From Candidatus Rariloculaceae bacterium (GTDB lineage Bacteria; Pseudomonadota; Gammaproteobacteria; Steroidobacterales; Rariloculaceae): a stretch of 64,000 nt of DNA. The notes under the pieces were generated by a model. It made no database searches, had not been told where the DNA came from, and saw only the letters and a program-made list of their open reading frames with translations. The stretch is from positions 246,518-310,517 of the forward strand of contig JBJKYL010000017.1 of the NCBI GenBank assembly GCA_045561055.1, read 5' to 3'. The stretch's first letter is position 1, and every line of letters begins with the position of its first letter. The translations under genes and the position numbers were made by a program. Shown here piece by piece: positions 1-64,000 of the stretch.

Positions 1-42
1 TTGCCGCGATAATGGATTCTGGAGTAGCATTTCTCGATCGAG

Positions 43-720
43 ATGGGGATAAAAAAAATGAAACTCATTAAAAAAATCGCTGTGTTAAGCATCACAAGCG
101 CGTTGACTTGGTTGATGCCGGTTTCTAGTTACGCTCAAGCGGATTTTGAGGGCATATGGAATCCGTCTCATCCTCCTCGTATGGGGCAGCCCGTGCCATC
201 TGATGTTAGGTTGACCGTCGAAGGGCAGGCAGAATTCGATGCGTTTAGCCCAGATAAGGATCCTACGTTACGGTGCGTGATGCCGGGTATCCCTTTGGGT
301 CTTGTCGATCCGTACCCAATCGAAATCGTTCATCAAGACCATCAGGTTTTATTTCTTTATGAGCATTTTCATATGGTCCGGCGTATTTTTACGGATGGGC
401 GGGAAGTGCCCGATCATTGGTTGCCCTCGTTTATGGGTTACTCGACAGGTCAGTGGGATGGCGACACGCTTGTTATCCGGACAACGCACATGTCACCCGA
501 TAATTATACCTGGACCGCTGGGTTTCCATTTTCCGGTGATCCGGAAGCTTACGTTATTGAGCGTTACAGGCGTGATGGTGAAGAATTGAGTTTTAGGGGC
601 GAGGTGCATGATCCACGTTATTACGAGGAACCGTATGTGGTAAATGGCCATTGGGACTTTGCGCCAGAAGGGGAGATTTGGGAGTATGAATGCATTCCTG
701 AATTTGGTGGCATACAGTAA
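43..720 (+). CDS. Secreted hypothetical protein, stand-alone Cys-pair partner domain of DUF6152-like proteins (start may be ATG 58)
   Basis: Signal peptide (..SSYA|QADFEGIW); motifs DPTLRCVMPG, RRIFTDGR, GYSTGQWDGDTLVIRT, EYEC shared with the C-terminal halves of 3806 and 4855. Confidence 0.8.
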   Translation: MGIKKMKLIKKIAVLSITSALTWLMPVSSYAQADFEGIWNPSHPPRMGQPVPSDVRLTVEGQAEFDAFSPDKDPTLRCVMPGIPLGLVDPYPIEIVHQDHQVLFLYEHFHMVRRIFTDGREVPDHWLPSFMGYSTGQWDGDTLVIRTTHMSPDNYTWTAGFPFSGDPEAYVIERYRRDGEELSFRGEVHDPRYYEEPYVVNGHWDFAPEGEIWEYECIPEFGGIQ

Positions 721-734
721 CGTTGGGTAGAAAA

Positions 735-1157
735 ATGAAAAGAACACCTAGATTGGTATTTGTATCGATTGGCCTGACACTATTCATTGGTTTTCCCGTC
801 ACGGCTCATCACAACGGGGGAACGTATTTCGACATGGGTGTAGATATTGAACATAAAGTAGCAACGGTTGTTGGCTATGATCTTGTAAACCCTCATGGTC
901 GTCTCGTTTATGTGTTCGCTGACGGAAATGGCAACGAAGTAGAGTGGATTGGAGAGCTTCCAAGTGCTAACAACGCCCGTCGTCGTGGTTTGAACGCGGA
1001 TTTGTTTAAGCCGGGCGATCAACTATCGTCGGTTACGGGAAACCCGAGCCGGAGTGGGGCAAATTTCATGCGGTTATCCCGCGTAGTGTTTGCTAATGGC
1101 GATATTGCTCAAATAAGCGGGCGCAATGCGGGAGTCCATAGAGCTGAATCGCAGTAA
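735..1157 (+). CDS. DUF6152-like secreted protein
   Basis: ATG 735 within ORF 723-1157; signal peptide ending VTA|HH, NPH motif, WxxE and RRG motifs. Confidence 0.75.
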   Translation: MKRTPRLVFVSIGLTLFIGFPVTAHHNGGTYFDMGVDIEHKVATVVGYDLVNPHGRLVYVFADGNGNEVEWIGELPSANNARRRGLNADLFKPGDQLSSVTGNPSRSGANFMRLSRVVFANGDIAQISGRNAGVHRAESQ

Positions 1158-1559
1158 CAAAAAACAATTAACTACCCCCGAACTCATTGCTCAATGTATA
1201 ACTTTATGTATATATAATAAGATTTTGTTATTAAAAGAAAAAATATTTGTTTATCAGCGCACCGTTTGATAATAATGATTGAGTGTTGAGAAAATTGTGC
1301 TGCGCACTATATCAATTGATTTCAAAAAAACCGGAACCTTACACAAAACGGTTTTTATCATACTTAGTAACTATTGCGTTCCGCATTCAACCCTCGCTCT
1401 CTGAAACAGCCACTAAAAAGCCCCTGAGTCCTTAATCGGCTCGTGGAGTAGACGGTTAGTTTTTTACGGCGTAATCTCATAGCTAGTGGGGGTTCGCTGG
1501 CGTGTTTGATTTGTCCAGCGATTGTCTCGCGCCGCATTAGTCAATAAAGGGGTATCGCT

Positions 1560-2726
1560 ATGCTTCCGGATCTAGAAACTCAAAGGCGCAAGATCCTAAA
1601 GGGCGGGATTGCTGTTAGTGCAGCTGCTACGGTAACTGGCTTACCTTTTTGGTCGAAGTTGGCCTTAGCCCAAAGCGAAGAACTCGTCCCGTTTACAGAT
1701 ATGCCTGAAGGCTTTGTTGCTCCTCCGGTTTCACCGGGCGCGATTCATTTTCTCGACACGCGTTATATCGACTCGTTTTATACGCCGACAGATGATTTTT
1801 ACATCATTCAGCATTACAACCAACCAGTTATCTCCGAACAAGACTTCTCACTTCGAGTGACAGGAATGGTTGATAATCCAATGAATATCAGTTTTGCTGA
1901 TATTCAAAATCGTCCGAAAATGGAAATTGATGCCGGTTTTGAGTGTGGGGGTAACCGTGCCGCTTTGTTTCATGGCCTAATCGGCAATGCTAGCTGGGGT
2001 GGTACAAGTCTGCGTGACTTATTGCTTGAGGCTGGGATACAAAATAACGGTAAAGAAGTCGTTTTCTACGGCGCCGATAAAAATAGTGAGAGTGTTCGTG
2101 GTGTTGAGATCGAACAGAATTTTGCACGGAGCATGTATTTCTCAGATGCGCTCCGCCCAGAAGTAATGTTAGCTTATGAGATGAACGGTGAGCCTTTGAA
2201 TCTTTATCATGGAGCTCCGGTACGGCTAATTGTTCCTGGTAGATATGGTGTGTCTAACGTGAAATGGCTGAATCAGATACATATTCAAGATCGACGTTTT
2301 ATGGGACGATTTATGGCGCGTGACTATGTCACCCTGAGTCGTCGCGATATCGGTGGAGTTGAACGCTGGGAGGAACGATCTGTTACCAAAATGCAGCTAA
2401 AATCGGTGATAGTTCGAGTGACGCGTCTCGACAACCTACACAAGATAACCGGTTTCGTTCTCAATGATGGGACCCCGCTTAGATCTGTCGAAGTAAAAAT
2501 TGATGAGGGTCCTTGGCAGGCTGCCGAGGTTAATTCTCAGTCGACCCAATATTCCTGGAAACTTTTTAGTTACTCGTGGAACAATGCCGTCCCTGGAGAA
2601 CACACGATTGTATCTAGAGTGACCGATATCAATGGGCAGATTCAAGCAACTGCAGACCAGATGCCTGAGAAGCCGACGCACTGGGAGAATCACGCGCAAT
2701 TTCCAAGAACCGTGCTGATTTCCTGA
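1560..2726 (+). CDS. Tat-exported sulfite oxidase family molybdopterin oxidoreductase
   Basis: QRRKILK twin-Arg signal; FECGGN Mo-ligand Cys; AYEMNGEPL..HGAPVRLIVPG..G..NVKWL; C-terminal dimerisation domain. Confidence 0.9.
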   Translation: MLPDLETQRRKILKGGIAVSAAATVTGLPFWSKLALAQSEELVPFTDMPEGFVAPPVSPGAIHFLDTRYIDSFYTPTDDFYIIQHYNQPVISEQDFSLRVTGMVDNPMNISFADIQNRPKMEIDAGFECGGNRAALFHGLIGNASWGGTSLRDLLLEAGIQNNGKEVVFYGADKNSESVRGVEIEQNFARSMYFSDALRPEVMLAYEMNGEPLNLYHGAPVRLIVPGRYGVSNVKWLNQIHIQDRRFMGRFMARDYVTLSRRDIGGVERWEERSVTKMQLKSVIVRVTRLDNLHKITGFVLNDGTPLRSVEVKIDEGPWQAAEVNSQSTQYSWKLFSYSWNNAVPGEHTIVSRVTDINGQIQATADQMPEKPTHWENHAQFPRTVLIS

Positions 2727-2826
2727 TCTACTTAGATTTATGGAGATTTGTTTTGGAGGTGATACTGATATTGGTTTCGGATAGGGAGTTGAGTAACATT
2801 TTTACTAGAGACCCGCTAGGTAAATC

Positions 2827-3666
2827 ATGCTAGCTAAGCTTATCGCTACCCCTCAAATTATCACGAGAGATATATCTTTAATAGGGGTTATTGTCTCGAG
2901 CATAGCCTTTTTAGTGGCTCCTAATTTTGCCGTTTCGCAGTCATCCGATAGGATCTCGGCTGAAGGTGGCGACATTGTTATAACGCCTATTATTCATTCC
3001 AGTGCGCAAGTGGAATATGCGGGTCTAGTGATTCATGTCGATCCTTGGAGTGTCGGTGATCTTTCAGAGGCGAAACCAGCGGATCTGATCTTGGTGACCG
3101 ATGACCCTTCGCATCACCTTGATCCCGAAGCAATTGTTCAGCTCCGTAAAACTAATGCGCCGGTTGTGTTGACCGAAACCGCGCATGTTAGGTTTCCATA
3201 TGGCGTTGTTCTCGCGAATGGCGAGACCGGCCTCTTCGCTGGTATTCAAGTTGAGGCGGTAGGTGCATACGATCTGACTCCTGGAGAACCTTACCATCCA
3301 AAAGGGGAGGCAAATGGGTATGTAATCACTTTAGGCGGGGTACGTTTGTTCTTTTCTGGGGTAGGGGAGTGTGTACCGGAGATTCGCGCTTTGCAGAATA
3401 TTCACGTTGCAGTAATGCCAATGAATCTCCCTGTAGATCGGATGCGGCCAATTCCAGTGGCTGAATGTGTGAAGACCTTCAGGCCGAAGATAGTCTATCT
3501 AAACCACTATGATCGGCTTTATTCGAACTGGCTCAGTAACCCCCAAGGCTCCCCCCCGCTTGACGTGCAAAATACGCCTGCTACGATTAATGCGTTTCGA
3601 CAAGCAATTCAAGGTGAAGGCATTGAATTTCGGGACGCTAGTTGGTATCCGCCAAGGCCCGAATAG
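2827..3666 (+). CDS. MBL-fold metallo-hydrolase, secreted
   Basis: HSS..IHVDPW, ADLILVTDDPSHHLD (degenerate THxHxDH), HPKGEANGYVI. Confidence 0.75.
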   Translation: MLAKLIATPQIITRDISLIGVIVSSIAFLVAPNFAVSQSSDRISAEGGDIVITPIIHSSAQVEYAGLVIHVDPWSVGDLSEAKPADLILVTDDPSHHLDPEAIVQLRKTNAPVVLTETAHVRFPYGVVLANGETGLFAGIQVEAVGAYDLTPGEPYHPKGEANGYVITLGGVRLFFSGVGECVPEIRALQNIHVAVMPMNLPVDRMRPIPVAECVKTFRPKIVYLNHYDRLYSNWLSNPQGSPPLDVQNTPATINAFRQAIQGEGIEFRDASWYPPRPE

Positions 3667-3805
3667 AAATAGGTAAAGTTGATTTATATTTGATGATCTT
3701 GGAATCGTAACTCGAGAAGGGTACATACGCGGCTATCAGACGTGCCGCTCTCCTTACGAAAGAAGCCCAAAAAAATTAACAAAACGTTGCAAAAAGGATA
3801 ATGAA

Positions 3806-4855
3806 ATGAATCATCGCGTATCGCTCGCAGTCCTGTCGCTCTTCGCATTAGCGACTCATCCTGTTCACGCGCATCACGCGGCTGCAGCCACTTTTGATAC
3901 ATCGGAAGACGTTGAAATTGAAGGCTTCGTGACGGATTTTAGTTTCGCTAATCCTCATATCAATATTTATGTCATGGTGACTGACGATAATGGAGCTGAG
4001 ACTGAATGGGTAGCGACTGGACCAGCGGTAGCAGGGTTTCGTCGCTGGGGGTGGACTGAAGATATGCTTGAAGGGGGCGAGTATGTCAGGCTCGTCGGAA
4101 GGGCAGCCCGCCATGGTGGTCCCATGATTCTAATGGAGAGAGCTGATATCGAAGGCGGTAGCCTTCTCGAGCTCGATCCTGCTGATGGATCCCTCATTCG
4201 CGTTTTAACCGGACCTAGCCCAGATCAGACACCCGATGATTTGATAAGACCTGGTCTCACTCTCGCTGATGGTCGGCCAAATCTTAGTGGTACCTGGCTG
4301 GCGGGAGAGCCCGGTAGCGGATCACCTCAGGCTGCTCCCCAATACAATGAGATTGGCCAGGGATTGCAAGATGCCTTTGATCCAACGCAAGACCCTGCCT
4401 ATACGCAATGCGAACCTCGGGGGCTGGTAGGAATTATTACCCAAATTCAGTCGGTAAGAGTGATGCAACACGACGATTACGTGGTAATAGAGAATGAAGG
4501 AACTGGGACGCGCCGATTGATTTACCTCGATGGACGGTCCGCTAACTTCAATGATCATACGCGGCTTGGTCACTCGAGAGCTCGCTACGAAGGTGATGCA
4601 CTGGTTATAGAAACAAATCAACTACTCGGTGGTTTTACGACCGGTCGCGGTAACCCACTCAGTGATATGCTGACAATTGTGGAAACTTACCGCCGGGCGG
4701 ACGATGCGGAGAACGCTGCTCTTGCGATGAGTTTGGTGATTAATGACCCTGGTTATTTGTCCGCACCTTGGGAACGAAGCTGGAGGAAGTTTCAGACTCT
4801 AAACTATGAGTTTGCAAGGACCGATTGTCGGCTCCCGGTGCGTGGGGATATTTAA
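3806..4855 (+). CDS. DUF6152-like domain fused to Cys-pair partner domain
   Basis: VHA|HHAAAATFD, FANPH; then PNLSGTW, DPAYTQCEPRG, GHSRARYEGDALVIET, RTDC. Confidence 0.8.
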   Translation: MNHRVSLAVLSLFALATHPVHAHHAAAATFDTSEDVEIEGFVTDFSFANPHINIYVMVTDDNGAETEWVATGPAVAGFRRWGWTEDMLEGGEYVRLVGRAARHGGPMILMERADIEGGSLLELDPADGSLIRVLTGPSPDQTPDDLIRPGLTLADGRPNLSGTWLAGEPGSGSPQAAPQYNEIGQGLQDAFDPTQDPAYTQCEPRGLVGIITQIQSVRVMQHDDYVVIENEGTGTRRLIYLDGRSANFNDHTRLGHSRARYEGDALVIETNQLLGGFTTGRGNPLSDMLTIVETYRRADDAENAALAMSLVINDPGYLSAPWERSWRKFQTLNYEFARTDCRLPVRGDI

Positions 4856-5889
4856 TGAGATTTACAAGGCTATTTGTACTTGGGCTGACTTTTAGTATTA
4901 CGCCTGCACATGCACACCATTCGTTTGCGGCAACTTTTACTGAGAATATTATCGTCGTTGAAGGAGTCGTTGAAACGCTAAAATTCAGTAACCCGCATGT
5001 GATCGTCTATTTTAACGTTACTGGCGAAGATGGTGAGGTTACCCAGTGGTTGGGTGAAGGTGCGGCGGCTACAAATTATCGCGGAAGAGGATGGAACCAA
5101 GACACGCTTGTGGCGGGCGACTATATTCGAATAACCGGTGCATCGAGTCGTAATGGCTCGCCTATGGTTTCAGCGGTTGAGGAGGGGAGCATCCAGTTTG
5201 TTGATCCTGATTCGGGCCTTGTTGTCGGAACGCCCGGGGGGCAACGCATAGAAAGATTGGGGGTTTTTGATAAGCCACTCCAGTTAGCAAATGGTTTGCC
5301 TAACATCTCAGGAGCCTGGACCGGAGAGGCAACGGGGCGCGTCGGACGGCCTATTTTACATGTACCGCCCCTTCCTTTTAATGAAGTCGGTAAAGCTTTA
5401 CAGGCTAAATTTGATCCCGTTAACGATCCGCAAGTTCGTTGTGAGCCGCCGGGATTAGTTCGCCAGGCAGGTTTTACACCCCATCCCGTACGAATAGAGC
5501 AAAACAGCGATCATGTAGTTATTTACTACGAAGAATATGCGGGGCTTCGCACAATTTATTTCGATGATCGTGATTTGGTCGGTGGCGCTGAGAAAACACA
5601 CCTCGGACAGTCAATTGCGCGGTACGAGGATCAGAAGCTAATTATAGAATCCACTCATTTGTTGCCGAATCTCGTGGCGACGAACGGTAATGAGCTTACT
5701 GATCAAACAACGACCGTTGAGACGTATTACCGTAAAGACAAGCTAGATGGACGGGCGGTACTCGCGTTAGATCTGGTGGCTACCGATCCTGGGCATTTGA
5801 CTGAGCCCTGGACTATAAGCTGGGAAAAATATGCCGAGAGAAATTACGAATTCATCGAGGTTGAGTGTGAGATCCCATTGGGTCAATAG
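4855..5889 (+). CDS. Second DUF6152-like/partner fusion protein
   Basis: ATG overlaps upstream stop (TAATG); AHA|HHSFAATF, FSNPH, PNISGAW, DPQVRCEPPG, EVEC. Confidence 0.8.
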   Translation: MRFTRLFVLGLTFSITPAHAHHSFAATFTENIIVVEGVVETLKFSNPHVIVYFNVTGEDGEVTQWLGEGAAATNYRGRGWNQDTLVAGDYIRITGASSRNGSPMVSAVEEGSIQFVDPDSGLVVGTPGGQRIERLGVFDKPLQLANGLPNISGAWTGEATGRVGRPILHVPPLPFNEVGKALQAKFDPVNDPQVRCEPPGLVRQAGFTPHPVRIEQNSDHVVIYYEEYAGLRTIYFDDRDLVGGAEKTHLGQSIARYEDQKLIIESTHLLPNLVATNGNELTDQTTTVETYYRKDKLDGRAVLALDLVATDPGHLTEPWTISWEKYAERNYEFIEVECEIPLGQ

Positions 5890-6349
5890 GAATTTCTCAG
5901 TGCTTAAATAGGCTGTGATCAGGGCCCCACGCGATCAATCCGCTCGGCACCAAATAGCGTCCATCCAATGTCATCTCGTCCGCTGTCGAGAACTACCTCA
6001 TACACGATCTCCGGTGGGTTGCTGCGGACGTATTCACGCAAACGTGTCCACTGATTGAATTGCAGACGTGTCTCTGGTCTCCAGCTAACCTGACCGAGAG
6101 ACTCTCCGTCAAGAATGGCTCCGTAGGCGACGAGGATGTTCTGTGTCTCTGGTAGCCAGTCGACATCGCCCATCGCAATACTAACAACGCTGTTCGGTCC
6201 CTGTTGTTCGGACTGCCAAAGCATTAGCGGAGAGTTAAACGCAGAGTAAATCTTAGTCAAGACTTCATAAAATCACACTAATTTAGGTAAGTATTCCAGC
6301 TAAGATGGCGCAGAATATGCCGAGAGAGATTACAAATACACCAAGGTTG
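5828..6349 (+). repeat. Degenerate 36-bp direct repeat (5828-5863 and 6314-6349)
   Basis: aatatgccgagagaaattacgaattcatcgaggttg vs aatatgccgagagagattacaaatacaccaaggttg, 31/36 identical. Confidence 0.8.
5919..6260 (-). pseudogene. C-terminal remnant of an aryl-sulfate sulfotransferase-like protein
   Basis: SIAMGDVDWLPETQNILVAYG and terminal W..F.AERI resemble the last beta-propeller blade of ASST proteins; only ~100 aa, no N-terminus. Confidence 0.55.
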
Positions 6350-6363
6350 CCTGAGCAGTAATT

Positions 6364-6439
6364 TGGCTCCCCGGGCCGGACTCGAACCAGCGACAAGTTG
6401 ATTAACAGTCAACCGCTCTACCAACTGAGCTACCGGGGA
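6364..6439 (-). tRNA. tRNA-Asn(GTT)
   Basis: TCCCCGG..CCGGGGAGCCA acceptor, anticodon arm GTTGA-CTGTTAA-TCAAC, GGTTCGAGTCC T-loop. Confidence 0.97.
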
Positions 6440-6614
6440 ACTGTACTAAGAAATGGCTAACGAATTCTGCGAGAACGTTCTCTCTAAGTCAATCTCTATA
6501 AAGTTTTATTATATAAATCAAATGATTATTTTTATTTTATGAAGTTTGTAGTTAATGAGCAGCCTGACAGAGGTTCATGATCGAAAAGGTATTGATTCTC
6601 CACTTTACACGTTA

Positions 6615-7799
6615 TCAAGCCGCCAAAAATGTTTTCATCCGGTCAAGCGCTTTTTCTAGGGTGTCTAAATCAGCAGCAAAGGAAAAACGCAGATGATTGG
6701 CTGCACCGAAAGCTGAGCCCGGAACAAGTGCTACACCGGTTTCGGTTAGTAATCGTTCGCAGAATTGGACGTCATCAGCAACCCCTATAACTTCTATAGC
6801 TTCCTGAATATTTGGGAACACATAAAAAGCACCGTCTGCAGGTTGGCACTCGAACCCCTTTAATTCATTGAGTTGCTCAACAACCATTGAATGTCGTTTT
6901 CTGAAAATTTCACATTTTTCTTTTACAAAAGATTGATCCCCTGTAAGTGCTGCGCAGGCGGCGGCCTGGGATATAGTGGAAGGACTCGTGGTGCTTTGAC
7001 TCTGAATAGTTGTCATCGCTGTGATGAGGTCGATTGGGCCAGCAGCATAGCCTATCCGCCAGCCGGTCATGGAATAGCATTTTGAGACTCCATTTACCGT
7101 TAATACACGGCCGCTCAATTCTGGACAGGCGGTCAGTAGGCTACAAAAAGGCTTTTCACCCCAGTAGATATGTTCGTAGATGTCGTCCGTGATAACGAAT
7201 ATGCGCGGATTCTCCTCTAATACTGCGGCTAGCGCATGCCAGTCCGATCGGGTATAAACTGATCCCGTTGGATTAGACGGGCTATTGATGATTAATGCGC
7301 GAGTTCGTTCAGTTATAGCCGTCTTAAATTGGTTCGCAGACATTCGAAAACCCTGATCTTGGCGCGTGCGCACTATTGTTGGTTCGGCGTTAGTCAGGCG
7401 CACCATTTCCGGAAAAGAAACCCAGTAAGGTGACGGGATGATGACTTCGTCTCCGGCCTCTAGTAAGGCCTGGCAGGCGTTGTAGCACGACTGCTTACCG
7501 CCGTTCGAGACGATAATCTGGTCTATATCGAAATCGAGATCATTGTCTCGGCGAAATTTGTCCCGGATAGCGGCCTTTAGAGAACGTGCCCCGTCTATTG
7601 CGGTGTATTTTGTATTGCCATCCTGAATAGCCTTGCAAGCTGCCTCGCTTACATGCGAAGGAGAGGAAAAATCCGGTTCACCGACGCTGAGGGCAATGAT
7701 ATCCTTACCTTCTTCGCGAAGCTTAACGGCTAGCCCCGTGATCGATACGGTTGTTGAGGGACGGATTCTCTGGACACGTTGGGCCAGCCGGAGATTCAT
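6615..7799 (-). CDS. PLP-dependent class I aminotransferase (aspartate aminotransferase-like)
   Basis: GEPDF, NSPSNPTG, DDIY, SKCYSMTGWRIGY. Confidence 0.92.
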   Translation of the reverse strand: MNLRLAQRVQRIRPSTTVSITGLAVKLREEGKDIIALSVGEPDFSSPSHVSEAACKAIQDGNTKYTAIDGARSLKAAIRDKFRRDNDLDFDIDQIIVSNGGKQSCYNACQALLEAGDEVIIPSPYWVSFPEMVRLTNAEPTIVRTRQDQGFRMSANQFKTAITERTRALIINSPSNPTGSVYTRSDWHALAAVLEENPRIFVITDDIYEHIYWGEKPFCSLLTACPELSGRVLTVNGVSKCYSMTGWRIGYAAGPIDLITAMTTIQSQSTTSPSTISQAAACAALTGDQSFVKEKCEIFRKRHSMVVEQLNELKGFECQPADGAFYVFPNIQEAIEVIGVADDVQFCERLLTETGVALVPGSAFGAANHLRFSFAADLDTLEKALDRMKTFLAA

Positions 7800-7881
7800 T
7801 ACTGGTACCTTCAGAGGCGGTAATTAAGTGGCTATTTTAATGGGTTGCTAGAGTATCACCAAGTATTTACCTTACATATAG

Positions 7882-9885
7882 ATGTCCGATCAGCGCTTTT
7901 TTCTTCAATCAGACTTTCAACCTTCTGGTGACCAACCGGAAGCGATTGGGAAGCTCGTTGAAGGTATCGAGGACGGTTTGGCTAAACAGACGCTACTTGG
8001 CGTCACGGGTTCAGGTAAAACATATACGATGGCGAATGTCATTGGGGAGTTACGTCGGCCTACATTAATTCTCGCTCACAACAAAACTCTTGCGGCGCAA
8101 CTTTATGGAGAAATGCGAGAATTCTTTCCGAAAAACTCGGTAGAGTATTTCGTTTCATACTATGATTATTATCAGCCAGAAGCTTATGTGCCAGCATCGG
8201 ATACTTATATAGCAAAAGACGCATCTATAAACAGTTATATCGAGCAGATGCGACTATCGGCAACAAAAGCGTTGCTAGAGAGATCAGATACCATCATTGT
8301 TGCAACGGTATCGGCTATCTACGGATTAGGAGACCCAAAAGCCTACCACGGTATGGTGCTGCATCTTGTGCGTGGTGAGGTAATCGACCAACGAGAATTT
8401 CTAAGGCGTCTAGCTGAGCTTCAGTATACGCGAAATCCAATAGAGCTCTCCCAGGGAACTTATCGTGTTCGGGGCGATGTCATAGAGATATTTCCGGCTG
8501 AATCTGAACGAGAGGCTATCCGGATTGAGTTGTTTGATAAGGAAATAGAGGGAATAAGTTTTTTCGACCCATTGACTGGCGAGATGGTCCGCAAGGTTCC
8601 GCGGGCAACGATTTATCCAAAAACGCACTATGTTACTCCACGGAAAATTTTAGTTGCCGCTGTCGATCAGATACGCGGAGACCTCGCTATTCGGCTAGAA
8701 GAGTTACGCTCAAAGAACAAACTTGTTGAAGCACAACGTTTGGAGCAGCGTACGCGGCTTGATATCGAAATGATAATGGAAATTGGGTACTGTGCGGGCA
8801 TAGAAAATTACTCTCGCTATCTGTCGGGCCGTCAACCGGGCGAACCACCACCGACTCTGTTCGATTATCTTCCTTCTGATGCGTTGCTGTTCGTGGACGA
8901 AAGTCACGCAACGATCCCCCAGCTAGGAGGCATGTATCGAGGTGATCGATCAAGAAAAGAGACCCTTGTTGAATATGGTTTTCGCCTCCCATCTGCACTT
9001 GACAATAGGCCATTACGTTTCGATGAGTATGAACGTTTAGCACCACAAACAATATTTGTCTCAGCAACGCCGCGATCATATGAATATGATTGTTCCAATC
9101 AGGTTGTTGAGCAAGTAGTGCGGCCGACAGGTCTAGTGGATCCGAAAGTTGAAGTTCGATCGGCCGGTATACAAGTTGACGATGTCCTATCAGAGATTAC
9201 TAAGCGCGCATCACTCGATGAGCGGGTGCTGATCACAACTCTTACAAAACGTATGGCCGAAGATCTCACCGAATATCTACAGGAACATGGTGTCCGTGTC
9301 AGATACCTTCATTCGGATATCGATACTGTAGAACGAACTGAAATTATTCGCGATCTTCGCCTCGGCGAGTTCGACGTGCTTGTCGGGATTAATCTACTAC
9401 GTGAAGGGCTTGATATGCCGGAGGTTTCTCTTGTTGCTATATTTGACGCGGATAAAGAAGGGTTTTTACGCTCCGATAGCGCACTGATTCAGACTATAGG
9501 TCGAGCAGCAAGGAACCAGCGTGGTAAAGCGATTCTCTATGCTGATCGATTGACGGGCTCGATGGAGCGGGCTATCGACGAGACTAATCGCCGGCGTAAG
9601 CGTCAGATTAGTTACAATGAAGAGCACAAAATAAAACCAAAGACCATTCGCAAAAATGTGCGAGATATTATGGAGGGTGCACGATCAACGTCGAGAGGTA
9701 GGCTGAAATACAGGGTTCGTAATGTGGATAAGTATCGGGATCTTACTCCGGAACAGATCGAGAGTCAGCTTGATTCGTTAGAGAAAACGATGTTCAGTCA
9801 CGCTCGCGACTTAGAATTCGAGAAAGCTGCTCAGTTACGTGATGAAATTGCCTTGGTTCGTCAGGAACGGCTCAGGCTACCTTAG
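7882..9885 (+). CDS. uvrB: Excinuclease ABC subunit B
   Basis: [33 protein letters not shown]-terminal UVR domain. Confidence 0.98.
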
Positions 9886-9957
9886 CTTCCTGGTATCAGA
9901 AAAAATCCTATAATACTTGAGTTTTGGTATCAGAACTAGTTATCGTTGCTTGGATTC

Positions 9958-10032
9958 AGGCGCGTAGCTCAGTGGTAGAGCACCACCTTGACATGGTGGG
10001 GGTCGGTGGTTCGATCCCACTCGCGCCTACCA
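9958..10032 (+). tRNA. tRNA-Val(GAC)
   Basis: AGGCGCG/CGCGCCT-ACCA, anticodon arm CCACC-TTGACAT-GGTGG. Confidence 0.97.
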
Positions 10033-10454
10033 TATTATTTTAAGACTGAATCAGAACGGAAAAGTAATCTCGGCTCGATTGTGGCGAGATTTAACTAGAC
10101 GAGTTCATTCATAATCACTCGAAGGTTTTCTATATACGACGTCGATACAAAAGTGATAGTCCGTCAGTTATGCAGGATATTTCGATTGCGAGCCGGTTGT
10201 CGGCGGAAATAACGCGTTCTAGCATGGGCATGTCCGGATTAGGAAGCCCATGGTATTCAGGGTTTTCAGATACCAAGTGCTCTTGTGTCATCCGGATGTC
10301 GGGTCTACAATCGCGCTTCATCCGTTCGGGCGGAATGCGATAGAGGCATCACTAGACGGCTACTAACATGCGCAAATTTATTGTAAAAAAGCTACAAATA
10401 ATATGAGCCATGGCCGCTGTTGATTCAGATTGTTAAATATAGAAGGAGGTATTT

Positions 10455-10982
10455 ATCCCCCAAGGTAAGCGCGCAAGACGCAATGATGAGATTACGACGC
10501 CCGATGTACGGGTCATCGGTGCAAATGGAGAGCAGGTAGGCGTGATGCCTATTGGAGAAGCATTAGGTCAAGCGGAATCTGCCGGTATGGATCTAGTAGA
10601 AGTGGCGCCTAATTCGGTTCCTCCCGTTTGTCGAGTTATGGACTACGGTAAGTTTGTGTTTGAGGCGAGCAAGAAGGCTCAGTCTGCGCGGAGGAAACAG
10701 AAGCAAATTAATGTTAAGGAAATTAAGTTTCGTCCTGGTACCGAGGAAGGTGATTATCAGGTTAAATTGCGGAGCTTGGTTAAATTTCTCGAGAGTGGTG
10801 ATAAGACAAAGGTAACTCTGAGATTTCGAGGGCGTGAGATGGCTCATCAAGAAGTTGGTGCGGATTTGTTGAAACGAGTACGGGTAGACCTGGATGGAAT
10901 CAGTGTTGTTGAGCAACTCCCGCAGTTAGAAGGTCGGCAAATGATTATGATTCTGGCGCCAAAAAAACGTCCATCACGATAG
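10455..10982 (+). CDS. infC: Translation initiation factor IF-3, non-canonical ATC start
   Basis: GGAGG (10445-10449) 5 nt before in-frame ATC; reads [22 protein letters not shown] into [25 protein letters not shown]. Confidence 0.93.
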
Positions 10983-11100
10983 CCGGGCGTATTACATTGG
11001 ATGCGCCCAGTCCGGCGTAGAGAATAGGCCGTCATTGATTGACGGCGATGCCCGATAGATCCAGGCAAAGCTCGATCGAGGCATGGACTAGGAGATATAT

Positions 11101-11298
11101 ATGCCGAAGCTAAAAAGTAATCGTGGCGCAGCGAAGCGATTTTCCCGTACTGGCAAGGGTGGCTACAAACGTGGACAATCTTTTCGAAGCCACATTTTGA
11201 CTAAGAAAAGCCCGAAGAGGAAACGGCAGCTTGGGGCGACTTTACAGGTTGCTCAACCCGATGTTAAATCCGTACGGAAGTTACTACCCTATAGTTAA
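11101..11298 (+). CDS. rpmI: 50S ribosomal protein L35
   Basis: [20 protein letters not shown]. Confidence 0.97.
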
Positions 11299-11307
11299 GG
11301 ACGCACA

Positions 11308-11667
11308 ATGGCTAGAGTAAAACGTGGGGTTGTCGCGAAAGCCCGTCACAAGAAGATCCTCGGTCAGGCGAAAGGCTACTATGGTGCCCGGCGCAAAACT
11401 TATCGGGTAGCAAAACAAGCTGTTATTAAGGCGGGGCAGTACGCCTATCGTGATCGTCGTCAGCGAAAACGACAATTTCGTGCTCTTTGGATTACAAGAA
11501 TCAATGCGGCGGCGCGGTTGCATGGCCTATCGTACAGTCGGTTGATTCATGGTTTGAATCTAGCAGATATCGAGATCGATCGAAAAATCCTGGCGGATAT
11601 TGCTGTTTACGATCAAACGGCATTCGGTTTGATCGCGGAGGCTGCAAAAGAATCTCTCGCCTCCTAG
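11308..11667 (+). CDS. rplT: 50S ribosomal protein L20
   Basis: [26 protein letters not shown]. Confidence 0.98.
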
Positions 11668-11679
11668 TTTTGTACAGGC

Positions 11680-12681
11680 TTGAATAGGTTTTTTCCTGTG
11701 AGCCAGACAGCTCAATTTCTTGAACAAGCTAAAGCGGCTGTCCAGTGTGCTTCAACGCTGGATGAAATCGATTCCATACGGGTGAAATTTCTAGGACGGA
11801 AAGGAGTGTTCACCGTTCAATTGAAAGAGCTTGGTAAATTACCGGCGGTCGAGCGCCCAGCGGCTGGTCAGGTTATTAACGAAGCTAAACACCAACTGAT
11901 GAGCGCAATTAGAGTTCGTCAGCAGGAATTGGAGCGGGAGCGAATCCAGGTTGCTCTTACTGCGGAGGCGCTCGATGTGGCATTGCCCGGTCGTGGACAG
12001 CTCGGCGGTTCGATACACCCCATTACGCGAACTATTCGGCGCATGCAGCGCATCTTTGTTAAGGCAGGATTCGAAGTATATACGGGCCCAGAGATCGAGG
12101 ATGAATTTCATAATTTCTCTGCGTTAAATATTCTCGAAAACCATCCAGCGCGTGCGATGCACGATACCTTTTATCTGGAATCTGGGTTGCTGCTAAGGAC
12201 GCATACTTCCCCAGTTCAGATTCGCGCGATGGAGGAAAACGGGGTTCCGATACGTCTAATTGCTCCTGGACGTGCTTATCGCTGTGATTCAGATCTAACA
12301 CATTCACCGATGTTCAACCAAATAGAGGTATTGGCAGTTGATAGGGGGATTAGTTTTGCTAATCTAAAATCTTGCCTTTATCAATTTCTCTCTAATTTTT
12401 TCGAGCGAGATGTTGAACTGCGATTCCGGCCGTCTTATTTCCCATTTACAGAGCCCTCCGCCGAGGTCGACGTGCTATCCGAGAACGATCAATGGTTGGA
12501 AATTCTCGGCTGCGGTATGGTGCATCCCAATGTCCTCAGAGGCGTCGGTGTGGACCCTGAGGAGTTCACGGGCTATGCGCTGGGCTTTGGTGTAGAGCGT
12601 CTGGCGATGCTTCGCTATGGAGTAAAGGATCTAAGACTATTTTTCGAAAATGATTTGCGCTTCCTGGAGCAATTCCAATGA
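11680..12681 (+). CDS. pheS: Phenylalanyl-tRNA synthetase alpha subunit (start may be GTG 11698)
   Basis: HPARAMHDTFY, RTHTSPVQ, FRPSYFPFTEPS, GFGVERLAM. Confidence 0.97.
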   Translation: MNRFFPVSQTAQFLEQAKAAVQCASTLDEIDSIRVKFLGRKGVFTVQLKELGKLPAVERPAAGQVINEAKHQLMSAIRVRQQELERERIQVALTAEALDVALPGRGQLGGSIHPITRTIRRMQRIFVKAGFEVYTGPEIEDEFHNFSALNILENHPARAMHDTFYLESGLLLRTHTSPVQIRAMEENGVPIRLIAPGRAYRCDSDLTHSPMFNQIEVLAVDRGISFANLKSCLYQFLSNFFERDVELRFRPSYFPFTEPSAEVDVLSENDQWLEILGCGMVHPNVLRGVGVDPEEFTGYALGFGVERLAMLRYGVKDLRLFFENDLRFLEQFQ

Positions 12682-12691
12682 GTAGCGTGCT

Positions 12692-15067
12692 ATGCGATTA
12701 AACGTAGACTGGCTTCGGGATTGGGTGGATACCGAGCTCAATCCTGCCGAGATCGCAGACTGTTTGACGATCGCAGGTCACGAGGTCAGTTCTATTGAAC
12801 CAGTCACTGGAAATATCGAGGGTCTCGTAGTCGGCCAGATTGTGTCAGTGAAACCGCATCCAGATGCGGATCGCTTGGTCATTTGCCAGGTCAATGACGG
12901 TAGGAAGGAACATACTGTTGTTTGTGGTGCACCGAACGCTACCTACAATCTGAAAGCACCATTCGCTCCAGTCGGCGCTCTGTTGCCGGGCGATGTCAAT
13001 ATTAAACGGACAAAACTCAGGGGCATTATGTCTAGCGGGATGCTCTGTTCTAGCAAAGAACTTGGACTGTCCGAAAATTCTAGTGGTTTGCTGGTGTTAC
13101 CGGAAGATGCGCCAACTGGTAAATCTATAAAAGAATACCTCCGGTTAGACGATTCAATTCTTGACCTAGAACTGACACCGAACCGGGGAGATTGTTTCAG
13201 TGTGCTCGGTATAGCCCGAGAGATAGCTGCTATCGAAGAGTTAAAGCTAGGTTCGCCATCCAGGGAAATCATTGACGCACAGAATACCGAAATATTTGAG
13301 GTGAAATTACAGGCAAACGAAGCCTGTCCGAGCTTTTGTGGCCGCGTCATCCGTAATGTTTCAATTTCTGCGGACACCCCGATATGGATGGCGGAAAGGC
13401 TGCGACGTGCTGGATTCAGAACTATTAATCCGGTTGTGGACATAACTAACTATGTGATGCTCGAACTTGGTCAGCCGTTGCATGGCTACGACGTAGCTAA
13501 ACTCGATACTGAAATAATCGTTCGCTTCGCAAAGGAAGCTGAAAAGCTCACTTTACTTGATGGACGAGAGCTAACTCTTCATTCCGACGTGATGGTAATA
13601 GCGGATGACTCCGGCGCAATTGGACTGGCGGGCATTATGGGCGGCAAAAGTACCGCCGTTGATGGTTCGACGAAAAATGTTTTTCTCGAGGCCGCGTTCT
13701 TCTCGCCAGATGCAATGGCCGGTAGGGCCAGGCGCTACAAGTTGCATACCGATGCTTCGATGCGCTTTGAACGAGGTGTCGATCCAGAAATCCAGAATTT
13801 CGCCATGGAACGAGCTACTAATTTACTGCTTGAAATAGCCGGTGGAGAGGCTGGGCCAGTAATGGTAACGAAGCAGCGTGAACACCTCCCAGAAACGTCA
13901 TTGATCACCTTACGACATGATCGATTGCAGTCTATGCTCGGTCTGAATGTCGCTCCCGCCCAGATAGAGAAAATCCTCAAAGCGCTCGGTATGAAAGTTG
14001 ATCAACAGCACGGTGCTTGGCATGTCACACCACCTAGTTTTCGTTTCGATTTAAGTATTGAAGAGGACCTTATAGAGGAGGTCGCCCGGATGATCGGGTA
14101 CGCCAATATACCTGTTACCCCAGAACTCACTAAGGATTCCCTTGGCGGTGCTACCGAAGAAACAATAGAGGAAGAACAGCTAAAAGACCTGCTTGCCCGG
14201 CGCGGATACTCAGAAATCATTTCCTACACTTTCGTCGACGAAGAATTGGAAAGCATGATCAACCCCGGAACAGAAAGTATACGATTGGTCAATCCAATCT
14301 CTACAGAACAGAGTGTGTTACGTCGATCCTTATGGCCCGGATTATTGAAGACGGCTGTTCAAAATATGAGTCGTCAACACAGTCGTATGCGGCTATTTGA
14401 AACGGGTACACAGTTCCTCTCGAAGGACGGTAGAATTGATGAAGCTACGGTATTAGCGGGACTTGCAGCCGGAGCTCGTTGGCCAGAGCACTGGGACTTT
14501 AAAAAAATACAGAGCGATTTCTTCGATATTAAAGGGGACATTGAAGCGATCTTTAGTTTTACAGGTATGCTGGATAAAATTAGATTTGTTGCCGCGGAAC
14601 ATCCTGCACTAAAACCAGGACAGACGGCACGTGTCGAAATTAATAATATAAATGCTGGATGGTTAGGTATATTGCATCCAGCTGTCGAACAACAATTAGG
14701 AATTCGAACTAGCGTTGTGTTGTTTTCACTTCGTTTAAAGGAGACATTGCAGTCAGCTATCCCGGTTTTTCAAGCCTACTCTAAATTTCCGTCTATACGT
14801 CGGGATATTGCGTTGCTTGTTGATGAAAACATCTCAGTGAATCAGATTCTTAATAGCGTGCGTTTAATGGCTGGGGATATTTTACAAAATGTCATAATAT
14901 TTGATGTCTACCGGGGTGAAGGCATAGATTCGAGACTAAAAAGCATCGGTTTGGGGTTGATTTTGCAAGATAATTCACGCACGCTTACTGATGTGGATGC
15001 GGATAGAGTCGTTCTTTCTGTCACGGAACGTCTAGAGCATGTTCACGGGGCCAAATTAAGAATTTAG
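12692..15067 (+). CDS. pheT: Phenylalanyl-tRNA synthetase beta subunit
   Basis: [37 protein letters not shown]. Confidence 0.97.
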
Positions 15068-15084
15068 AGAAACGCAGATCTGAT

Positions 15085-15384
15085 ATGGCACTCACTAAAG
15101 CTGATATGGCCGAGTCTATTTTTAATGAGCTCGGTCTTAATAAACGGGAAGCGCGCGAGCTGGTGGACTTTTTTTTCGAAGACGTTCGATCAGCATTAGC
15201 TCTAGGCGAACAGGTTAAACTTTCCGGATTTGGGAACTTTGATCTGCGGGATAAAAAACAGCGCCCAGGGCGCAATCCGAAGACAGGCGAAGAAATTCCA
15301 ATAACAGCACGACGGGTTGTGACATTTCGTCCTGGTCAGAAATTGAAGGCAAGAGTAGAGTCCTATGCTGGAACCCGGGAATAA
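15085..15384 (+). CDS. ihfA: Integration host factor alpha
   Basis: [28 protein letters not shown]; follows pheT. Confidence 0.97.
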
Positions 15385-15721
15385 CGACGAGCTTCCTCCC
15401 ATCCCAGGGAAGCGTTACTTTACGATCGGTGAAGTGAGCAGTCTTTGTGGTGTTAAACCGCATGTGTTGAGATACTGGGAGCAAGAGTTTCCTCAGGTTA
15501 AGCCGGTCAAGCGGCGCGGTAATCGGCGCTATTATCAACGCCAAGATGTGCTCATTATTCGGCAGATTCGCAGTCTGTTGTATGAGGACGGATTTACCAT
15601 CGGCGGTGCTCGGCAAAAACTTACTGGTAACGAAGCGCGCCATGACACGAGCCAGAGTCAACAGATTGTCAAGCAGGTTCGGATTGAGCTAGAGGATATC
15701 CTTAAGATTCTTCGCCGCTAA
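15365..15721 (+). CDS. MerR-family transcriptional regulator
   Basis: [23 protein letters not shown]; conserved position after ihfA. Confidence 0.93.
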
Positions 15722-15782
15722 TTGGTTTTTTAAAACCAACTCCACCTAGAAGTACAGTTTTCGTTAGACTTCCCAATACGGT

Positions 15783-15859
<77 letters not shown>

Positions 15860-15930
15860 ATCTTTGGTTGTATTAATTGAAATTGTAGGCGCTTTAGTTC
15901 CCAGTATTATTGAAATTTTAAGGTTTCGTT

Positions 15931-16338
15931 ATGATGCAACTACGAATTGTCTTTTCGAGTTTTCTTCAACTGGTTGTAGTTATGCTAGGGGGAATTACTA
16001 CCCTCACGGCTACGGCTGAGACAATTGCAATAATCGGCACAGGAGAAGTCGCAGGCGCCCTCGGACCGGAGTTTGCGGCTATCGGTCACGAAATCGTCTA
16101 CGGGTCGCGTAACCCAGACAGAGAGGGTGTCAACGAACTTGTTGGCAAAACAGGTGTAATGGCGTCGGCTACCGGTCAACGCGAAGCCGCGCAGCGTGGA
16201 CAGATAGTTATTCTCGCCGTGCCCTGGAATGTCGTGGGAACGACCTTAAATACCCTTGGTGACCTTTCTGGCAAGATAGTACTAGACCCAACTAATTTCT
16301 TTTGTCGTACTGATTTCAGGACCGTTGCATTTGAGTAA
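15931..16338 (+). pseudogene. Truncated NADPH-dependent F420 reductase-like oxidoreductase (N-terminal half)
   Basis: IAIIGTGEVAGALG Rossmann motif, GSR, ILAVPW, GKIVLDPTN, then similarity ends abruptly and the ORF runs into ilvD. Confidence 0.7.
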
Positions 16339-18016
16339 AAGTAACAAAGTTGATCCTCGTCAACACTCTCGCATCGTTGTAGACGGGCTAGCGCAGGCGC
16401 CAAGCCGGGCGATGCTGCGGGCAGTAGGTTTTACCGAGGAGGATTTCTCTAAACCCCAGGTTGGTATTGCGTCAATGGGTAGTATGGTTACGCCATGTAA
16501 CATGCACCTGGACGGACTGGCGAAGATTACAGCTGAAAGCGCAGATGCGATGGGCGGTAAAAGTATTGTTTTCAATACGATTACTGTTTCCGACGGAATT
16601 TCTATGGGTACCGCGGGGATGCGATATTCTTTAGTTTCGCGGGAGGTTATCGCGGACTCTATTGAAGCTGTGGTGGAAGCTGAAGGCTTCGATGGGGTTG
16701 TTGCTATTGGTGGTTGCGATAAGAATATGCCTGGTTGCGTAATGGCAATGGCGCGTCTCGACCGGCCGTCGGTTTTTGTTTATGGCGGAACTATTCAGCC
16801 GGGACCGAAACAACGGGACATCGTGTCTGTTTTCGAAGCTGTCGGCGGTGTAGCCACAGGAAATGTTAGCGAAGCCGAGCTAAAAGAAGTTGAGTCTACA
16901 GCGATTCCGGGACCGGGTTCTTGTGCTGGAATGTATACGGCAAACACTATGGCATCAGCAATCGAAGCCATGGGTCTCAGTTTGGGTAATAGCTCGGCTC
17001 AGGAGGCTGTTTCGGATGCCAAGCAACGTGATTGTATGCAAGCTGGTAAAGCGGTTATGGAGCTGATTCGGCGTGGCATCAAGCCATCAGATATCCTTTC
17101 GAAGGAAGCTTTTGAGAATGCGATTACAGTTACTATTGCACTTGGCGGTTCCACTAACGCTGTACTTCATTTGTTGGCAATGGCCAACGATGCGCAAGTT
17201 GAGCTTACGTTAGAAGATTTTACGCGAATTGGAGCATACGTCCCTGTCGTTGGAGATCTTCGTCCGAGTGGGCGCTACCTAATGTCTGAGCTTATTAAGA
17301 TTGGGGGCATACAGCCTCTGATGAAAACGTTGCTCGAAGCAGGACTATTGCATGGAGACTGTCTTACTGTTACGGGAAATACCCTAAAACAAAATTTAGC
17401 CGATGTGAGGAGCTATCCTGATGGTCAGGATATTATTCGGCCGCTCGCCAACCCTATAAAAACTGATAGTCACCTAGCGGTGCTTTATGGAAATCTAGCG
17501 CCGGAAGGCGCGATTGCAAAAATATCAGGTAAAGAAGGTACGCGATTTACCGGAACAGCGCGCGTTTTCCACTCGGAGGAGAGTTCTCTAAAAGCTATTT
17601 TGAGCGGAGCCATTGTTGTCGGTGATGTTATCGTAATTCGTTACGAAGGTCCCAAAGGCGGGCCGGGTATGCGTGAGATGTTAAGTCCTACGGGAGCTAT
17701 TATCGGTCGTGGTCTCGGTGATAAAGTCGCGCTTATCACAGATGGACGTTTCTCTGGGGGAAGCCATGGTTTCGTTGTTGGTCACGTTACTCCGGAAGCC
17801 GCTGTGGGCGGTCCGATCGGGCTCTTAAAGAACGGCGATACGATCACTATCGATAGTGAAACAAAACGTATCGATGTTCATTTGTCGGAAGATGAACTTG
17901 ATGCCCGGATGAATGTTTGGGAACCACCGGAGGCAAAAGCTACACGAGGGCTGCTTGCGAAGTATGCTCGCCTCGTCAGTTCAGCATCTTTAGGCGCAAT
18001 TACTGATCGTCTCTGA
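16325..18016 (+). CDS. ilvD: Dihydroxy-acid dehydratase
   Basis: PCNMHL, SDGISMG, GCDKNMPG, CAGMYTANTM, GGSTN, GPKGGPGMREM, TDGRFSG. Confidence 0.96.
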   Translation: MHLSKSNKVDPRQHSRIVVDGLAQAPSRAMLRAVGFTEEDFSKPQVGIASMGSMVTPCNMHLDGLAKITAESADAMGGKSIVFNTITVSDGISMGTAGMRYSLVSREVIADSIEAVVEAEGFDGVVAIGGCDKNMPGCVMAMARLDRPSVFVYGGTIQPGPKQRDIVSVFEAVGGVATGNVSEAELKEVESTAIPGPGSCAGMYTANTMASAIEAMGLSLGNSSAQEAVSDAKQRDCMQAGKAVMELIRRGIKPSDILSKEAFENAITVTIALGGSTNAVLHLLAMANDAQVELTLEDFTRIGAYVPVVGDLRPSGRYLMSELIKIGGIQPLMKTLLEAGLLHGDCLTVTGNTLKQNLADVRSYPDGQDIIRPLANPIKTDSHLAVLYGNLAPEGAIAKISGKEGTRFTGTARVFHSEESSLKAILSGAIVVGDVIVIRYEGPKGGPGMREMLSPTGAIIGRGLGDKVALITDGRFSGGSHGFVVGHVTPEAAVGGPIGLLKNGDTITIDSETKRIDVHLSEDELDARMNVWEPPEAKATRGLLAKYARLVSSASLGAITDRL

Positions 18017-18026
18017 TCTTCCCGTC

Positions 18027-18055
18027 TTGACGTGGAAGCAAGTAGGCTTTAACTT
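18027..18055 (+). promoter_or_regulatory. Sigma70-like promoter for the lysC-lysA leader
   Basis: TTGACG (18027-18032), 17-bp spacer, TAACTT (18050-18055). Confidence 0.6.
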
Positions 18056-18062
18056 GCAAGGC

Positions 18063-18146
18063 ATGGATTGCATAGATAAAAAGCATGAAAGCTTTCTGAT
18101 TGTCACGCGAAAGCAGACAAAAAGCGGGGTAGTGTCCATGCATTAG
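18063..18146 (+). CDS. Putative Lys-containing leader peptide MDCIDKKHESFLIVTRKQTKSGVVSMH
   Basis: 27-aa ORF overlapping alternative hairpins upstream of a terminator; tandem AAA-AAG at codons 6-7. Confidence 0.65.
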   Translation: MDCIDKKHESFLIVTRKQTKSGVVSMH

Positions 18147-18174
18147 TGTTCTAATGCTATGGTCACTAGAAAAG

Positions 18175-18207
18175 CCCGCTGAGGAAACTCATAGCGGGTT
18201 TTTTTTT
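18175..18207 (+). terminator. Intrinsic terminator (attenuator) upstream of lysC-lysA
   Basis: CCCGCTGAG-GAAA-CTC(AT)AGCGGG followed by T9, ending 17 nt before the ATG. Confidence 0.88.
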
Positions 18208-18224
18208 GAAGGAGCTATATTTAG

Positions 18225-20864
18225 ATGAATCACGAAGTTCATGCCTCCCTTGGGAATCGCGACGTAGAGTTTGCGTTCCCAGAATCACCGTTTGTTGTGA
18301 TGAAGTTTGGTGGGCGCAGCGTAGCTACGGCTCGTAACTGGACAACCATTGCGAATCTTGTTCAGGAGCGACTTGCCGAAGGTTTGGTCCCTATTGTGGT
18401 TCACTCGGCGCTAGCCGGTGTTTCGAATACGCTTGAAGCGTTGCTTCAGAACGCTATGGTTTGCGATACGGATAAAGTAATAGCGGATATTAAACAGCGT
18501 CATGTCTTACTTGCTGATGAGTTAGGAGTTAACTCAAATCTTTTAGACTCAGAATTTCAAAACTTACAAAAACTGATAGATGGATTGCGGTTAGTTGGGG
18601 AAATCAATCTGCCTGTTTACGCGCGAGTAATGGCCACTGGAGAGCTTGCAGCGACAACGCTGGGATGCGGATATCTCGAGAGCATTGGATTGCGGGCTTC
18701 CTGGCGTGACGCTCGTCAGATACTTCACAGCAATAACGAACAGGAGCAAAACGAACGGACCCGCTTCTTAGCGGCAAGCTGTGATTTCGCTCCGCAGGTT
18801 GAACTCCAATCGGAACTGCTACACAGCGAAGAGTTTATCGTGACACAAGGTTTTATCGCAGGGAATACTGCTGGTGACACGGTCTTGTTGGGCCGCGGCG
18901 GGTCGGATACTTCTGCCGCGTATTTAGCTGCGTGTTTACAAGCACAGCGGCTCGAAATCTGGACCGATGTGCCGGGATTTTTTAGTACGGATCCAAAGAT
19001 TGTACGTTCGGCACGTTTACTAAGGTCTTTGCACTATCGTGAGGCTCAAGAGATCGCTTCTGCAGGTGGTGCTATTTTACATCCTCGCAGTATTGCTCCA
19101 GTACGACAATTAGGCATTCCTTTGTTTTTAAGATGGACGAGCCACCCAGATTGTGAAGGCACTTTAATCTCCATTAAGGAAGAGGATGATAAGGCCCAAC
19201 TGAAAGCTATATCTCAACGTAGTGGATTGACTTTAGTTTCCATGGAATCAATAGAGATGTGGCATCAGGTCGGATTTCTTGCCGATGTGTTTGAGATTTT
19301 TCGTTCCCACGGATTCTCTGTTGATTTGATTTCGACATCGGAAAGTAACGTTACAGTCTCTATCGATTTGCAAGCTAACGTTACCGATCAACAGGCGATC
19401 AATGCGTTGGTTCAGGACCTCGGTGGTCTATGCCGGGCGACTATCATAGAGGATTGTGCTGCAGTGACGCTAGTCGGAAATAGGATTCGTGCAATCTTGC
19501 ACGAATTAAGTTCGGTCATGGAGGTGTTTGAAGAACAAAAGGTTCATCTAGTAACACAAGCCGCTAATGACCTTAATTTTACGTTCGTTGTCGACTCGGA
19601 ACATGCTCATCGTTTAGTAAAACGGATTCATGGACTACTTGTTAACCGTTTTCAAGAAGGCGGTGTCTTCGGACCAACGTGGGAAGAGTTATCGGGGTCA
19701 GGATCAGGATTGATAGGGGATCGTTCCGACCATCCGGTGCCATGGTGGGAAACTAAAAAAGATGAACTCGTTAAAATAGCCGAAGAACATGAATCCGCCT
19801 ACGTTTACGATATAGAGACTACTCGAGGAGCGCTAGCGAGATTGAACGAATTGAGTGCAGTTGATTCGGTCTACTATGCGATGAAGGCAAACGCGCACCC
19901 CGATATTTTAAGAGTTGTCTACGAGCAAAACGTGAATTTCGAATGCGTATCTCCCGGTGAGATAGAGCGCGTGCTTGAAGTGATACCCAACATCGATCGT
20001 AAGCGGATCCTATTCACGCCGAATTTTGCTTCTAGAAAAGAATATGAATGGGCATTCGAGCAAGACATCTGGGTGACGCTTGATAATTTATATCCGTTGA
20101 AAAATTGGGCTACCGTTTTCTCAGGTCGGGAAATTTTTATCCGAATTGATACTGGACAAGGGCGTGGCCACCATGAGCATGTTCGAACAGCGGGTGCGCA
20201 CTCTAAGTTTGGAGTTCCTCTATTCGAGCTCGATGAGCTACGCGATTTAATCAATCTAGCAGACGCTACGGTTGTCGGCCTGCATGCCCATACGGGTAGT
20301 GGGGTATTGACACCTGATAATTGGCGCCAGACAGGTGAGCAGTTAAATGGACTGCGTGCCTTTTTTCCAAACGTTCGTTATATGGATCTTGGCGGTGGAA
20401 TTGGGATTCCAGAACGTTTAGGGCAGAAGCCAATGGACATGGCGAGCCTCGATGAATCTCTTCGAGGGCTAAAGAAGATGAGCGGATCCGTAGAGCTTTG
20501 GCTGGAACCCGGTCGTTTTGTCGTGGGGCCTGCCGGGGTTCTTGTTACGCGAGTAACTCAGCTTAAAGGGAAAGACGGCGAGTATTACGTTGGTGTGAGC
20601 ACTGGCATGAATTCCCTCATTCGACCAGCGCTTTATGGTGCGTACCACGAAATTTTTAATTTGTCGCGGCTTGATGCACCGGTAGATAAGCTTATGACGA
20701 TCGTGGGGCCAGTGTGTGAAACCGGAGATAGGCTGGGGTCAGATAGGTTGTTGCCGGTGACGGAGGAGGGCGATGTTATGCTCATCGCCAATGCGGGCGC
20801 TTATGGTTACGCGATGAGCTCCCGCTACAACCTTCGCGAGCCAGCTGTCGAGGTAGTGCTCTAG
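18225..20864 (+). CDS. Bifunctional aspartate kinase / diaminopimelate decarboxylase
   Basis: KFGGRSV, LGRGGSDTSA, WTDVPG, two ACT domains; then YAMKAN, SKFG, HAHTGSG, EPGRF, GPVCETGD, GAYG. Confidence 0.95.
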   Translation: MNHEVHASLGNRDVEFAFPESPFVVMKFGGRSVATARNWTTIANLVQERLAEGLVPIVVHSALAGVSNTLEALLQNAMVCDTDKVIADIKQRHVLLADELGVNSNLLDSEFQNLQKLIDGLRLVGEINLPVYARVMATGELAATTLGCGYLESIGLRASWRDARQILHSNNEQEQNERTRFLAASCDFAPQVELQSELLHSEEFIVTQGFIAGNTAGDTVLLGRGGSDTSAAYLAACLQAQRLEIWTDVPGFFSTDPKIVRSARLLRSLHYREAQEIASAGGAILHPRSIAPVRQLGIPLFLRWTSHPDCEGTLISIKEEDDKAQLKAISQRSGLTLVSMESIEMWHQVGFLADVFEIFRSHGFSVDLISTSESNVTVSIDLQANVTDQQAINALVQDLGGLCRATIIEDCAAVTLVGNRIRAILHELSSVMEVFEEQKVHLVTQAANDLNFTFVVDSEHAHRLVKRIHGLLVNRFQEGGVFGPTWEELSGSGSGLIGDRSDHPVPWWETKKDELVKIAEEHESAYVYDIETTRGALARLNELSAVDSVYYAMKANAHPDILRVVYEQNVNFECVSPGEIERVLEVIPNIDRKRILFTPNFASRKEYEWAFEQDIWVTLDNLYPLKNWATVFSGREIFIRIDTGQGRGHHEHVRTAGAHSKFGVPLFELDELRDLINLADATVVGLHAHTGSGVLTPDNWRQTGEQLNGLRAFFPNVRYMDLGGGIGIPERLGQKPMDMASLDESLRGLKKMSGSVELWLEPGRFVVGPAGVLVTRVTQLKGKDGEYYVGVSTGMNSLIRPALYGAYHEIFNLSRLDAPVDKLMTIVGPVCETGDRLGSDRLLPVTEEGDVMLIANAGAYGYAMSSRYNLREPAVEVVL

Positions 20865-20938
20865 ATGTCAGAGTCGCACTTAGCCATGGGTTCTAAGTCT
20901 GCTTTTTATGGGAATAACGTAGAAGTAAATATATTGCG

Positions 20939-22006
20939 TTAAGATGTCAACTGGGTAAGGACGGCGTCGCCAAATTCACTCGTGCTGACAGCGTTCCGAT
21001 TAGTCGTAGCTACTAAATCAGTAGTAAGAATTCCTGCAGCTAGTACTGCTTTAACCGCGTCTTCAACGGCATTTGCGGCTTCGGAAGCATCCATCGAGTG
21101 ACGAAGTAAAAGTGCCATACTAAGGATAGCGCCGCATGGGTTAGCAATACCTTTTCCTGCTATATCGGGAGCGGACCCGTGGATCGGTTCAAAAAGACCG
21201 GCGCTAGTTTGATTTAACGAAGCCGATGGCAGTACACCAAGAGATCCAGCTAGCATTGATGCCTCGTCTGTCAGAATATCTCCGAACATATTGTCCATTA
21301 CCATGACATCGAATTCGGCAGGACGGCTCAATAGGTGCATCGTGGCAGCATCTATATAGAGATGCTCGAGTTCTATATCAGGATATTCTTCGCTGAATAT
21401 CCGAGTTGCGGTCTCGCGCCAAAGCCGCGATGTATCTAGTACGTTGGCCTTGTCAACCGAGGTTACCCTCCGTTTTCGGGTCCGAGCTAAACTTCCTGCT
21501 ACTCGACAAATTCTCTCAATCTCTTCAATGCTATATTCACAAGTATCAAAAGCTGTGGTCTTAGTCCTACCTCGTTTCCCAAAGTAGATACCACCGGTCA
21601 ATTCCCGAACAATGATAATGTCAACATTGGCCAACCGTTCTGGTTTTATTGGTGAGGTTGCGACAAACTCCGGCACGGTCTTGACCGGCCGTAGGTTCGC
21701 GAATAAACCTAACTCGCGACGCAAATCGAGTAGGCCTTGCTCTGGGCGGAGCTCTGTTGCGATGTTTTCCCACTGAGGTCCGCCGACTGCACCAAGAAAA
21801 ATTGCTCTTGCATTTCGGCAAAGGTCTAATGTTTCTATGGGAAGTGGGGTTCCTACCAGATCGATTGCGGCACCGCCTATCAGAGCATGCTTGATAGTCA
21901 AACCGAGATTATATTTTTTTGCTATTACTTCTAGTACACGCACTGCTTGTACTGTTACGTCGGGGCCTATGCCGTCGCCCGGAAGGATAACGATGGACGA
22001 GGTCAT
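20939..22006 (-). CDS. leuB: 3-isopropylmalate dehydrogenase
   Basis: LPGDGIGP, RELTGGIYFG, NMFGDILTDEA, EPIHGSAPDIAG. Confidence 0.96.
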   Translation of the reverse strand: MTSSIVILPGDGIGPDVTVQAVRVLEVIAKKYNLGLTIKHALIGGAAIDLVGTPLPIETLDLCRNARAIFLGAVGGPQWENIATELRPEQGLLDLRRELGLFANLRPVKTVPEFVATSPIKPERLANVDIIIVRELTGGIYFGKRGRTKTTAFDTCEYSIEEIERICRVAGSLARTRKRRVTSVDKANVLDTSRLWRETATRIFSEEYPDIELEHLYIDAATMHLLSRPAEFDVMVMDNMFGDILTDEASMLAGSLGVLPSASLNQTSAGLFEPIHGSAPDIAGKGIANPCGAILSMALLLRHSMDASEAANAVEDAVKAVLAAGILTTDLVATTNRNAVSTSEFGDAVLTQLTS

Positions 22007-22578
22007 TAACGTTTTTCTTCAAATTTGTCTATCGTATCGGCGTGCTGGCGGAGATAACCGAGTTGATCTATTCCGTTCAAAAGACAGTAACGCGCAAATC
22101 GGTCAATGTTGAATGAAATTGGCTCGTGGCCGGGAATTATCAGTTTAAGCGTATCGATATCAACGGTGATATCCGCACCAGGGTTTTCCAGAAGCCAGCA
22201 ATGAGTCTCATTATTCACTATTACAGGTATCAATCCATTTTTTAGAGAGTTGTGAAAAAAAATATCGGCAATCTCTGTGCTAATAATCACCTGAAAACCG
22301 TAATCCAGCAAGGCCCATGGTGCATGTTCACGAGAGGAGCCACATCCGAAGTTTCGCCCAGCAACTAGGATTGCTGCGCCCTCAGCTTGAGTTTGATTGA
22401 GCACGAATTCGTCAACCGTATTGCCGTTCGCGTCGTAACGCCAGTCGGTAAATAGGTGATCTCCGAGTCCTTCTTTTACGGTTGTCGTTAAAAATCGGGC
22501 AGGAATAATTTGGTCGGTATCTATATCATCTAAAGGCAAGACGACCGTCTGGGAGTCAATTCGTGTTACTACTTTCAT
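22006..22578 (-). CDS. leuD: 3-isopropylmalate dehydratase small subunit
   Basis: DTDQIIPARFL, NFGCGSSREHAPWAL. Confidence 0.96.
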   Translation of the reverse strand: MKVVTRIDSQTVVLPLDDIDTDQIIPARFLTTTVKEGLGDHLFTDWRYDANGNTVDEFVLNQTQAEGAAILVAGRNFGCGSSREHAPWALLDYGFQVIISTEIADIFFHNSLKNGLIPVIVNNETHCWLLENPGADITVDIDTLKLIIPGHEPISFNIDRFARYCLLNGIDQLGYLRQHADTIDKFEEKR

Positions 22579-22585
22579 TGCATCA

Positions 22586-24007
22586 TTAATCCAAATATTG
22601 CCTAGGATCGCTTACCGTCCCGCTAAGTGCGGACGCTGCGGCCGTGAGCGGGCTTGCGAGAATGGTTCTAGCTCCAGCGCCTTGGCGCCCCTCGAAGTTG
22701 CGGTTACTAGTACTCACGGCAAGCTTTCCCGCTGGAACGAAGTCGCCATTCATCGCCAAACACATTGAGCAACCCGGTTCACGCCACTCTGCACCCGCAC
22801 CCTTAAAGATCTCGTCAAGACCAGCTGTTTCTGCGGCTTCTTTTATCTGTTGAGATCCTGGTACAACAAGCATACGGACATCATTCGCGATTTTACGGCC
22901 GTTGAGCATATTAGCCGCGACTTCTAGATCACTGAGGCGCGAGTTTGTACAACTGCCGAGAAACACCACATCGACTGGTATTCCCGATAATGGTTTGCCG
23001 GATTCGACCTGCATATATTCGAGAGCTTTTGCAAAGGCCTTGTCATTCCCTTTCGGAGCGGGGACTGGGTCATCAATAGAGACAACCATGCCTGGATTGG
23101 TCCCAAATGTAACCATGGGTGCCATTTTCGACACATCCAGCGTGAGCTGTTTGTCGAATAATGCGTCGGGATCTCCAGGTAGATTTTTCCATTCTAAAAG
23201 GGCACGATCCCAATCAGCACCAACAGGCGCATAAGGTCGGCCAGCTAGATATTCGAAGGTTGTTTCGTCTGGCGCAATCATTCCGGCTCTTGCCCCTCCT
23301 TCAATAGCCATATTGCAGATCGTCATTCGTTCTTCCATCGACAATGCAGAAATAGTAGACCCTGAATATTCGACGGCGTGGCCTGTGCCCCCATCCACTC
23401 CCGTCTCGCCAATAATGCTGAGAACAATGTCCTTCGCTGCCACGCCGATAGGGAGATTGCCCTCCAGGTTAATTGCAAATGTCTTAGGGCGTCTTTGTAA
23501 CATGCACTGTGTTGCTAGAACGTGACCAACCTCGGTCGTACCGATACCGAATGCCAATGCACCAAATGCTCCGTGTGTACTTGTATGAGAGTCACCACAC
23601 ACGATAGTTCTCCCAGGTTGTGTCGCACCGAGCTCGGGACCGATTACATGTACGATACCGCGCTCTGGGCTGGAGAATCCCCGAAGCTTAATATCAAACT
23701 CCTCACAGTTTTTTTCCATCTGAATTAGTTGCCGGGTCGCCGGCGTGTCGTTTACAACCGCAAGCTCTGCTAGAGAACTTACTGGCGTCGTCGGCGTTGA
23801 ATGATCCATCGTAGCAAGCGTTTGGTTTGGGCGTCTGACACGCAATCCGTTTTCGCGGAGAAGGTTAAATGCCTGGGGTGACGTCACTTCATGGACGAGA
23901 TGTAGGTCAATATAAAGTATCGCGGGCGTATCCTGGGTTTCGGGTACTACTACATGTGATTCCCATACTTTTTCAAATAATGACTTCATTTTTTGCCTCA
24001 TATTCAA
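22586..24007 (-). CDS. leuC: 3-isopropylmalate dehydratase large subunit
   Basis: [51 protein letters not shown]. Confidence 0.97.
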
Positions 24008-24972
24008 ACGGCAGCAGAGCTTTTAGGAGGGATGCTATTTTTGTCATCCATCCGATCTAGCCAACCCCACTGATCAGGCGTAGTGCCATCGAAGAGCCCG
24101 AAAAATTTCTCTTGAAGGGTCGTCGTGATCGGACCGCGCCGTCCATTACCAATCGTAATTCGATCGATAGTTCGGACCGGGGTTATCTCCGCAGCGGTAC
24201 CCGTAAGGAAGACCTCGTCGGCGATGTATAGCATCTCTCTTGGAATGTCTTGTTCGAGAACCGTAAGGTTTAGTGTTTCCGCCAACGTAAGCACGGTATT
24301 TCGCGTAAGCCCCGGGAGAATGGATGCTGAAACCGGCGGTGTGAAAAGTATTCCATCCTGAACGAGAAATAGGTTCTCACCCGCCCCCTCGCTTACATGA
24401 CCGGCGTTATTTAGAGCGATGCCCTCCGTAAAACCTAGTCGACGCGCTTCGAGTGTTATGAGCATACTTGAGAGGTAATTACCGCCAGCTTTAGCCAGAG
24501 TCGGGACGGTATTTGGCGCGACGCGCTGCCACGATGAAATGCAGACATCCACTCCGTTTTCGAGGCCGCCATCACCGAGGTAAGAGCCCCATTCCCAGGC
24601 AGCAACAGAAACATTCGCTGGAGCATCTGGATCACCAGCCACGCCCATTTCACCATAGCCTCGGTAAGCGAGCGGACGTACGTAGGCCCCTTTTAAGAGG
24701 TCGTTCTTGATTACGACATCTTTGCACGCACTAACAAGTATCGCTGGCGTGTATGGAATGTTCATGTAATAGACCTTGGCAGAATTGAACATCCTACGTA
24801 TATGGTCGTTAAGCCGAAAGCCGACCGGACCGTCCGGACTTTCGTAAACTCTAATACCTTCAAACACCGAAGAGCCGTAGTGTAACGCGTGCGTCAGCAC
24901 GTGAACGGTAGCATCTCCCCAAGGGATGAGTTGGCCGTCGTGCCAGATATGTTTACTGGTCTTCAGAGGCAT
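24004..24972 (-). CDS. ilvE: Branched-chain amino acid aminotransferase
   Basis: [41 protein letters not shown]. Confidence 0.95.
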
Positions 24973-24989
24973 TCCATTAGTCCTTACGT

Positions 24990-26561
24990 TTAAGGGTTAC
25001 CCAGCGATATCGATTTTTTCGAAGCTTCTCGCCCTATATTTTTACGAAGAATCACGCGGTTCATAACATCGAGAGATGCAAAAGCCGCCGATTTAACTAT
25101 GTCTGTACTGACAGCGTGTCCGCGGTAGCTTTGGCCATTATATTCGACGGTTACCGTAACCTCACCCTGTGCATCGTCTCCTACCGTTACGCCATGAACC
25201 TCGAAATTTATGAGCTTCAGGCTTAGTCCAATAGCCTGTTCTAGCGCACTAAATACTGCCGCAACCGGCCCGTCACCCTCAGCCGTCTGGTTAATTTTAC
25301 GACCATCGGTATGGGAAACGCATAGGTCAGCGTTAGCGATGCTATGGGTGCCAGTTGTTATGTGTAGTCTTTCGATCGCCCATGGGCCAGTTTTACCGAC
25401 ATCAACGTTCAAAATAATCGCTTCAATATCGCGGTCATACATATCTTTCTTAAGGTCTGCGAGCTTCTTGAATTCTTCAAAACATCGATTTAATTCCGCA
25501 TCGTCTAGCTCGAAGCCCAATTCGTCAACACGCTCTCTAAATGCATGTCGGCCACTATGTTTCCCAAGAACCAGATTAGTATGTGATAAACCGACGTCCT
25601 CGGGTCGCATAATTTCGTAGGTTGAACTGTTCTGTAACATTCCATGTTGATGAATACCGGCCTCGTGAGCGAAGGCATTCTCGCCAACAATAGCTTTGTT
25701 TCTCTGAGCATGCATTCCTGTAACGTTGGTCACTATTTTGCTTGTCGGATACAGACGTTGAGTCTGAATTCCCGTTTCTAGCCCGAAATACGCTTCGCGA
25801 GTCCGCAACGCCATGACAACCTCTTCCAATGAACAGTTACCCGCGCGCTCGCCAATGCCATTAATAGTACATTCTATTTGTCTCGCTCCGGCTTGAACCG
25901 CTGCTAGGCTATTCGCGACTGCAAGGCCCAGATCGTCATGGCAATGCACGCTTAACCGGATCCCGTCGATTCCTTCAACGTTATTCTTTAGGTATAGAAA
26001 CAGTTCATAAAACTCTCCCGGTACTGTATAACCGACTGTGTCCGGAATATTAATAGTTGTAGCTCCCGCGTCGATTACCGCTCGGATGACTTCAGCAAGA
26101 TATTCCGGTTCTGTGCGTGAGGCGTCTTCAGGTGAGAATTCGACGTCCTCACAAAGCGAACGTGCCAGCGCCACGCTTTCTATGGCGGAACTGATGATTT
26201 CTTCTTTTGCCATCTGTAGCTTATGTTCGCGGTGGATCTCACTCGTGGCGACAAATATATGAATGCGCGAATGCTGCGCATCCTTTACTGCATCCCACGC
26301 ACGAACAATGTCTTTTGGATTGCATCTTGCCAGCCCACAGATCGTCGGACCTTGAATAGTTTGAGCAATCGTTTGAACGGACTCGAAATCACCCGCCGAC
26401 GCAGCGGGAAAGCCTGCTTCGATAACATCTACCTTGAGGTCTCGGAGTGCTTTGGCAACTCGTAGTTTTTCGCGGGGAGTCATGCTGCAACCTGGAGCTT
26501 GCTCACCATCTCTCAATGTCGTGTCGAAAATGAAGACTCTATTGTCGCTATCTGCGTTCAT
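24990..26561 (-). CDS. leuA: 2-isopropylmalate synthase
   Basis: [39 protein letters not shown], regulatory domain. Confidence 0.96.
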
Positions 26562-26605
26562 GATATTTTATTTCTAAATGTAAAAAATTAACTTCCTCTA
26601 CATAG

Positions 26606-27592
26606 CTATTCTTTTAGCCAGCTCATTCGCCCTCTAAGTTCCTTACCCACGCTCTCTATCTGGCTATGAAGGTCTTCCTCGAGGAGTCGTTTGTATTCCG
26701 GAAGCCCGGAGTCATATTCAGAAACCCAGTTTTTCGCGAAGGTTCCATCTTGGATGTCCTTCAATACTTCGCGCATTCTGTCTCCCGTATAAGAGTCCAC
26801 TACGCGGGGACCCTGCGTAAGATCTCCATACTTGGCAGTTTCACTCACGAATTCGTGCATCTTCTTTAAGCCCCCTTCGTGAAGTAGGTCAACGATTAGT
26901 TTTACTTCGTGCATGCATTCGAAGTAAGCAACTTCGGGTTGGTAACCGGCCTCTACGAGAGTGCCGAATCCACGTACGATAAGTTCGGATAGCCCGCCGC
27001 ACAGTACAGCTTGTTCGCCAAACAGGTCAGTCTCTGTTTCTTCGCCAAAAGTTGTATCAAGGACACCGCCGCGCGTTCCACCAATTCCATCAGCGTACGC
27101 TAACGCTCGGGCGTGCGCATTACCGGTAGAGTCTTGGTCGACTGCAACCAGGCACGGCACACCACGACCGGCTTCGTATTGCCTTCTAACGAGATCGCCC
27201 GGTCCTTTTGGTGCTATTAGTACGACATCTAGATCAGTTCGAGGCTCAACGAGCTTGTAATGAATATTGAAGCCATGCGCAAAAAGAACAGTTGAGTGCT
27301 GTTTTAATGATGGCTCTATTAGTTCGTAGAGCTTAGATTGAACCATATCTGGAACTAGGAAAGCGACGAGGCCGGAGCCATCGACAGCTTCCTGAGGAGG
27401 AAGGACTGCGAAGCCATCGTTTTCGGCTTTAGCAGTTGTGGTTCCGCCGGGGCGTAGACCGATAACAACTTCGAAGCCTGAGTCACGTAGGTTCATAGCA
27501 TGTGCTCGTCCCTGACTACCATAGCCGAGTACCGTAATAACCTCACCACTTAGTACTTCGGGCCGAACGTCGCTTTCTACGTAGAGTTTCAT
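26606..27592 (-). CDS. ilvC: Ketol-acid reductoisomerase (start ATG 27592, not 27697)
   Basis: AGGAG before MKLYVESD; [38 protein letters not shown]. Confidence 0.96.
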
Positions 27593-27658
27593 GGTTTTGC
27601 TCCTGTCATTCTTTAAATCAAAGTTGGATGGGTTGTCTCTCGTACATAAATTTGGGCG

Positions 27659-27693
27659 AAAAAAAACCCCGCAGCCTTTCGGGTGCGGGGTTT
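27659..27693 (-). terminator. Attenuator terminator of the ilvC-leu operon
   Basis: Minus strand AAACCCCGCA-CCCGAAAGGC-TGCGGGG then T8. Confidence 0.9.
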
Positions 27694-27709
27694 GCATGAT
27701 TTATCGTTG

Positions 27710-27781
27710 TCAATTCACACGCCCGCACTTGCATATGTTAAGCAGTATGGAAAGGCGCAGTACGAGGCGGCTCTGTTTCAT
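27710..27781 (-). CDS. Leu/Ile/Val-rich leader peptide MKQSRLVLRLSILLNICKCGRVN
   Basis: 9 of 23 residues are L/I/V; GTGCGGG in the ORF can pair with CCCGCAC of the terminator; TTGACA at 27837-27832. Confidence 0.85.
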   Translation of the reverse strand: MKQSRLVLRLSILLNICKCGRVN

Positions 27782-28307
27782 CTCAGTCAGTCATATTGTT
27801 AGCAGTACATGATCTACAAAACCTCAAGTAATGTCAACGGTTTAGGCGATATGTTAGAAATAAATTTAAGTATGGTATGTAAATTTTATATTTAATAGTC
27901 CTCAAATATGGCATTTCACTTATATATCAAGGCTGTTTTAATGAAACATGTGTAGGATAGGCAACAGAAAGAACAGTATATAATGGGGTTTAGCGGATCA
28001 TTTTAGTCTATCATTAGCTAGCTCTAGCAGGATTAATGACTTTACGTTATTCTCTCGCGCGAATTATGAAAGGTCTAAGTAATGGGAGCTTCTTTAAGTC
28101 AGCTACATTAGTAAAAACAGAAAATTTTAGGTTGAAATAAGACGCTGCCGTGAGACAACTTCAAGACGGGAAGCATGACATGCGGTCGAAAGAGTTCTCA
28201 ATCGGTGTCAGAACCGTTAGCTTGTGTTGTTTTGGTCCCGTTTTTATCAGTATTGCTAGAAAGTCCAATTTTTATTTTTTAAAAGTTAATTAGGTTTAGG
28301 AGTCGGC

Positions 28308-29078
28308 ATGAGCTGGAAACGTAACGGAGTGCTTCTGATTAGCGCCCTCGGTGCAATTTTTATATCTAAAATGGCAGCGAGCCAGGCCGTTGATCAGATA
28401 GTAGCTGCTGAGGAGCGCCGCATTCAGCAGGCACAAGAGTCTCAGGATGTGATCGATGGAATCGTCGATGAGACGCGGTCTACCACAGAAGAATACCGTG
28501 GAGTAATGAAGGAAGTAGACGGATTGATCGTCTATAACACGTTGCTTGACAGACAAATAGAGGACCAGGAATTGGAGCTCAGCCAATTGCGAACCTCTAT
28601 TGATAGTGTCACCGTTATAGAGCGGCAGATCTTGCCTTTATTGACTAGAATGATTGAGGGCCTTGAGCGTTTCGTTGGTCTTGATGTTCCATTCTTGGCT
28701 GCGGAGAGAAGCGAGCGTGTCATAGGACTTCGCGACTTGCTTGGTAGGGCCGACGTTACTTCGGCGGAAAAATTCCGCGTCGTGATGGAAGCCTGGCAGA
28801 TTGAGAACGACTACGGTCGTACTATTTACGCATACACGGGCGAAATAGACATTGATGGAACCAATCGCGAAGTCGATTTTTTGCAGATCGGTCGTGTTTC
28901 CTTTATTTACCAAACACCCGATGGATTGAACCAGGGCGTTTGGGATCAGTCGAGTCGTAGCTGGGTGTCGCTAGGCAGTGAATACCGTAATTCTATTCGT
29001 CAGGGACTTCGGCTCGCGCGTAACCAAGTTGGTCCCTCGTTACTGCTATTGCCGATCGCTGCGCCGGAGGAAGGATAA
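28308..29078 (+). CDS. DUF3450-like periplasmic coiled-coil protein (TtpB-like)
   Basis: Signal peptide, DVPFL..ER..R, EKFR.VMEAWQIE.DYGR, FLQIGRV; first gene of TonB operon. Confidence 0.85.
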   Translation: MSWKRNGVLLISALGAIFISKMAASQAVDQIVAAEERRIQQAQESQDVIDGIVDETRSTTEEYRGVMKEVDGLIVYNTLLDRQIEDQELELSQLRTSIDSVTVIERQILPLLTRMIEGLERFVGLDVPFLAAERSERVIGLRDLLGRADVTSAEKFRVVMEAWQIENDYGRTIYAYTGEIDIDGTNREVDFLQIGRVSFIYQTPDGLNQGVWDQSSRSWVSLGSEYRNSIRQGLRLARNQVGPSLLLLPIAAPEEG

Positions 29079-30457
29079 TGCAAACTCATAGGATATTGCC
29101 GATTATAGCGGTGGCATCGCTAATCATAGCGGGTCCTGTCACGGCCCAGGATGACGGACTTAACCTCGATCAACTATTACAATTCGTTGCCGAGGGCAGT
29201 GCCAACGACAATGCGGCAGAAGCCGAACGTCTGGCGCGTTTCGAAGCAGCGCAGGACCAACAGGAGCAATTGCTCCAAGATGGTCGTGACCAACAAGCAG
29301 CTGAAGAAGCACGCAGTGAACGCCTGGAAACGACATTTGAGGAAAATGAACTTTTAATCGCGGACGTTACCGCTCAGCTGGATGCTCGTTTAGGGTCGTT
29401 GAGAGAGCTTTTTGGCGTTTTACAGCAAGTTGCCGGTGATGCGAGAGCGCAGTTTGAAAACTCGTTCACTAATGTTGAGTATCCCGACCGTGCAACGTTT
29501 CTTACTGATCTCGCGGCTAAGATGGGCTCGAGTAGTCAGCTCGCCTCCATTGAAGAAATCGAACAGCTTTGGTTTGAGTTACAGCGTGAAGCCACGGAGC
29601 AGGGCAAGGTTAAGCGCATATCTGACTACCGTGTCATAACTGCGAACGGCGAGGAGAGTTTTGAAGATGTTATCCGAATTGGCACCTTTAACGTTGTTGC
29701 CGATGGTCGCTATCTAAGTCATAACCCCGATACAAACACGTTGTCGGAGCTTCAGCGTCAGCCGGAAGGTGGTCGATTTGTAGGCAGCACTGCTGATCTT
29801 ATAGGCGCGACTCCGGGGAGTGGTGTCGTACGCTTTGGGCTTGATCCCACTAGCGGCGTTATTCTTTCGGCCTTGGTGGAAACTCCGAATTTGATGGAAC
29901 GAATTGGGCAAGGCGGAATTGTGGGCTACGTGATCATCAGCCTTGGCATTCTCGGCGTCCTGCTTTCCCTAGAAAGGCTAATTAGCTTGACTCTCGCTGG
30001 TAGAAAGGTGAAGGCTCAGTTAACAAGCGAGACTCTGTCAGATAAGAACGCGCTCGGACGCGTTTTGCTTGTCTATGAAAACAATCGTCAAGCGGACACT
30101 GAAACGCTGGAACTTAAACTTGGTGAGGCGATACTTAAAGAAACGCCCTCATTACAGCGTGGTATCTTATTCATAAAAGTGATTTCGGTCGTTGCGCCTC
30201 TGATGGGACTGCTTGGAACTGTTACAGGAATGATTAACACTTTTCAGGCGATTACGCTGTTTGGTACCGGTGATCCAAAGACTATGGCTGGTGGTATCTC
30301 GCAGGCCCTTGTGACGACAGTTCTGGGTCTCACGGTCGCAATTCCAACCGTTCTTTTGCACACGATTGTTAGTGGTCGTAGCAAGACGATTACGCAGATA
30401 CTCCAGGAACAGAGCGCGGGCATCGTAGCGAATCAATCTGAGAAAAGTGCGGTCTAA
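29078..30457 (+). CDS. Long MotA/TolQ/ExbB protein with periplasmic extension (TtpC-like)
   Basis: APLMGLLGTVTGMI.TF, MAGGISQALVTTVLGL. Confidence 0.9.
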   Translation: MQTHRILPIIAVASLIIAGPVTAQDDGLNLDQLLQFVAEGSANDNAAEAERLARFEAAQDQQEQLLQDGRDQQAAEEARSERLETTFEENELLIADVTAQLDARLGSLRELFGVLQQVAGDARAQFENSFTNVEYPDRATFLTDLAAKMGSSSQLASIEEIEQLWFELQREATEQGKVKRISDYRVITANGEESFEDVIRIGTFNVVADGRYLSHNPDTNTLSELQRQPEGGRFVGSTADLIGATPGSGVVRFGLDPTSGVILSALVETPNLMERIGQGGIVGYVIISLGILGVLLSLERLISLTLAGRKVKAQLTSETLSDKNALGRVLLVYENNRQADTETLELKLGEAILKETPSLQRGILFIKVISVVAPLMGLLGTVTGMINTFQAITLFGTGDPKTMAGGISQALVTTVLGLTVAIPTVLLHTIVSGRSKTITQILQEQSAGIVANQSEKSAV

Positions 30458-30531
30458 CTGAATAAGGAATAAGGCCTGCCCTTCCTGGTAAGGCCACACC
30501 TCTGGAAAGTTGCTGGTCGGAGAATTAACTA

Positions 30532-31059
30532 ATGCAATTTTTGATTGATGCCTACGAAGCTATTCGTGATTTTCTCGAACTGGGAGGTCCAGTCTTGGAA
30601 ATAATCGGCATCAATATTTTTGTGTTGTGGATTTTAATTCTTGAGCGGTTGATTTATTTCCGTACCGGTCTTAAAAGCTTGATTCGGGAATCAATTGAAG
30701 ATTGGGAAAATCGGGTGGAGCGTAAATCCTGGCAAGCGCATCAGATACGAGACGGCATCGTATCTCGAGTTAAGATGGCTGCTGATAGCAATCTGCCGAT
30801 GATTCAAACACTAGTTGCGCTGTGCCCGCTTCTCGGGCTTATGGGGACTGTGACGGGTATGATTTCGGTATTCGAGGTCATGGCAATATCAGGAACTAGC
30901 AATGCAAGGGCCATGGCGGCCGGCGTGTCCCGCGCCACGGTGCCGACAATGGCTGGGATGGTCGGCGCGCTTTCTGGTGTTTTTCTAGTCACGATTCTGA
31001 CACGGACAGCTAAGCGCAATACAAATCGGCTCGAGGATGGAATGACGATGGACCACTAG
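30532..31059 (+). CDS. exbB: ExbB proton channel protein
   Basis: PLLGLMGTVTGMISVF, MAAGVSRATVPTMAG. Confidence 0.88.
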   Translation: MQFLIDAYEAIRDFLELGGPVLEIIGINIFVLWILILERLIYFRTGLKSLIRESIEDWENRVERKSWQAHQIRDGIVSRVKMAADSNLPMIQTLVALCPLLGLMGTVTGMISVFEVMAISGTSNARAMAAGVSRATVPTMAGMVGALSGVFLVTILTRTAKRNTNRLEDGMTMDH

Positions 31060-31115
31060 CAAGGTCCAGTGCGTCAGGTGCGCTATCCACTTGGGGCTGT
31101 GGAAAGGAGAACCGC

Positions 31116-31526
31116 TTGAGAAAGCACATAGCTAATATAAAAACCGAAGACGACGAAAACGAGATCAATCTCACGCCTATGTTGGATGTGGTATTTATCA
31201 TGCTGATCTTCTTTATTGTTACGGCAACATTTATTCGTGAGACCGGTATCGACGTTAATCGGCCCGAGCAGGACCAGCCTCAGGTGGTCCAGGAAGAGGG
31301 TGCTATTTTGGTTATCATCGACTCTACTGATGATATTTGGATAGATAATAGGATTGTTGATCTCCGAGCCGTTAGAGCTAATGTTGAGCGGCTCCATGCA
31401 GAAGACCCCGAAAGACCGGTTGTCATTCAGGCGGCAAGAGCCTCTAGCGCGGAAACGCTTGTCGGCATAATGGATGCTGCACGACAAGCGAACGTTTTTA
31501 ATATCTCGATCGCGTCGGAACAGTAG
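31116..31526 (+). CDS. exbD: ExbD/TolR family protein
   Basis: EINLTPMLDVVFIMLIFFIVTA. Confidence 0.9.
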   Translation: MRKHIANIKTEDDENEINLTPMLDVVFIMLIFFIVTATFIRETGIDVNRPEQDQPQVVQEEGAILVIIDSTDDIWIDNRIVDLRAVRANVERLHAEDPERPVVIQAARASSAETLVGIMDAARQANVFNISIASEQ

Positions 31527-31552
31527 CCTGGAATTTGGAAAGGACTTAAATA

Positions 31553-31963
31553 ATGAGAGAATCCGTAGCCGAACAACTAAACCAAGACGAAGAAGCAGAG
31601 ATCAATCTCACACCGATGCTGGATGTGGTGTTCATTATGCTGATTTTTTTCATCGTAACGGCTGTTTTTGTTAAGGATCCTGGTGTTGAAATTTCCCGCC
31701 CAACGGCGACGACTGCCTTTGTTCCAGAAAAAGGTAGCATCTTTATAGCTGTGACCGCTCAGAATGAAATTTGGGTAGATAAGCGCAGTGTTGGCTCGGA
31801 GGGGGTCCGCGCTGCAATTGAGAGGCTTCACACGGAAAACCCGGAAGGAGGAGTCGTTATTCAAGCGGATAGTGCCGCTGCTAACGAGTTTGTCATAAAC
31901 GTAATGGATGCGGCGAAGGCGGCAGGTATTAATGACGTTACAATAGCCGCGGCGGTACCATAA
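31553..31963 (+). CDS. exbD: ExbD/TolR family protein, second copy
   Basis: EINLTPMLDVVFIMLIFFIVTA, VIQAD. Confidence 0.9.
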   Translation: MRESVAEQLNQDEEAEINLTPMLDVVFIMLIFFIVTAVFVKDPGVEISRPTATTAFVPEKGSIFIAVTAQNEIWVDKRSVGSEGVRAAIERLHTENPEGGVVIQADSAAANEFVINVMDAAKAAGINDVTIAAAVP

Positions 31964-32074
31964 GTCAGCCCTCGACGGCTGCCGTGTTCGTGGTAGAATC
32001 GATTTGTTGTATCTGCTTCGGTCTTTAGTCATTGAGCCGCGAGCAGGTTGAAATTTAGTCATCGGGGAGAGTTC

Positions 32075-32674
32075 ATGATTGCTCGGTACGCTACTTCCAT
32101 AGGCCTAGGAACCGCAGTTACCTTTGGGCTGCTATTTATTATGCAGCTCCTGATCGCCACGGGACGTGGAGCATTAACTGAAGCTAGTACCTTTCGCGTA
32201 ATTGATTTCGTGCGTGTCGAACGTAACGAAATTATTGAAACAAAAAAGGACAAGCCCGAGAAGCCACCGGAGCCCGAAACACCGCCGGAGATGCCGTCTC
32301 CGAGTAGCGCAGACAACTTCGATAATTCCATGGCGGTATCTATGTCAGCCCCATCGATCGACGCTGGTATTAGTGTGGGCGGTATCGGCTTTGGCGTAAG
32401 TGATGGGGAATATCTTCCCATCGTGAAGGTTGCCCCGGTTTACCCATCGCGTGCTTTATCAAGAGGGCTGGAAGGTTACGTCATTGTTGAGTTCACAGTT
32501 ACGACGAATGGCTCGGTTCGTGATGTAAGTGTCGTCGAATCCACTAGTACGTTGTTCGAGCGCGCCGCTAGCGAAGCTGCGCTGAAGTTCAAATACAAGC
32601 CGAGAGTTATCGATGGCCAACCTGTCGAAGTCCCAGGCGTTCGAAACAAAATCACCTTTGAAATAGCTAATTAG
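32075..32674 (+). CDS. tonB: Energy transducer TonB
   Basis: N-terminal TM helix, Pro-rich KPEKPPEPETPPE, PVYPSRA..GLEGYVIVEFTV..G.V C-terminal domain. Confidence 0.92.
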   Translation: MIARYATSIGLGTAVTFGLLFIMQLLIATGRGALTEASTFRVIDFVRVERNEIIETKKDKPEKPPEPETPPEMPSPSSADNFDNSMAVSMSAPSIDAGISVGGIGFGVSDGEYLPIVKVAPVYPSRALSRGLEGYVIVEFTVTTNGSVRDVSVVESTSTLFERAASEAALKFKYKPRVIDGQPVEVPGVRNKITFEIAN

Positions 32675-32690
32675 CTCGAGGAGTAGCTGA

Positions 32691-33992
32691 ATGCAGGCCG
32701 GACGTCAATTTTTTCCCGCCGTGGCTGCTGTTTTGTTGGGCGGTCTCTTTTTGGATGCTTCGTTGAGTCATGCACAAGGCACTGGTGATGGTTCTGCTAA
32801 TCAGCAGCCGACTCGTAAAACGCCGGCTATGCGAGAACGTGTCTACTCGCGCCTCGCGGAAGCACAAGAATGTTCCGAGATGGACGATATGGAATGTGCT
32901 CAAGAAAAGCTCGAGGAGGTTCGTGAGATGCGTGGCCTCAACAGTTACGAAATTGCGCAGATGTGGAACTTTTACGCATTCATCGCTTTTGGCCAAGACA
33001 ATTACCCCGATGCGATAAATGCCTACGAGATGGTTTTAACTCAACCAGACCTTCCGATCGGGATGGAAACCACTACACGGTTTACCCTTTGCCAGCTTTA
33101 TTTTCAGCAAGAACGCTATCAGGATTCGCTTGACATGCTAGCAACCTGGTTTCAGGTTGCCGAAACTCCTGGGCCTGAGCCACACATACTACGCGCTCAG
33201 ATTTACTATCAACTCGAACAGTACCGTGACGGGATAGAACCTGTCCTGGATGCGATAGAAGTCGCTCAAATACAGAATAAGGAACTTCAGGAAAACTGGT
33301 ATCGATTGCTGAATGTCTTTTATTACGAATTAGAGGACTATCCGAACGTTATCAACGTGCTTAGAACTATTATTGATACGTGGCCGAAACGTGAATATTT
33401 CATCCAATTATCAGCGATGTATGGTCAGGAAGGTAACGATCTCGGACAAATCGCACTTTACGAGCTAGCCTACGACGTTGGCTGGTTAGAGCGTAGTAAC
33501 GAATTCGTGCAAATGGCCCAGCTACTACTTGGTGCGGATATCCCGGTCAAGGCGGCATTAATCATGGAGAAAGGACTCGATGGCGGAGTGATCGAGTCGA
33601 ATATGAATAATTGGAGAGTGCTAGCTCAGGCCTGGCAACTCGCACAGGAAGACGAGAAGGCTATTCCGGCGATGATTCAAGCTGCCAGTCTTTCCGAAGA
33701 TGGTGAGCTAGATCTGCGCCTCGCCCAGTCTTATCAGAATCTCGCTCAATGGGAGAATTGCATTGAGTCTGCGCGGGATGGTTTGCAGAAAGGTGATCTG
33801 CGTCGGGCAGACCAAGGTAATATGATTCTGGGTGCGTGCCTGTTTGAGGTTGATGAATTTTCGGCTGCACGTAATGCGTTTGAAGAAGCTGAAGAGGATA
33901 CTCGCAGTCGTACCGCTGCTCGAAGTTGGATTCAGTACGTGAATGCTGAAGAAAGCAGAGAGCAGCAATTGCAAGCTGCTTTGAGTCGTTAA
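32691..33992 (+). CDS. Periplasmic TPR protein (TtpD-like)
   Basis: Signal peptide, multiple TPR-like helical repeats, last gene of TonB cluster. Confidence 0.85.
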   Translation: MQAGRQFFPAVAAVLLGGLFLDASLSHAQGTGDGSANQQPTRKTPAMRERVYSRLAEAQECSEMDDMECAQEKLEEVREMRGLNSYEIAQMWNFYAFIAFGQDNYPDAINAYEMVLTQPDLPIGMETTTRFTLCQLYFQQERYQDSLDMLATWFQVAETPGPEPHILRAQIYYQLEQYRDGIEPVLDAIEVAQIQNKELQENWYRLLNVFYYELEDYPNVINVLRTIIDTWPKREYFIQLSAMYGQEGNDLGQIALYELAYDVGWLERSNEFVQMAQLLLGADIPVKAALIMEKGLDGGVIESNMNNWRVLAQAWQLAQEDEKAIPAMIQAASLSEDGELDLRLAQSYQNLAQWENCIESARDGLQKGDLRRADQGNMILGACLFEVDEFSAARNAFEEAEEDTRSRTAARSWIQYVNAEESREQQLQAALSR

Positions 33993-34000
33993 ACGTAGCC

Positions 34001-34846
34001 CTGGCTCCACTCACTAGTCCTACAACAGTTGCTAACCATCTCGGCGAACCGGGATGGGTTCTGGTCGATTGTAGATTCGATTTAAGGGATCCTAATTTAG
34101 GTTTCAAGGCCTATCAGGAAGGTCACATTCCTGGCGCGCGCTACGCTCACCTTGATACGGACCTTTCCGGAGAAATCGGTGTTCGAGACGGACGGCACCC
34201 ATTACCGGATACCCTACACATTGCGCAGACTCTTTCTAATTGGGGAATTGATAATTCCTCTAATGTAATTGCTTACGATGACGTGTCAGGTGCGATCGCA
34301 GCGCGGTTATGGTGGTTGCTCCGATGGCTAGGTCATCAGTCGGTTTCGATTTTGGATGGTGGTCTAGACGCTTGGCTAGCGGATAGACGGGAGGTTGAGT
34401 CAGGGCTCCCAACATGGGGCAGCGCAGAATTCACGGCAGCTCCACCTCGTAATCACTGGGTCGTAGGCAGTGGAGAGTTAGTAGAACTGATGCATTCCGG
34501 AGCGTTATTGCTCGATGCACGCAGTGATGATAGATTTCGTGGGATTTTAGAGCCACTAGACCCAGTAGCTGGACATATTCCCAACGCTCGTAATTTGCCA
34601 TTTTCTTCGCTTATTGGGCCAAATAAAACCTTACTACCGGTTCAGCAATTGAACGAGCGCTTTAATTCAGTACTGGATGGCCGGGAAGGGGCAGAAGTTA
34701 TTGCGATGTGTGGTTCGGGAGTTACTGCCTGTCACCTACTTCTTGCAATGAACGTAGCCGGTTTGGGTGATGGGAGGCTATACGCTGGTTCTTGGAGCCA
34801 GTGGATTCGTGATGGCAATCGTGAAATTGTGACTGGGCCTGGTTAA
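34001..34846 (+). CDS. sseA: 3-mercaptopyruvate sulfurtransferase/rhodanese; start probably CTG 34001
   Basis: Open frame upstream of 34283 encodes VLVDCRFDL, GHIPGA, GRHPLP; C-terminal CGSGVTAC and YAGSWSQW. Confidence 0.85.
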   Translation: MAPLTSPTTVANHLGEPGWVLVDCRFDLRDPNLGFKAYQEGHIPGARYAHLDTDLSGEIGVRDGRHPLPDTLHIAQTLSNWGIDNSSNVIAYDDVSGAIAARLWWLLRWLGHQSVSILDGGLDAWLADRREVESGLPTWGSAEFTAAPPRNHWVVGSGELVELMHSGALLLDARSDDRFRGILEPLDPVAGHIPNARNLPFSSLIGPNKTLLPVQQLNERFNSVLDGREGAEVIAMCGSGVTACHLLLAMNVAGLGDGRLYAGSWSQWIRDGNREIVTGPG

Positions 34847-35357
34847 TAGTAAATAAAAGCGCCCGGGCAGTTGGTGGCAGGCGTTATCGAATTATTGTGG
34901 CCTAATTCTGATGGGGTAAAATATGATATATTACCTGAGATATATTTAATAAATAACTGATAATTAAGTGTTATTGTTAGGGATAACTTAATATTCTAAT
35001 CTAGTGACATAGGGGAACCGATTTTTCCGGAAGATTGCTGGGATGGGGTCTAGAGCAGACAAACAAATGGACTGAGCGGTAATACCATCAGTCTAGCGGT
35101 GAGCTAGAAGACAGTTGGAGTTTTGATGGTATAGTCGACGACGCAGGGCTTGAATTTTATATTGTCCTACTGGTAGCGGAGGAGGATTGGTTACCTATCG
35201 GGGCATGAAAGCGCTGAATTCGAAGCGGCAAGAGAAGCTGCTTTAGCTAAACTTTAGCGACCAATGGGACATACCTGATTTTTATTAGATAACTCGATCA
35301 CGAATTAACAATATGCCCAATTTTTTTTCAATAAATCAAACAACGGGGAGTTGCCTC

Positions 35358-35951
35358 ATGAATAAGGGAAAGACTTGGCTAATGTTGCTAAGTATCTACT
35401 GCGGTGCGTTCGCCACTGCTGTTAACGCGGAACCTATCACTTACATCGTAGATTCAAGCCATACCTTTCCATCTTTTGAAGCGGATCATCAAGGTGGTCT
35501 CTCGATATGGAGAGGGAACATTGAACGAACGACAGGTAAAGTAGTGCTAGATAAGGCAGGAGAGAACGGGACCGTAGAAGTCACAATGGATATGTCGTCG
35601 ATCGATTTCGGTCATGCTGGCATGAACGAACATGCGAAAGCTGCCGATATACTGAATGTGGAACAGTTTCCCACCGCAACCTATGTCGGTCAACTCGCCC
35701 GTTTCGAGAACGGCAATCCGACTGCCGTCGAGGGAACGTTAACGCTACACGGTGTTAGCCGACCGGTAGATCTCACTATCGAACGTTTTCGTTGCCAACC
35801 CCATTTTAGACATGGGCGGGAGGTTTGTGGGGCCGATGCATCCGCAACATTTAATCGCGACGATTTCGGTATCGACTATGACAAAGAACACGGATTTTTC
35901 ATGGCTGTTAATCTGCTTATTTCTATAGAGGCGCAGATACCGGCCGAGTAA
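35358..35951 (+). CDS. YceI-family periplasmic protein
   Basis: YIVDSSHT..F...HQG.S, G.LTLHGV..PV, FNRDDFGI. Confidence 0.9.
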   Translation: MNKGKTWLMLLSIYCGAFATAVNAEPITYIVDSSHTFPSFEADHQGGLSIWRGNIERTTGKVVLDKAGENGTVEVTMDMSSIDFGHAGMNEHAKAADILNVEQFPTATYVGQLARFENGNPTAVEGTLTLHGVSRPVDLTIERFRCQPHFRHGREVCGADASATFNRDDFGIDYDKEHGFFMAVNLLISIEAQIPAE

Positions 35952-36225
35952 TAATGTTTCGGAGCGCCTTATGAAGAGCTTCACTCACCACGCTTAAAAG
36001 CAGCTCTTATTAATAGTGCCCAGCACGAACTCGCGTAGCCGGTAAGATCCCTTAATTGCTGCGTTCGATCGCTGCTACGGCATTCGCTGGCGACAACTCA
36101 ATGCTAGACCAGCGACGCAAAATCGACGCCTGCGCAACTTTATCGGGCTAAACTAAGTCCGTTTTTTATATCGTTCCAATCTGATTCAACGGTATAGCAG
36201 CGATCTGCGATCGGAAAAACAGAAA

Positions 36226-37254
36226 CTAAAGTCCTGCTAAATTTAACAGTTCTTGGCTATATTGTGTTTGAGCTTCGGTATAGAGTGGTGCAACAGCATC
36301 TTGGAACTGAGAGATCTCATATTCTGTTAGGGTTAGTAGTTCGCCGCCTGCAGCGCGAATTGCTTCGATAGCATCAATTTCTTCCTGTACTTTTCTGCGT
36401 CGCTGGACGGCAACAGCATCTGTGATTGCTACTCGCATTTCTTCCTGCAGTTCCATAGGCCAGGAATCGAAGGTAGGGCGATGTAAGAAAATCGGACGCG
36501 AGAGATAGAAGTGATTCGTTTCAGTATGGAATTTATGGAAATTGTGGACGCCGTAGGTGACTGTATTCGCGAATGGGTTCTCTTGCGCATCTAGCCTACC
36601 CGCGACAACCGCATCGATGGCTTCTGACAGGTCCATGATTTGTGGGTCTGCACCAAGCAACTCGAACGTTTGAGCATGAATTTCACTCGGCAGGACGCGA
36701 ATTTTAAGGTCTGTTAGATCAACTGGTATACGAATGGGCCGCACTTTATTAGAGATATGTCGGAAGCCGTTCTCAAAGTAGCCGAGTATTCGGTAATTCA
36801 TCTGAGCTTCAATTCTTTCAGCGAGGTGTTTACCTAACGCCCCATCCATCGCGGCGTGTGTTTCTAGTGTTTCGGAAAATAAGAAAGGCAAATCTACAAG
36901 TCCGAGCTCTGGAACACGATTCGTCATATAACTACTAGACTGGTAACCAAGCGTAAGGGCACCTGTTTCTACGAGATCTAAAATTTCTAGACCGCGGTAA
37001 CCGACGTCCATGATGTTGTAGACATACCTAACTTCTACAGCATCACCGAAGCGGTCCTTGAGCTGGTCGCCGATCTGTTTTAATGCGCGGCTGAAGCTAG
37101 TAGTTGGCGGACCGTAGCCGCCCATTACAATTTGTATCGGCTCATCAATATTATCCAACGTTAATCTTTGTTGCGCTCCAGAACGAGATAGCACACTTGA
37201 GGCAACTCCAGCCCCAAGTAATGCGGATTTTTTCAGGAACTGTCTTCTGGACAT
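36226..37254 (-). CDS. TRAP transporter substrate-binding protein (DctP family), Tat signal
   Basis: SRRQFLK; DLPFLF, ENGFRHI, DL..LKIRV, DAQENP. Confidence 0.9.
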   Translation of the reverse strand: MSRRQFLKKSALLGAGVASSVLSRSGAQQRLTLDNIDEPIQIVMGGYGPPTTSFSRALKQIGDQLKDRFGDAVEVRYVYNIMDVGYRGLEILDLVETGALTLGYQSSSYMTNRVPELGLVDLPFLFSETLETHAAMDGALGKHLAERIEAQMNYRILGYFENGFRHISNKVRPIRIPVDLTDLKIRVLPSEIHAQTFELLGADPQIMDLSEAIDAVVAGRLDAQENPFANTVTYGVHNFHKFHTETNHFYLSRPIFLHRPTFDSWPMELQEEMRVAITDAVAVQRRRKVQEEIDAIEAIRAAGGELLTLTEYEISQFQDAVAPLYTEAQTQYSQELLNLAGL

Positions 37255-37394
37255 ATTCGCCTCATTTAAAATTATAGAATGGATATAATCGTAGCACGTG
37301 TAACGCCTATTAGTTCAGTGTTACAAAATCACTTTGGTTTGCAGGATCCTTTCTAAGGCTGCAAAATCAGCACCGAATATAAATATGGTATGTA

Positions 37395-37730
37395 ATGGAC
37401 CTACTAACTGGGCTTCTTCTGATCGGCGTTATCATTTGGATAACCCGCATCGTCATTCTTGAGCTGTTCGATTCATTTATCCCGGAATCATTCGCTAAAT
37501 ATTCCCGGACGACAAAAAATCCTATCGATCACTCACTTATTGGATCTGTCGCAAGAATAGTCGGCATTAACTCCAATGATAGTACTAAATGTAAGATTCG
37601 AATCGGCATTGAGCTGTGGAATGCAAAATTTTCCTCGAAGACAGCACAAACACCAGCTATTGGAACGATCGTCAGAGTGACCGCAGTGAATGGCATGCTA
37701 CTTGATATCGAACGACACTCAACTAATTGA
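37395..37730 (+). CDS. NfeD-like membrane protein (OB fold)
   Basis: TM helix, LIG..A, ELWNA, G..VRV..V.G..L. Confidence 0.75.
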   Translation: MDLLTGLLLIGVIIWITRIVILELFDSFIPESFAKYSRTTKNPIDHSLIGSVARIVGINSNDSTKCKIRIGIELWNAKFSSKTAQTPAIGTIVRVTAVNGMLLDIERHSTN

Positions 37731-37835
37731 CCTAAAATAGATGGGTTAATTATCTTGACCGCATTACTTTATTAATATGCCGTTTCGGGCTAGCCTCCGA
37801 CCTGCACAACAGAATTTATTGAAGAGCCTTAGACT

Positions 37836-39065
37836 GTGACTAGATCAACTCCCATCGTACCCAGCCAACAACTCAGGGACGTCCGTTACGAAATTCGAGG
37901 TCAGTTAGCTCGGCGAGCTCAGGAAATGGAGCTCGAGGGCTACGAGATCCTTTCTCTAAACATCGGTAATCCGGGCCTATTTGGATTCCGGACGCCGGAG
38001 ACGATGCGGCTTGCGATGATTAATAACCTCAGTGCTAGCGAGGCCTATTGCCATCAGAAAGGTATTTTTCCGGCTCGTGAAGCCGTTGTGATGCAACACC
38101 AAGAACGCGGGGTTATGGATTTAACGGCTGAGCAAGTTTTTATTGGTAATGGTGTTAGCGAACTTATCGACTTAACCCTCCGTGCACTGCTAAATTCTGG
38201 AGACGAGGTGTTAATCCCTAGTCCAGATTATCCATTATGGACGGCTGCTACTTTGTTAAACGGCGGTAGGGCTGTCTATTACCCGTGCGTGGAAGCGCAG
38301 GGCTTCATGCCTGATATTGCCGCATTAAAGGGCTTAATCACCGCTAATACTCGAGCGATCGTAGTAATCAATCCGAACAACCCTACAGGTTCAGTCTATA
38401 GTCCTGAGTGCGTTGCCCAACTTGCTGAAGTAGCGGACGAATATGATCTTGTCATGCTCAGTGACGAAATCTACGACCAGATGATCTATCCCGGTTCAGA
38501 GTTCGTGCCCATGGCGACACAATGCTCCACAGCACTGTGCGCGACTTTTAGCGGATTGTCTAAAGTTTATCGTGCATGCGGCTATCGAGTCGGTTGGGTG
38601 GCTCTAAGTGGTGCTCCGGAACGCTCAAATGAACTGGTTAACGCGATGGATTTGCTTGCGGCGCTTCGTCTTTGCAGTAACGTTCCAGGTCAGTGGGCTG
38701 TTCAGACGGCACTGGGCGGTTATCAAAGCGTAACAAAGCTCTGTGAGCCTGGTGGTCGGCTTTATGATTCAAGGCAGGCGGTGATAGACAGTGTTGCAAA
38801 GAGCGCTTATCTCAGTCTAGTTCCTCCAAAGGGCTCAATGTACGCGTTCATTGGGGTTAATAAGGAGGCTATTCCAGAATTTGACGACGAAGCGTTCGCG
38901 CTAGAATTATTGCAGGAGCAACATATACTCGTTGCTCCTGGATCGAGCTTCAATACTTCGTATCGAGATCACTTTAGAATCACGACATTGCCTAGTGCGG
39001 AGATACTCACGGATGTGTTCGAACGAATTGAGGATGTACTTCAGCAGATGTTGCAACGATCATAA
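37836..39065 (+). CDS. alaA: Alanine aminotransferase AlaA/AlaT-like
   Basis: VRYEIRG, LNIGNPG, GNGVSELI, PDYPLWTAA, GLSKVYRACGYRVGW. Confidence 0.88.
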   Translation: MTRSTPIVPSQQLRDVRYEIRGQLARRAQEMELEGYEILSLNIGNPGLFGFRTPETMRLAMINNLSASEAYCHQKGIFPAREAVVMQHQERGVMDLTAEQVFIGNGVSELIDLTLRALLNSGDEVLIPSPDYPLWTAATLLNGGRAVYYPCVEAQGFMPDIAALKGLITANTRAIVVINPNNPTGSVYSPECVAQLAEVADEYDLVMLSDEIYDQMIYPGSEFVPMATQCSTALCATFSGLSKVYRACGYRVGWVALSGAPERSNELVNAMDLLAALRLCSNVPGQWAVQTALGGYQSVTKLCEPGGRLYDSRQAVIDSVAKSAYLSLVPPKGSMYAFIGVNKEAIPEFDDEAFALELLQEQHILVAPGSSFNTSYRDHFRITTLPSAEILTDVFERIEDVLQQMLQRS

Positions 39066-39110
39066 ACCTATAAATAGTATTATATATAAAACATATAATA
39101 TTGATATTTA

Positions 39111-41756
39111 ATGATAAAAACAATTAATCGCCGGTTGGCCAGTGGGACAACGGTGGTTGTTGGTAGTGGGCTTGCAGCGAAGCAGCTTGAGTCGTACCTG
39201 GCGTTCGATTATCAGGCTGAACACTCGGCTGCGTGGATTGCTCCCTCAATTCTCACCTATCGCGCTTGGACAGCAGAATTGTGGAATGATGGGCTAGGGG
39301 GAGGGCGCCACGTTTTGACCGCAAGCCAATCTAGATCGCTGTGGCGACAAGTTATTGGGAATTCGACCGTAGGTGAGCGGCTCTTAGATATCGATAACGC
39401 AGGCCGCTGGGCCGCTGATGCCTGGGCGACACTGTGGAACTGGCAGATTGACCCCTCCAAATTACAGGCGGGACAGGAAAATATAGACTTCAGAAGTTTT
39501 CTCAGTTGGTCTCGCAGTTATCACGAAACACTAAAAAACAACGGTTGGGTTGATTCTCCATTAGTTACTATCGAGGCGATTCAAAGCGATAAACCTGGAA
39601 ATAGCAATAGTTTGATTTGGGCGGATATGCCTAATCTAACACCGGCCCAGCTAGCTCTCTATAAAAAGCTTCTGGGGAAGGGATATGCTATTGAGGCATG
39701 GCGACCGCCAAAATTGGCTAGTCGCAGTTTTCGGATAGCCTTGAGAGATCAGGAGACCGAATTAAGCGCAGCCTCCCAGTGGGCTGCGGAAACGCTAAAT
39801 AGCCAGCCTGAACAACGTCTCGCGCTTGTAATACCAGATCTCACCGCACGTAACGGAGAAGTCAACCGATTTCTTGAGGACACGCTGAATCCGGAGGGCG
39901 TATTGCTGGGGTCGACGTCGAAATCCTGCTTCTACAATCCGAATGGCGAGCCTCCGGGTCTCCAACCCGCAATCGGCGCCGCAATAACGGCGATTGAACT
40001 TTTTACAGCGCGTGGAGAGTTTCAAACGTTTAGTCGTTGGCTCAGAAGCCCGTATTTCAACAGAGACTCAAACGAATTATCTAGTCGAGCTCTTATAGAG
40101 GTTAGCCTTCGCCGTGATCTCAGTGCTCAGCTTCCTTTTAGAGCAGCCTTTTACGATGGTAATTTCGAAAAGGTGCTTCGGAAGATAGCCCCGGAAATTG
40201 CGACGATACTGTCGCTGTCGTTTCGTATAGTCGATTCGGTTCCTAGACAAGCGACACCCACTCGGTGGATTAGAGTTTGGCAGCAGATTCTTGCGCAGTT
40301 GAATTGGCAACCCGAAGCTCTAATAGGGACCGATAACGCACTCTCGGTTTGGGAAAATATACTAAATTCAATGGCATCGTTAACGCCTATTCTCGGCTCT
40401 ATTTCGCTAACTGATGCCCTTGATGAATTAGAGCGAATAGTCAAGATACCGATCCCCGGTGGACCTATTCCGCTAGCAGGACTGACGGTTCTGGAACGTG
40501 TCGAAGACGTAGGCCCAGGCTATGACAAGGTGTGGGTTACTGGAATGACTGACAATTATTGGCCGCGACCCTCATTATCAAATCCTTTGCTACCACTAAA
40601 GTTACAACGCGCACACAACATGCCAAATTCATCACCGCGTAAAACATTCGAGCTATTCGACCGCATTACACAGAGAATCATTGATCGGGTTCCAGAAATC
40701 GTTTTTAGTTGGCCCTGCGGGAACGTTGAGCATCAAAACGAACCAAGTCCACTACTCGAAAATATCGTTGATACAACTCTTGACAAACTTGTAAGCAAAG
40801 GGACACCTCGGATCGTTTTTGGGTTCGCCAGAAAAGCTAAATGCGAAACGATTGAAGATAGAGCTCCGAGTCTCGAAAGTGAGAAAATTTCGGGCGGCAC
40901 TAATACCCTTGCTCTTCAGGCGAAGTGCCCTCTGCGCGCGTTTATAGAACGGCGACTCAACGCCCAGCCGCTGGAGAATTTAACTCGAGGGCTCGGTTTT
41001 AGACTTCGCGGTATCGCAACCCATCGGGCACTGGAACTTTTTCTGAGCAAACTACCTACCCAACGAGAGCTTGAGAAATGTCCGTCGGACGACCAGAAAA
41101 AATGGACTCAGGACTGCGTTAAACAGGCTTTAGAAGAATCTTTTGGGTCGGTTCGGTTGTTGCTTCCGAATATTTATAGCCTTGAATACGAACGGCTACT
41201 TCGAGTTACAACGTCGTTACTAGAAAATGATATCAAAAGGGACGAATTTAGCGTTGTTGCAGTTGAAAAGCAGCAGAATGTTTCGATAAAAGGTTATCAA
41301 CTCGTTTGCCGTGTCGATCGTATAGATTCTCTAGCGAGTGGTGGCCTAGCTGTCATCGACTATAAGACAGGAAGCAATATTAGGACCACTGATTGGCTTA
41401 AGTCACGTCTGTTTGATGCGCAGTTACCGCTGTACGCACAAACCCTTGAGAACACGGTAAACGCAATCGCGATCGGAGCAGTTGACGCTACTGGAATTCA
41501 ATATCGCGGTATCTGGGAACCCAAAGGACAATTTCCTGGTAGAAACGTGAAGCTACCCGTTGGACGCGAGTGGCGTAAACAGCTCCAGGTATGGCGGGAA
41601 CAAATCGAAACTCTTGTAACTGAATTCGTCGAGGGTGATACACGAATTTTTTCGGATGACCTCGATATTGCTAGAGGCGCTTTTGCTCCTCTCACGAGGG
41701 TTATCGAACAATCTACCTTAGCGGAACTCAGCTTCCTTTCGCAGGATATAAAATGA
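39111..41756 (+). CDS. AddB-like inactive helicase with PD-(D/E)XK nuclease
   Basis: CPLRAF, RVDRID..VIDYKTG, QLPLY; coupled to the UvrD-type gene. Confidence 0.85.
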   Translation: MIKTINRRLASGTTVVVGSGLAAKQLESYLAFDYQAEHSAAWIAPSILTYRAWTAELWNDGLGGGRHVLTASQSRSLWRQVIGNSTVGERLLDIDNAGRWAADAWATLWNWQIDPSKLQAGQENIDFRSFLSWSRSYHETLKNNGWVDSPLVTIEAIQSDKPGNSNSLIWADMPNLTPAQLALYKKLLGKGYAIEAWRPPKLASRSFRIALRDQETELSAASQWAAETLNSQPEQRLALVIPDLTARNGEVNRFLEDTLNPEGVLLGSTSKSCFYNPNGEPPGLQPAIGAAITAIELFTARGEFQTFSRWLRSPYFNRDSNELSSRALIEVSLRRDLSAQLPFRAAFYDGNFEKVLRKIAPEIATILSLSFRIVDSVPRQATPTRWIRVWQQILAQLNWQPEALIGTDNALSVWENILNSMASLTPILGSISLTDALDELERIVKIPIPGGPIPLAGLTVLERVEDVGPGYDKVWVTGMTDNYWPRPSLSNPLLPLKLQRAHNMPNSSPRKTFELFDRITQRIIDRVPEIVFSWPCGNVEHQNEPSPLLENIVDTTLDKLVSKGTPRIVFGFARKAKCETIEDRAPSLESEKISGGTNTLALQAKCPLRAFIERRLNAQPLENLTRGLGFRLRGIATHRALELFLSKLPTQRELEKCPSDDQKKWTQDCVKQALEESFGSVRLLLPNIYSLEYERLLRVTTSLLENDIKRDEFSVVAVEKQQNVSIKGYQLVCRVDRIDSLASGGLAVIDYKTGSNIRTTDWLKSRLFDAQLPLYAQTLENTVNAIAIGAVDATGIQYRGIWEPKGQFPGRNVKLPVGREWRKQLQVWREQIETLVTEFVEGDTRIFSDDLDIARGAFAPLTRVIEQSTLAELSFLSQDIK

Positions 41757-44700
41757 ACGATCAGTCCGACCGAGAAACGGCGCTTGCAACGGATAGGTCC
41801 TTCATCGTTCAGGCGCCCGCAGGCTCTGGAAAAACTGAGCTATTAATTCAACGATTTCTATCATTGCTAACGACAGTAGAAGAACCTGAGCAAATTGTCG
41901 CGATCACCTTTACTCGTAAGGCTGCGGCAGAGATGCGAGCACGTGTTTGTCGAGCGCTACGTGACGCTGTGACCCAATTGCCAGTCAAAAAGCCCCATGA
42001 GATAAAAACTCGAGAGCTAGCAAAGATTGCTCTACAGCATTCGCAACAGCTCGGGTGGAATCTGATAAAACAACCACAGAGACTTAGAATCAATACGGTG
42101 GATTCGTTAAACGCGTGGCTGGCGCAACGATTGCCGGTACTGTCTGGCGGCGTCTACGGCGCGACAGTCTCGGAAAACGCCGAAAGTAATTACTTAGAAG
42201 CAACGCGTCGTGTGCTCAATAAACTTAGCAACGTTAGCGAACTTCGCGAGTCCTTGAAATCTTTATTGAAAACTATTGATAGCCGTGTTGACAGACTGGA
42301 GAAACTGCTGGCAGAGCTTTTGTCTCGTAGGGAGCAATGGGGGGCTTATCTAGGCACGGCGAACAGCGACCAACTGGCGGATACAATTAGACGTTCGTTA
42401 GAAAACTTGGTAACGGACCAGCTCGAACAGCTAGCGAGAGCTTTACCTGAAGCATGCACATCCGAAATAGTTGCTTTGTTTCAATACGCAGCAGAGAATT
42501 CAACAGACACGACTTTCAATAAAGCTATCTCTAACTGGGACATTGACAGTAAAGGTATACCAACGACCTTCGACTATCTAACGTGTTGGCAGGCGTTAGC
42601 AAATCTATTATTAACAAAAAAACAAAAATGGCGAACGCGGCTACCCGCTAATCTTGGGTTCGGTAAAGAGGCTGACGAAGCGAAGGCTCGTCTTGTATCC
42701 CTTATTGAGAAACTTAAGCCGGAAAAGGAGCTGCTTTATCTGTTGCATGACATACGCTCACTTCCTTCTCCTCACTACGAAGAAAAACAATGGCAGATAT
42801 TGTCCGATCTGCGCATCGTACTACACTATCTGAGAGCTGAACTGCGTATTGTGTTCGCTGAACGTAACGAAATAGACTTTGTGGAGTTAGCACTTGCTGC
42901 TAGGAGCGCCCTCGGTGCAGCTGATGCGCCTTCGGAATTGCTCCTAGCTTTGGACTACCGAATCCAACACATTTTAATCGACGAATTTCAAGACACCTCA
43001 CGTATGCAGATGGAGCTACTGGAACTCCTAACAGCCGGTTGGGAGTCTCATGATGGGCGGACAGTGTTCTTGGTTGGTGATCCGATGCAGTCAATTTATC
43101 GGTTTCGTGATTCTGATATGTCATTGTTTATAAAGACAAAAGATTCGGGAATCGGCGATATTTCACTAGAATCATTAACTCTCACAAGAAACTTTCGGAG
43201 CGCACCAGCGATTATCGACTGGGTGAACAAAACCTTCCCGGATATCTTTCCGGCAAAGGATGATATTGCAAATGCCGCTGCGCGCTTTTATAGCTGTGAA
43301 CCCGTCATCGATTCATCACCCGATTCTAGTGTCGAATTTCATGCGTTACGAAGCGATGAATCTCAAGTAGAAATCGACAAAGTAATCGAGCTTCTAATCA
43401 AAGAAAGGCAATATTATCCAAATGATTCGGTTGCCGTTCTCGTACAGAGCCGCAGTCACTTAGCCGGGCTTCAGGAGCAACTCCGGGTAAGGGGGTTTAA
43501 GGTCCAAGCCGTAGAACTTGATCCTCCAAATAAGCATCAGATCACTCAAGACCTGCTCGGTTTAACACGAGCCCTAACACATCTCGGGGATAAAATTGCG
43601 TGGCTGAGTTTATTGAGAGCACCTTGGTGCGGTATGACTTGGTCAGACCTTCACGGTCTCGTCGATGGTAAAAATGACTGTACGGTTTGGGCGCTCATGA
43701 ATGATCCTAATAGAGTAAAGCGCTTAAGCGATGATGGTCGCGTAAGGCTGACGCATTGCCAAAAGACATTAAAAATAGCTTTCGAGTGCCGCAGTGAACA
43801 GCCACTAGCTCGCTGGATTGAACGAATATGGATTACGTTAGGTGGAGCAGCTTGTCTTAGCTCTACAAACGAGTTTACGCATGTGGAGAAATTCTTTTCA
43901 TCACTCAGAAAAATCGAGAAATATGGTGATCTAGACGACCCATCTGTACTAGAGGTGTTTTTTTCAGAGCCCCATAGGCAGGCAGAGATACCACTAGAAT
44001 CTGGCATTCAAATCATGACGATCCACCGGGCCAAGGGTTTGGAGTTCGACTCAGTGATCTTATTTGGCCTTGGACGTGTACCACGGTCTGAGGAACCCAA
44101 AGGACTGTATTGGCTCGAACGAACAACGCGTAATGGGCAGCAGGACCTTCTGATTGCTCCACTTACGACGACGATAGATGATGCAGATCTTTTGACAGAA
44201 TATTTAAAGACTGTTGAAAAGCGTCGAGAGAATGCTGAACGAGCACGCCTTTTATATGTTGCAACAACAAGAGCAAAATTTCGTTTAAACCTTGTTGGAC
44301 GACTCGGACTCGATGCGGCACAACCTGTCCGTCGTAGCTTGTTGAGATTATTATGGCCAGGGGTTGAAGATTATTTTAATAGCATAGAAGTGAAAAAAAA
44401 TGTCGCCGCGAGGATTGGAGATATTCAACCTCGGTTACGACGACTGCCGGAGACGTTCAATCTAACCAAGGTATCGTGTGGATCCGAGTTTACTAAACAA
44501 AATGTAAAATCCATATCGCGACCGACGTTTGAGTGGGCTGGCCGGAGTGCATTACAAATTGGGACGGTTGTTCATAGCGCCTTGCAAACTTTCGCCGAAG
44601 AAAAAGTTGAAACGTGGGCTAGCGAACGTGTCCGGATGGAGAAGGTCTACTTTCGTGAGCAGTTACGATTGCTAGGTGTTGATGAACAAGGGTTGTCTGA

Positions 44701-45073
44701 AGCTGCTCAACGTGTCATAGAAGCGCTGTGTCGTGTTCTCACCGACGAGACCGGTCGCTGGCTACTGGATGACCATGCCGAAGCTGAATCGGAACTCCGT
44801 CTGACTCTTCAATCAAATAGCGGTCTGGAGCACGTGCAGCTTGACCGAACATTCGTGGATAAAGACGGTACACGCTGGATAATCGACTTTAAGACAAGCT
44901 CTCATGAAGGGGGCTCTACCGAGGAGTTTCTGGATTCCGAAGTCGAGCGCTATCGCTCACAGCTTGAAAGGTATGCCGGGGCTATGGCCGCGATTGATGC
45001 TCGCCCCATAAAACTTGGCCTCTATTTTCCATTATTGCAGGCCTTTCGCACTTGGACTCCTAGTTTTAACTAG
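41753..45073 (+). CDS. AddA-like UvrD helicase-nuclease
   Basis: QAPAGSGKT, TFTRKAAAEM, DEFQDTS, VGDPMQSIYRFR, TIHRAKGLEFD, YVATTRA, IIDFKT. Confidence 0.92.
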   Translation: MNDQSDRETALATDRSFIVQAPAGSGKTELLIQRFLSLLTTVEEPEQIVAITFTRKAAAEMRARVCRALRDAVTQLPVKKPHEIKTRELAKIALQHSQQLGWNLIKQPQRLRINTVDSLNAWLAQRLPVLSGGVYGATVSENAESNYLEATRRVLNKLSNVSELRESLKSLLKTIDSRVDRLEKLLAELLSRREQWGAYLGTANSDQLADTIRRSLENLVTDQLEQLARALPEACTSEIVALFQYAAENSTDTTFNKAISNWDIDSKGIPTTFDYLTCWQALANLLLTKKQKWRTRLPANLGFGKEADEAKARLVSLIEKLKPEKELLYLLHDIRSLPSPHYEEKQWQILSDLRIVLHYLRAELRIVFAERNEIDFVELALAARSALGAADAPSELLLALDYRIQHILIDEFQDTSRMQMELLELLTAGWESHDGRTVFLVGDPMQSIYRFRDSDMSLFIKTKDSGIGDISLESLTLTRNFRSAPAIIDWVNKTFPDIFPAKDDIANAAARFYSCEPVIDSSPDSSVEFHALRSDESQVEIDKVIELLIKERQYYPNDSVAVLVQSRSHLAGLQEQLRVRGFKVQAVELDPPNKHQITQDLLGLTRALTHLGDKIAWLSLLRAPWCGMTWSDLHGLVDGKNDCTVWALMNDPNRVKRLSDDGRVRLTHCQKTLKIAFECRSEQPLARWIERIWITLGGAACLSSTNEFTHVEKFFSSLRKIEKYGDLDDPSVLEVFFSEPHRQAEIPLESGIQIMTIHRAKGLEFDSVILFGLGRVPRSEEPKGLYWLERTTRNGQQDLLIAPLTTTIDDADLLTEYLKTVEKRRENAERARLLYVATTRAKFRLNLVGRLGLDAAQPVRRSLLRLLWPGVEDYFNSIEVKKNVAARIGDIQPRLRRLPETFNLTKVSCGSEFTKQNVKSISRPTFEWAGRSALQIGTVVHSALQTFAEEKVETWASERVRMEKVYFREQLRLLGVDEQGLSEAAQRVIEALCRVLTDETGRWLLDDHAEAESELRLTLQSNSGLEHVQLDRTFVDKDGTRWIIDFKTSSHEGGSTEEFLDSEVERYRSQLERYAGAMAAIDARPIKLGLYFPLLQAFRTWTPSFN

Positions 45074-46179
45074 GGGAAACTAGACAGTAACCCATTGAGC
45101 AAGTTTTCTCTGTCTGACAGTGGTGCGACGATTAGGTATTCGAAGAGATTGAAGAGCTGCTGAAGATGCGGACGACGTTCGTCACTCGGAAAAGTAGAGG
45201 AAGTAGTAACAATAACTAGATCGAGGTCGGGGACGAGAATAATGAACTGCCCACCGTAACCCCATGCATACGGTGTCACATAGCCAGCCATCTCCCGTAG
45301 CCACCAACCATAGCCATAATAACGGCCACTCTCTCGCGTCGAAATCGCACGCGCTTGTAGTGATTCCTTTACCCATATTGCGGGAATAATCTGTCTGTCG
45401 TCTAGCATTCCGTCGTTCATATAAAGCTTCCCGAAGGCCAACAGCTGTCGTGCGGTAAACTCCATATCATTACCGCCGAAAAAGATGCCTGTCGGGTCTT
45501 GCGGCCATTCTGGTAGATAAAAACCGAGCGGCTCTCCAAGGACCTCCCGAGCATAGGCCAGTGTAGTGCTATCAGTTGCGATTGTAAGTATTGCGGAAAG
45601 TAGGTGCGTATTTCCTGTGCTGTATTCCATAAGAGTGCCAGGAGGTCGTTCTAGCCGCTGATTGAGTGCAAAACCGATCCAGTCGCGACTCTGCACCCAT
45701 TTGCCGTAATTCCGGTTACTAGTGGTTTCCAAACCAGATTGCATAGTCAATAAATTTTCGACAGTAATACCGCGCTTAACGTGGTTCGTTTCTCCTTGGA
45801 GCTGGGATTTGAAGTAATCGCCAATAGGTTGGTCGACGCTTTTTATATGTCCTTCGCTTATGGCTATCCCGATTAGCGCCGACAGCACACTTTTTGAGGC
45901 TGATTTTATATTCGCGACGCTCGCAGCATCTCGGCCATTGAAATATTCTTCCACGAGTAATTGCCCATCACGGCTAATGAGAAGACTATGAAGACGGGGT
46001 AGGGTGCTGGCCATTTTAACTGCTCGATCAAGTTTCGAGGTATCAGCAACAGAAGAACTTATCGGTTCTTGTGCGATGGCACCACCAAACGAGGGTACTA
46101 TGCTCAGGCCAAGTAACATAGCTCCTAGAGAACTCGGTAGTCGAAGCTTTTTTTGAAAAATTGTAGGCCCTTTAGTCAT
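45070..46179 (-). CDS. Serine hydrolase, beta-lactamase class C-like family
   Basis: SASK (SxxK), LLTMQSG, YSTGN, GYGGQ. Confidence 0.88.
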   Translation of the reverse strand: MTKGPTIFQKKLRLPSSLGAMLLGLSIVPSFGGAIAQEPISSSVADTSKLDRAVKMASTLPRLHSLLISRDGQLLVEEYFNGRDAASVANIKSASKSVLSALIGIAISEGHIKSVDQPIGDYFKSQLQGETNHVKRGITVENLLTMQSGLETTSNRNYGKWVQSRDWIGFALNQRLERPPGTLMEYSTGNTHLLSAILTIATDSTTLAYAREVLGEPLGFYLPEWPQDPTGIFFGGNDMEFTARQLLAFGKLYMNDGMLDDRQIIPAIWVKESLQARAISTRESGRYYGYGWWLREMAGYVTPYAWGYGGQFIILVPDLDLVIVTTSSTFPSDERRPHLQQLFNLFEYLIVAPLSDRENLLNGLLSSFP

Positions 46180-46229
46180 TGTTATTCCTAACTGATCAGC
46201 GCAAAGGCATAATAGATTGATATATGTTT

Positions 46230-46991
46230 TTACAGGCTACCATTCAACGAAAACTCTCGCTGGCCCGAGGCATCGGGCGGAGAAGTCATTAAATCTAATC
46301 CTTGACTTAACTCTATCGACGCGTTTTCTCGGGCACGCACGTTACCTTCGATGACGTATCCCCGTTTATCGGTTAGCCGCAGGATCCCTAATACCTCTAG
46401 AGGGCCACTTTCGTCCTCAAATCGACCGACTACCATAGAGTTCGGTGAAGGAGAGAACTGAATGACGTAATTACCCAGACCAATAAGTCTCCCAGCCAAT
46501 CCAGGTATCAGGGGTGGAACAGCAAGTTCCCCAAGGCGAACTTCACCGATTATCGTAGCGGGCCAGTTGTAGTCTGATTCAAATGTAATGAGGTTTAAGC
46601 TCAGAGCCCCCTCCATACCGCCCAGCGGTAGCGTGTTTTGTAAGCTTTCTAAGCTTGTACTGGCACGTAAATTACGGAATGTCACATTACCCAAGGTGGC
46701 ATCAAAGTTGGTACTCAAGAGGCCGTCAGCTAATCGAGCTTGAATATCGCCACCGACCCGACCTAGCGGTAGGGCCCATGGCCTCAATCGCCATTGAATT
46801 TCATGCAGCCCGATAGTGCCAATGGAGCCAAATGAAGCGCTACCTGACCACAATGTTCCCTGAATTCCTGCGAGGCGTAGGTTTTCCGGAGCAAATAACC
46901 GATAGGCTGTGCTTGCCGGAAACAGATTAAGTAAAAACATTAGATAAGCGAAGATGCCCAGAGCTATCCAGTAGTATTTTCTAGTAATCAT
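46230..46991 (-). CDS. gspN: T2SS protein N
   Basis: N-terminal TM, PAS, GTLWSG; last gene of gsp operon. Confidence 0.85.
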   Translation of the reverse strand: MITRKYYWIALGIFAYLMFLLNLFPASTAYRLFAPENLRLAGIQGTLWSGSASFGSIGTIGLHEIQWRLRPWALPLGRVGGDIQARLADGLLSTNFDATLGNVTFRNLRASTSLESLQNTLPLGGMEGALSLNLITFESDYNWPATIIGEVRLGELAVPPLIPGLAGRLIGLGNYVIQFSPSPNSMVVGRFEDESGPLEVLGILRLTDKRGYVIEGNVRARENASIELSQGLDLMTSPPDASGQREFSLNGSL

Positions 46992-46992
46992 A

Positions 46993-47469
46993 TTAAGATC
47001 GACGTAAAACTAGTGTTGCGGCGACTAAACCCGTCTGCCGTTCGCTATCGAAATTTGCTGACTCAACGCTGACCCCGTGACTCTGGTGTAGGACGATTAA
47101 CCATTCTACGAGGGAATCAAATGAGGCCTGTTGGAACGTCACTCGAATTCCATCCGGTCCGTCGGGTTGATTTCGTTGTAGCCGGCTTGTTAAGCCATGC
47201 TCTCTTAGGGTCTGGTCGACGATTAGGATTAGTGATGCCGTCGCGGTCTCTGCCGGAGCCTGTGTGGGTTGATCCCCTGCTAACGTCTGTGCCTGATGCA
47301 ACGAAGCAGTAAACCGTTGTTTCTCTAAAACCGTATCACGTAGCTCGCTTATTCCCGTAGTTAATGGCACCCACACAAACACCCAGAGGATAATGAGTCC
47401 GCCTAGGAGAGAGCCCACAGAGAGCACGAGTTGCTCCCGTTGCTGTAAATGGTTGAACCAAGATTTCAC
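46993..47469 (-). CDS. gspM: T2SS protein M
   Basis: WF..LQQREQ, TM, FDSLVEWL..L. Confidence 0.88.
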   Translation of the reverse strand: MKSWFNHLQQREQLVLSVGSLLGGLIILWVFVWVPLTTGISELRDTVLEKQRFTASLHQAQTLAGDQPTQAPAETATASLILIVDQTLREHGLTSRLQRNQPDGPDGIRVTFQQASFDSLVEWLIVLHQSHGVSVESANFDSERQTGLVAATLVLRRS

Positions 47470-48704
47470 CGAGCTATGTCCAGTATTTGGATACGCCCTT
47501 CGACGCCATTCTCTCCCGGGTTTGCGGATAAGATATTCACCTGAAATTTTCCATCGTTGGCCATTTTTATTGCAAAATTATCAAGCGTTGCTATATCTGG
47601 CGAGATAAAACGAAGATCTGTCATGTTATTACGAAAACTGATTGCTTCGATTTGGTTTGCAGAATTATGAACCTCCGCGAGAACGGAAAGCGTAGAAAGA
47701 AAGATCGGTACGGGTAAACCTTCTGTTGATGCCCCTGTAACGGACAGAAGTTGTTGAATCTCGCTTCGGCATGCTGCTGGAGTTGATGTCTGAAAAATAC
47801 TTTGACAGCCTATTTCTAGTGATGAGTTTAAAGCAGCATCTTCCTGACTAAGCAGGTAATAGCGGATGGCTTCTGTACTAGTTGCGATAGTACCGAACCC
47901 CAACAACAACAGAGCCGCAAAACGCCACGGTTTAAACAATTCGCTCCAGTATGAGTTGGTTCTGTAAGAGCCTTGAAGAAGATTAGTTCCCGGTGAGTTG
48001 ACTAAATTAGCACCAAATTTACTTAATGGACCTTCCGGTAGTAGCTGAATCTCTATGCTTGAGAAGCGATCCCGTAAGCTATCTATTTCCGGTTCCCGAT
48101 GAGCGTAGCTATTTTCGTCAGAGTAAATAACTATATGCCGTAGTTCTCCCTCGTTTGGCTTTTGGAAGGAAATAATATCGAAAACCTCATTGAGATTGAT
48201 ACCGTCAAGCACGAATGGCGGCCGATTGGGTGGCCGACAATAGATACGTTCATTTTCGATCATAAGTGTTAAATTACCTGGTATGCCTGGAACACCCTCC
48301 GTATCGGCATAAATCAAGTTGACAGGGAGATTCACTTCTTCACAACGAGAAAGCCAGTCGTCGAGTTTCTTCCTCGCAACTATGGCTACGGGGATTTCGC
48401 CCTCTGTATTACGTTCGCCGGAGCAAATTAGGACGCTTTCTATATCATTAACAATTAGATCTTCGACAGTATAGGGGAGGATTTTTTTTAATCTTGTCTG
48501 AGATTTAACCGGAACATTAACGGTTGTGTTAACTATATCAAGGCCATCTACAAGCAAGATAACCTGACGGCCAACCGCGTCCGCCACTGCATTTTGGAGG
48601 GGGCCGCACGCAGCCTGAGATACTCGATTACCGGTCTCGTCGAGGATAATCCAGGTTGGCTCGGAAGTATCTTCCTTTAATCTGACGACAAGATATTCAG
48701 ACAC
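47466..48704 (-). CDS. gspL: T2SS protein L
   Basis: LPY.VED, NLLQGSY, TM helix; position. Confidence 0.88.
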   Translation of the reverse strand: MSEYLVVRLKEDTSEPTWIILDETGNRVSQAACGPLQNAVADAVGRQVILLVDGLDIVNTTVNVPVKSQTRLKKILPYTVEDLIVNDIESVLICSGERNTEGEIPVAIVARKKLDDWLSRCEEVNLPVNLIYADTEGVPGIPGNLTLMIENERIYCRPPNRPPFVLDGINLNEVFDIISFQKPNEGELRHIVIYSDENSYAHREPEIDSLRDRFSSIEIQLLPEGPLSKFGANLVNSPGTNLLQGSYRTNSYWSELFKPWRFAALLLLGFGTIATSTEAIRYYLLSQEDAALNSSLEIGCQSIFQTSTPAACRSEIQQLLSVTGASTEGLPVPIFLSTLSVLAEVHNSANQIEAISFRNNMTDLRFISPDIATLDNFAIKMANDGKFQVNILSANPGENGVEGRIQILDIAR

Positions 48705-48706
48705 CC

Positions 48707-49636
48707 CTATAACGCTCCGAAGCTCCTGAAAATTGCACGGACAATACCACTGTTATCGCGTTGTAGCACAGAGTACATGGTGAATTGATTAGTGCCAATA
48801 GCAACACTTGCGCTAAGCATAAAGTATTGGCTAACCCCATTGATACGTGTCAATGTTATTGGATCAACATCTCCTTCAAAACTTGCATTGATATCGGAGA
48901 AATTAGCGCCGGCTCGTTCTTCTATGAGGCTGGTGCTTCTCAATAGGTCTATTTCGTCGGATAGCGACGCAAGAAGATGATTTGATGCCGTATTGACATT
49001 CAACGTTGTACCCGACGGAAGAGCAGTAATATAGGGCAAAAGCAACCTGTAGGAGGCGAAGTCAACGCCATCCATGGCAAGAAGCTCACTTGGGCTTGTG
49101 ATAACTGTATTCGAAGTGCGGTAGGGTGGGTCAAGGCGGGCGTACGTATCGTCTTCAGCACCAAAAGGAAACGCGGATTGGCTATCGGAATCGAGCCAGT
49201 CCAGTGCGACGCGGGCAATTCTAGGGTCGAGCTCTAATGATTCAAGTAGGCGCTCGAACTGACGCATAGCAACCTGATCCTCATTTCCCTGTTGCGTCAC
49301 GAGGTTATTTAGATTGAAACGCCCTTGTAAATCCTCGATTCGCCCGCTAATAACGCCCCCATCGACCGGTAGAGGCGGTAGCTCGGTTGCCCAAATCTCC
49401 CTGAGATGATCGCTCTCAGCGGAAGCTAATTTGTCTTGACGCAAGATATCACCGGCCCAAGCTTCAGCTCCATGCAAATAAAATAATCCCTGATCTGCCG
49501 CGAGAGTCGATGTCGCTCGACGTAAATCGAGGCTTACATACCACATGAGATTTACCGCGATAATCGTTCCTAAAGTTACAACGAGCATCGCGCTTAGGAC
49601 CGCGACACCGCGCTGGTAGGGATAGAGATTGCTCAT
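48707..49636 (-). CDS. gspK: T2SS minor pseudopilin K
   Basis: QRGVAVL, DHL.E.WA, DLQGRFNLNNL, NVNTA. Confidence 0.92.
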   Translation of the reverse strand: MSNLYPYQRGVAVLSAMLVVTLGTIIAVNLMWYVSLDLRRATSTLAADQGLFYLHGAEAWAGDILRQDKLASAESDHLREIWATELPPLPVDGGVISGRIEDLQGRFNLNNLVTQQGNEDQVAMRQFERLLESLELDPRIARVALDWLDSDSQSAFPFGAEDDTYARLDPPYRTSNTVITSPSELLAMDGVDFASYRLLLPYITALPSGTTLNVNTASNHLLASLSDEIDLLRSTSLIEERAGANFSDINASFEGDVDPITLTRINGVSQYFMLSASVAIGTNQFTMYSVLQRDNSGIVRAIFRSFGAL

Positions 49637-50238
49637 CAGCTAGTTTCCACCGATCGCCAGATCCAGCCGAAGTCCTCAAGGTTGATGCGAAATTCGACAG
49701 CGCGCGGACGCGCGATGAGTGCGTCCATGCCGCTCATCGTCGCTGGTGGCCATTCGAGATGAGCCTCTCCATTGATGTCTATTAGCCTTACGCTGATTTC
49801 CTCAACGCCGGTCAAGAGTACCGTACGAATTGGCGGAGTCACAGCCGTTCTATCCATAACGCTCCAGTTAAACCGAATAAGCGTATTGTCTTCGGCGTCA
49901 TACGCAACACGAAGTACAGATCCCCGCGGTAACACCGCGGGGTTTGCCCAACCACCACGAGTAAATTCAAGGGCATAAGTATTCGGATTTGCATTTACGC
50001 TCCCGATCCATGCCTCACCGAACTCTTCACGTGTTGGTCTAGGATGGATCTGAGCTAGATCCTGGCTAATTACTCGCATAGCGAACTGAATCTCACGCCA
50101 GCGGCCCGAGCGTTCTTGGGCAATAGACTGTTGCTGAATCACGGTAGAAAGCCCGGTCAAGGCCATTATGCCGATTACCGCAACTATGGCCATAGCGACA
50201 AGGAGTTCGACCAGAGTAAACCCAAGATCTTGCTTCAT
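49636..50238 (-). CDS. gspJ: T2SS minor pseudopilin J
   Basis: GFTLVELLVAMAI, DL.Q...RP.R, FTRGGWANP. Confidence 0.92.
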   Translation of the reverse strand: MKQDLGFTLVELLVAMAIVAVIGIMALTGLSTVIQQQSIAQERSGRWREIQFAMRVISQDLAQIHPRPTREEFGEAWIGSVNANPNTYALEFTRGGWANPAVLPRGSVLRVAYDAEDNTLIRFNWSVMDRTAVTPPIRTVLLTGVEEISVRLIDINGEAHLEWPPATMSGMDALIARPRAVEFRINLEDFGWIWRSVETS

Positions 50239-50753
50239 CCGCTATCACCCATACCGCGGGTGTCCGGGTCTCCAGAGGCAGTTTCGTTATCGGTGTTACC
50301 GCCGGCACCATCCCGGCTAAAACTAAAGCCTTCTGCATTACCCACAGAGGACCAGTCTACTGGCGGAAAATTGGGTGGCGGTGGTGGTTCGAGTAAAGCT
50401 GACATTGCGTGAATTTCTAGCTCAGGTTTATTTGCAAGGGATACTGAGATATCCACGCGACGAAGATTCTCAATTGGAGTCACCGTGACCTCTGCCCGCC
50501 ATATCCAGAGCCGTCGGGCAAACTCTTCCTCACCCTGGGTAGTTCCGATGGAAGGCCATTGCAAAGCGGTACTCATCAACGTCAGTTGATTTGACGCAAT
50601 CCAACTCGCCAGTGTCTTCTCTTCGAGATAGGCGGTACTGATAACATAGCGATTGAGCTGGGTATATACAGCCGTCATCCCGACAGACACAATCACTAAC
50701 GCGATCATGGCCTCAAGTAGCGTGAAACCGTAATTTCGCTCCTTAGTTGCCAT
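50235..50753 (-). CDS. gspI: T2SS minor pseudopilin I
   Basis: GFTLLEAMIAL, LEEKTLASWIASN. Confidence 0.9.
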   Translation of the reverse strand: MATKERNYGFTLLEAMIALVIVSVGMTAVYTQLNRYVISTAYLEEKTLASWIASNQLTLMSTALQWPSIGTTQGEEEFARRLWIWRAEVTVTPIENLRRVDISVSLANKPELEIHAMSALLEPPPPPNFPPVDWSSVGNAEGFSFSRDGAGGNTDNETASGDPDTRGMGDSG

Positions 50754-51318
50754 CGAACCCCAGTTCTGTCACTTCCGTTGCCCCGTCGAGTCCCGAATAG
50801 AGTAAATAACGCCCCCCGTTTATTTCTCGATAGAATTCGACTCGAAAAGGTGTCGTTTCGCCGCTTGCCAACAGAACGACCTGGGGTTGAGGTTCTTCGA
50901 TCTCAGCCTCATTGAACCGCCTATCCAAAGGAATTACCCGATCCTCAAGGGATAGCTCCAGAGTAATCGGATTTTCTAGAACTCTCGTTCCTAGGAAGCG
51001 ATCATCAAAGGGCTCAAACCATAAGAGACGTTCGGTATCGTATATGTAAAAACGATAGCCTGTTTCGCTAAATAGAATGCCGTAATTACGATTTTCCATG
51101 ACTGATTCCTCGCGTATAAGTGCGAGCAAAGTGCGTAGCCGAAAAGCTTCTCGCTCAATCTGTCGATCGTTACCTACTGAGCTGATTGATAGAACAGCGG
51201 CGCCAGCGAATATACCGAAAATGACAATAACGACAAGGAGCTCTATAAGCGAGAACCCGGCATTGAAATGGCGATCAGAAAATCGCTTAGTCCAAATTCC
51301 AGTTACCGATATCAGCAT
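50743..51318 (-). CDS. gspH: T2SS minor pseudopilin H (start probably ATG 51318)
   Basis: GFSLIELLVVIVI, PQVVLLASGETTPF. Confidence 0.88.
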   Translation of the reverse strand: MLISVTGIWTKRFSDRHFNAGFSLIELLVVIVIFGIFAGAAVLSISSVGNDRQIEREAFRLRTLLALIREESVMENRNYGILFSETGYRFYIYDTERLLWFEPFDDRFLGTRVLENPITLELSLEDRVIPLDRRFNEAEIEEPQPQVVLLASGETTPFRVEFYREINGGRYLLYSGLDGATEVTELGFDGN

Positions 51319-51730
51319 TGATTTCTGTGCCACCTTCCTGACCATCGGCACCGTAAGAAAAAAGGTCAAAATCAGACCGCTGTTGGCCGGGTGAACGATA
51401 CTGATATGTATTGCTCCAGGGATCGGAAGGTAAGCCGGATAGATAAGGCTTCCAATTAGGCGCAAATGCTACACCAGGGTTGGTAACGAGCGCCTGTAGC
51501 CCCTGATCTGTAGTGGGGTAACGGAAATTATCTAGTCGATAGAGGTTAAGAGCGGTCTCTATGCTACGTATATCTCCGCGAGCCCTAGTGATTGCTGCCG
51601 TGTCGATATTGCCGATCAGGTTGGGCGCAACAATTGCAGCAAGAAGGCCTATGATTACAATCACGACCATTATCTCGATGAGCGTAAATCCACGTTGGGG
51701 TCGTCTTACCACTAGTTTAATCGATAACAT
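51287..51730 (-). CDS. gspG: T2SS major pseudopilin G
   Basis: GFTLIEIMVVIVIIGLLA, YPTTDQGL.AL, DPW..YQY..PG, S.GADG..GG. Confidence 0.96.
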   Translation of the reverse strand: MLSIKLVVRRPQRGFTLIEIMVVIVIIGLLAAIVAPNLIGNIDTAAITRARGDIRSIETALNLYRLDNFRYPTTDQGLQALVTNPGVAFAPNWKPYLSGLPSDPWSNTYQYRSPGQQRSDFDLFSYGADGQEGGTEINADIGNWNLD

Positions 51731-52076
51731 GTCGTTACCTTGACCCGTCGTAAAAAAGCCGACGATAGCATAAACAAGTCTTCGTATCCGTTAAAGGAGA
51801 TTGCTTTTGCCCGCAATTCTTTACATTGACGAAGATTGTATATACCACGTAAGACGTTTAAAAAATGGCTTACGTAATTGGCCAGACGGGTCTAAAAAGT
51901 AATTTCTGAAGGTTTTAGGACTAATAGCGACCTGTCTCTACTATCTAGATTAGGTGAATTATGGCCGTAATAATCGCCAGATTGCACGCGTGCGTGTCTC
52001 TGAAACCTATGTGACGGAAGGGAAATTAATATACGGTTCGCTATACTCTCGGCTTGATGATATTTGGAGTAATAAT

Positions 52077-52847
52077 ATGGATTCAGTAACTCCTTCACCA
52101 TACTCTGGTATTTATGATCGGGTAGCGCTTATCAGCGGGGCATCCCGCGGAATTGGTAGAGCTGTTGCTGAGGCGTTGGCTGCTCAGGGGGCAACGGTGG
52201 TAGGGACAGCCACCACGCAATCAGGCGCAAGCCGGATTTCCGAATATCTACACGACCGAGGGGCGAAAGGGAGGGGTGTAGTTTTAGACGTTAATGAACC
52301 GAGCGCCATAGACTCTTTGATAACTGATATTAGAAAATCTGAAGGTCTGCCGGAGATTCTTGTCAATAACGCAGGTATTACTCGTGATAATGTGCTGATA
52401 AGAATGAAACCTGAGGAATGGGACATAGTTCTGTCAACCAACCTATCTGCTATCTATCGCCTCAGCAAGGCCACATTACGGGGCATGATGAAAGGGCGTT
52501 GGGGAAGAATCGTAAATATAACCTCGGTTGTGGGTCTGACTGGGAATCCAGGACAAACCAACTACGCGGCGGCAAAAGCCGGAATGATAGGGTTTACAAA
52601 ATCTCTGGCGAGCGAAGTTGCTTCACGTAATATAACAGTTAACGCTATCGCGCCAGGATTCATTGATACCGACATGACACGCGAGCTCGAAAAAAACCAA
52701 AGTGATGCGTTACTCCAACAAATTCCCGCTGGCAGGTTAGGGACTGCAGATGATATAGCAGCAGGTGTTGTATTTTTAGCATCGGATTCCGGTGCCTATA
52801 TTACTGGGGAGACTTTAAATATTAATGGTGGCCTAGCAATGCTTTAG
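52077..52847 (+). CDS. fabG: 3-oxoacyl-ACP reductase
   Basis: GGAG before ATG 52077; GASRGIG, NNAGITRD, YAAAK, PGFIDTDM. Confidence 0.95.
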   Translation: MDSVTPSPYSGIYDRVALISGASRGIGRAVAEALAAQGATVVGTATTQSGASRISEYLHDRGAKGRGVVLDVNEPSAIDSLITDIRKSEGLPEILVNNAGITRDNVLIRMKPEEWDIVLSTNLSAIYRLSKATLRGMMKGRWGRIVNITSVVGLTGNPGQTNYAAAKAGMIGFTKSLASEVASRNITVNAIAPGFIDTDMTRELEKNQSDALLQQIPAGRLGTADDIAAGVVFLASDSGAYITGETLNINGGLAML

Positions 52848-52997
52848 GTAGCGGTGGTTTTATAAGTTATTGTTTTATTAATCTATATGCTAGTTTTTCC
52901 AGATTTGTAGATTGCCTTAGTTTATTCCCATACAATACGCGCCACATTGGGGGTTGGTCCTACGTAATCTGGAATTTTATTTGGAGGTACCATACGA

Positions 52998-53240
52998 ATG
53001 AGTACTGTTGAAGACCAAGTTAGAAATATCATCGCTGAACAACTCGGCGTTAAAGTTGATGAAATCAAAAATAATGCGTCATTCGTAGACGACCTAGGAG
53101 CGGATTCGTTAGATACGGTCGAGTTAGTAATGGCCTTAGAAGAAGAGTTTGACGCTGAGATCCCAGACGACGAAGCCGAAAAAATCACAACGGTTCAAAA
53201 CGCGATTGACTACGTTACCGCCATTAAAAAATCATCTTGA
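52998..53240 (+). CDS. acpP: Acyl carrier protein
   Basis: [20 protein letters not shown]. Confidence 0.98.
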
Positions 53241-53304
53241 TTGTTTCGCTACGTAACAGCCTGTCCCCCCCCCTCAGTGTGCCGACTTATCTTGGGAGTT
53301 AGTT

Positions 53305-54546
53305 TTGTCTAAGCGCCGCGTTGTCGTAACGGGACTTGGATTGATATCTCCTGTCGGTAACAATCCTACCGACAGTTGGCGTAGTGTGCGTGACGGAGTC
53401 AGTGGCATTAACCCTATCGATACCTTTGATATTGGAAGCTTTTCCGTGCGTATTGGAGGCACGGTCAAAGGATTTGATGCTAGCGATTACGTAGATGCAA
53501 AATTTGCGCGTAATTCTGATCCATTCATTCACTATGGTGTCGCGAGCTGTAAACAGGCGTTCGAGGATTCCGGTCTTGAGGTTCCCGAAAATGAAGCTCA
53601 TCGATTTGGAGTTTTTATGGGCTCCGGAATAGGGGGGCTCAATACAATTGAAAAGAACTACGAACGCTACATGAAGAGTGGCTCGCGGCGAATTTCCCCA
53701 TTCTTCGTGCCCGGTAGTATTGTGAACATGATATCCGGCTATACCTCTATTGAATACGGTATAAAGGGACCAAACCTCGCGCTCGTTACGGCTTGTGCAA
53801 CCTCTACTCACTGTATTGGCCTTGCTGCTAGACTTATCGCGTACAACGACGCTGATGTTATTCTCGCTGGCGGTTCTGAGTTCGCGACGACACCCTTAGG
53901 TGTTGGGGGATTCGCGTCCGCGCGCGCTCTTTCCACGCGTAATGATGAACCGGAAAAAGCCAGTCGTCCCTGGGACAGGGATCGTGACGGCTTCGTAATT
54001 AGCGACGGCGCTGGTTGTATGGTACTTGAGGAATACCAACGCGCGAAGAAGCGTAATGCACCGATATATGCTGAAATTATCGGTTTTGGTATGAGCGGTG
54101 ACGCAAATCATATTACCGCGCCCGCTATGGACGGAAGTGGCGCCGATCAATGTATGCGTAGCGCGTTAGACGATGCAAAAATAAATGCTGACCAAATCGG
54201 GTATGTGAACGCGCACGGGACTTCTACACCTCTTGGAGATATTGCAGAAACGTGCGCAATTAAGAAAACTTTCGGTGACCACTCGAAAGGGTTAGCGGTT
54301 AGCTCTACCAAGTCTACTACCGGTCATATGGTTGGAGCGGCCGGAGCGGCGGAGGCAATTTTCACAGTGCTGGCCATAAAAAACCAAGTATTGCCGCCGA
54401 CGATTAATCTCGAAAATCAAGACCCAGAGTGTGATCTAGATTACGTCGCGAATACAGCTAGAGAAGTCAATGTTATATATGGATTATCCAACTCTTTCGG
54501 ATTTGGCGGGACTAATGGGACGGTGATCTTTAAACGGCTAGACTAG
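53305..54546 (+). CDS. fabF: 3-oxoacyl-ACP synthase II
   Basis: RRVVVTGLG, TACAT, NAHGTSTP, GHMVGAAG, NSFGFGGTN. Confidence 0.96.
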   Translation: MSKRRVVVTGLGLISPVGNNPTDSWRSVRDGVSGINPIDTFDIGSFSVRIGGTVKGFDASDYVDAKFARNSDPFIHYGVASCKQAFEDSGLEVPENEAHRFGVFMGSGIGGLNTIEKNYERYMKSGSRRISPFFVPGSIVNMISGYTSIEYGIKGPNLALVTACATSTHCIGLAARLIAYNDADVILAGGSEFATTPLGVGGFASARALSTRNDEPEKASRPWDRDRDGFVISDGAGCMVLEEYQRAKKRNAPIYAEIIGFGMSGDANHITAPAMDGSGADQCMRSALDDAKINADQIGYVNAHGTSTPLGDIAETCAIKKTFGDHSKGLAVSSTKSTTGHMVGAAGAAEAIFTVLAIKNQVLPPTINLENQDPECDLDYVANTAREVNVIYGLSNSFGFGGTNGTVIFKRLD

Positions 54547-54621
54547 GTAAAAATACCCACTCGGGACAGCTTAAGAGGATTATGATAATAAAACTCGTGC
54601 TTAATTTAGAAACAACATGCC

Positions 54622-55638
54622 GTGCCTAGTCGCATCCTGATTTCAATAATTCTGGCAATTTCCTTATCAGCGGGTCTGTTAAGTATTTGGAGTTGGAAGT
54701 TATTGAACTCGCCAATGAACGTCCCGTTTAACGGCACGTATCTCGAAATATCCCCTGGTACGCCATTGTCTTTGGTGACAGATGAGCTCGTTACGGGAAG
54801 AATTCTGAGTAATGGCTGGTTGCTGACGGGCTACGCCCATATCTTCGGTCACTCTACACGAATACAAGCTGGGGAATATCGGGTCGCAATGGGTGCAAGC
54901 CCTCTAGAATTTCTTCAACAACTAGTCAGTGGTCAAGTTATTCTTTACTCATTAACAATAGTAGAAGGATGGACATTCGGTGACTTCTTAAATGCATTAC
55001 GCTCCCATCCAGCTATCGTGAGTAGCAACACTACCTCCCAAGCTATTATGCGCGAGCTAGACTCGGAGAATGTTCATCCTGAGGGGCAGTTCTATCCAGA
55101 CACTTATAGCTTTCCTCGGGGAACGGTCGATATAGAAGTGTTACGGCAAGCGCATAGCGCCATGAAAGAAATCGTCCAGTCCACCTGGAACCGAAGAAAT
55201 ACGACTTCTATCGGAAGCCCTTACGAGATGATTGTTCTCGCGTCGATTATCGAGAAGGAAACGGCACTTCCCGGGGAGCGACCCCAAATCGCCGGGGTTT
55301 TTAGTCGCCGGCTGCAACGTGGGATGCGACTGCAGACTGACCCTACCGTTATCTACGGTCTGGGGGATGATTACGACGGAAACTTGAGGCGCGAACACCT
55401 CCAGTCAGATACACCATACAACTCTTATACCCGTTTAGGCTTGCCGCCAACACCAATCGCACTTCCAGGCGCTGCCGCTTTATATGCCGCCGTGAATCCC
55501 GACAAGAGTGACGCGCTCTATTTCGTGGCAACAGGGGATTCCTCTGGGAGTCACTATTTCTCAGCAACCCTAGAGGAGCACAATGCCGCGGTTGCTCGTT
55601 ATTTAGAAAGACTTCGAGAGGAGGATAGCGTTCACTAG
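54622..55638 (+). CDS. mltG: Endolytic transglycosylase MltG
   Basis: EG..YPDTY, ASIIEKE, MRLQTDPTVIYG, GLPPTPI. Confidence 0.95.
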   Translation: MPSRILISIILAISLSAGLLSIWSWKLLNSPMNVPFNGTYLEISPGTPLSLVTDELVTGRILSNGWLLTGYAHIFGHSTRIQAGEYRVAMGASPLEFLQQLVSGQVILYSLTIVEGWTFGDFLNALRSHPAIVSSNTTSQAIMRELDSENVHPEGQFYPDTYSFPRGTVDIEVLRQAHSAMKEIVQSTWNRRNTTSIGSPYEMIVLASIIEKETALPGERPQIAGVFSRRLQRGMRLQTDPTVIYGLGDDYDGNLRREHLQSDTPYNSYTRLGLPPTPIALPGAAALYAAVNPDKSDALYFVATGDSSGSHYFSATLEEHNAAVARYLERLREEDSVH

Positions 55639-55640
55639 CT

Positions 55641-56276
55641 ATGCCTAATGCATTTGTAACGCTCGAAGGAACGGAGGGAGTCGGAAAATCGACGAGCCTT
55701 GCTTTTATCGAACAGATACTTTCGGGCGCGGGACATCACGTTGTTGTCACACGAGAACCTGGAGGAACTCAGCTTGGTGAGCAAATACGAAATTTAATAT
55801 TAGAGGGCAATCATCAGTATCTGTCAGCTGAAATAGAGGCATTACTAATGTTTGCTGCTCGCGCTCAACACCTAAACGAAGTCATAAGACCCGCGTTGGC
55901 AGATGGTGCTTGGGTGCTTTGTGATCGTTTTACAGATGCGACGTTTGCGTATCAGGGTGGCGGTCGAGGGGTATCTGCCGGATTTCTCACTTCCTTAAAG
56001 GTAGCGATTCAAGGTAACCTGGAACCAGACCTCACTTTGTTGTTCGATGCACCAATTGAGATCGGAATGGCCCGAATTGCAAAACGCAAGCCGGACCATT
56101 TTGAGAGAGAGGATCGAGAATTTTTCGAAAGAGTTAGAAAGGGCTATTTAAATCTAGTCGCGCGTTTCCCGGATAGAATTAAATTAATTAACGCAGACCA
56201 ATCGATAACAGATGTTCAGAGGGAATTAAGGCACCATATTGACAAATTGCTCGAAACACACATGAGCCATGAGTAA
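55641..56276 (+). CDS. tmk: Thymidylate kinase
   Basis: EGTEGVGKST, TREPGG, DRFTDATFAYQG. Confidence 0.96.
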   Translation: MPNAFVTLEGTEGVGKSTSLAFIEQILSGAGHHVVVTREPGGTQLGEQIRNLILEGNHQYLSAEIEALLMFAARAQHLNEVIRPALADGAWVLCDRFTDATFAYQGGGRGVSAGFLTSLKVAIQGNLEPDLTLLFDAPIEIGMARIAKRKPDHFEREDREFFERVRKGYLNLVARFPDRIKLINADQSITDVQRELRHHIDKLLETHMSHE

Positions 56277-57303
56277 ATTCGATATATTTGGGACGCAGAT
56301 TTGTCCTTGGCTTTTTGCTAGCTACGATTCGCTAACCGGTGTCCAACGTGATAGGCGACTCGGCCATGCCTGGGTGTTAACCGGCCCTGAGGGGATTGGT
56401 AAACTTAATTTGGCGCTAGCGCTAGCTAACTCTCTTCTTGACCGGAATGCCGATACTCCGAGCGCACTAAACGTTGCTGACGCAACGTCAGTTATCGACA
56501 ATCTCTACGATTCGGCTGATCATCATCCAGATCTGCACTGGATATTCCCTGATCAGGAAAAGCGCGGCGGTTCAATCACAGTGGACCAAATTAGAGTAAT
56601 GGAACAAGCTCTAACGCTGACAAGCCTTCATGGGCAAAGCAAAGTGGTAATTATTGATCCTGCAGATGTTTTAACAACCGCCGCGGCTAATGCCTTGTTG
56701 AAAACGCTCGAGGAACCTACTCATAACACTTACCTGTTTCTGGTCAGTCATCAGCCTGGCTCCCTGCCCGCCACTATTATAAGTCGCTGTGAGAAATTAC
56801 CCTTATCTCGCCCCGCCAGGGATATAGCTTTAGATTGGCTAGAAACCGCACCTGGAACTACAACGCGCGACGATTGGGCCGATTTGCTAGCGCTTGCCAA
56901 TGGTTCCCCGCTTTATGCGCTTAAATTATTTATAGAAGATTATCTTATTAAAAACAAAACATTGGAAGATCAATTTAAATTGATTTCTAATAATAAATTA
57001 GATCCTCAAACGGTTGCTGATCAATGGATAAAGGAGGGGATAACTACCCCCTTAGATTGGCTTACTAGAAGGCTTCAGGGCGAAATTCGTAGGCAGATGG
57101 CCGGAGAGGCTGCATTGCTTACTCCAGATGCGGGTTCAGATCGTTTGGATAATGCCTGGGAAAGGCTCACACTCGACGGATTGTTTAGGCGGTTAGACGC
57201 GACGGAAAAACTACTCCGTCAGCTGGGGAGTGGCACTAACATTGATCTGGCACTACGTGCACTGCTGATGACATTTCACCCGCAGCATTTGCTGGTTCGA
57301 TGA
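56269..57303 (+). CDS. holB: DNA polymerase III delta-prime subunit
   Basis: GPEGIGK, HPDLH, AANALLKTLEEP, TIISRC; follows tmk. Confidence 0.92.
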   Translation: MSKFDIFGTQICPWLFASYDSLTGVQRDRRLGHAWVLTGPEGIGKLNLALALANSLLDRNADTPSALNVADATSVIDNLYDSADHHPDLHWIFPDQEKRGGSITVDQIRVMEQALTLTSLHGQSKVVIIDPADVLTTAAANALLKTLEEPTHNTYLFLVSHQPGSLPATIISRCEKLPLSRPARDIALDWLETAPGTTTRDDWADLLALANGSPLYALKLFIEDYLIKNKTLEDQFKLISNNKLDPQTVADQWIKEGITTPLDWLTRRLQGEIRRQMAGEAALLTPDAGSDRLDNAWERLTLDGLFRRLDATEKLLRQLGSGTNIDLALRALLMTFHPQHLLVR

Positions 57304-57590
57304 ACTGAGTTAGCCTCTCAATCACGGCGATAAACTCCTTTACCAGCTCAATAGTACGTTTCTTTCCTGACTGGCTAGAAACTTACGTACGAATGAGTTG
57401 TGTGCCTTTCTAAAAACGCATATAAAAAATCTGAATGCTGTCTATGGGGGAAAGCTAGCGATGGAATCCGGGTATCAAAGTTGTCGACGCACTTTAAGCG
57501 GTTCTTTGTGATAACCGGTATTTTTGTATGGGTTATGTTGCTGTAGAACGTTCTACAGAAAATCAGGTGCCCTAGCGATCATTCGACAAT

Positions 57591-58346
57591 CTATTGCGTT
57601 TGCATAATATGATCGTCGATCTCAAAATCTACGACGATAGGTAGGTGATCTGAAAACGCTACCCGCGGGATTGAGAACTTATTGATCGATATGTTTTTTC
57701 CGTAGAGAACAAAATCTAGTTCTTTTCGCGGGTGTCTACTTGGGTAGGAGGGCAGGCTGAGCTCATTGGCACTCCTTAGTCCAGAAGCTTTCATAAAAAG
57801 ATAGATTTCGTGCTCTCCCCAAAAGGCGTTAAAGTCACCAGCGACAATCACCGGTTTTTTAGTAGCTACAACAAGATCGTGAAGGTGGCGTAACTGCGCC
57901 TGCCGGTGACGATACTTTAACGACAGATGCACAAGAAAAACTGCGCAGTTATCCAACTCAAGCTCGATGATTAATCGCTTGATTCCGGTGTCGAAATAAT
58001 GGAACCGCTCCCCATGTATCCTCGGAGCCGCAAGAAAAGCGTTCCCTTGTTTTCGCAGGATCGGTAAATGATTATTTAACGAGGATTGCCCATACTTGCA
58101 TTGATGCGCGGAGTAATGTCCGATTGAGTCTGCTATCTTCGATGCTTGATTAATGCGTCGACTTCTAATTGAACCCGTATCAACTTCGATCAGACCAACG
58201 ATATCTGGATCTTGAGACTTGATAAATGACGTAATTTGCTTGAGATTATCGGGCTTAGCGAGCAGATACCCGGCTCCCGGTACAGGAAGGTACTTTGATC
58301 GACCGACACCTAAGCCGTAGCAGATATTATAGAGGAGAAGACGCAT
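57591..58346 (-). CDS. Endonuclease/exonuclease/phosphatase family protein
   Basis: YNI, DIVGLIEVD, GNA, AGDFN, LDFV, SDHLP. Confidence 0.88.
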   Translation of the reverse strand: MRLLLYNICYGLGVGRSKYLPVPGAGYLLAKPDNLKQITSFIKSQDPDIVGLIEVDTGSIRSRRINQASKIADSIGHYSAHQCKYGQSSLNNHLPILRKQGNAFLAAPRIHGERFHYFDTGIKRLIIELELDNCAVFLVHLSLKYRHRQAQLRHLHDLVVATKKPVIVAGDFNAFWGEHEIYLFMKASGLRSANELSLPSYPSRHPRKELDFVLYGKNISINKFSIPRVAFSDHLPIVVDFEIDDHIMQTQ

Positions 58347-58498
58347 CTAGCTTAGTGTAACCTCAGGGGGTAATAAATAGTGGGTTGTAGACTTATAGAA
58401 TGACAGGCATAAGTTAAGATTATGTCTATTAGAACGCTCCCAAAGTCGGGGGGGCTCATAAAAAAACGTCATCAAAAAATCTTGCTTAATCAACAGTT

Positions 58499-59047
58499 AT
58501 GGTCGACCTTTTAAATATAAAATTTGCCGAGAGAGTAGATATTTTTCGATCTATTTTGGTCCCTCTAGTGCTGATCTTGTGCGGCTGCGTTTCGTCTGAC
58601 GCGGGTTCAGGAACGGATTATTCAACTCGAACGGTATGTGATCAATGGTCGGACTGCTTTAATCAACGTGCTGTTCGTAACTACCGGGTATTAAACAATA
58701 ACACTCTCGTAGTTTTTGTTGGCGCAGCACGCTGTCCGTATCTAATAGAAACAGAAGGTTTTTTCTGTGATCTGCGTTCATCACCGTATCTCAGTTTCGA
58801 TGATTTCGATGGTCGTATTTGTAGTCTCGATAGATCCTATATCTTTGGGAATGGTTTTCTCGGGGAACAGGAATATTGTCAGGTTCGTTCAATCGAAGCA
58901 TTAAACGATGATGAGCTCGTAGAAATTTATTCAACGCACGATCTCCTCGAGCCTCTACCTGCGATAGGATCCGGAGAACTGGATGTGATCGAATCACCGG
59001 GGCAAAAGGTACCGTCACCAGTTATTACTAAACCTAGCAACTACTAG
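58499..59047 (+). CDS. Hypothetical Cys-containing lipoprotein
   Basis: LILCGC lipobox; six further Cys. Confidence 0.6.
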   Translation: MVDLLNIKFAERVDIFRSILVPLVLILCGCVSSDAGSGTDYSTRTVCDQWSDCFNQRAVRNYRVLNNNTLVVFVGAARCPYLIETEGFFCDLRSSPYLSFDDFDGRICSLDRSYIFGNGFLGEQEYCQVRSIEALNDDELVEIYSTHDLLEPLPAIGSGELDVIESPGQKVPSPVITKPSNY

Positions 59048-59069
59048 ATGTTGACGCGGTAGAGACTGG

Positions 59070-59891
59070 CTAGAGGCAGCTGGGTCTCAAGCCGGCTTCG
59101 AGCGCTTCGTTGTAAGCTATTAGTGCTGGCGTAAGTCTGCTTGCTAAATTAGCCATACGCCGATCGTCTGACGGATGTGTTGACAAAAATTCTGGTGGTG
59201 AACCTTGGGATAAGTCTGACATATTTCGCCACAGATAGAGGCTTGACCGCGGGTCGTAACCAGCCGCCGCCATGTATTCGAGGCCAACTAAATCAGCCTC
59301 GCTTTCCTGATTTCGATCAAAGGGTAGCCCAATAAAAATTGCCGTACCCTGACGAATTGAGTCGCTACCGTAGCCATACGTTGCCGAGGATAGCACCCCA
59401 GATAGAAGGTCGGTTCCAAGCTGCTTTCTTGCGCGCTCGACGACATGATCTTCTGTTAGGTGTGCAATTTCGTGGCCGATTACTGTCGCCAGCGCATCTG
59501 GTGTATCCGCAACCTTAAATATACCTGTGAACACACCAATTTTCCCTCCGGGCATGGCGAAAGCATTGGCTGATTCGTCGTCGAAAACGATAATTTCCCA
59601 ATCCATGCTTGCGTAAGGCTCTTCCAGCGTAGCTATGAGACTATTAGAAATGCACTCCACGAATGGTTGGATTCGGGGATCCGCAGGTCGAGACATCTCT
59701 CGTTTCATACGCAACCACTCTAGACGTGAGGCTCGCTCAACCTCACCTCTGGATGTTGAGAACTGGGCCTGTGCATTAACGCCACTGAGCGCTAACAATA
59801 TCGAAAGGGTTAGGCAGAGTATTAATTTATCTTTTAAGAAGCTCAGTTGTACCATGTACCTTATTTTTCCTATTCCAAGCATTAATAGCAA
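59070..59891 (-). CDS. M48 family metallopeptidase
   Basis: NAFAMPGGKI, HEIAH, QESEAD..G, FLSTHPS. Confidence 0.92.
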   Translation of the reverse strand: MLLMLGIGKIRYMVQLSFLKDKLILCLTLSILLALSGVNAQAQFSTSRGEVERASRLEWLRMKREMSRPADPRIQPFVECISNSLIATLEEPYASMDWEIIVFDDESANAFAMPGGKIGVFTGIFKVADTPDALATVIGHEIAHLTEDHVVERARKQLGTDLLSGVLSSATYGYGSDSIRQGTAIFIGLPFDRNQESEADLVGLEYMAAAGYDPRSSLYLWRNMSDLSQGSPPEFLSTHPSDDRRMANLASRLTPALIAYNEALEAGLRPSCL

Positions 59892-60156
59892 CTGGCGGAG
59901 TCGAAAGGTCCACCGGGCTTACGACAAAAATGATATCACGCTCAGCAGTAATGCACCGTTGGACAAATCTGAACCGGATATTTATCAGCTGGTTAAAAGC
60001 TGTTTCCGTTAAAAAGATACATCAGATAGTTAAACGGGAATCCTTGAGTTTTCACGAGGTGAGTGGAAATAGCTAAGGCTTACAAGATTTTTTGTACCAC
60101 TAGTGGATTTCTACGGTTCGCGAAAAGGGTGGAAAAGTCTAACAACAAATTAAAGT

Positions 60157-60184
60157 ATTGCGCATAATGTATATTATGTTAAAT
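60157..60184 (+). other. dif site (XerC/XerD chromosome dimer resolution)
   Basis: ATTGCGCATAA-TGTATA-TTATGTTAAAT; 26/28 identical to E. coli dif GGTGCGCATAATGTATATTATGTTAAAT. Confidence 0.95.
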
Positions 60185-60215
60185 TAAGACCGTTAGGCTG
60201 ATAAAAAACCATGAA

Positions 60216-60266
60216 CATGAAGCCCCCCTATTGCCATGAAGCCCCCCTATTGCCATGAAGCCCCCT
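60216..60266. repeat. 19-bp tandem repeat (two full copies plus a partial)
   Basis: catgaagcccccctattgc at 60216 and 60235, partial catgaagccccc at 60254. Confidence 0.92.
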
Positions 60267-61812
60267 GCATTTCTGCATTTGTTTTGAGAATAGCAATCTG
60301 ACTCACTCTATCCCCTCGCATAAATGCATCAAAATCCGTATAGAATTTGGCTAACGTCATTCCAAAAAGCGTCTCGAAACCGTTTTTCCAACCGTTACCA
60401 ATATCCGCATTATCTTGTTCCGCGTAAATCTCGTAGTAATCGACAATAATCTTTTTGAAGTTGGCGTCATCTAAGGACCAAAGATACGCTAGAGCTAAGG
60501 CGCCCCCTGTGTATTGGTATGCCTTTTGCCGTGCTACTCCGTTGTTGGGATTTGAGGACGATTCATACAGTTCTCCTTGATATTCATAATCCTTTAAAGA
60601 AACCGTATCTCCATTATTAGCCGCCACTGCAATTACGTTTCTTGCCTCATCTAAGTGGTCTATGAACTGTTTTCTCGCATCTATAGAATTGTCGTACTTC
60701 GTCGCCATCACAAATCCGGCGAAGTCGGCGCCGCCTTCTTCTATCCAGTTTGGAAATACGGTCACAAATTTATTGTGATGCAAGTAGGTCATCTCTTGCT
60801 CTTCCCATCTAACTGGGATTCCAAACCGATTTGTAGCCTCAAAATAGAATTTCATGGAATTTTGGTATACATGATAGAACTCATGCAAAAGTATCCTTAT
60901 GGGAACGCCTATATCACTATGGTCGACCCATACGTTTTGTGGCCAAAACAAATCTCCCCCATTTGGTAGGTGTTTGAACCCAACCCCAGCTGCAGCAGAA
61001 CGATTTCCCCAAGCGTCCTGATTACTAACGCACTCGCTCTGGCTATGTTTTTCCAAGGGCGACCATATCCTGCAGACATCTGCATTTATCTGGTCTAACT
61101 CAGCCTTAGATCCATTTGTTTGATCCATAACGAAGGCATTCATTGGAACAAGTAAACCTAGATTCGTTTTCGCCCATTCTAGAATTTGAACTGTGCGCGT
61201 CTCCCATGAATCATCCAGCAGCGACGTATGGTAGAGGTTTACGCAGATTTCCGGACTAGACTGCCAAAAATATTCATAATAACGATGGTTCGTATCTGAG
61301 CTAACCGGCGTTGGTTTAGTCGTGTAGGTAGGTTGTTTACATACAAACTCACCAATATTCGTAATAGAAATTGTGATGTTTTGAGTGGTCGTGTTGGTAC
61401 CGTCACTGGCTGTTACTGTTGCCGTATATGAATTCTTAGTTTCATAATCCGGCACCGAGACAAACGTTAGAACACCCCCGCCAGAAGTTATCGCTATCTC
61501 AGAACCGGATACACTAAAAATAATCGTTGCGCTATCAGAATCTGTAGCTGTCACGGTACCAATTGCTGCTTGATTCTCAGCGGCACTAAATAATGCCGAT
61601 GATGTGAACACCGGCTTCGCTGGAGTAGGAGTTATAGGAGCGGCAGAAGTCCCACCCCCTCCGCCACCACCACAGCCGGAAAGCACACAAAAAAACGAGA
61701 TGAAAGCCCATTTTTTTTCGGACAAATCGAACAATCGGCTATGGAGACTAAATGGCGTACTGATTGCCGGCAGATCCACATTGGATTTTATTTTCATACT
61801 ATCAATTGTCAT
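60247..61812 (-). CDS. Lipoprotein with cadherin-like domain and HExxH zinc-peptidase-like domain (start may be TTG 61725)
   Basis: LSGC lipobox, G/P linker, AENQ..IGTVTATDSD..PDYETK..Y...VTASDG, LLHEFYHVYQ and WIEEGGA. Confidence 0.8.
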   Translation of the reverse strand: MTIDSMKIKSNVDLPAISTPFSLHSRLFDLSEKKWAFISFFCVLSGCGGGGGGGTSAAPITPTPAKPVFTSSALFSAAENQAAIGTVTATDSDSATIIFSVSGSEIAITSGGGVLTFVSVPDYETKNSYTATVTASDGTNTTTQNITISITNIGEFVCKQPTYTTKPTPVSSDTNHRYYEYFWQSSPEICVNLYHTSLLDDSWETRTVQILEWAKTNLGLLVPMNAFVMDQTNGSKAELDQINADVCRIWSPLEKHSQSECVSNQDAWGNRSAAAGVGFKHLPNGGDLFWPQNVWVDHSDIGVPIRILLHEFYHVYQNSMKFYFEATNRFGIPVRWEEQEMTYLHHNKFVTVFPNWIEEGGADFAGFVMATKYDNSIDARKQFIDHLDEARNVIAVAANNGDTVSLKDYEYQGELYESSSNPNNGVARQKAYQYTGGALALAYLWSLDDANFKKIIVDYYEIYAEQDNADIGNGWKNGFETLFGMTLAKFYTDFDAFMRGDRVSQIAILKTNAEMQGASWQ

Positions 61813-61830
61813 TGGTTAACTAGTTTTAAT

Positions 61831-61871
61831 AAAAAAAAACCGCGAGTAATATACTATTATCTCGCGGTTTT
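61831..61871 (-). terminator. Intrinsic terminator after the membrane-protein gene
   Basis: AAAACCGCGAG/CTCGCGGTTTT stem with T9 on the minus strand. Confidence 0.85.
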
Positions 61872-61913
61872 ATCGGCCAACAGTTAAATTCGTAGCCATT
61901 CGGTTTAAGCGCT

Positions 61914-62249
61914 CTATTCCGTTAAGCGCTCCTTTAAAATCATAGTAATAACCGTAACGGAAGCTGCCGCCAGCAACGCTGTAACTGCTGTGAGGATTGG
62001 GCTAACAATGTTAGCTCCCAGAACTGGAATGGCATCCAAAGCACCGCTCGCCCCACCAGCGCTCAACACCAAAACCATTAGGAAAAGATTCCTTCGGTTC
62101 TCCGCTGAGACGTAATACCCAACCACTAACCCAGCAACTCCCAAGATCAATCCTCCCTGGGCGGCTAAAAATGGCACCGCATCGCTCCCTAAAGCGACAA
62201 GGACGGCAAGAACAGCTCCCACGATTCGAACGATTTTTGATGTACTCAT
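61914..62249 (-). CDS. Small hypothetical membrane protein (about 4 TM helices)
   Basis: AGAGGAG before ATG 62249; hydrophobic throughout. Confidence 0.75.
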   Translation of the reverse strand: MSTSKIVRIVGAVLAVLVALGSDAVPFLAAQGGLILGVAGLVVGYYVSAENRRNLFLMVLVLSAGGASGALDAIPVLGANIVSPILTAVTALLAAASVTVITMILKERLTE

Positions 62250-62577
62250 TGTTTCTCCTCTATTATTTATTTTAAGAATCACGGCTTGAAACAGCATCCC
62301 CTGATAGCTCATTAGCCCCAGGGACACAGAATTAGTGTAACAATGATTCCGTACAAAAATGAATAAATTTGAACTCAATAAAAACAATATTCTATAGCAC
62401 TATTTGAAGTAATTTGCTTAGGTATTGGGCTTGTTTAGGAGTTTTTTGTTACAAAGTTAGGCTCCCCAATGAACAAAAATTCTATCCTACAAACAAATCT
62501 CGTTTCGACGAAAAGGTCTCTTCCATTACATTATTTAGATTCGTTGCCTTAGCCGTTTTCCCGTAGGCTTAGCGTCC

Positions 62578-64000
62578 ATGGCCGCCCTAATCCGTTTTGA
62601 TAACGTTTCGCTAGCTTTCGGTGAACAATCGATACTTAACCGTGCTGATTTGCAAATCGATGCTACTGAGCGCGTTTGTTTAATCGGTAGAAACGGAGCC
62701 GGAAAATCTTCGACACTAAAACTAATTGCCGGCACTCTGGACCCAGATGAGGGAGATATCGATAGACTAACGAATTTAAAAATCTCTGGACTTAACCAGG
62801 TTCTTGCGGAAGGCTCGGAACAAACGGTCCGCAATTTCGTCTCGGACGGCATGCAGGACCATTTTGCGCATATACAGAACTACCAGAAACTCAGTGATAC
62901 CGCCTCACCAAATGCCGCAGTTCTCCGCGAAATGGAAATGCTAGAGGGAGTAATTGAGGCCGGTGGCGGCTGGTCGATTGATACGCAAGTCGACTCTATT
63001 GTTACAGCTCTTGATCTGCCCGGTGATGATCGTATGAATACTTTATCAGGAGGGTGGCGTAGGCGAGTAGCTCTGGCGCAGGCTATGGTATCGCAACCCG
63101 ATTTACTGTTGCTTGATGAACCTACCAATCATCTTGATATCAACACGATCGAGTGGCTTGAGCATGAACTTAGAAATTTTCCGGGTGGAGTACTTTTCGT
63201 AACCCACGATCGTAGCTTTGTTGATCGTATTGCCACTCGGATTGTAGAAATTGACCGAGGAGTACTGCGAAGTTGGCCTGGCGCCTATAGCGACTTCCTT
63301 CGACAGAAACTAAAAGCGGATTTGGAAGAGGACCGTCGCAACGCACTTTTCGATAAAAAACTTGCAGAAGAAGAGATCTGGATCCGGCAAGGTATTAAGG
63401 CCCGTGAAAGCAGAAACGAAGGTCGCGTGCGGGCTCTAGAGGAGATGCGGGAAGAACGTACCGAACGTGTTCCACGCCCACGACACGCACGGATACACAT
63501 AAATGAATCTGCACAACTTTCGGGGCGGAAGGTCATTGAAGTACGGAATGTCTCTCACGCTTACGAGGAAAAAATGATTCTCGATCAATTATCGCTGCGC
63601 GTTATGCGTGGTGAGCGGATCGGTATAATCGGAAACAATGGTGTAGGTAAGACCACCCTACTCCACATTCTTCTAGGCGAACTCAAGCCCAATGCCGGAT
63701 CAGTAAAGCTAGGTACAAATCTCGAGGTTGCATATTTCGATCAATTGCGCCGCGAACTTGACGTGAGCCAAACGGTTGCGGAAATTGTCGGCGACGGCCG
63801 AGACTACATTAATGTTGCTGGAAAGAAGAAGCACGTTGTCGGATATCTTACTGATTTTTTGTTTTCTGCCAAGCGCGCAATGACAAGAGTCTCGGCATTA
63901 TCCGGAGGCGAACGTAACCGAGTCATCCTAGCAAAACTATTTACTCAGCCCGCAAATTTACTCGTGCTCGACGAGCCTACCAACGACCTAGACATTGAAA
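62578..64000 (+). CDS. uup: ABC-F ATPase Uup-like, partial (runs off the window)
   Basis: MAALIRFDNVSLAFG, GRNGAGKSS, LSGGWRRR, LLLDEPTNHLD, WIRQGIKAR, second Walker A GNNGVGKT, LSGGERNR. Confidence 0.92.
   Translation, partial: MAALIRFDNVSLAFGEQSILNRADLQIDATERVCLIGRNGAGKSSTLKLIAGTLDPDEGDIDRLTNLKISGLNQVLAEGSEQTVRNFVSDGMQDHFAHIQNYQKLSDTASPNAAVLREMEMLEGVIEAGGGWSIDTQVDSIVTALDLPGDDRMNTLSGGWRRRVALAQAMVSQPDLLLLDEPTNHLDINTIEWLEHELRNFPGGVLFVTHDRSFVDRIATRIVEIDRGVLRSWPGAYSDFLRQKLKADLEEDRRNALFDKKLAEEEIWIRQGIKARESRNEGRVRALEEMREERTERVPRPRHARIHINESAQLSGRKVIEVRNVSHAYEEKMILDQLSLRVMRGERIGIIGNNGVGKTTLLHILLGELKPNAGSVKLGTNLEVAYFDQLRRELDVSQTVAEIVGDGRDYINVAGKKKHVVGYLTDFLFSAKRAMTRVSALSGGERNRVILAKLFTQPANLLVLDEPTNDLDIE

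Follow-up and report, generated by a model that had tools for sequence, protein, structure and literature searches.

A probable leader-peptide attenuator with a putatively leaderless reading frame upstream of lysC-lysA in a lineage of Gammaproteobacteria

We find that the lysC-lysA fusion gene of a Candidatus Rariloculaceae bacterium is probably controlled by transcription attenuation of the trp/his/thr type, in which ribosomes that translate a leader peptide operate the switch. The candidate leader occupies positions 18027-18224 of the window (the whole stretch of 64,000 nucleotides analysed here, from contig JBJKYL010000017.1 of assembly GCA_045561055.1), and on our best reading it would sense lysine, and in relatives also threonine and methionine, where we infer both the stalling of ribosomes and the response to any amino acid. 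More broadly, and with confidence only somewhat better than even, we propose that in an order of marine and sediment Gammaproteobacteria, most of them uncultured, the committed lysine enzyme is controlled by ribosome stalling rather than by the L-box. Two structurally unrelated leaderless attenuators would have arisen upstream of this one gene, the first a multivalent sensor of Lys, Thr and Met with 27-28 codons and the second a Lys sensor with 39 codons.

Textbook accounts describe the control of lysine biosynthesis by a riboswitch (the L-box) or by protein regulators, while attenuators with leader peptides are well documented for Trp, His, Phe, Leu, Thr and Ile/Val; a full-text search of the literature found no description of leader-peptide attenuation for Lys. 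If our proposal is true, the two leaders would be the first attenuators of this kind for lysine, and would show that attenuator designs have converged in nature. Confirmation would fill the lysine gap in leader-peptide attenuation, place leaderless leader peptides outside the Actinomycetota and Deinococcota, and provide two independent designs at the same gene that can be directly compared, as well as a compact (about 145 nt) genetic switch that responds to Lys, and in relatives to Lys/Thr/Met.

Genomic setting and predicted start of the leader

The leader is flanked on its 5' side by ilvD (dihydroxy-acid dehydratase; 16325-18016, forward strand; Pfam ILVD_EDD_N 3.4e-124, ILV_EDD_C 1.2e-75), which ends 10 nt ahead of the -35 hexamer with no terminator in the intervening window sequence. 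On its 3' side lies the gene that we propose to be regulated, lysC-lysA (18225-20864, forward strand), whose 879 aa product joins an aspartate kinase (AK) and an ACT domain to a diaminopimelate-type PLP decarboxylase (Pfam AA_kinase 1.2e-36, ACT_9, Orn_Arg_deC_N 4.3e-34, Orn_DAP_Arg_deC 1.8e-22). The Shine-Dalgarno sequence of this gene, GAAGGAG (18208-18214, forward strand), the GGAGC of which is kept in the alignment of relatives, follows directly on the U run of an intrinsic terminator, and since this run ends 18 nt ahead of the lysC-lysA start, the gene can be transcribed only through the terminator.

A predicted promoter precedes the leader ORF on the forward strand, as was read by the initial annotation, and consists of the -35 hexamer TTGACG (18027-18032), a 17-nt spacer, the -10 hexamer TAACTT (18050-18055) and a further 7 nt before the ATG at 18063-18065. 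This layout is conserved in relatives: TTGAC is invariant in 13/13 of those aligned, the -10 hexamer appears as TAAGTT or TATGTT, the spacing TTGAC-17-TAnnTT-7-ATG is maintained, and the distance from TTGAC to the leader ATG is 35-37 nt in 14/14, with the ATG itself invariant in the 13/13 leaders found via the protein. The 7-nt discriminator that follows the -10 hexamer is GC-rich in relatives, where GCGCGCC is kept. A simple consensus scan for promoters and terminators across 17500-18700 returned 0 sites, because TAACTT agrees with TATAAT at only 3/6 positions and the terminator stem is bulged, which places both features outside the rules of the scan; the case for the promoter consequently rests on conservation in relatives and not on the scan. 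No purine-rich Shine-Dalgarno sequence stands ahead of the leader ATG, given that the promoter fills the upstream space. Transcription would start on the A of ATG 18063 or on a neighbouring base, and the ORF of 27 codons is probably translated from this leaderless 5' end. Among 20 rows of public sequencing runs that overlap the stretch, two are RNA, and mapping of these together with two DNA runs yielded RNA contigs at 18220-18486 (depth 2) and 17800-17939 (depth 3.2), both outside the leader, which speak neither for nor against its transcription, its start site or its termination.

Across the lysC-lysA loci of relatives, ilvD is found upstream in 29/30 cases and a leader in 14/30 (13 of the 27/28-codon class and one of the 39-codon class). 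In the other 16 loci lysC-lysA abuts ilvD with a gap of 8-73 nt, implying that the two genes can work as a plain operon. This arrangement, along with the lack of a terminator belonging to ilvD itself, lends some weight to an alternative that we consider unlikely, namely that the hairpin is a plain ilvD terminator, that the small ORF does not sense amino acids, and that lysC-lysA is expressed via constitutive partial read-through, general coupling of translation to transcription, or ppGpp, the last of which could draw on the conserved GCGCGCC discriminator. However, such an explanation does not account for the second copy of AGCGGG upstream, the fixed length of the ORF or the position of its stop codon, nor for the fact, described below, that Lys, Met and Thr in particular are enriched. 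It also leaves unexplained the independent 39-codon design, at whose loci no ilvD-like C-terminus occurs in the 700 nt upstream.

Distribution and coding signature of the leader ORF

From the leaders of 13 relatives we built a covariance model (R1), which with a second model (R2) defines two new RNA families; these may be used to annotate genomes that are publicly available almost exclusively as MAGs. R1 has exactly one strong match in the genome under study (118 bits), and among 85 genomes of the family it finds full-length matches in 27 (76-151 bits), at one copy per genome, while beyond the family a further 5 matches (57-108 bits) come from three other families of the order. Thirty of these 32 strong matches have an ORF with the N-terminus of lysC-lysA immediately downstream, at a distance of 0-76 nt, and at the remaining two the ORF finder chose an overlapping frame. 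The 27/28-codon (class I) leader is exclusively associated with lysC-lysA. The sole class-level match outside the order (36 bits) is a false positive, corresponding to the 3' end of an L33-like gene and its terminator. A strict scan of the own genome for TTGAC-17/19-TAnnnT-6/8-ATG followed by a short ORF and a terminator gave, besides the lysC-lysA leader, one unconvincing candidate, and inspection upstream of the second aspartate kinase of this genome (a thrA-like long ORF) showed neither leader nor terminator.

The leader ORF of the window (18063-18146, forward strand) comprises 27 codons and a TAG stop at 18144-18146, and encodes the peptide MDCIDKKHESFLIVTRKQTKSGVVSMH. In agreement with the initial annotation, which counted 12 aspartate-family residues and four Lys, 12 of its 27 residues are D, I, K, T or M, and Lys stands at codons 6, 7, 17 and 20, the first two of which are the adjacent AAA AAG (18078-18083, forward strand). 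That annotation called for conservation in related genomes, and relatives do indeed keep the upstream ORF together with its length, predicted leaderless position and Lys codons. Its choice of Lys6-Lys7 as the key codons needs correction: among 28-codon leaders Lys is present at codon 6 in 10/24 and at codon 7 in 14/24, but the best-conserved Lys is Lys17 (22/24), a conservation which, like that of Met13 and Met15, is confounded with structure, because all three codons sit inside a hairpin (hairpin A, below). Ser21 is found in 20/24 of the same leaders and Gly22 in 24/24. More generally, conservation of the peptide is good in its C-terminal half, whereas the first 12 codons are barely conserved in sequence. 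Of 33 distinct class I leaders, a set chosen by a pattern that demands an ORF of 20-45 codons (an earlier list of R1 matches was unfiltered for ORF length, yet R1 was itself built from ORF-bearing leaders), 31 have an ORF of 27-28 codons, and the other two frames reach a first stop after a median of 3 and 15 codons.

A strong compositional bias is apparent over codons 2-19 of these 33 leaders (594 codons), in which K is observed 84 times against 14.4 expected (5.8x), M 63 times against 12.2 (5.2x) and T 82 times against 30.3 (2.7x). No other residue is as enriched as Lys, Met and Thr, all three of which are end products of the aspartate-kinase pathway, while Ile is hardly enriched (1.28x). Together they fill 229 of the 594 codons (38.6%) in frame 0, compared to 48 and 44 (about 8%) in the other frames, and compared to 91.3 +/- 7.5 (maximum 119) in 1000 dinucleotide shuffles (z = 18); binomial P values for this bias overstate its significance, since the leader sequences are related. 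The window leader itself stands at the low end of the range, with only 5 K+M+T in 18 codons. Lysine was the signal put forward by the initial annotation, and this is borne out insofar as each of the 33 leaders has at least one Lys, the only one of the three residues present in every leader, but Lys is not the signal alone, considering the strong enrichment of Met and Thr. One genus carries leaders with Thr/Met-rich runs, for example MATTTKRMTTTMMATGKR, and Thr runs such as MTTTMM occur. The idea that Thr/Met-rich leaders mark genomes without a second kinase was ruled out, as both genomes checked from the genus with such leaders (G019 and G031) possess one.

A product acting in trans offers another potential explanation, whereby the 27-aa peptide or the terminated RNA of ~145 nt would function as a small protein or sRNA, beside or instead of attenuation in cis. 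The products of the Sinorhizobium trp attenuator, peTrpL and rnTrpL, are described as a precedent for this, and the well-conserved C-terminal half of the peptide would suit it. Nevertheless, we regard it as very unlikely, given that the leader occurs as one copy per genome, always adjoining lysC-lysA, and that the N-terminal half of the peptide is kept in composition only.

Alternative RNA folds and a model for the proposed switch

Under the attenuation that we favour, the leader RNA (all features on the forward strand) would be partitioned into four segments and two additional hairpins. Segment 1, GCUUU (18091-18095), forms the 5' strand of a protector (anti-antiterminator) and pairs in the minimum free energy (MFE) fold with AAAGC at 18121-18125. 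Between these strands is hairpin A (18100-18120), in which UUGUC at 18100-18104 pairs with GACAA at 18116-18120 beneath a GC-GAAA-GC cap, with Lys17 (18111-18113) in the loop. Segment 2, AGCGGG (18123-18128), coincides with codons Ser21-Gly22 and can pair with segment 1 or segment 3, and it is followed by hairpin B (18130-18168), the body of the antiterminator, which carries the leader stop codon in its 5' arm near the apex. Segment 3, CCCGCU (18175-18180), is common to the antiterminator and the intrinsic terminator (18169-18207), which consists of a stem at 18169-18204, including segment 4 (AGCGGG, 18193-18198), and a run of nine U at 18199-18207, and folds at -19.3 kcal/mol. The helix between AGCGGG 18123-18128 and CCCGCU 18175-18180 closes hairpin B, and this region folds at -29.1 kcal/mol. 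Folding thus reproduces the helices of the three alternative pairings that had been proposed from inspection of the sequence, and the MFE of the 198-nt region (-63.7 kcal/mol) lies well below that of 200 shuffles (-47.4 +/- 3.8; z = -4.3), none of which was as good.

Comparison among relatives points in the same direction for several of these elements. Covariation, another check suggested at the outset, is seen in hairpin A, where compensatory changes affect 5/5 pairs in 34 aligned rows. Segments 2, 3 and 4 give no covariation because they are nearly invariant: in 13 aligned rows the GGG of segment 2 is invariant and its AGC nearly so (at least 90%), and the CCCGC of segment 3 is invariant in 13/13. 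The AGCGGG/CCCGCU helix closes the fold from segment 2 to segment 3 in 27/27 sequences folded, and 33-34 of the 34 rows form the alignment pairs 145-149 with 165-169. Over the 15 pairs of the terminator, 94.6% of cells are paired (34 rows), and for the whole structure the figure is 92.8%, against 46.7-61.4% when the structure is slid along the alignment. The two consensus pairs of the protector vary on one side only in the 34-row alignment, and the stability of hairpin B is not clearly above that of shuffles in most relatives (median z = -1.25, below -2 in 5/25). The spacing of these elements relative to the ORF is also constrained, with 60 nt from the ATG to segment 2 in 23/25 leaders and 21-24 nt from segment 2 to the stop codon in 25/25 (exactly 24 nt in 22/25), while the distance from segment 2 to segment 3 varies between 52 and 57 nt without regard to threes.

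In the mechanism that we propose, three folds would compete: the protector (1:2) around hairpin A, the antiterminator (2:3) around hairpin B, and the terminator (3:4) with its nine U. When Lys-tRNA is scarce, a ribosome would stall once its A site reaches Lys6, Lys7 or Lys17, at which point it would cover, or have melted, segment 1 and hairpin A while leaving segment 2 free, so that the antiterminator could form once segment 3 emerges and RNA polymerase would read into lysC-lysA; in relatives, scarcity of Thr-tRNA and Met-tRNA probably acts likewise. When charged tRNA is plentiful, the ribosome would continue across segment 2 and enter the hairpin B 5' arm, which carries the stop codon, thereby blocking the antiterminator and allowing the terminator to stop transcription 18 nt before lysC-lysA.

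We modelled this process with a ribosome that masks 27 nt. In 6/6 leaders modelled, the antiterminator is allowed for A-site codons up to 16-17 and abolished at A-site codons 18-26 or 18-27. The enriched codons fall within the permissive stretch of this model, with Lys17 the last or next-to-last permissive codon in 4/6 leaders and just past it in 2/6. When the ribosome sits at the stop codon, this model continues to permit a 6-bp helix between segments 2 and 3 in some leaders, and blocking at this position therefore relies on steric bulk, which the model leaves out. In an equilibrium model of the full-length RNA the terminator wins over the antiterminator (P(T) = 1.0), and because it is the more stable of the two, control must be kinetic. 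An equilibrium model of the nascent RNA has the antiterminator of the window forming without a ribosome (P = 0.99; 0.00-0.05 in two relatives, where the protector is effective), which leaves the basal termination of untranslated window transcripts unexplained. The initial annotation had envisaged a switch operated by opening of the protector, and while the 1:2 pairing is reproduced, it is weak in the window, where it comprises 5 mostly A-U pairs and occupies half of segment 2 (3 of its 6 nt). In the window, the models suggest that the decisive event is more likely to be the arrival of the ribosome at segment 2 and the 5' arm of hairpin B than the opening of the protector.

Known RNA families, comparable systems and a second leader class

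The initial annotation had advised a search for known riboswitches, and none was found: at gathering thresholds no Rfam family matches the leader in the window or in 7 representative relatives. In E-value mode the window gave only sub-threshold matches over the terminator part, to RF00506 Thr_leader (18.4 bits against a gathering score of 55), RF00513 Trp_leader (13.2 against 41) and RF00514 His_leader (14.1 against 49). Similarly, a search for the L-box (RF00168) across the whole own genome (2.36 Mb, 98% complete) gave no match at E <= 1, with E. coli and B. subtilis controls positive. These searches bear on a further alternative, in which a structured leader RNA senses a metabolite, protein or tRNA instead of ribosome position, and the ORF is incidental to structure. 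The conserved GNRA-like cap and covariation of hairpin A would fit such a sensor, as would the fact that C-terminal peptide conservation (S-G, V-P-M) largely coincides with segment 2 and hairpin B, and that in the 39-codon class, too, the peptide is conserved mostly at helices. We nonetheless judge it quite unlikely: codons 2-12 are poorly conserved yet always open, fixed in length and rich in K/M/T in frame 0 only, the distance between ATG and promoter is fixed, and no riboswitch, T-box or leader family of Rfam reaches threshold.

The proposed attenuator shares several features with characterised systems. Its predicted four-segment geometry (1:2, 2:3, 3:4) is that of the trp and his attenuators, and it likewise has a stop codon placed such that a terminating ribosome would prevent 2:3 pairing, as well as a terminator that at equilibrium is the more stable fold. 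It differs from them in that the regulatory codons of the window leader are dispersed and not in a tight run, and in that segments 1-2 enclose a separate covarying hairpin and segments 2-3 a long hairpin bearing the stop codon. The E. coli thr leader (thrL) also combines a peptide in which aspartate-pathway end products are abundant with a terminator before an aspartate-kinase fusion gene, although AK is fused there to homoserine dehydrogenase and here to DAP decarboxylase, and here the ORF is leaderless. Compared to thr attenuators, Lys codons are universal in the lysC-lysA leaders and Ile is hardly enriched. Multivalent sensing of the kind that we suggest has a parallel in the thrA attenuators of Pasteurellales, which were reportedly predicted by Vitreschak et al. 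in 2004 to sense Thr, Ile and Met. The L-box (LYS element) performs the same regulatory task, through lysine-dependent premature termination upstream of lysC (PMC2659441, PMC1262725), with the RNA itself as the sensor, whereas in our proposal this role would fall to the translating ribosome.

Leaderless leader peptides have been described in Deinococcus deserti, where 14 are predicted, with transcription starting on or one base before the AUG of short amino-acid-rich ORFs that precede biosynthesis or tRNA-synthetase genes, and for which attenuation was proposed (PMC4007540). None of these is known to be a lysine leader peptide, and a Lys-rich one may be among the 14. Actinobacteria also possess leaderless leader peptides (Corynebacterium, and the poly-Cys uORFs of mycobacteria). 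These examples belong to Deinococcota and Actinomycetota, while the lysC-lysA leader is from Gammaproteobacteria.

One family, for which the matching public contigs are titled Woeseiaceae, carries a second class of putatively leaderless leader before lysC-lysA, of 39 codons and represented by 22 distinct sequences. This leader is structurally different from that of the 27/28-codon class. Lys20 is present in 21/22 and Lys23 in 16/22 of its sequences, both within the unpaired stretch that separates the strands of a 10-bp helix. Public contigs with leaders are titled Ca. Rariloculaceae, Ca. Azotimanducaceae, Woeseiaceae and Steroidobacteraceae.

A candidate attenuator ahead of lysC-lysA

In the window, 208 nt separate ilvD (16325-18016, plus strand) from the gene for an 879-aa aspartate kinase-ACT-diaminopimelate decarboxylase fusion, lysC-lysA (18225-20864, plus strand; both from Pfam). 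The leader (18027-18224) reads as the initial annotation described it, with TTGACG at 18027, a 17-nt spacer, TAACTT at 18050, seven nucleotides and an ATG at 18063 that opens a 27-codon ORF (MDCIDKKHESFLIVTRKQTKSGVVSMH) ending at TAG 18144, all on the plus strand, followed by a hairpin with nine U (18169-18207, plus strand). Only 18 nt lie between the end of this U-tailed hairpin and the lysC-lysA start codon, and the GAAGGAG of lysC-lysA follows directly on the U run; lysC-lysA can consequently only be transcribed through the terminator. A simple consensus scan listed neither promoter nor terminator, as the -10 element matches TATAAT poorly and the stem is bulged, so that the case for the promoter rests on its conservation. 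Against shuffled sequence the fold of the leader region scores z = -4.3, and folding predicts the same helices as had been proposed: a protector (segment 1, GCUUU 18091-18095, with segment 2, AGCGGG 18123-18128), hairpin A (18100-18120), an antiterminator (segment 2 with segment 3, CCCGCU 18175-18180) with hairpin B (18130-18168) as its body, and the terminator (segment 3 with segment 4, AGCGGG 18193-18198).

The leader observation is real and far beyond chance. Its best-supported reading, which we consider probable while inferring all of its functional steps, is a leaderless, ribosome-mediated attenuator of lysC-lysA, in which the position of the ribosome on the ORF would set the choice between antiterminator and terminator.

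At gathering thresholds, Rfam returned only three tRNAs from the 64-kb window (6367-6439, minus strand; 9958-10029 and 15783-15856, plus strand; 61-69 bits) and no match at the leader, nor did any family match the loci of seven representative relatives. In E-value mode the leader drew sub-threshold, terminator-driven scores (Thr_leader 18.4 bits of 55, His_leader 14.1 of 49, Trp_leader 13.2 of 41). The lysine riboswitch model matched control genomes and found no match in the whole genome that holds the window (98% complete). The earlier statement that no well-characterised leader-peptide attenuator for lysine was known to its author agrees with full-text searches, whose scope took in few subscription journals and in which we found no description of one. 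Two papers give the usual view, in which the L-box regulates lysine whereas attenuators serve His, Thr and Phe (PMC2659441, PMC1262725). Leaderless leader peptides are described for Deinococcus deserti (PMC4007540), and also for Corynebacterium and mycobacteria.

A second aspartate kinase of the same genome, outside the window, in an 875-aa ORF that is probably a thrA-type aspartate kinase-homoserine dehydrogenase, lies about 130 nt after an rpe-like gene (upstream region G000:C9:122900-123040, G000 being this genome), and those 130 nt hold no recognisable leader ORF or terminator. Convergent with lysC-lysA, on the minus strand of window 20939-24007, are leuB (Iso_dh, 1.1e-135), leuD (Aconitase_C) and a probable leuC (473-aa ORF); together with ilvD and lysC-lysA they form a cluster of branched-chain and aspartate-family genes. 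The runs containing window DNA come from marine metagenomes. Over 17942-18388, leader included, contigs of two other marine metagenomes (X3, X5) do not differ from the window; eight differences are listed for the adjoining coding sequence of ilvD and lysC-lysA (17830-17941, 18389-18474), numbers too few for a test.

Distribution and coding signature in relatives

The LysC-LysA protein was matched in 59 of 61 related genomes, a tally that takes in one genome flagged unpublished (G051), which bears on none of the claims made here, and the fusion is found on public MAG contigs titled Gammaproteobacteria, Ca. Rariloculaceae/Rariloculus, Ca. Azotimanducaceae, Woeseiaceae and Steroidobacteraceae. 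Among 30 lysC-lysA loci of relatives, 14 have a leader; in the other 16 (L009-L014, L016-L019, L022, L023, L025-L028) ilvD and lysC-lysA are only 8-73 nt apart, with no leader, promoter or terminator, while gaps holding a 27/28-codon (class I) leader measure 196-577 nt. The attenuator thus amounts to a module of roughly 200 nt that some genomes have between these two genes and others lack, even inside one family.

TTGAC and the ATG are invariant across the 13 class I leaders located by way of the protein, and the -10 element is TAAGTT, TATGTT or similar. From ATG to U run their RNA measures 146-152 nt. The 7-nt discriminator between -10 element and ATG is GC-rich (GCGCGCC in most relatives, alignment A1, columns 30-36; GCAAGGC in the window, 18056-18062). 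GC-rich discriminators are typical of ppGpp/DksA-repressed promoters, and a promoter of this type would be unexpected in front of a gene for amino-acid synthesis.

R1, a covariance model of these 13 leaders, gave one strong match in the window's own genome, 27 full-length matches in 85 genomes of the family (76-151 bits, four genera only) and five more elsewhere in the order, in three other families. Nothing real was found in 150 genomes of other gammaproteobacterial families; the only match there, at 36 bits, was rejected because it covers the 3' part of an L33-like gene together with that gene's terminator. Of the 32 strong matches, 30 were placed 0-76 nt ahead of an ORF that has the lysC-lysA N-terminus, the ORF finder having given an overlapping frame for the remaining two. 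A contig titled Ca. Azotimanducaceae (L107, 996-1145) has a class I-like leader (MAMIDKDVTTVMTTNSKRAVRRLIVSMI, 51 bits) whose segments 2-4 and U run look degenerate, and which may be a decaying or remodelled attenuator.

The ORF is conserved in relatives, as the initial annotation anticipated: 31 of 33 distinct class I leaders, picked by a pattern demanding a 20-45-codon ORF, have 27-28 codons (28 in 24, 27 in seven, with single leaders of 26 and 23), and the R1-based match list, free of a length filter though R1 itself was built from ORF-bearing leaders, gives the same lengths. In the other two frames the median run before a stop is 3 and 15 codons. Spacing within the ORF is fixed, with ATG and segment 2 60 nt apart in 23/25 leaders and segment 2 and the stop 24 nt apart in 22/25, and the non-coding spacing of segments 2 and 3 varies over 52-57 nt; one leader has segment 2 in another frame with the stop position unchanged.

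Codons 2-12 are hardly conserved in sequence but conserved in composition (e.g. MDCIDKKHESF, MSYIGKKQTAG, MATTTKRMTTT, MNRTGLKQTTS, MLSIARKLTTS). Relative to long ORFs of the same loci, codons 2-19 are enriched 5.8-fold in Lys, 5.2-fold in Met and 2.7-fold in Thr, with every other residue at 1.5-fold or less. Lys, Met and Thr are three end products of the pathway opened by aspartate kinase. Combined, they account for 38.6% of these codons, whereas the other frames give 8.1% and 7.4% and dinucleotide-preserving shuffles 15.4% (z = 18, 0/1000 as high); the leaders are related, so P values overstate significance, and the pattern recurs in each genus with differing sequences. One genus has runs like those of the thr leader (MATTTKRMTTTMMATGKRAVSGLAVPMV). 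The proposal that Lys6-Lys7 senses lysine needs amending: Lys occurs in all 33 leaders and neither Met nor Thr does, but Met and Thr are enriched too, and Lys17, the most conserved Lys (22/24 leaders), is at least as important. The class I family would accordingly be read as sensing Lys together with Thr and Met.

RNA structure and ribosome position

The expected covariation is seen in hairpin A, which carries Lys17 in its loop and has compensatory changes at 5/5 pairs (34 model-aligned rows; e.g. CG 13, GC 10, UA 3). Over the whole structure 92.8% of cells are paired, against 46.7-61.4% with slid partners (34 rows, in an alignment fitted to the model). Segments 2, 3 and 4 are almost invariant and hence show no covariation; segment 2, the upstream AGCGGG copy, has no part in the terminator alone, and it is as fixed at third codon positions as at first and second ones. 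The 2:3 helix closes the intervening stretch in 27/27 folded sequences (-18 to -29 kcal/mol), whose terminators reach -18 to -25 kcal/mol. The stability of hairpin B did not clearly exceed that of shuffles. The protector is less certain: segment 2 has 3-5 nt paired with nt 29-35 (codons 10-12) in many relatives, and paired elsewhere or not at all in others.

We modelled six leaders by masking a 27-nt footprint at each A-site codon and computing pairing in the RNA before segment 4 is made. In all six, an A-site position up to codon 16-17 still permits the antiterminator, and one at codons 18-26 or 18-27 abolishes it; the K/T/M-rich part falls within the permissive stretch, and Lys17 is its last or next-to-last codon in four leaders and just beyond it in two. 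With the ribosome on the stop codon a bare 6-bp 2:3 helix is still permitted in some leaders, in a model that ignores steric exclusion. At equilibrium the full-length RNA always prefers the terminator, as in the trp attenuator, and the choice of fold must therefore be kinetic. The protector, whose opening by a stalled ribosome had been proposed as the switch, is predicted as a helix, but nascent window RNA forms the antiterminator without a ribosome (P = 0.99; 0.00-0.05 in two relatives), so that in these computations the protector may be of minor importance in the window's own genome.

A second leader class

A further 22 distinct leaders (class II; L071, L119, L121, L128-L166 and others; alignment A5) were drawn from genomes of family f10 and from public contigs whose titles read Woeseiaceae, Woeseia, Chromatiales or Gammaproteobacteria. 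The ORF has 39 codons in 22/22 (e.g. MIFTATHVKCQLIDSIDMEKHLKYMARQRRVGANGNCTG), lies downstream of a TTGAC-N-ATG arrangement and upstream of lysC-lysA, and is predicted to be leaderless. The class II model, R2, gave one match per genome in 12/14 genomes of one family and none in the other 137 genomes sampled in the order. The class II RNA differs from that of class I and is highly structured: RNAalifold predicts 44 pairs, 11 with compensatory changes. Among them are a 10-bp helix joining codons 5-8 to codons 30-33, two inner helices, a hairpin whose loop holds the stop codon, and the terminator; the 3' strand of the 10-bp helix, GCGUGGG, could alternatively pair with CCCGC of the terminator. 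Lys20 (21/22) and Lys23 (16/22) lie in the sole long stretch predicted to be single-stranded, which the two strands of the 10-bp helix flank. Class II shows no enrichment of Thr, which supports lysine as the putative common signal of both classes.
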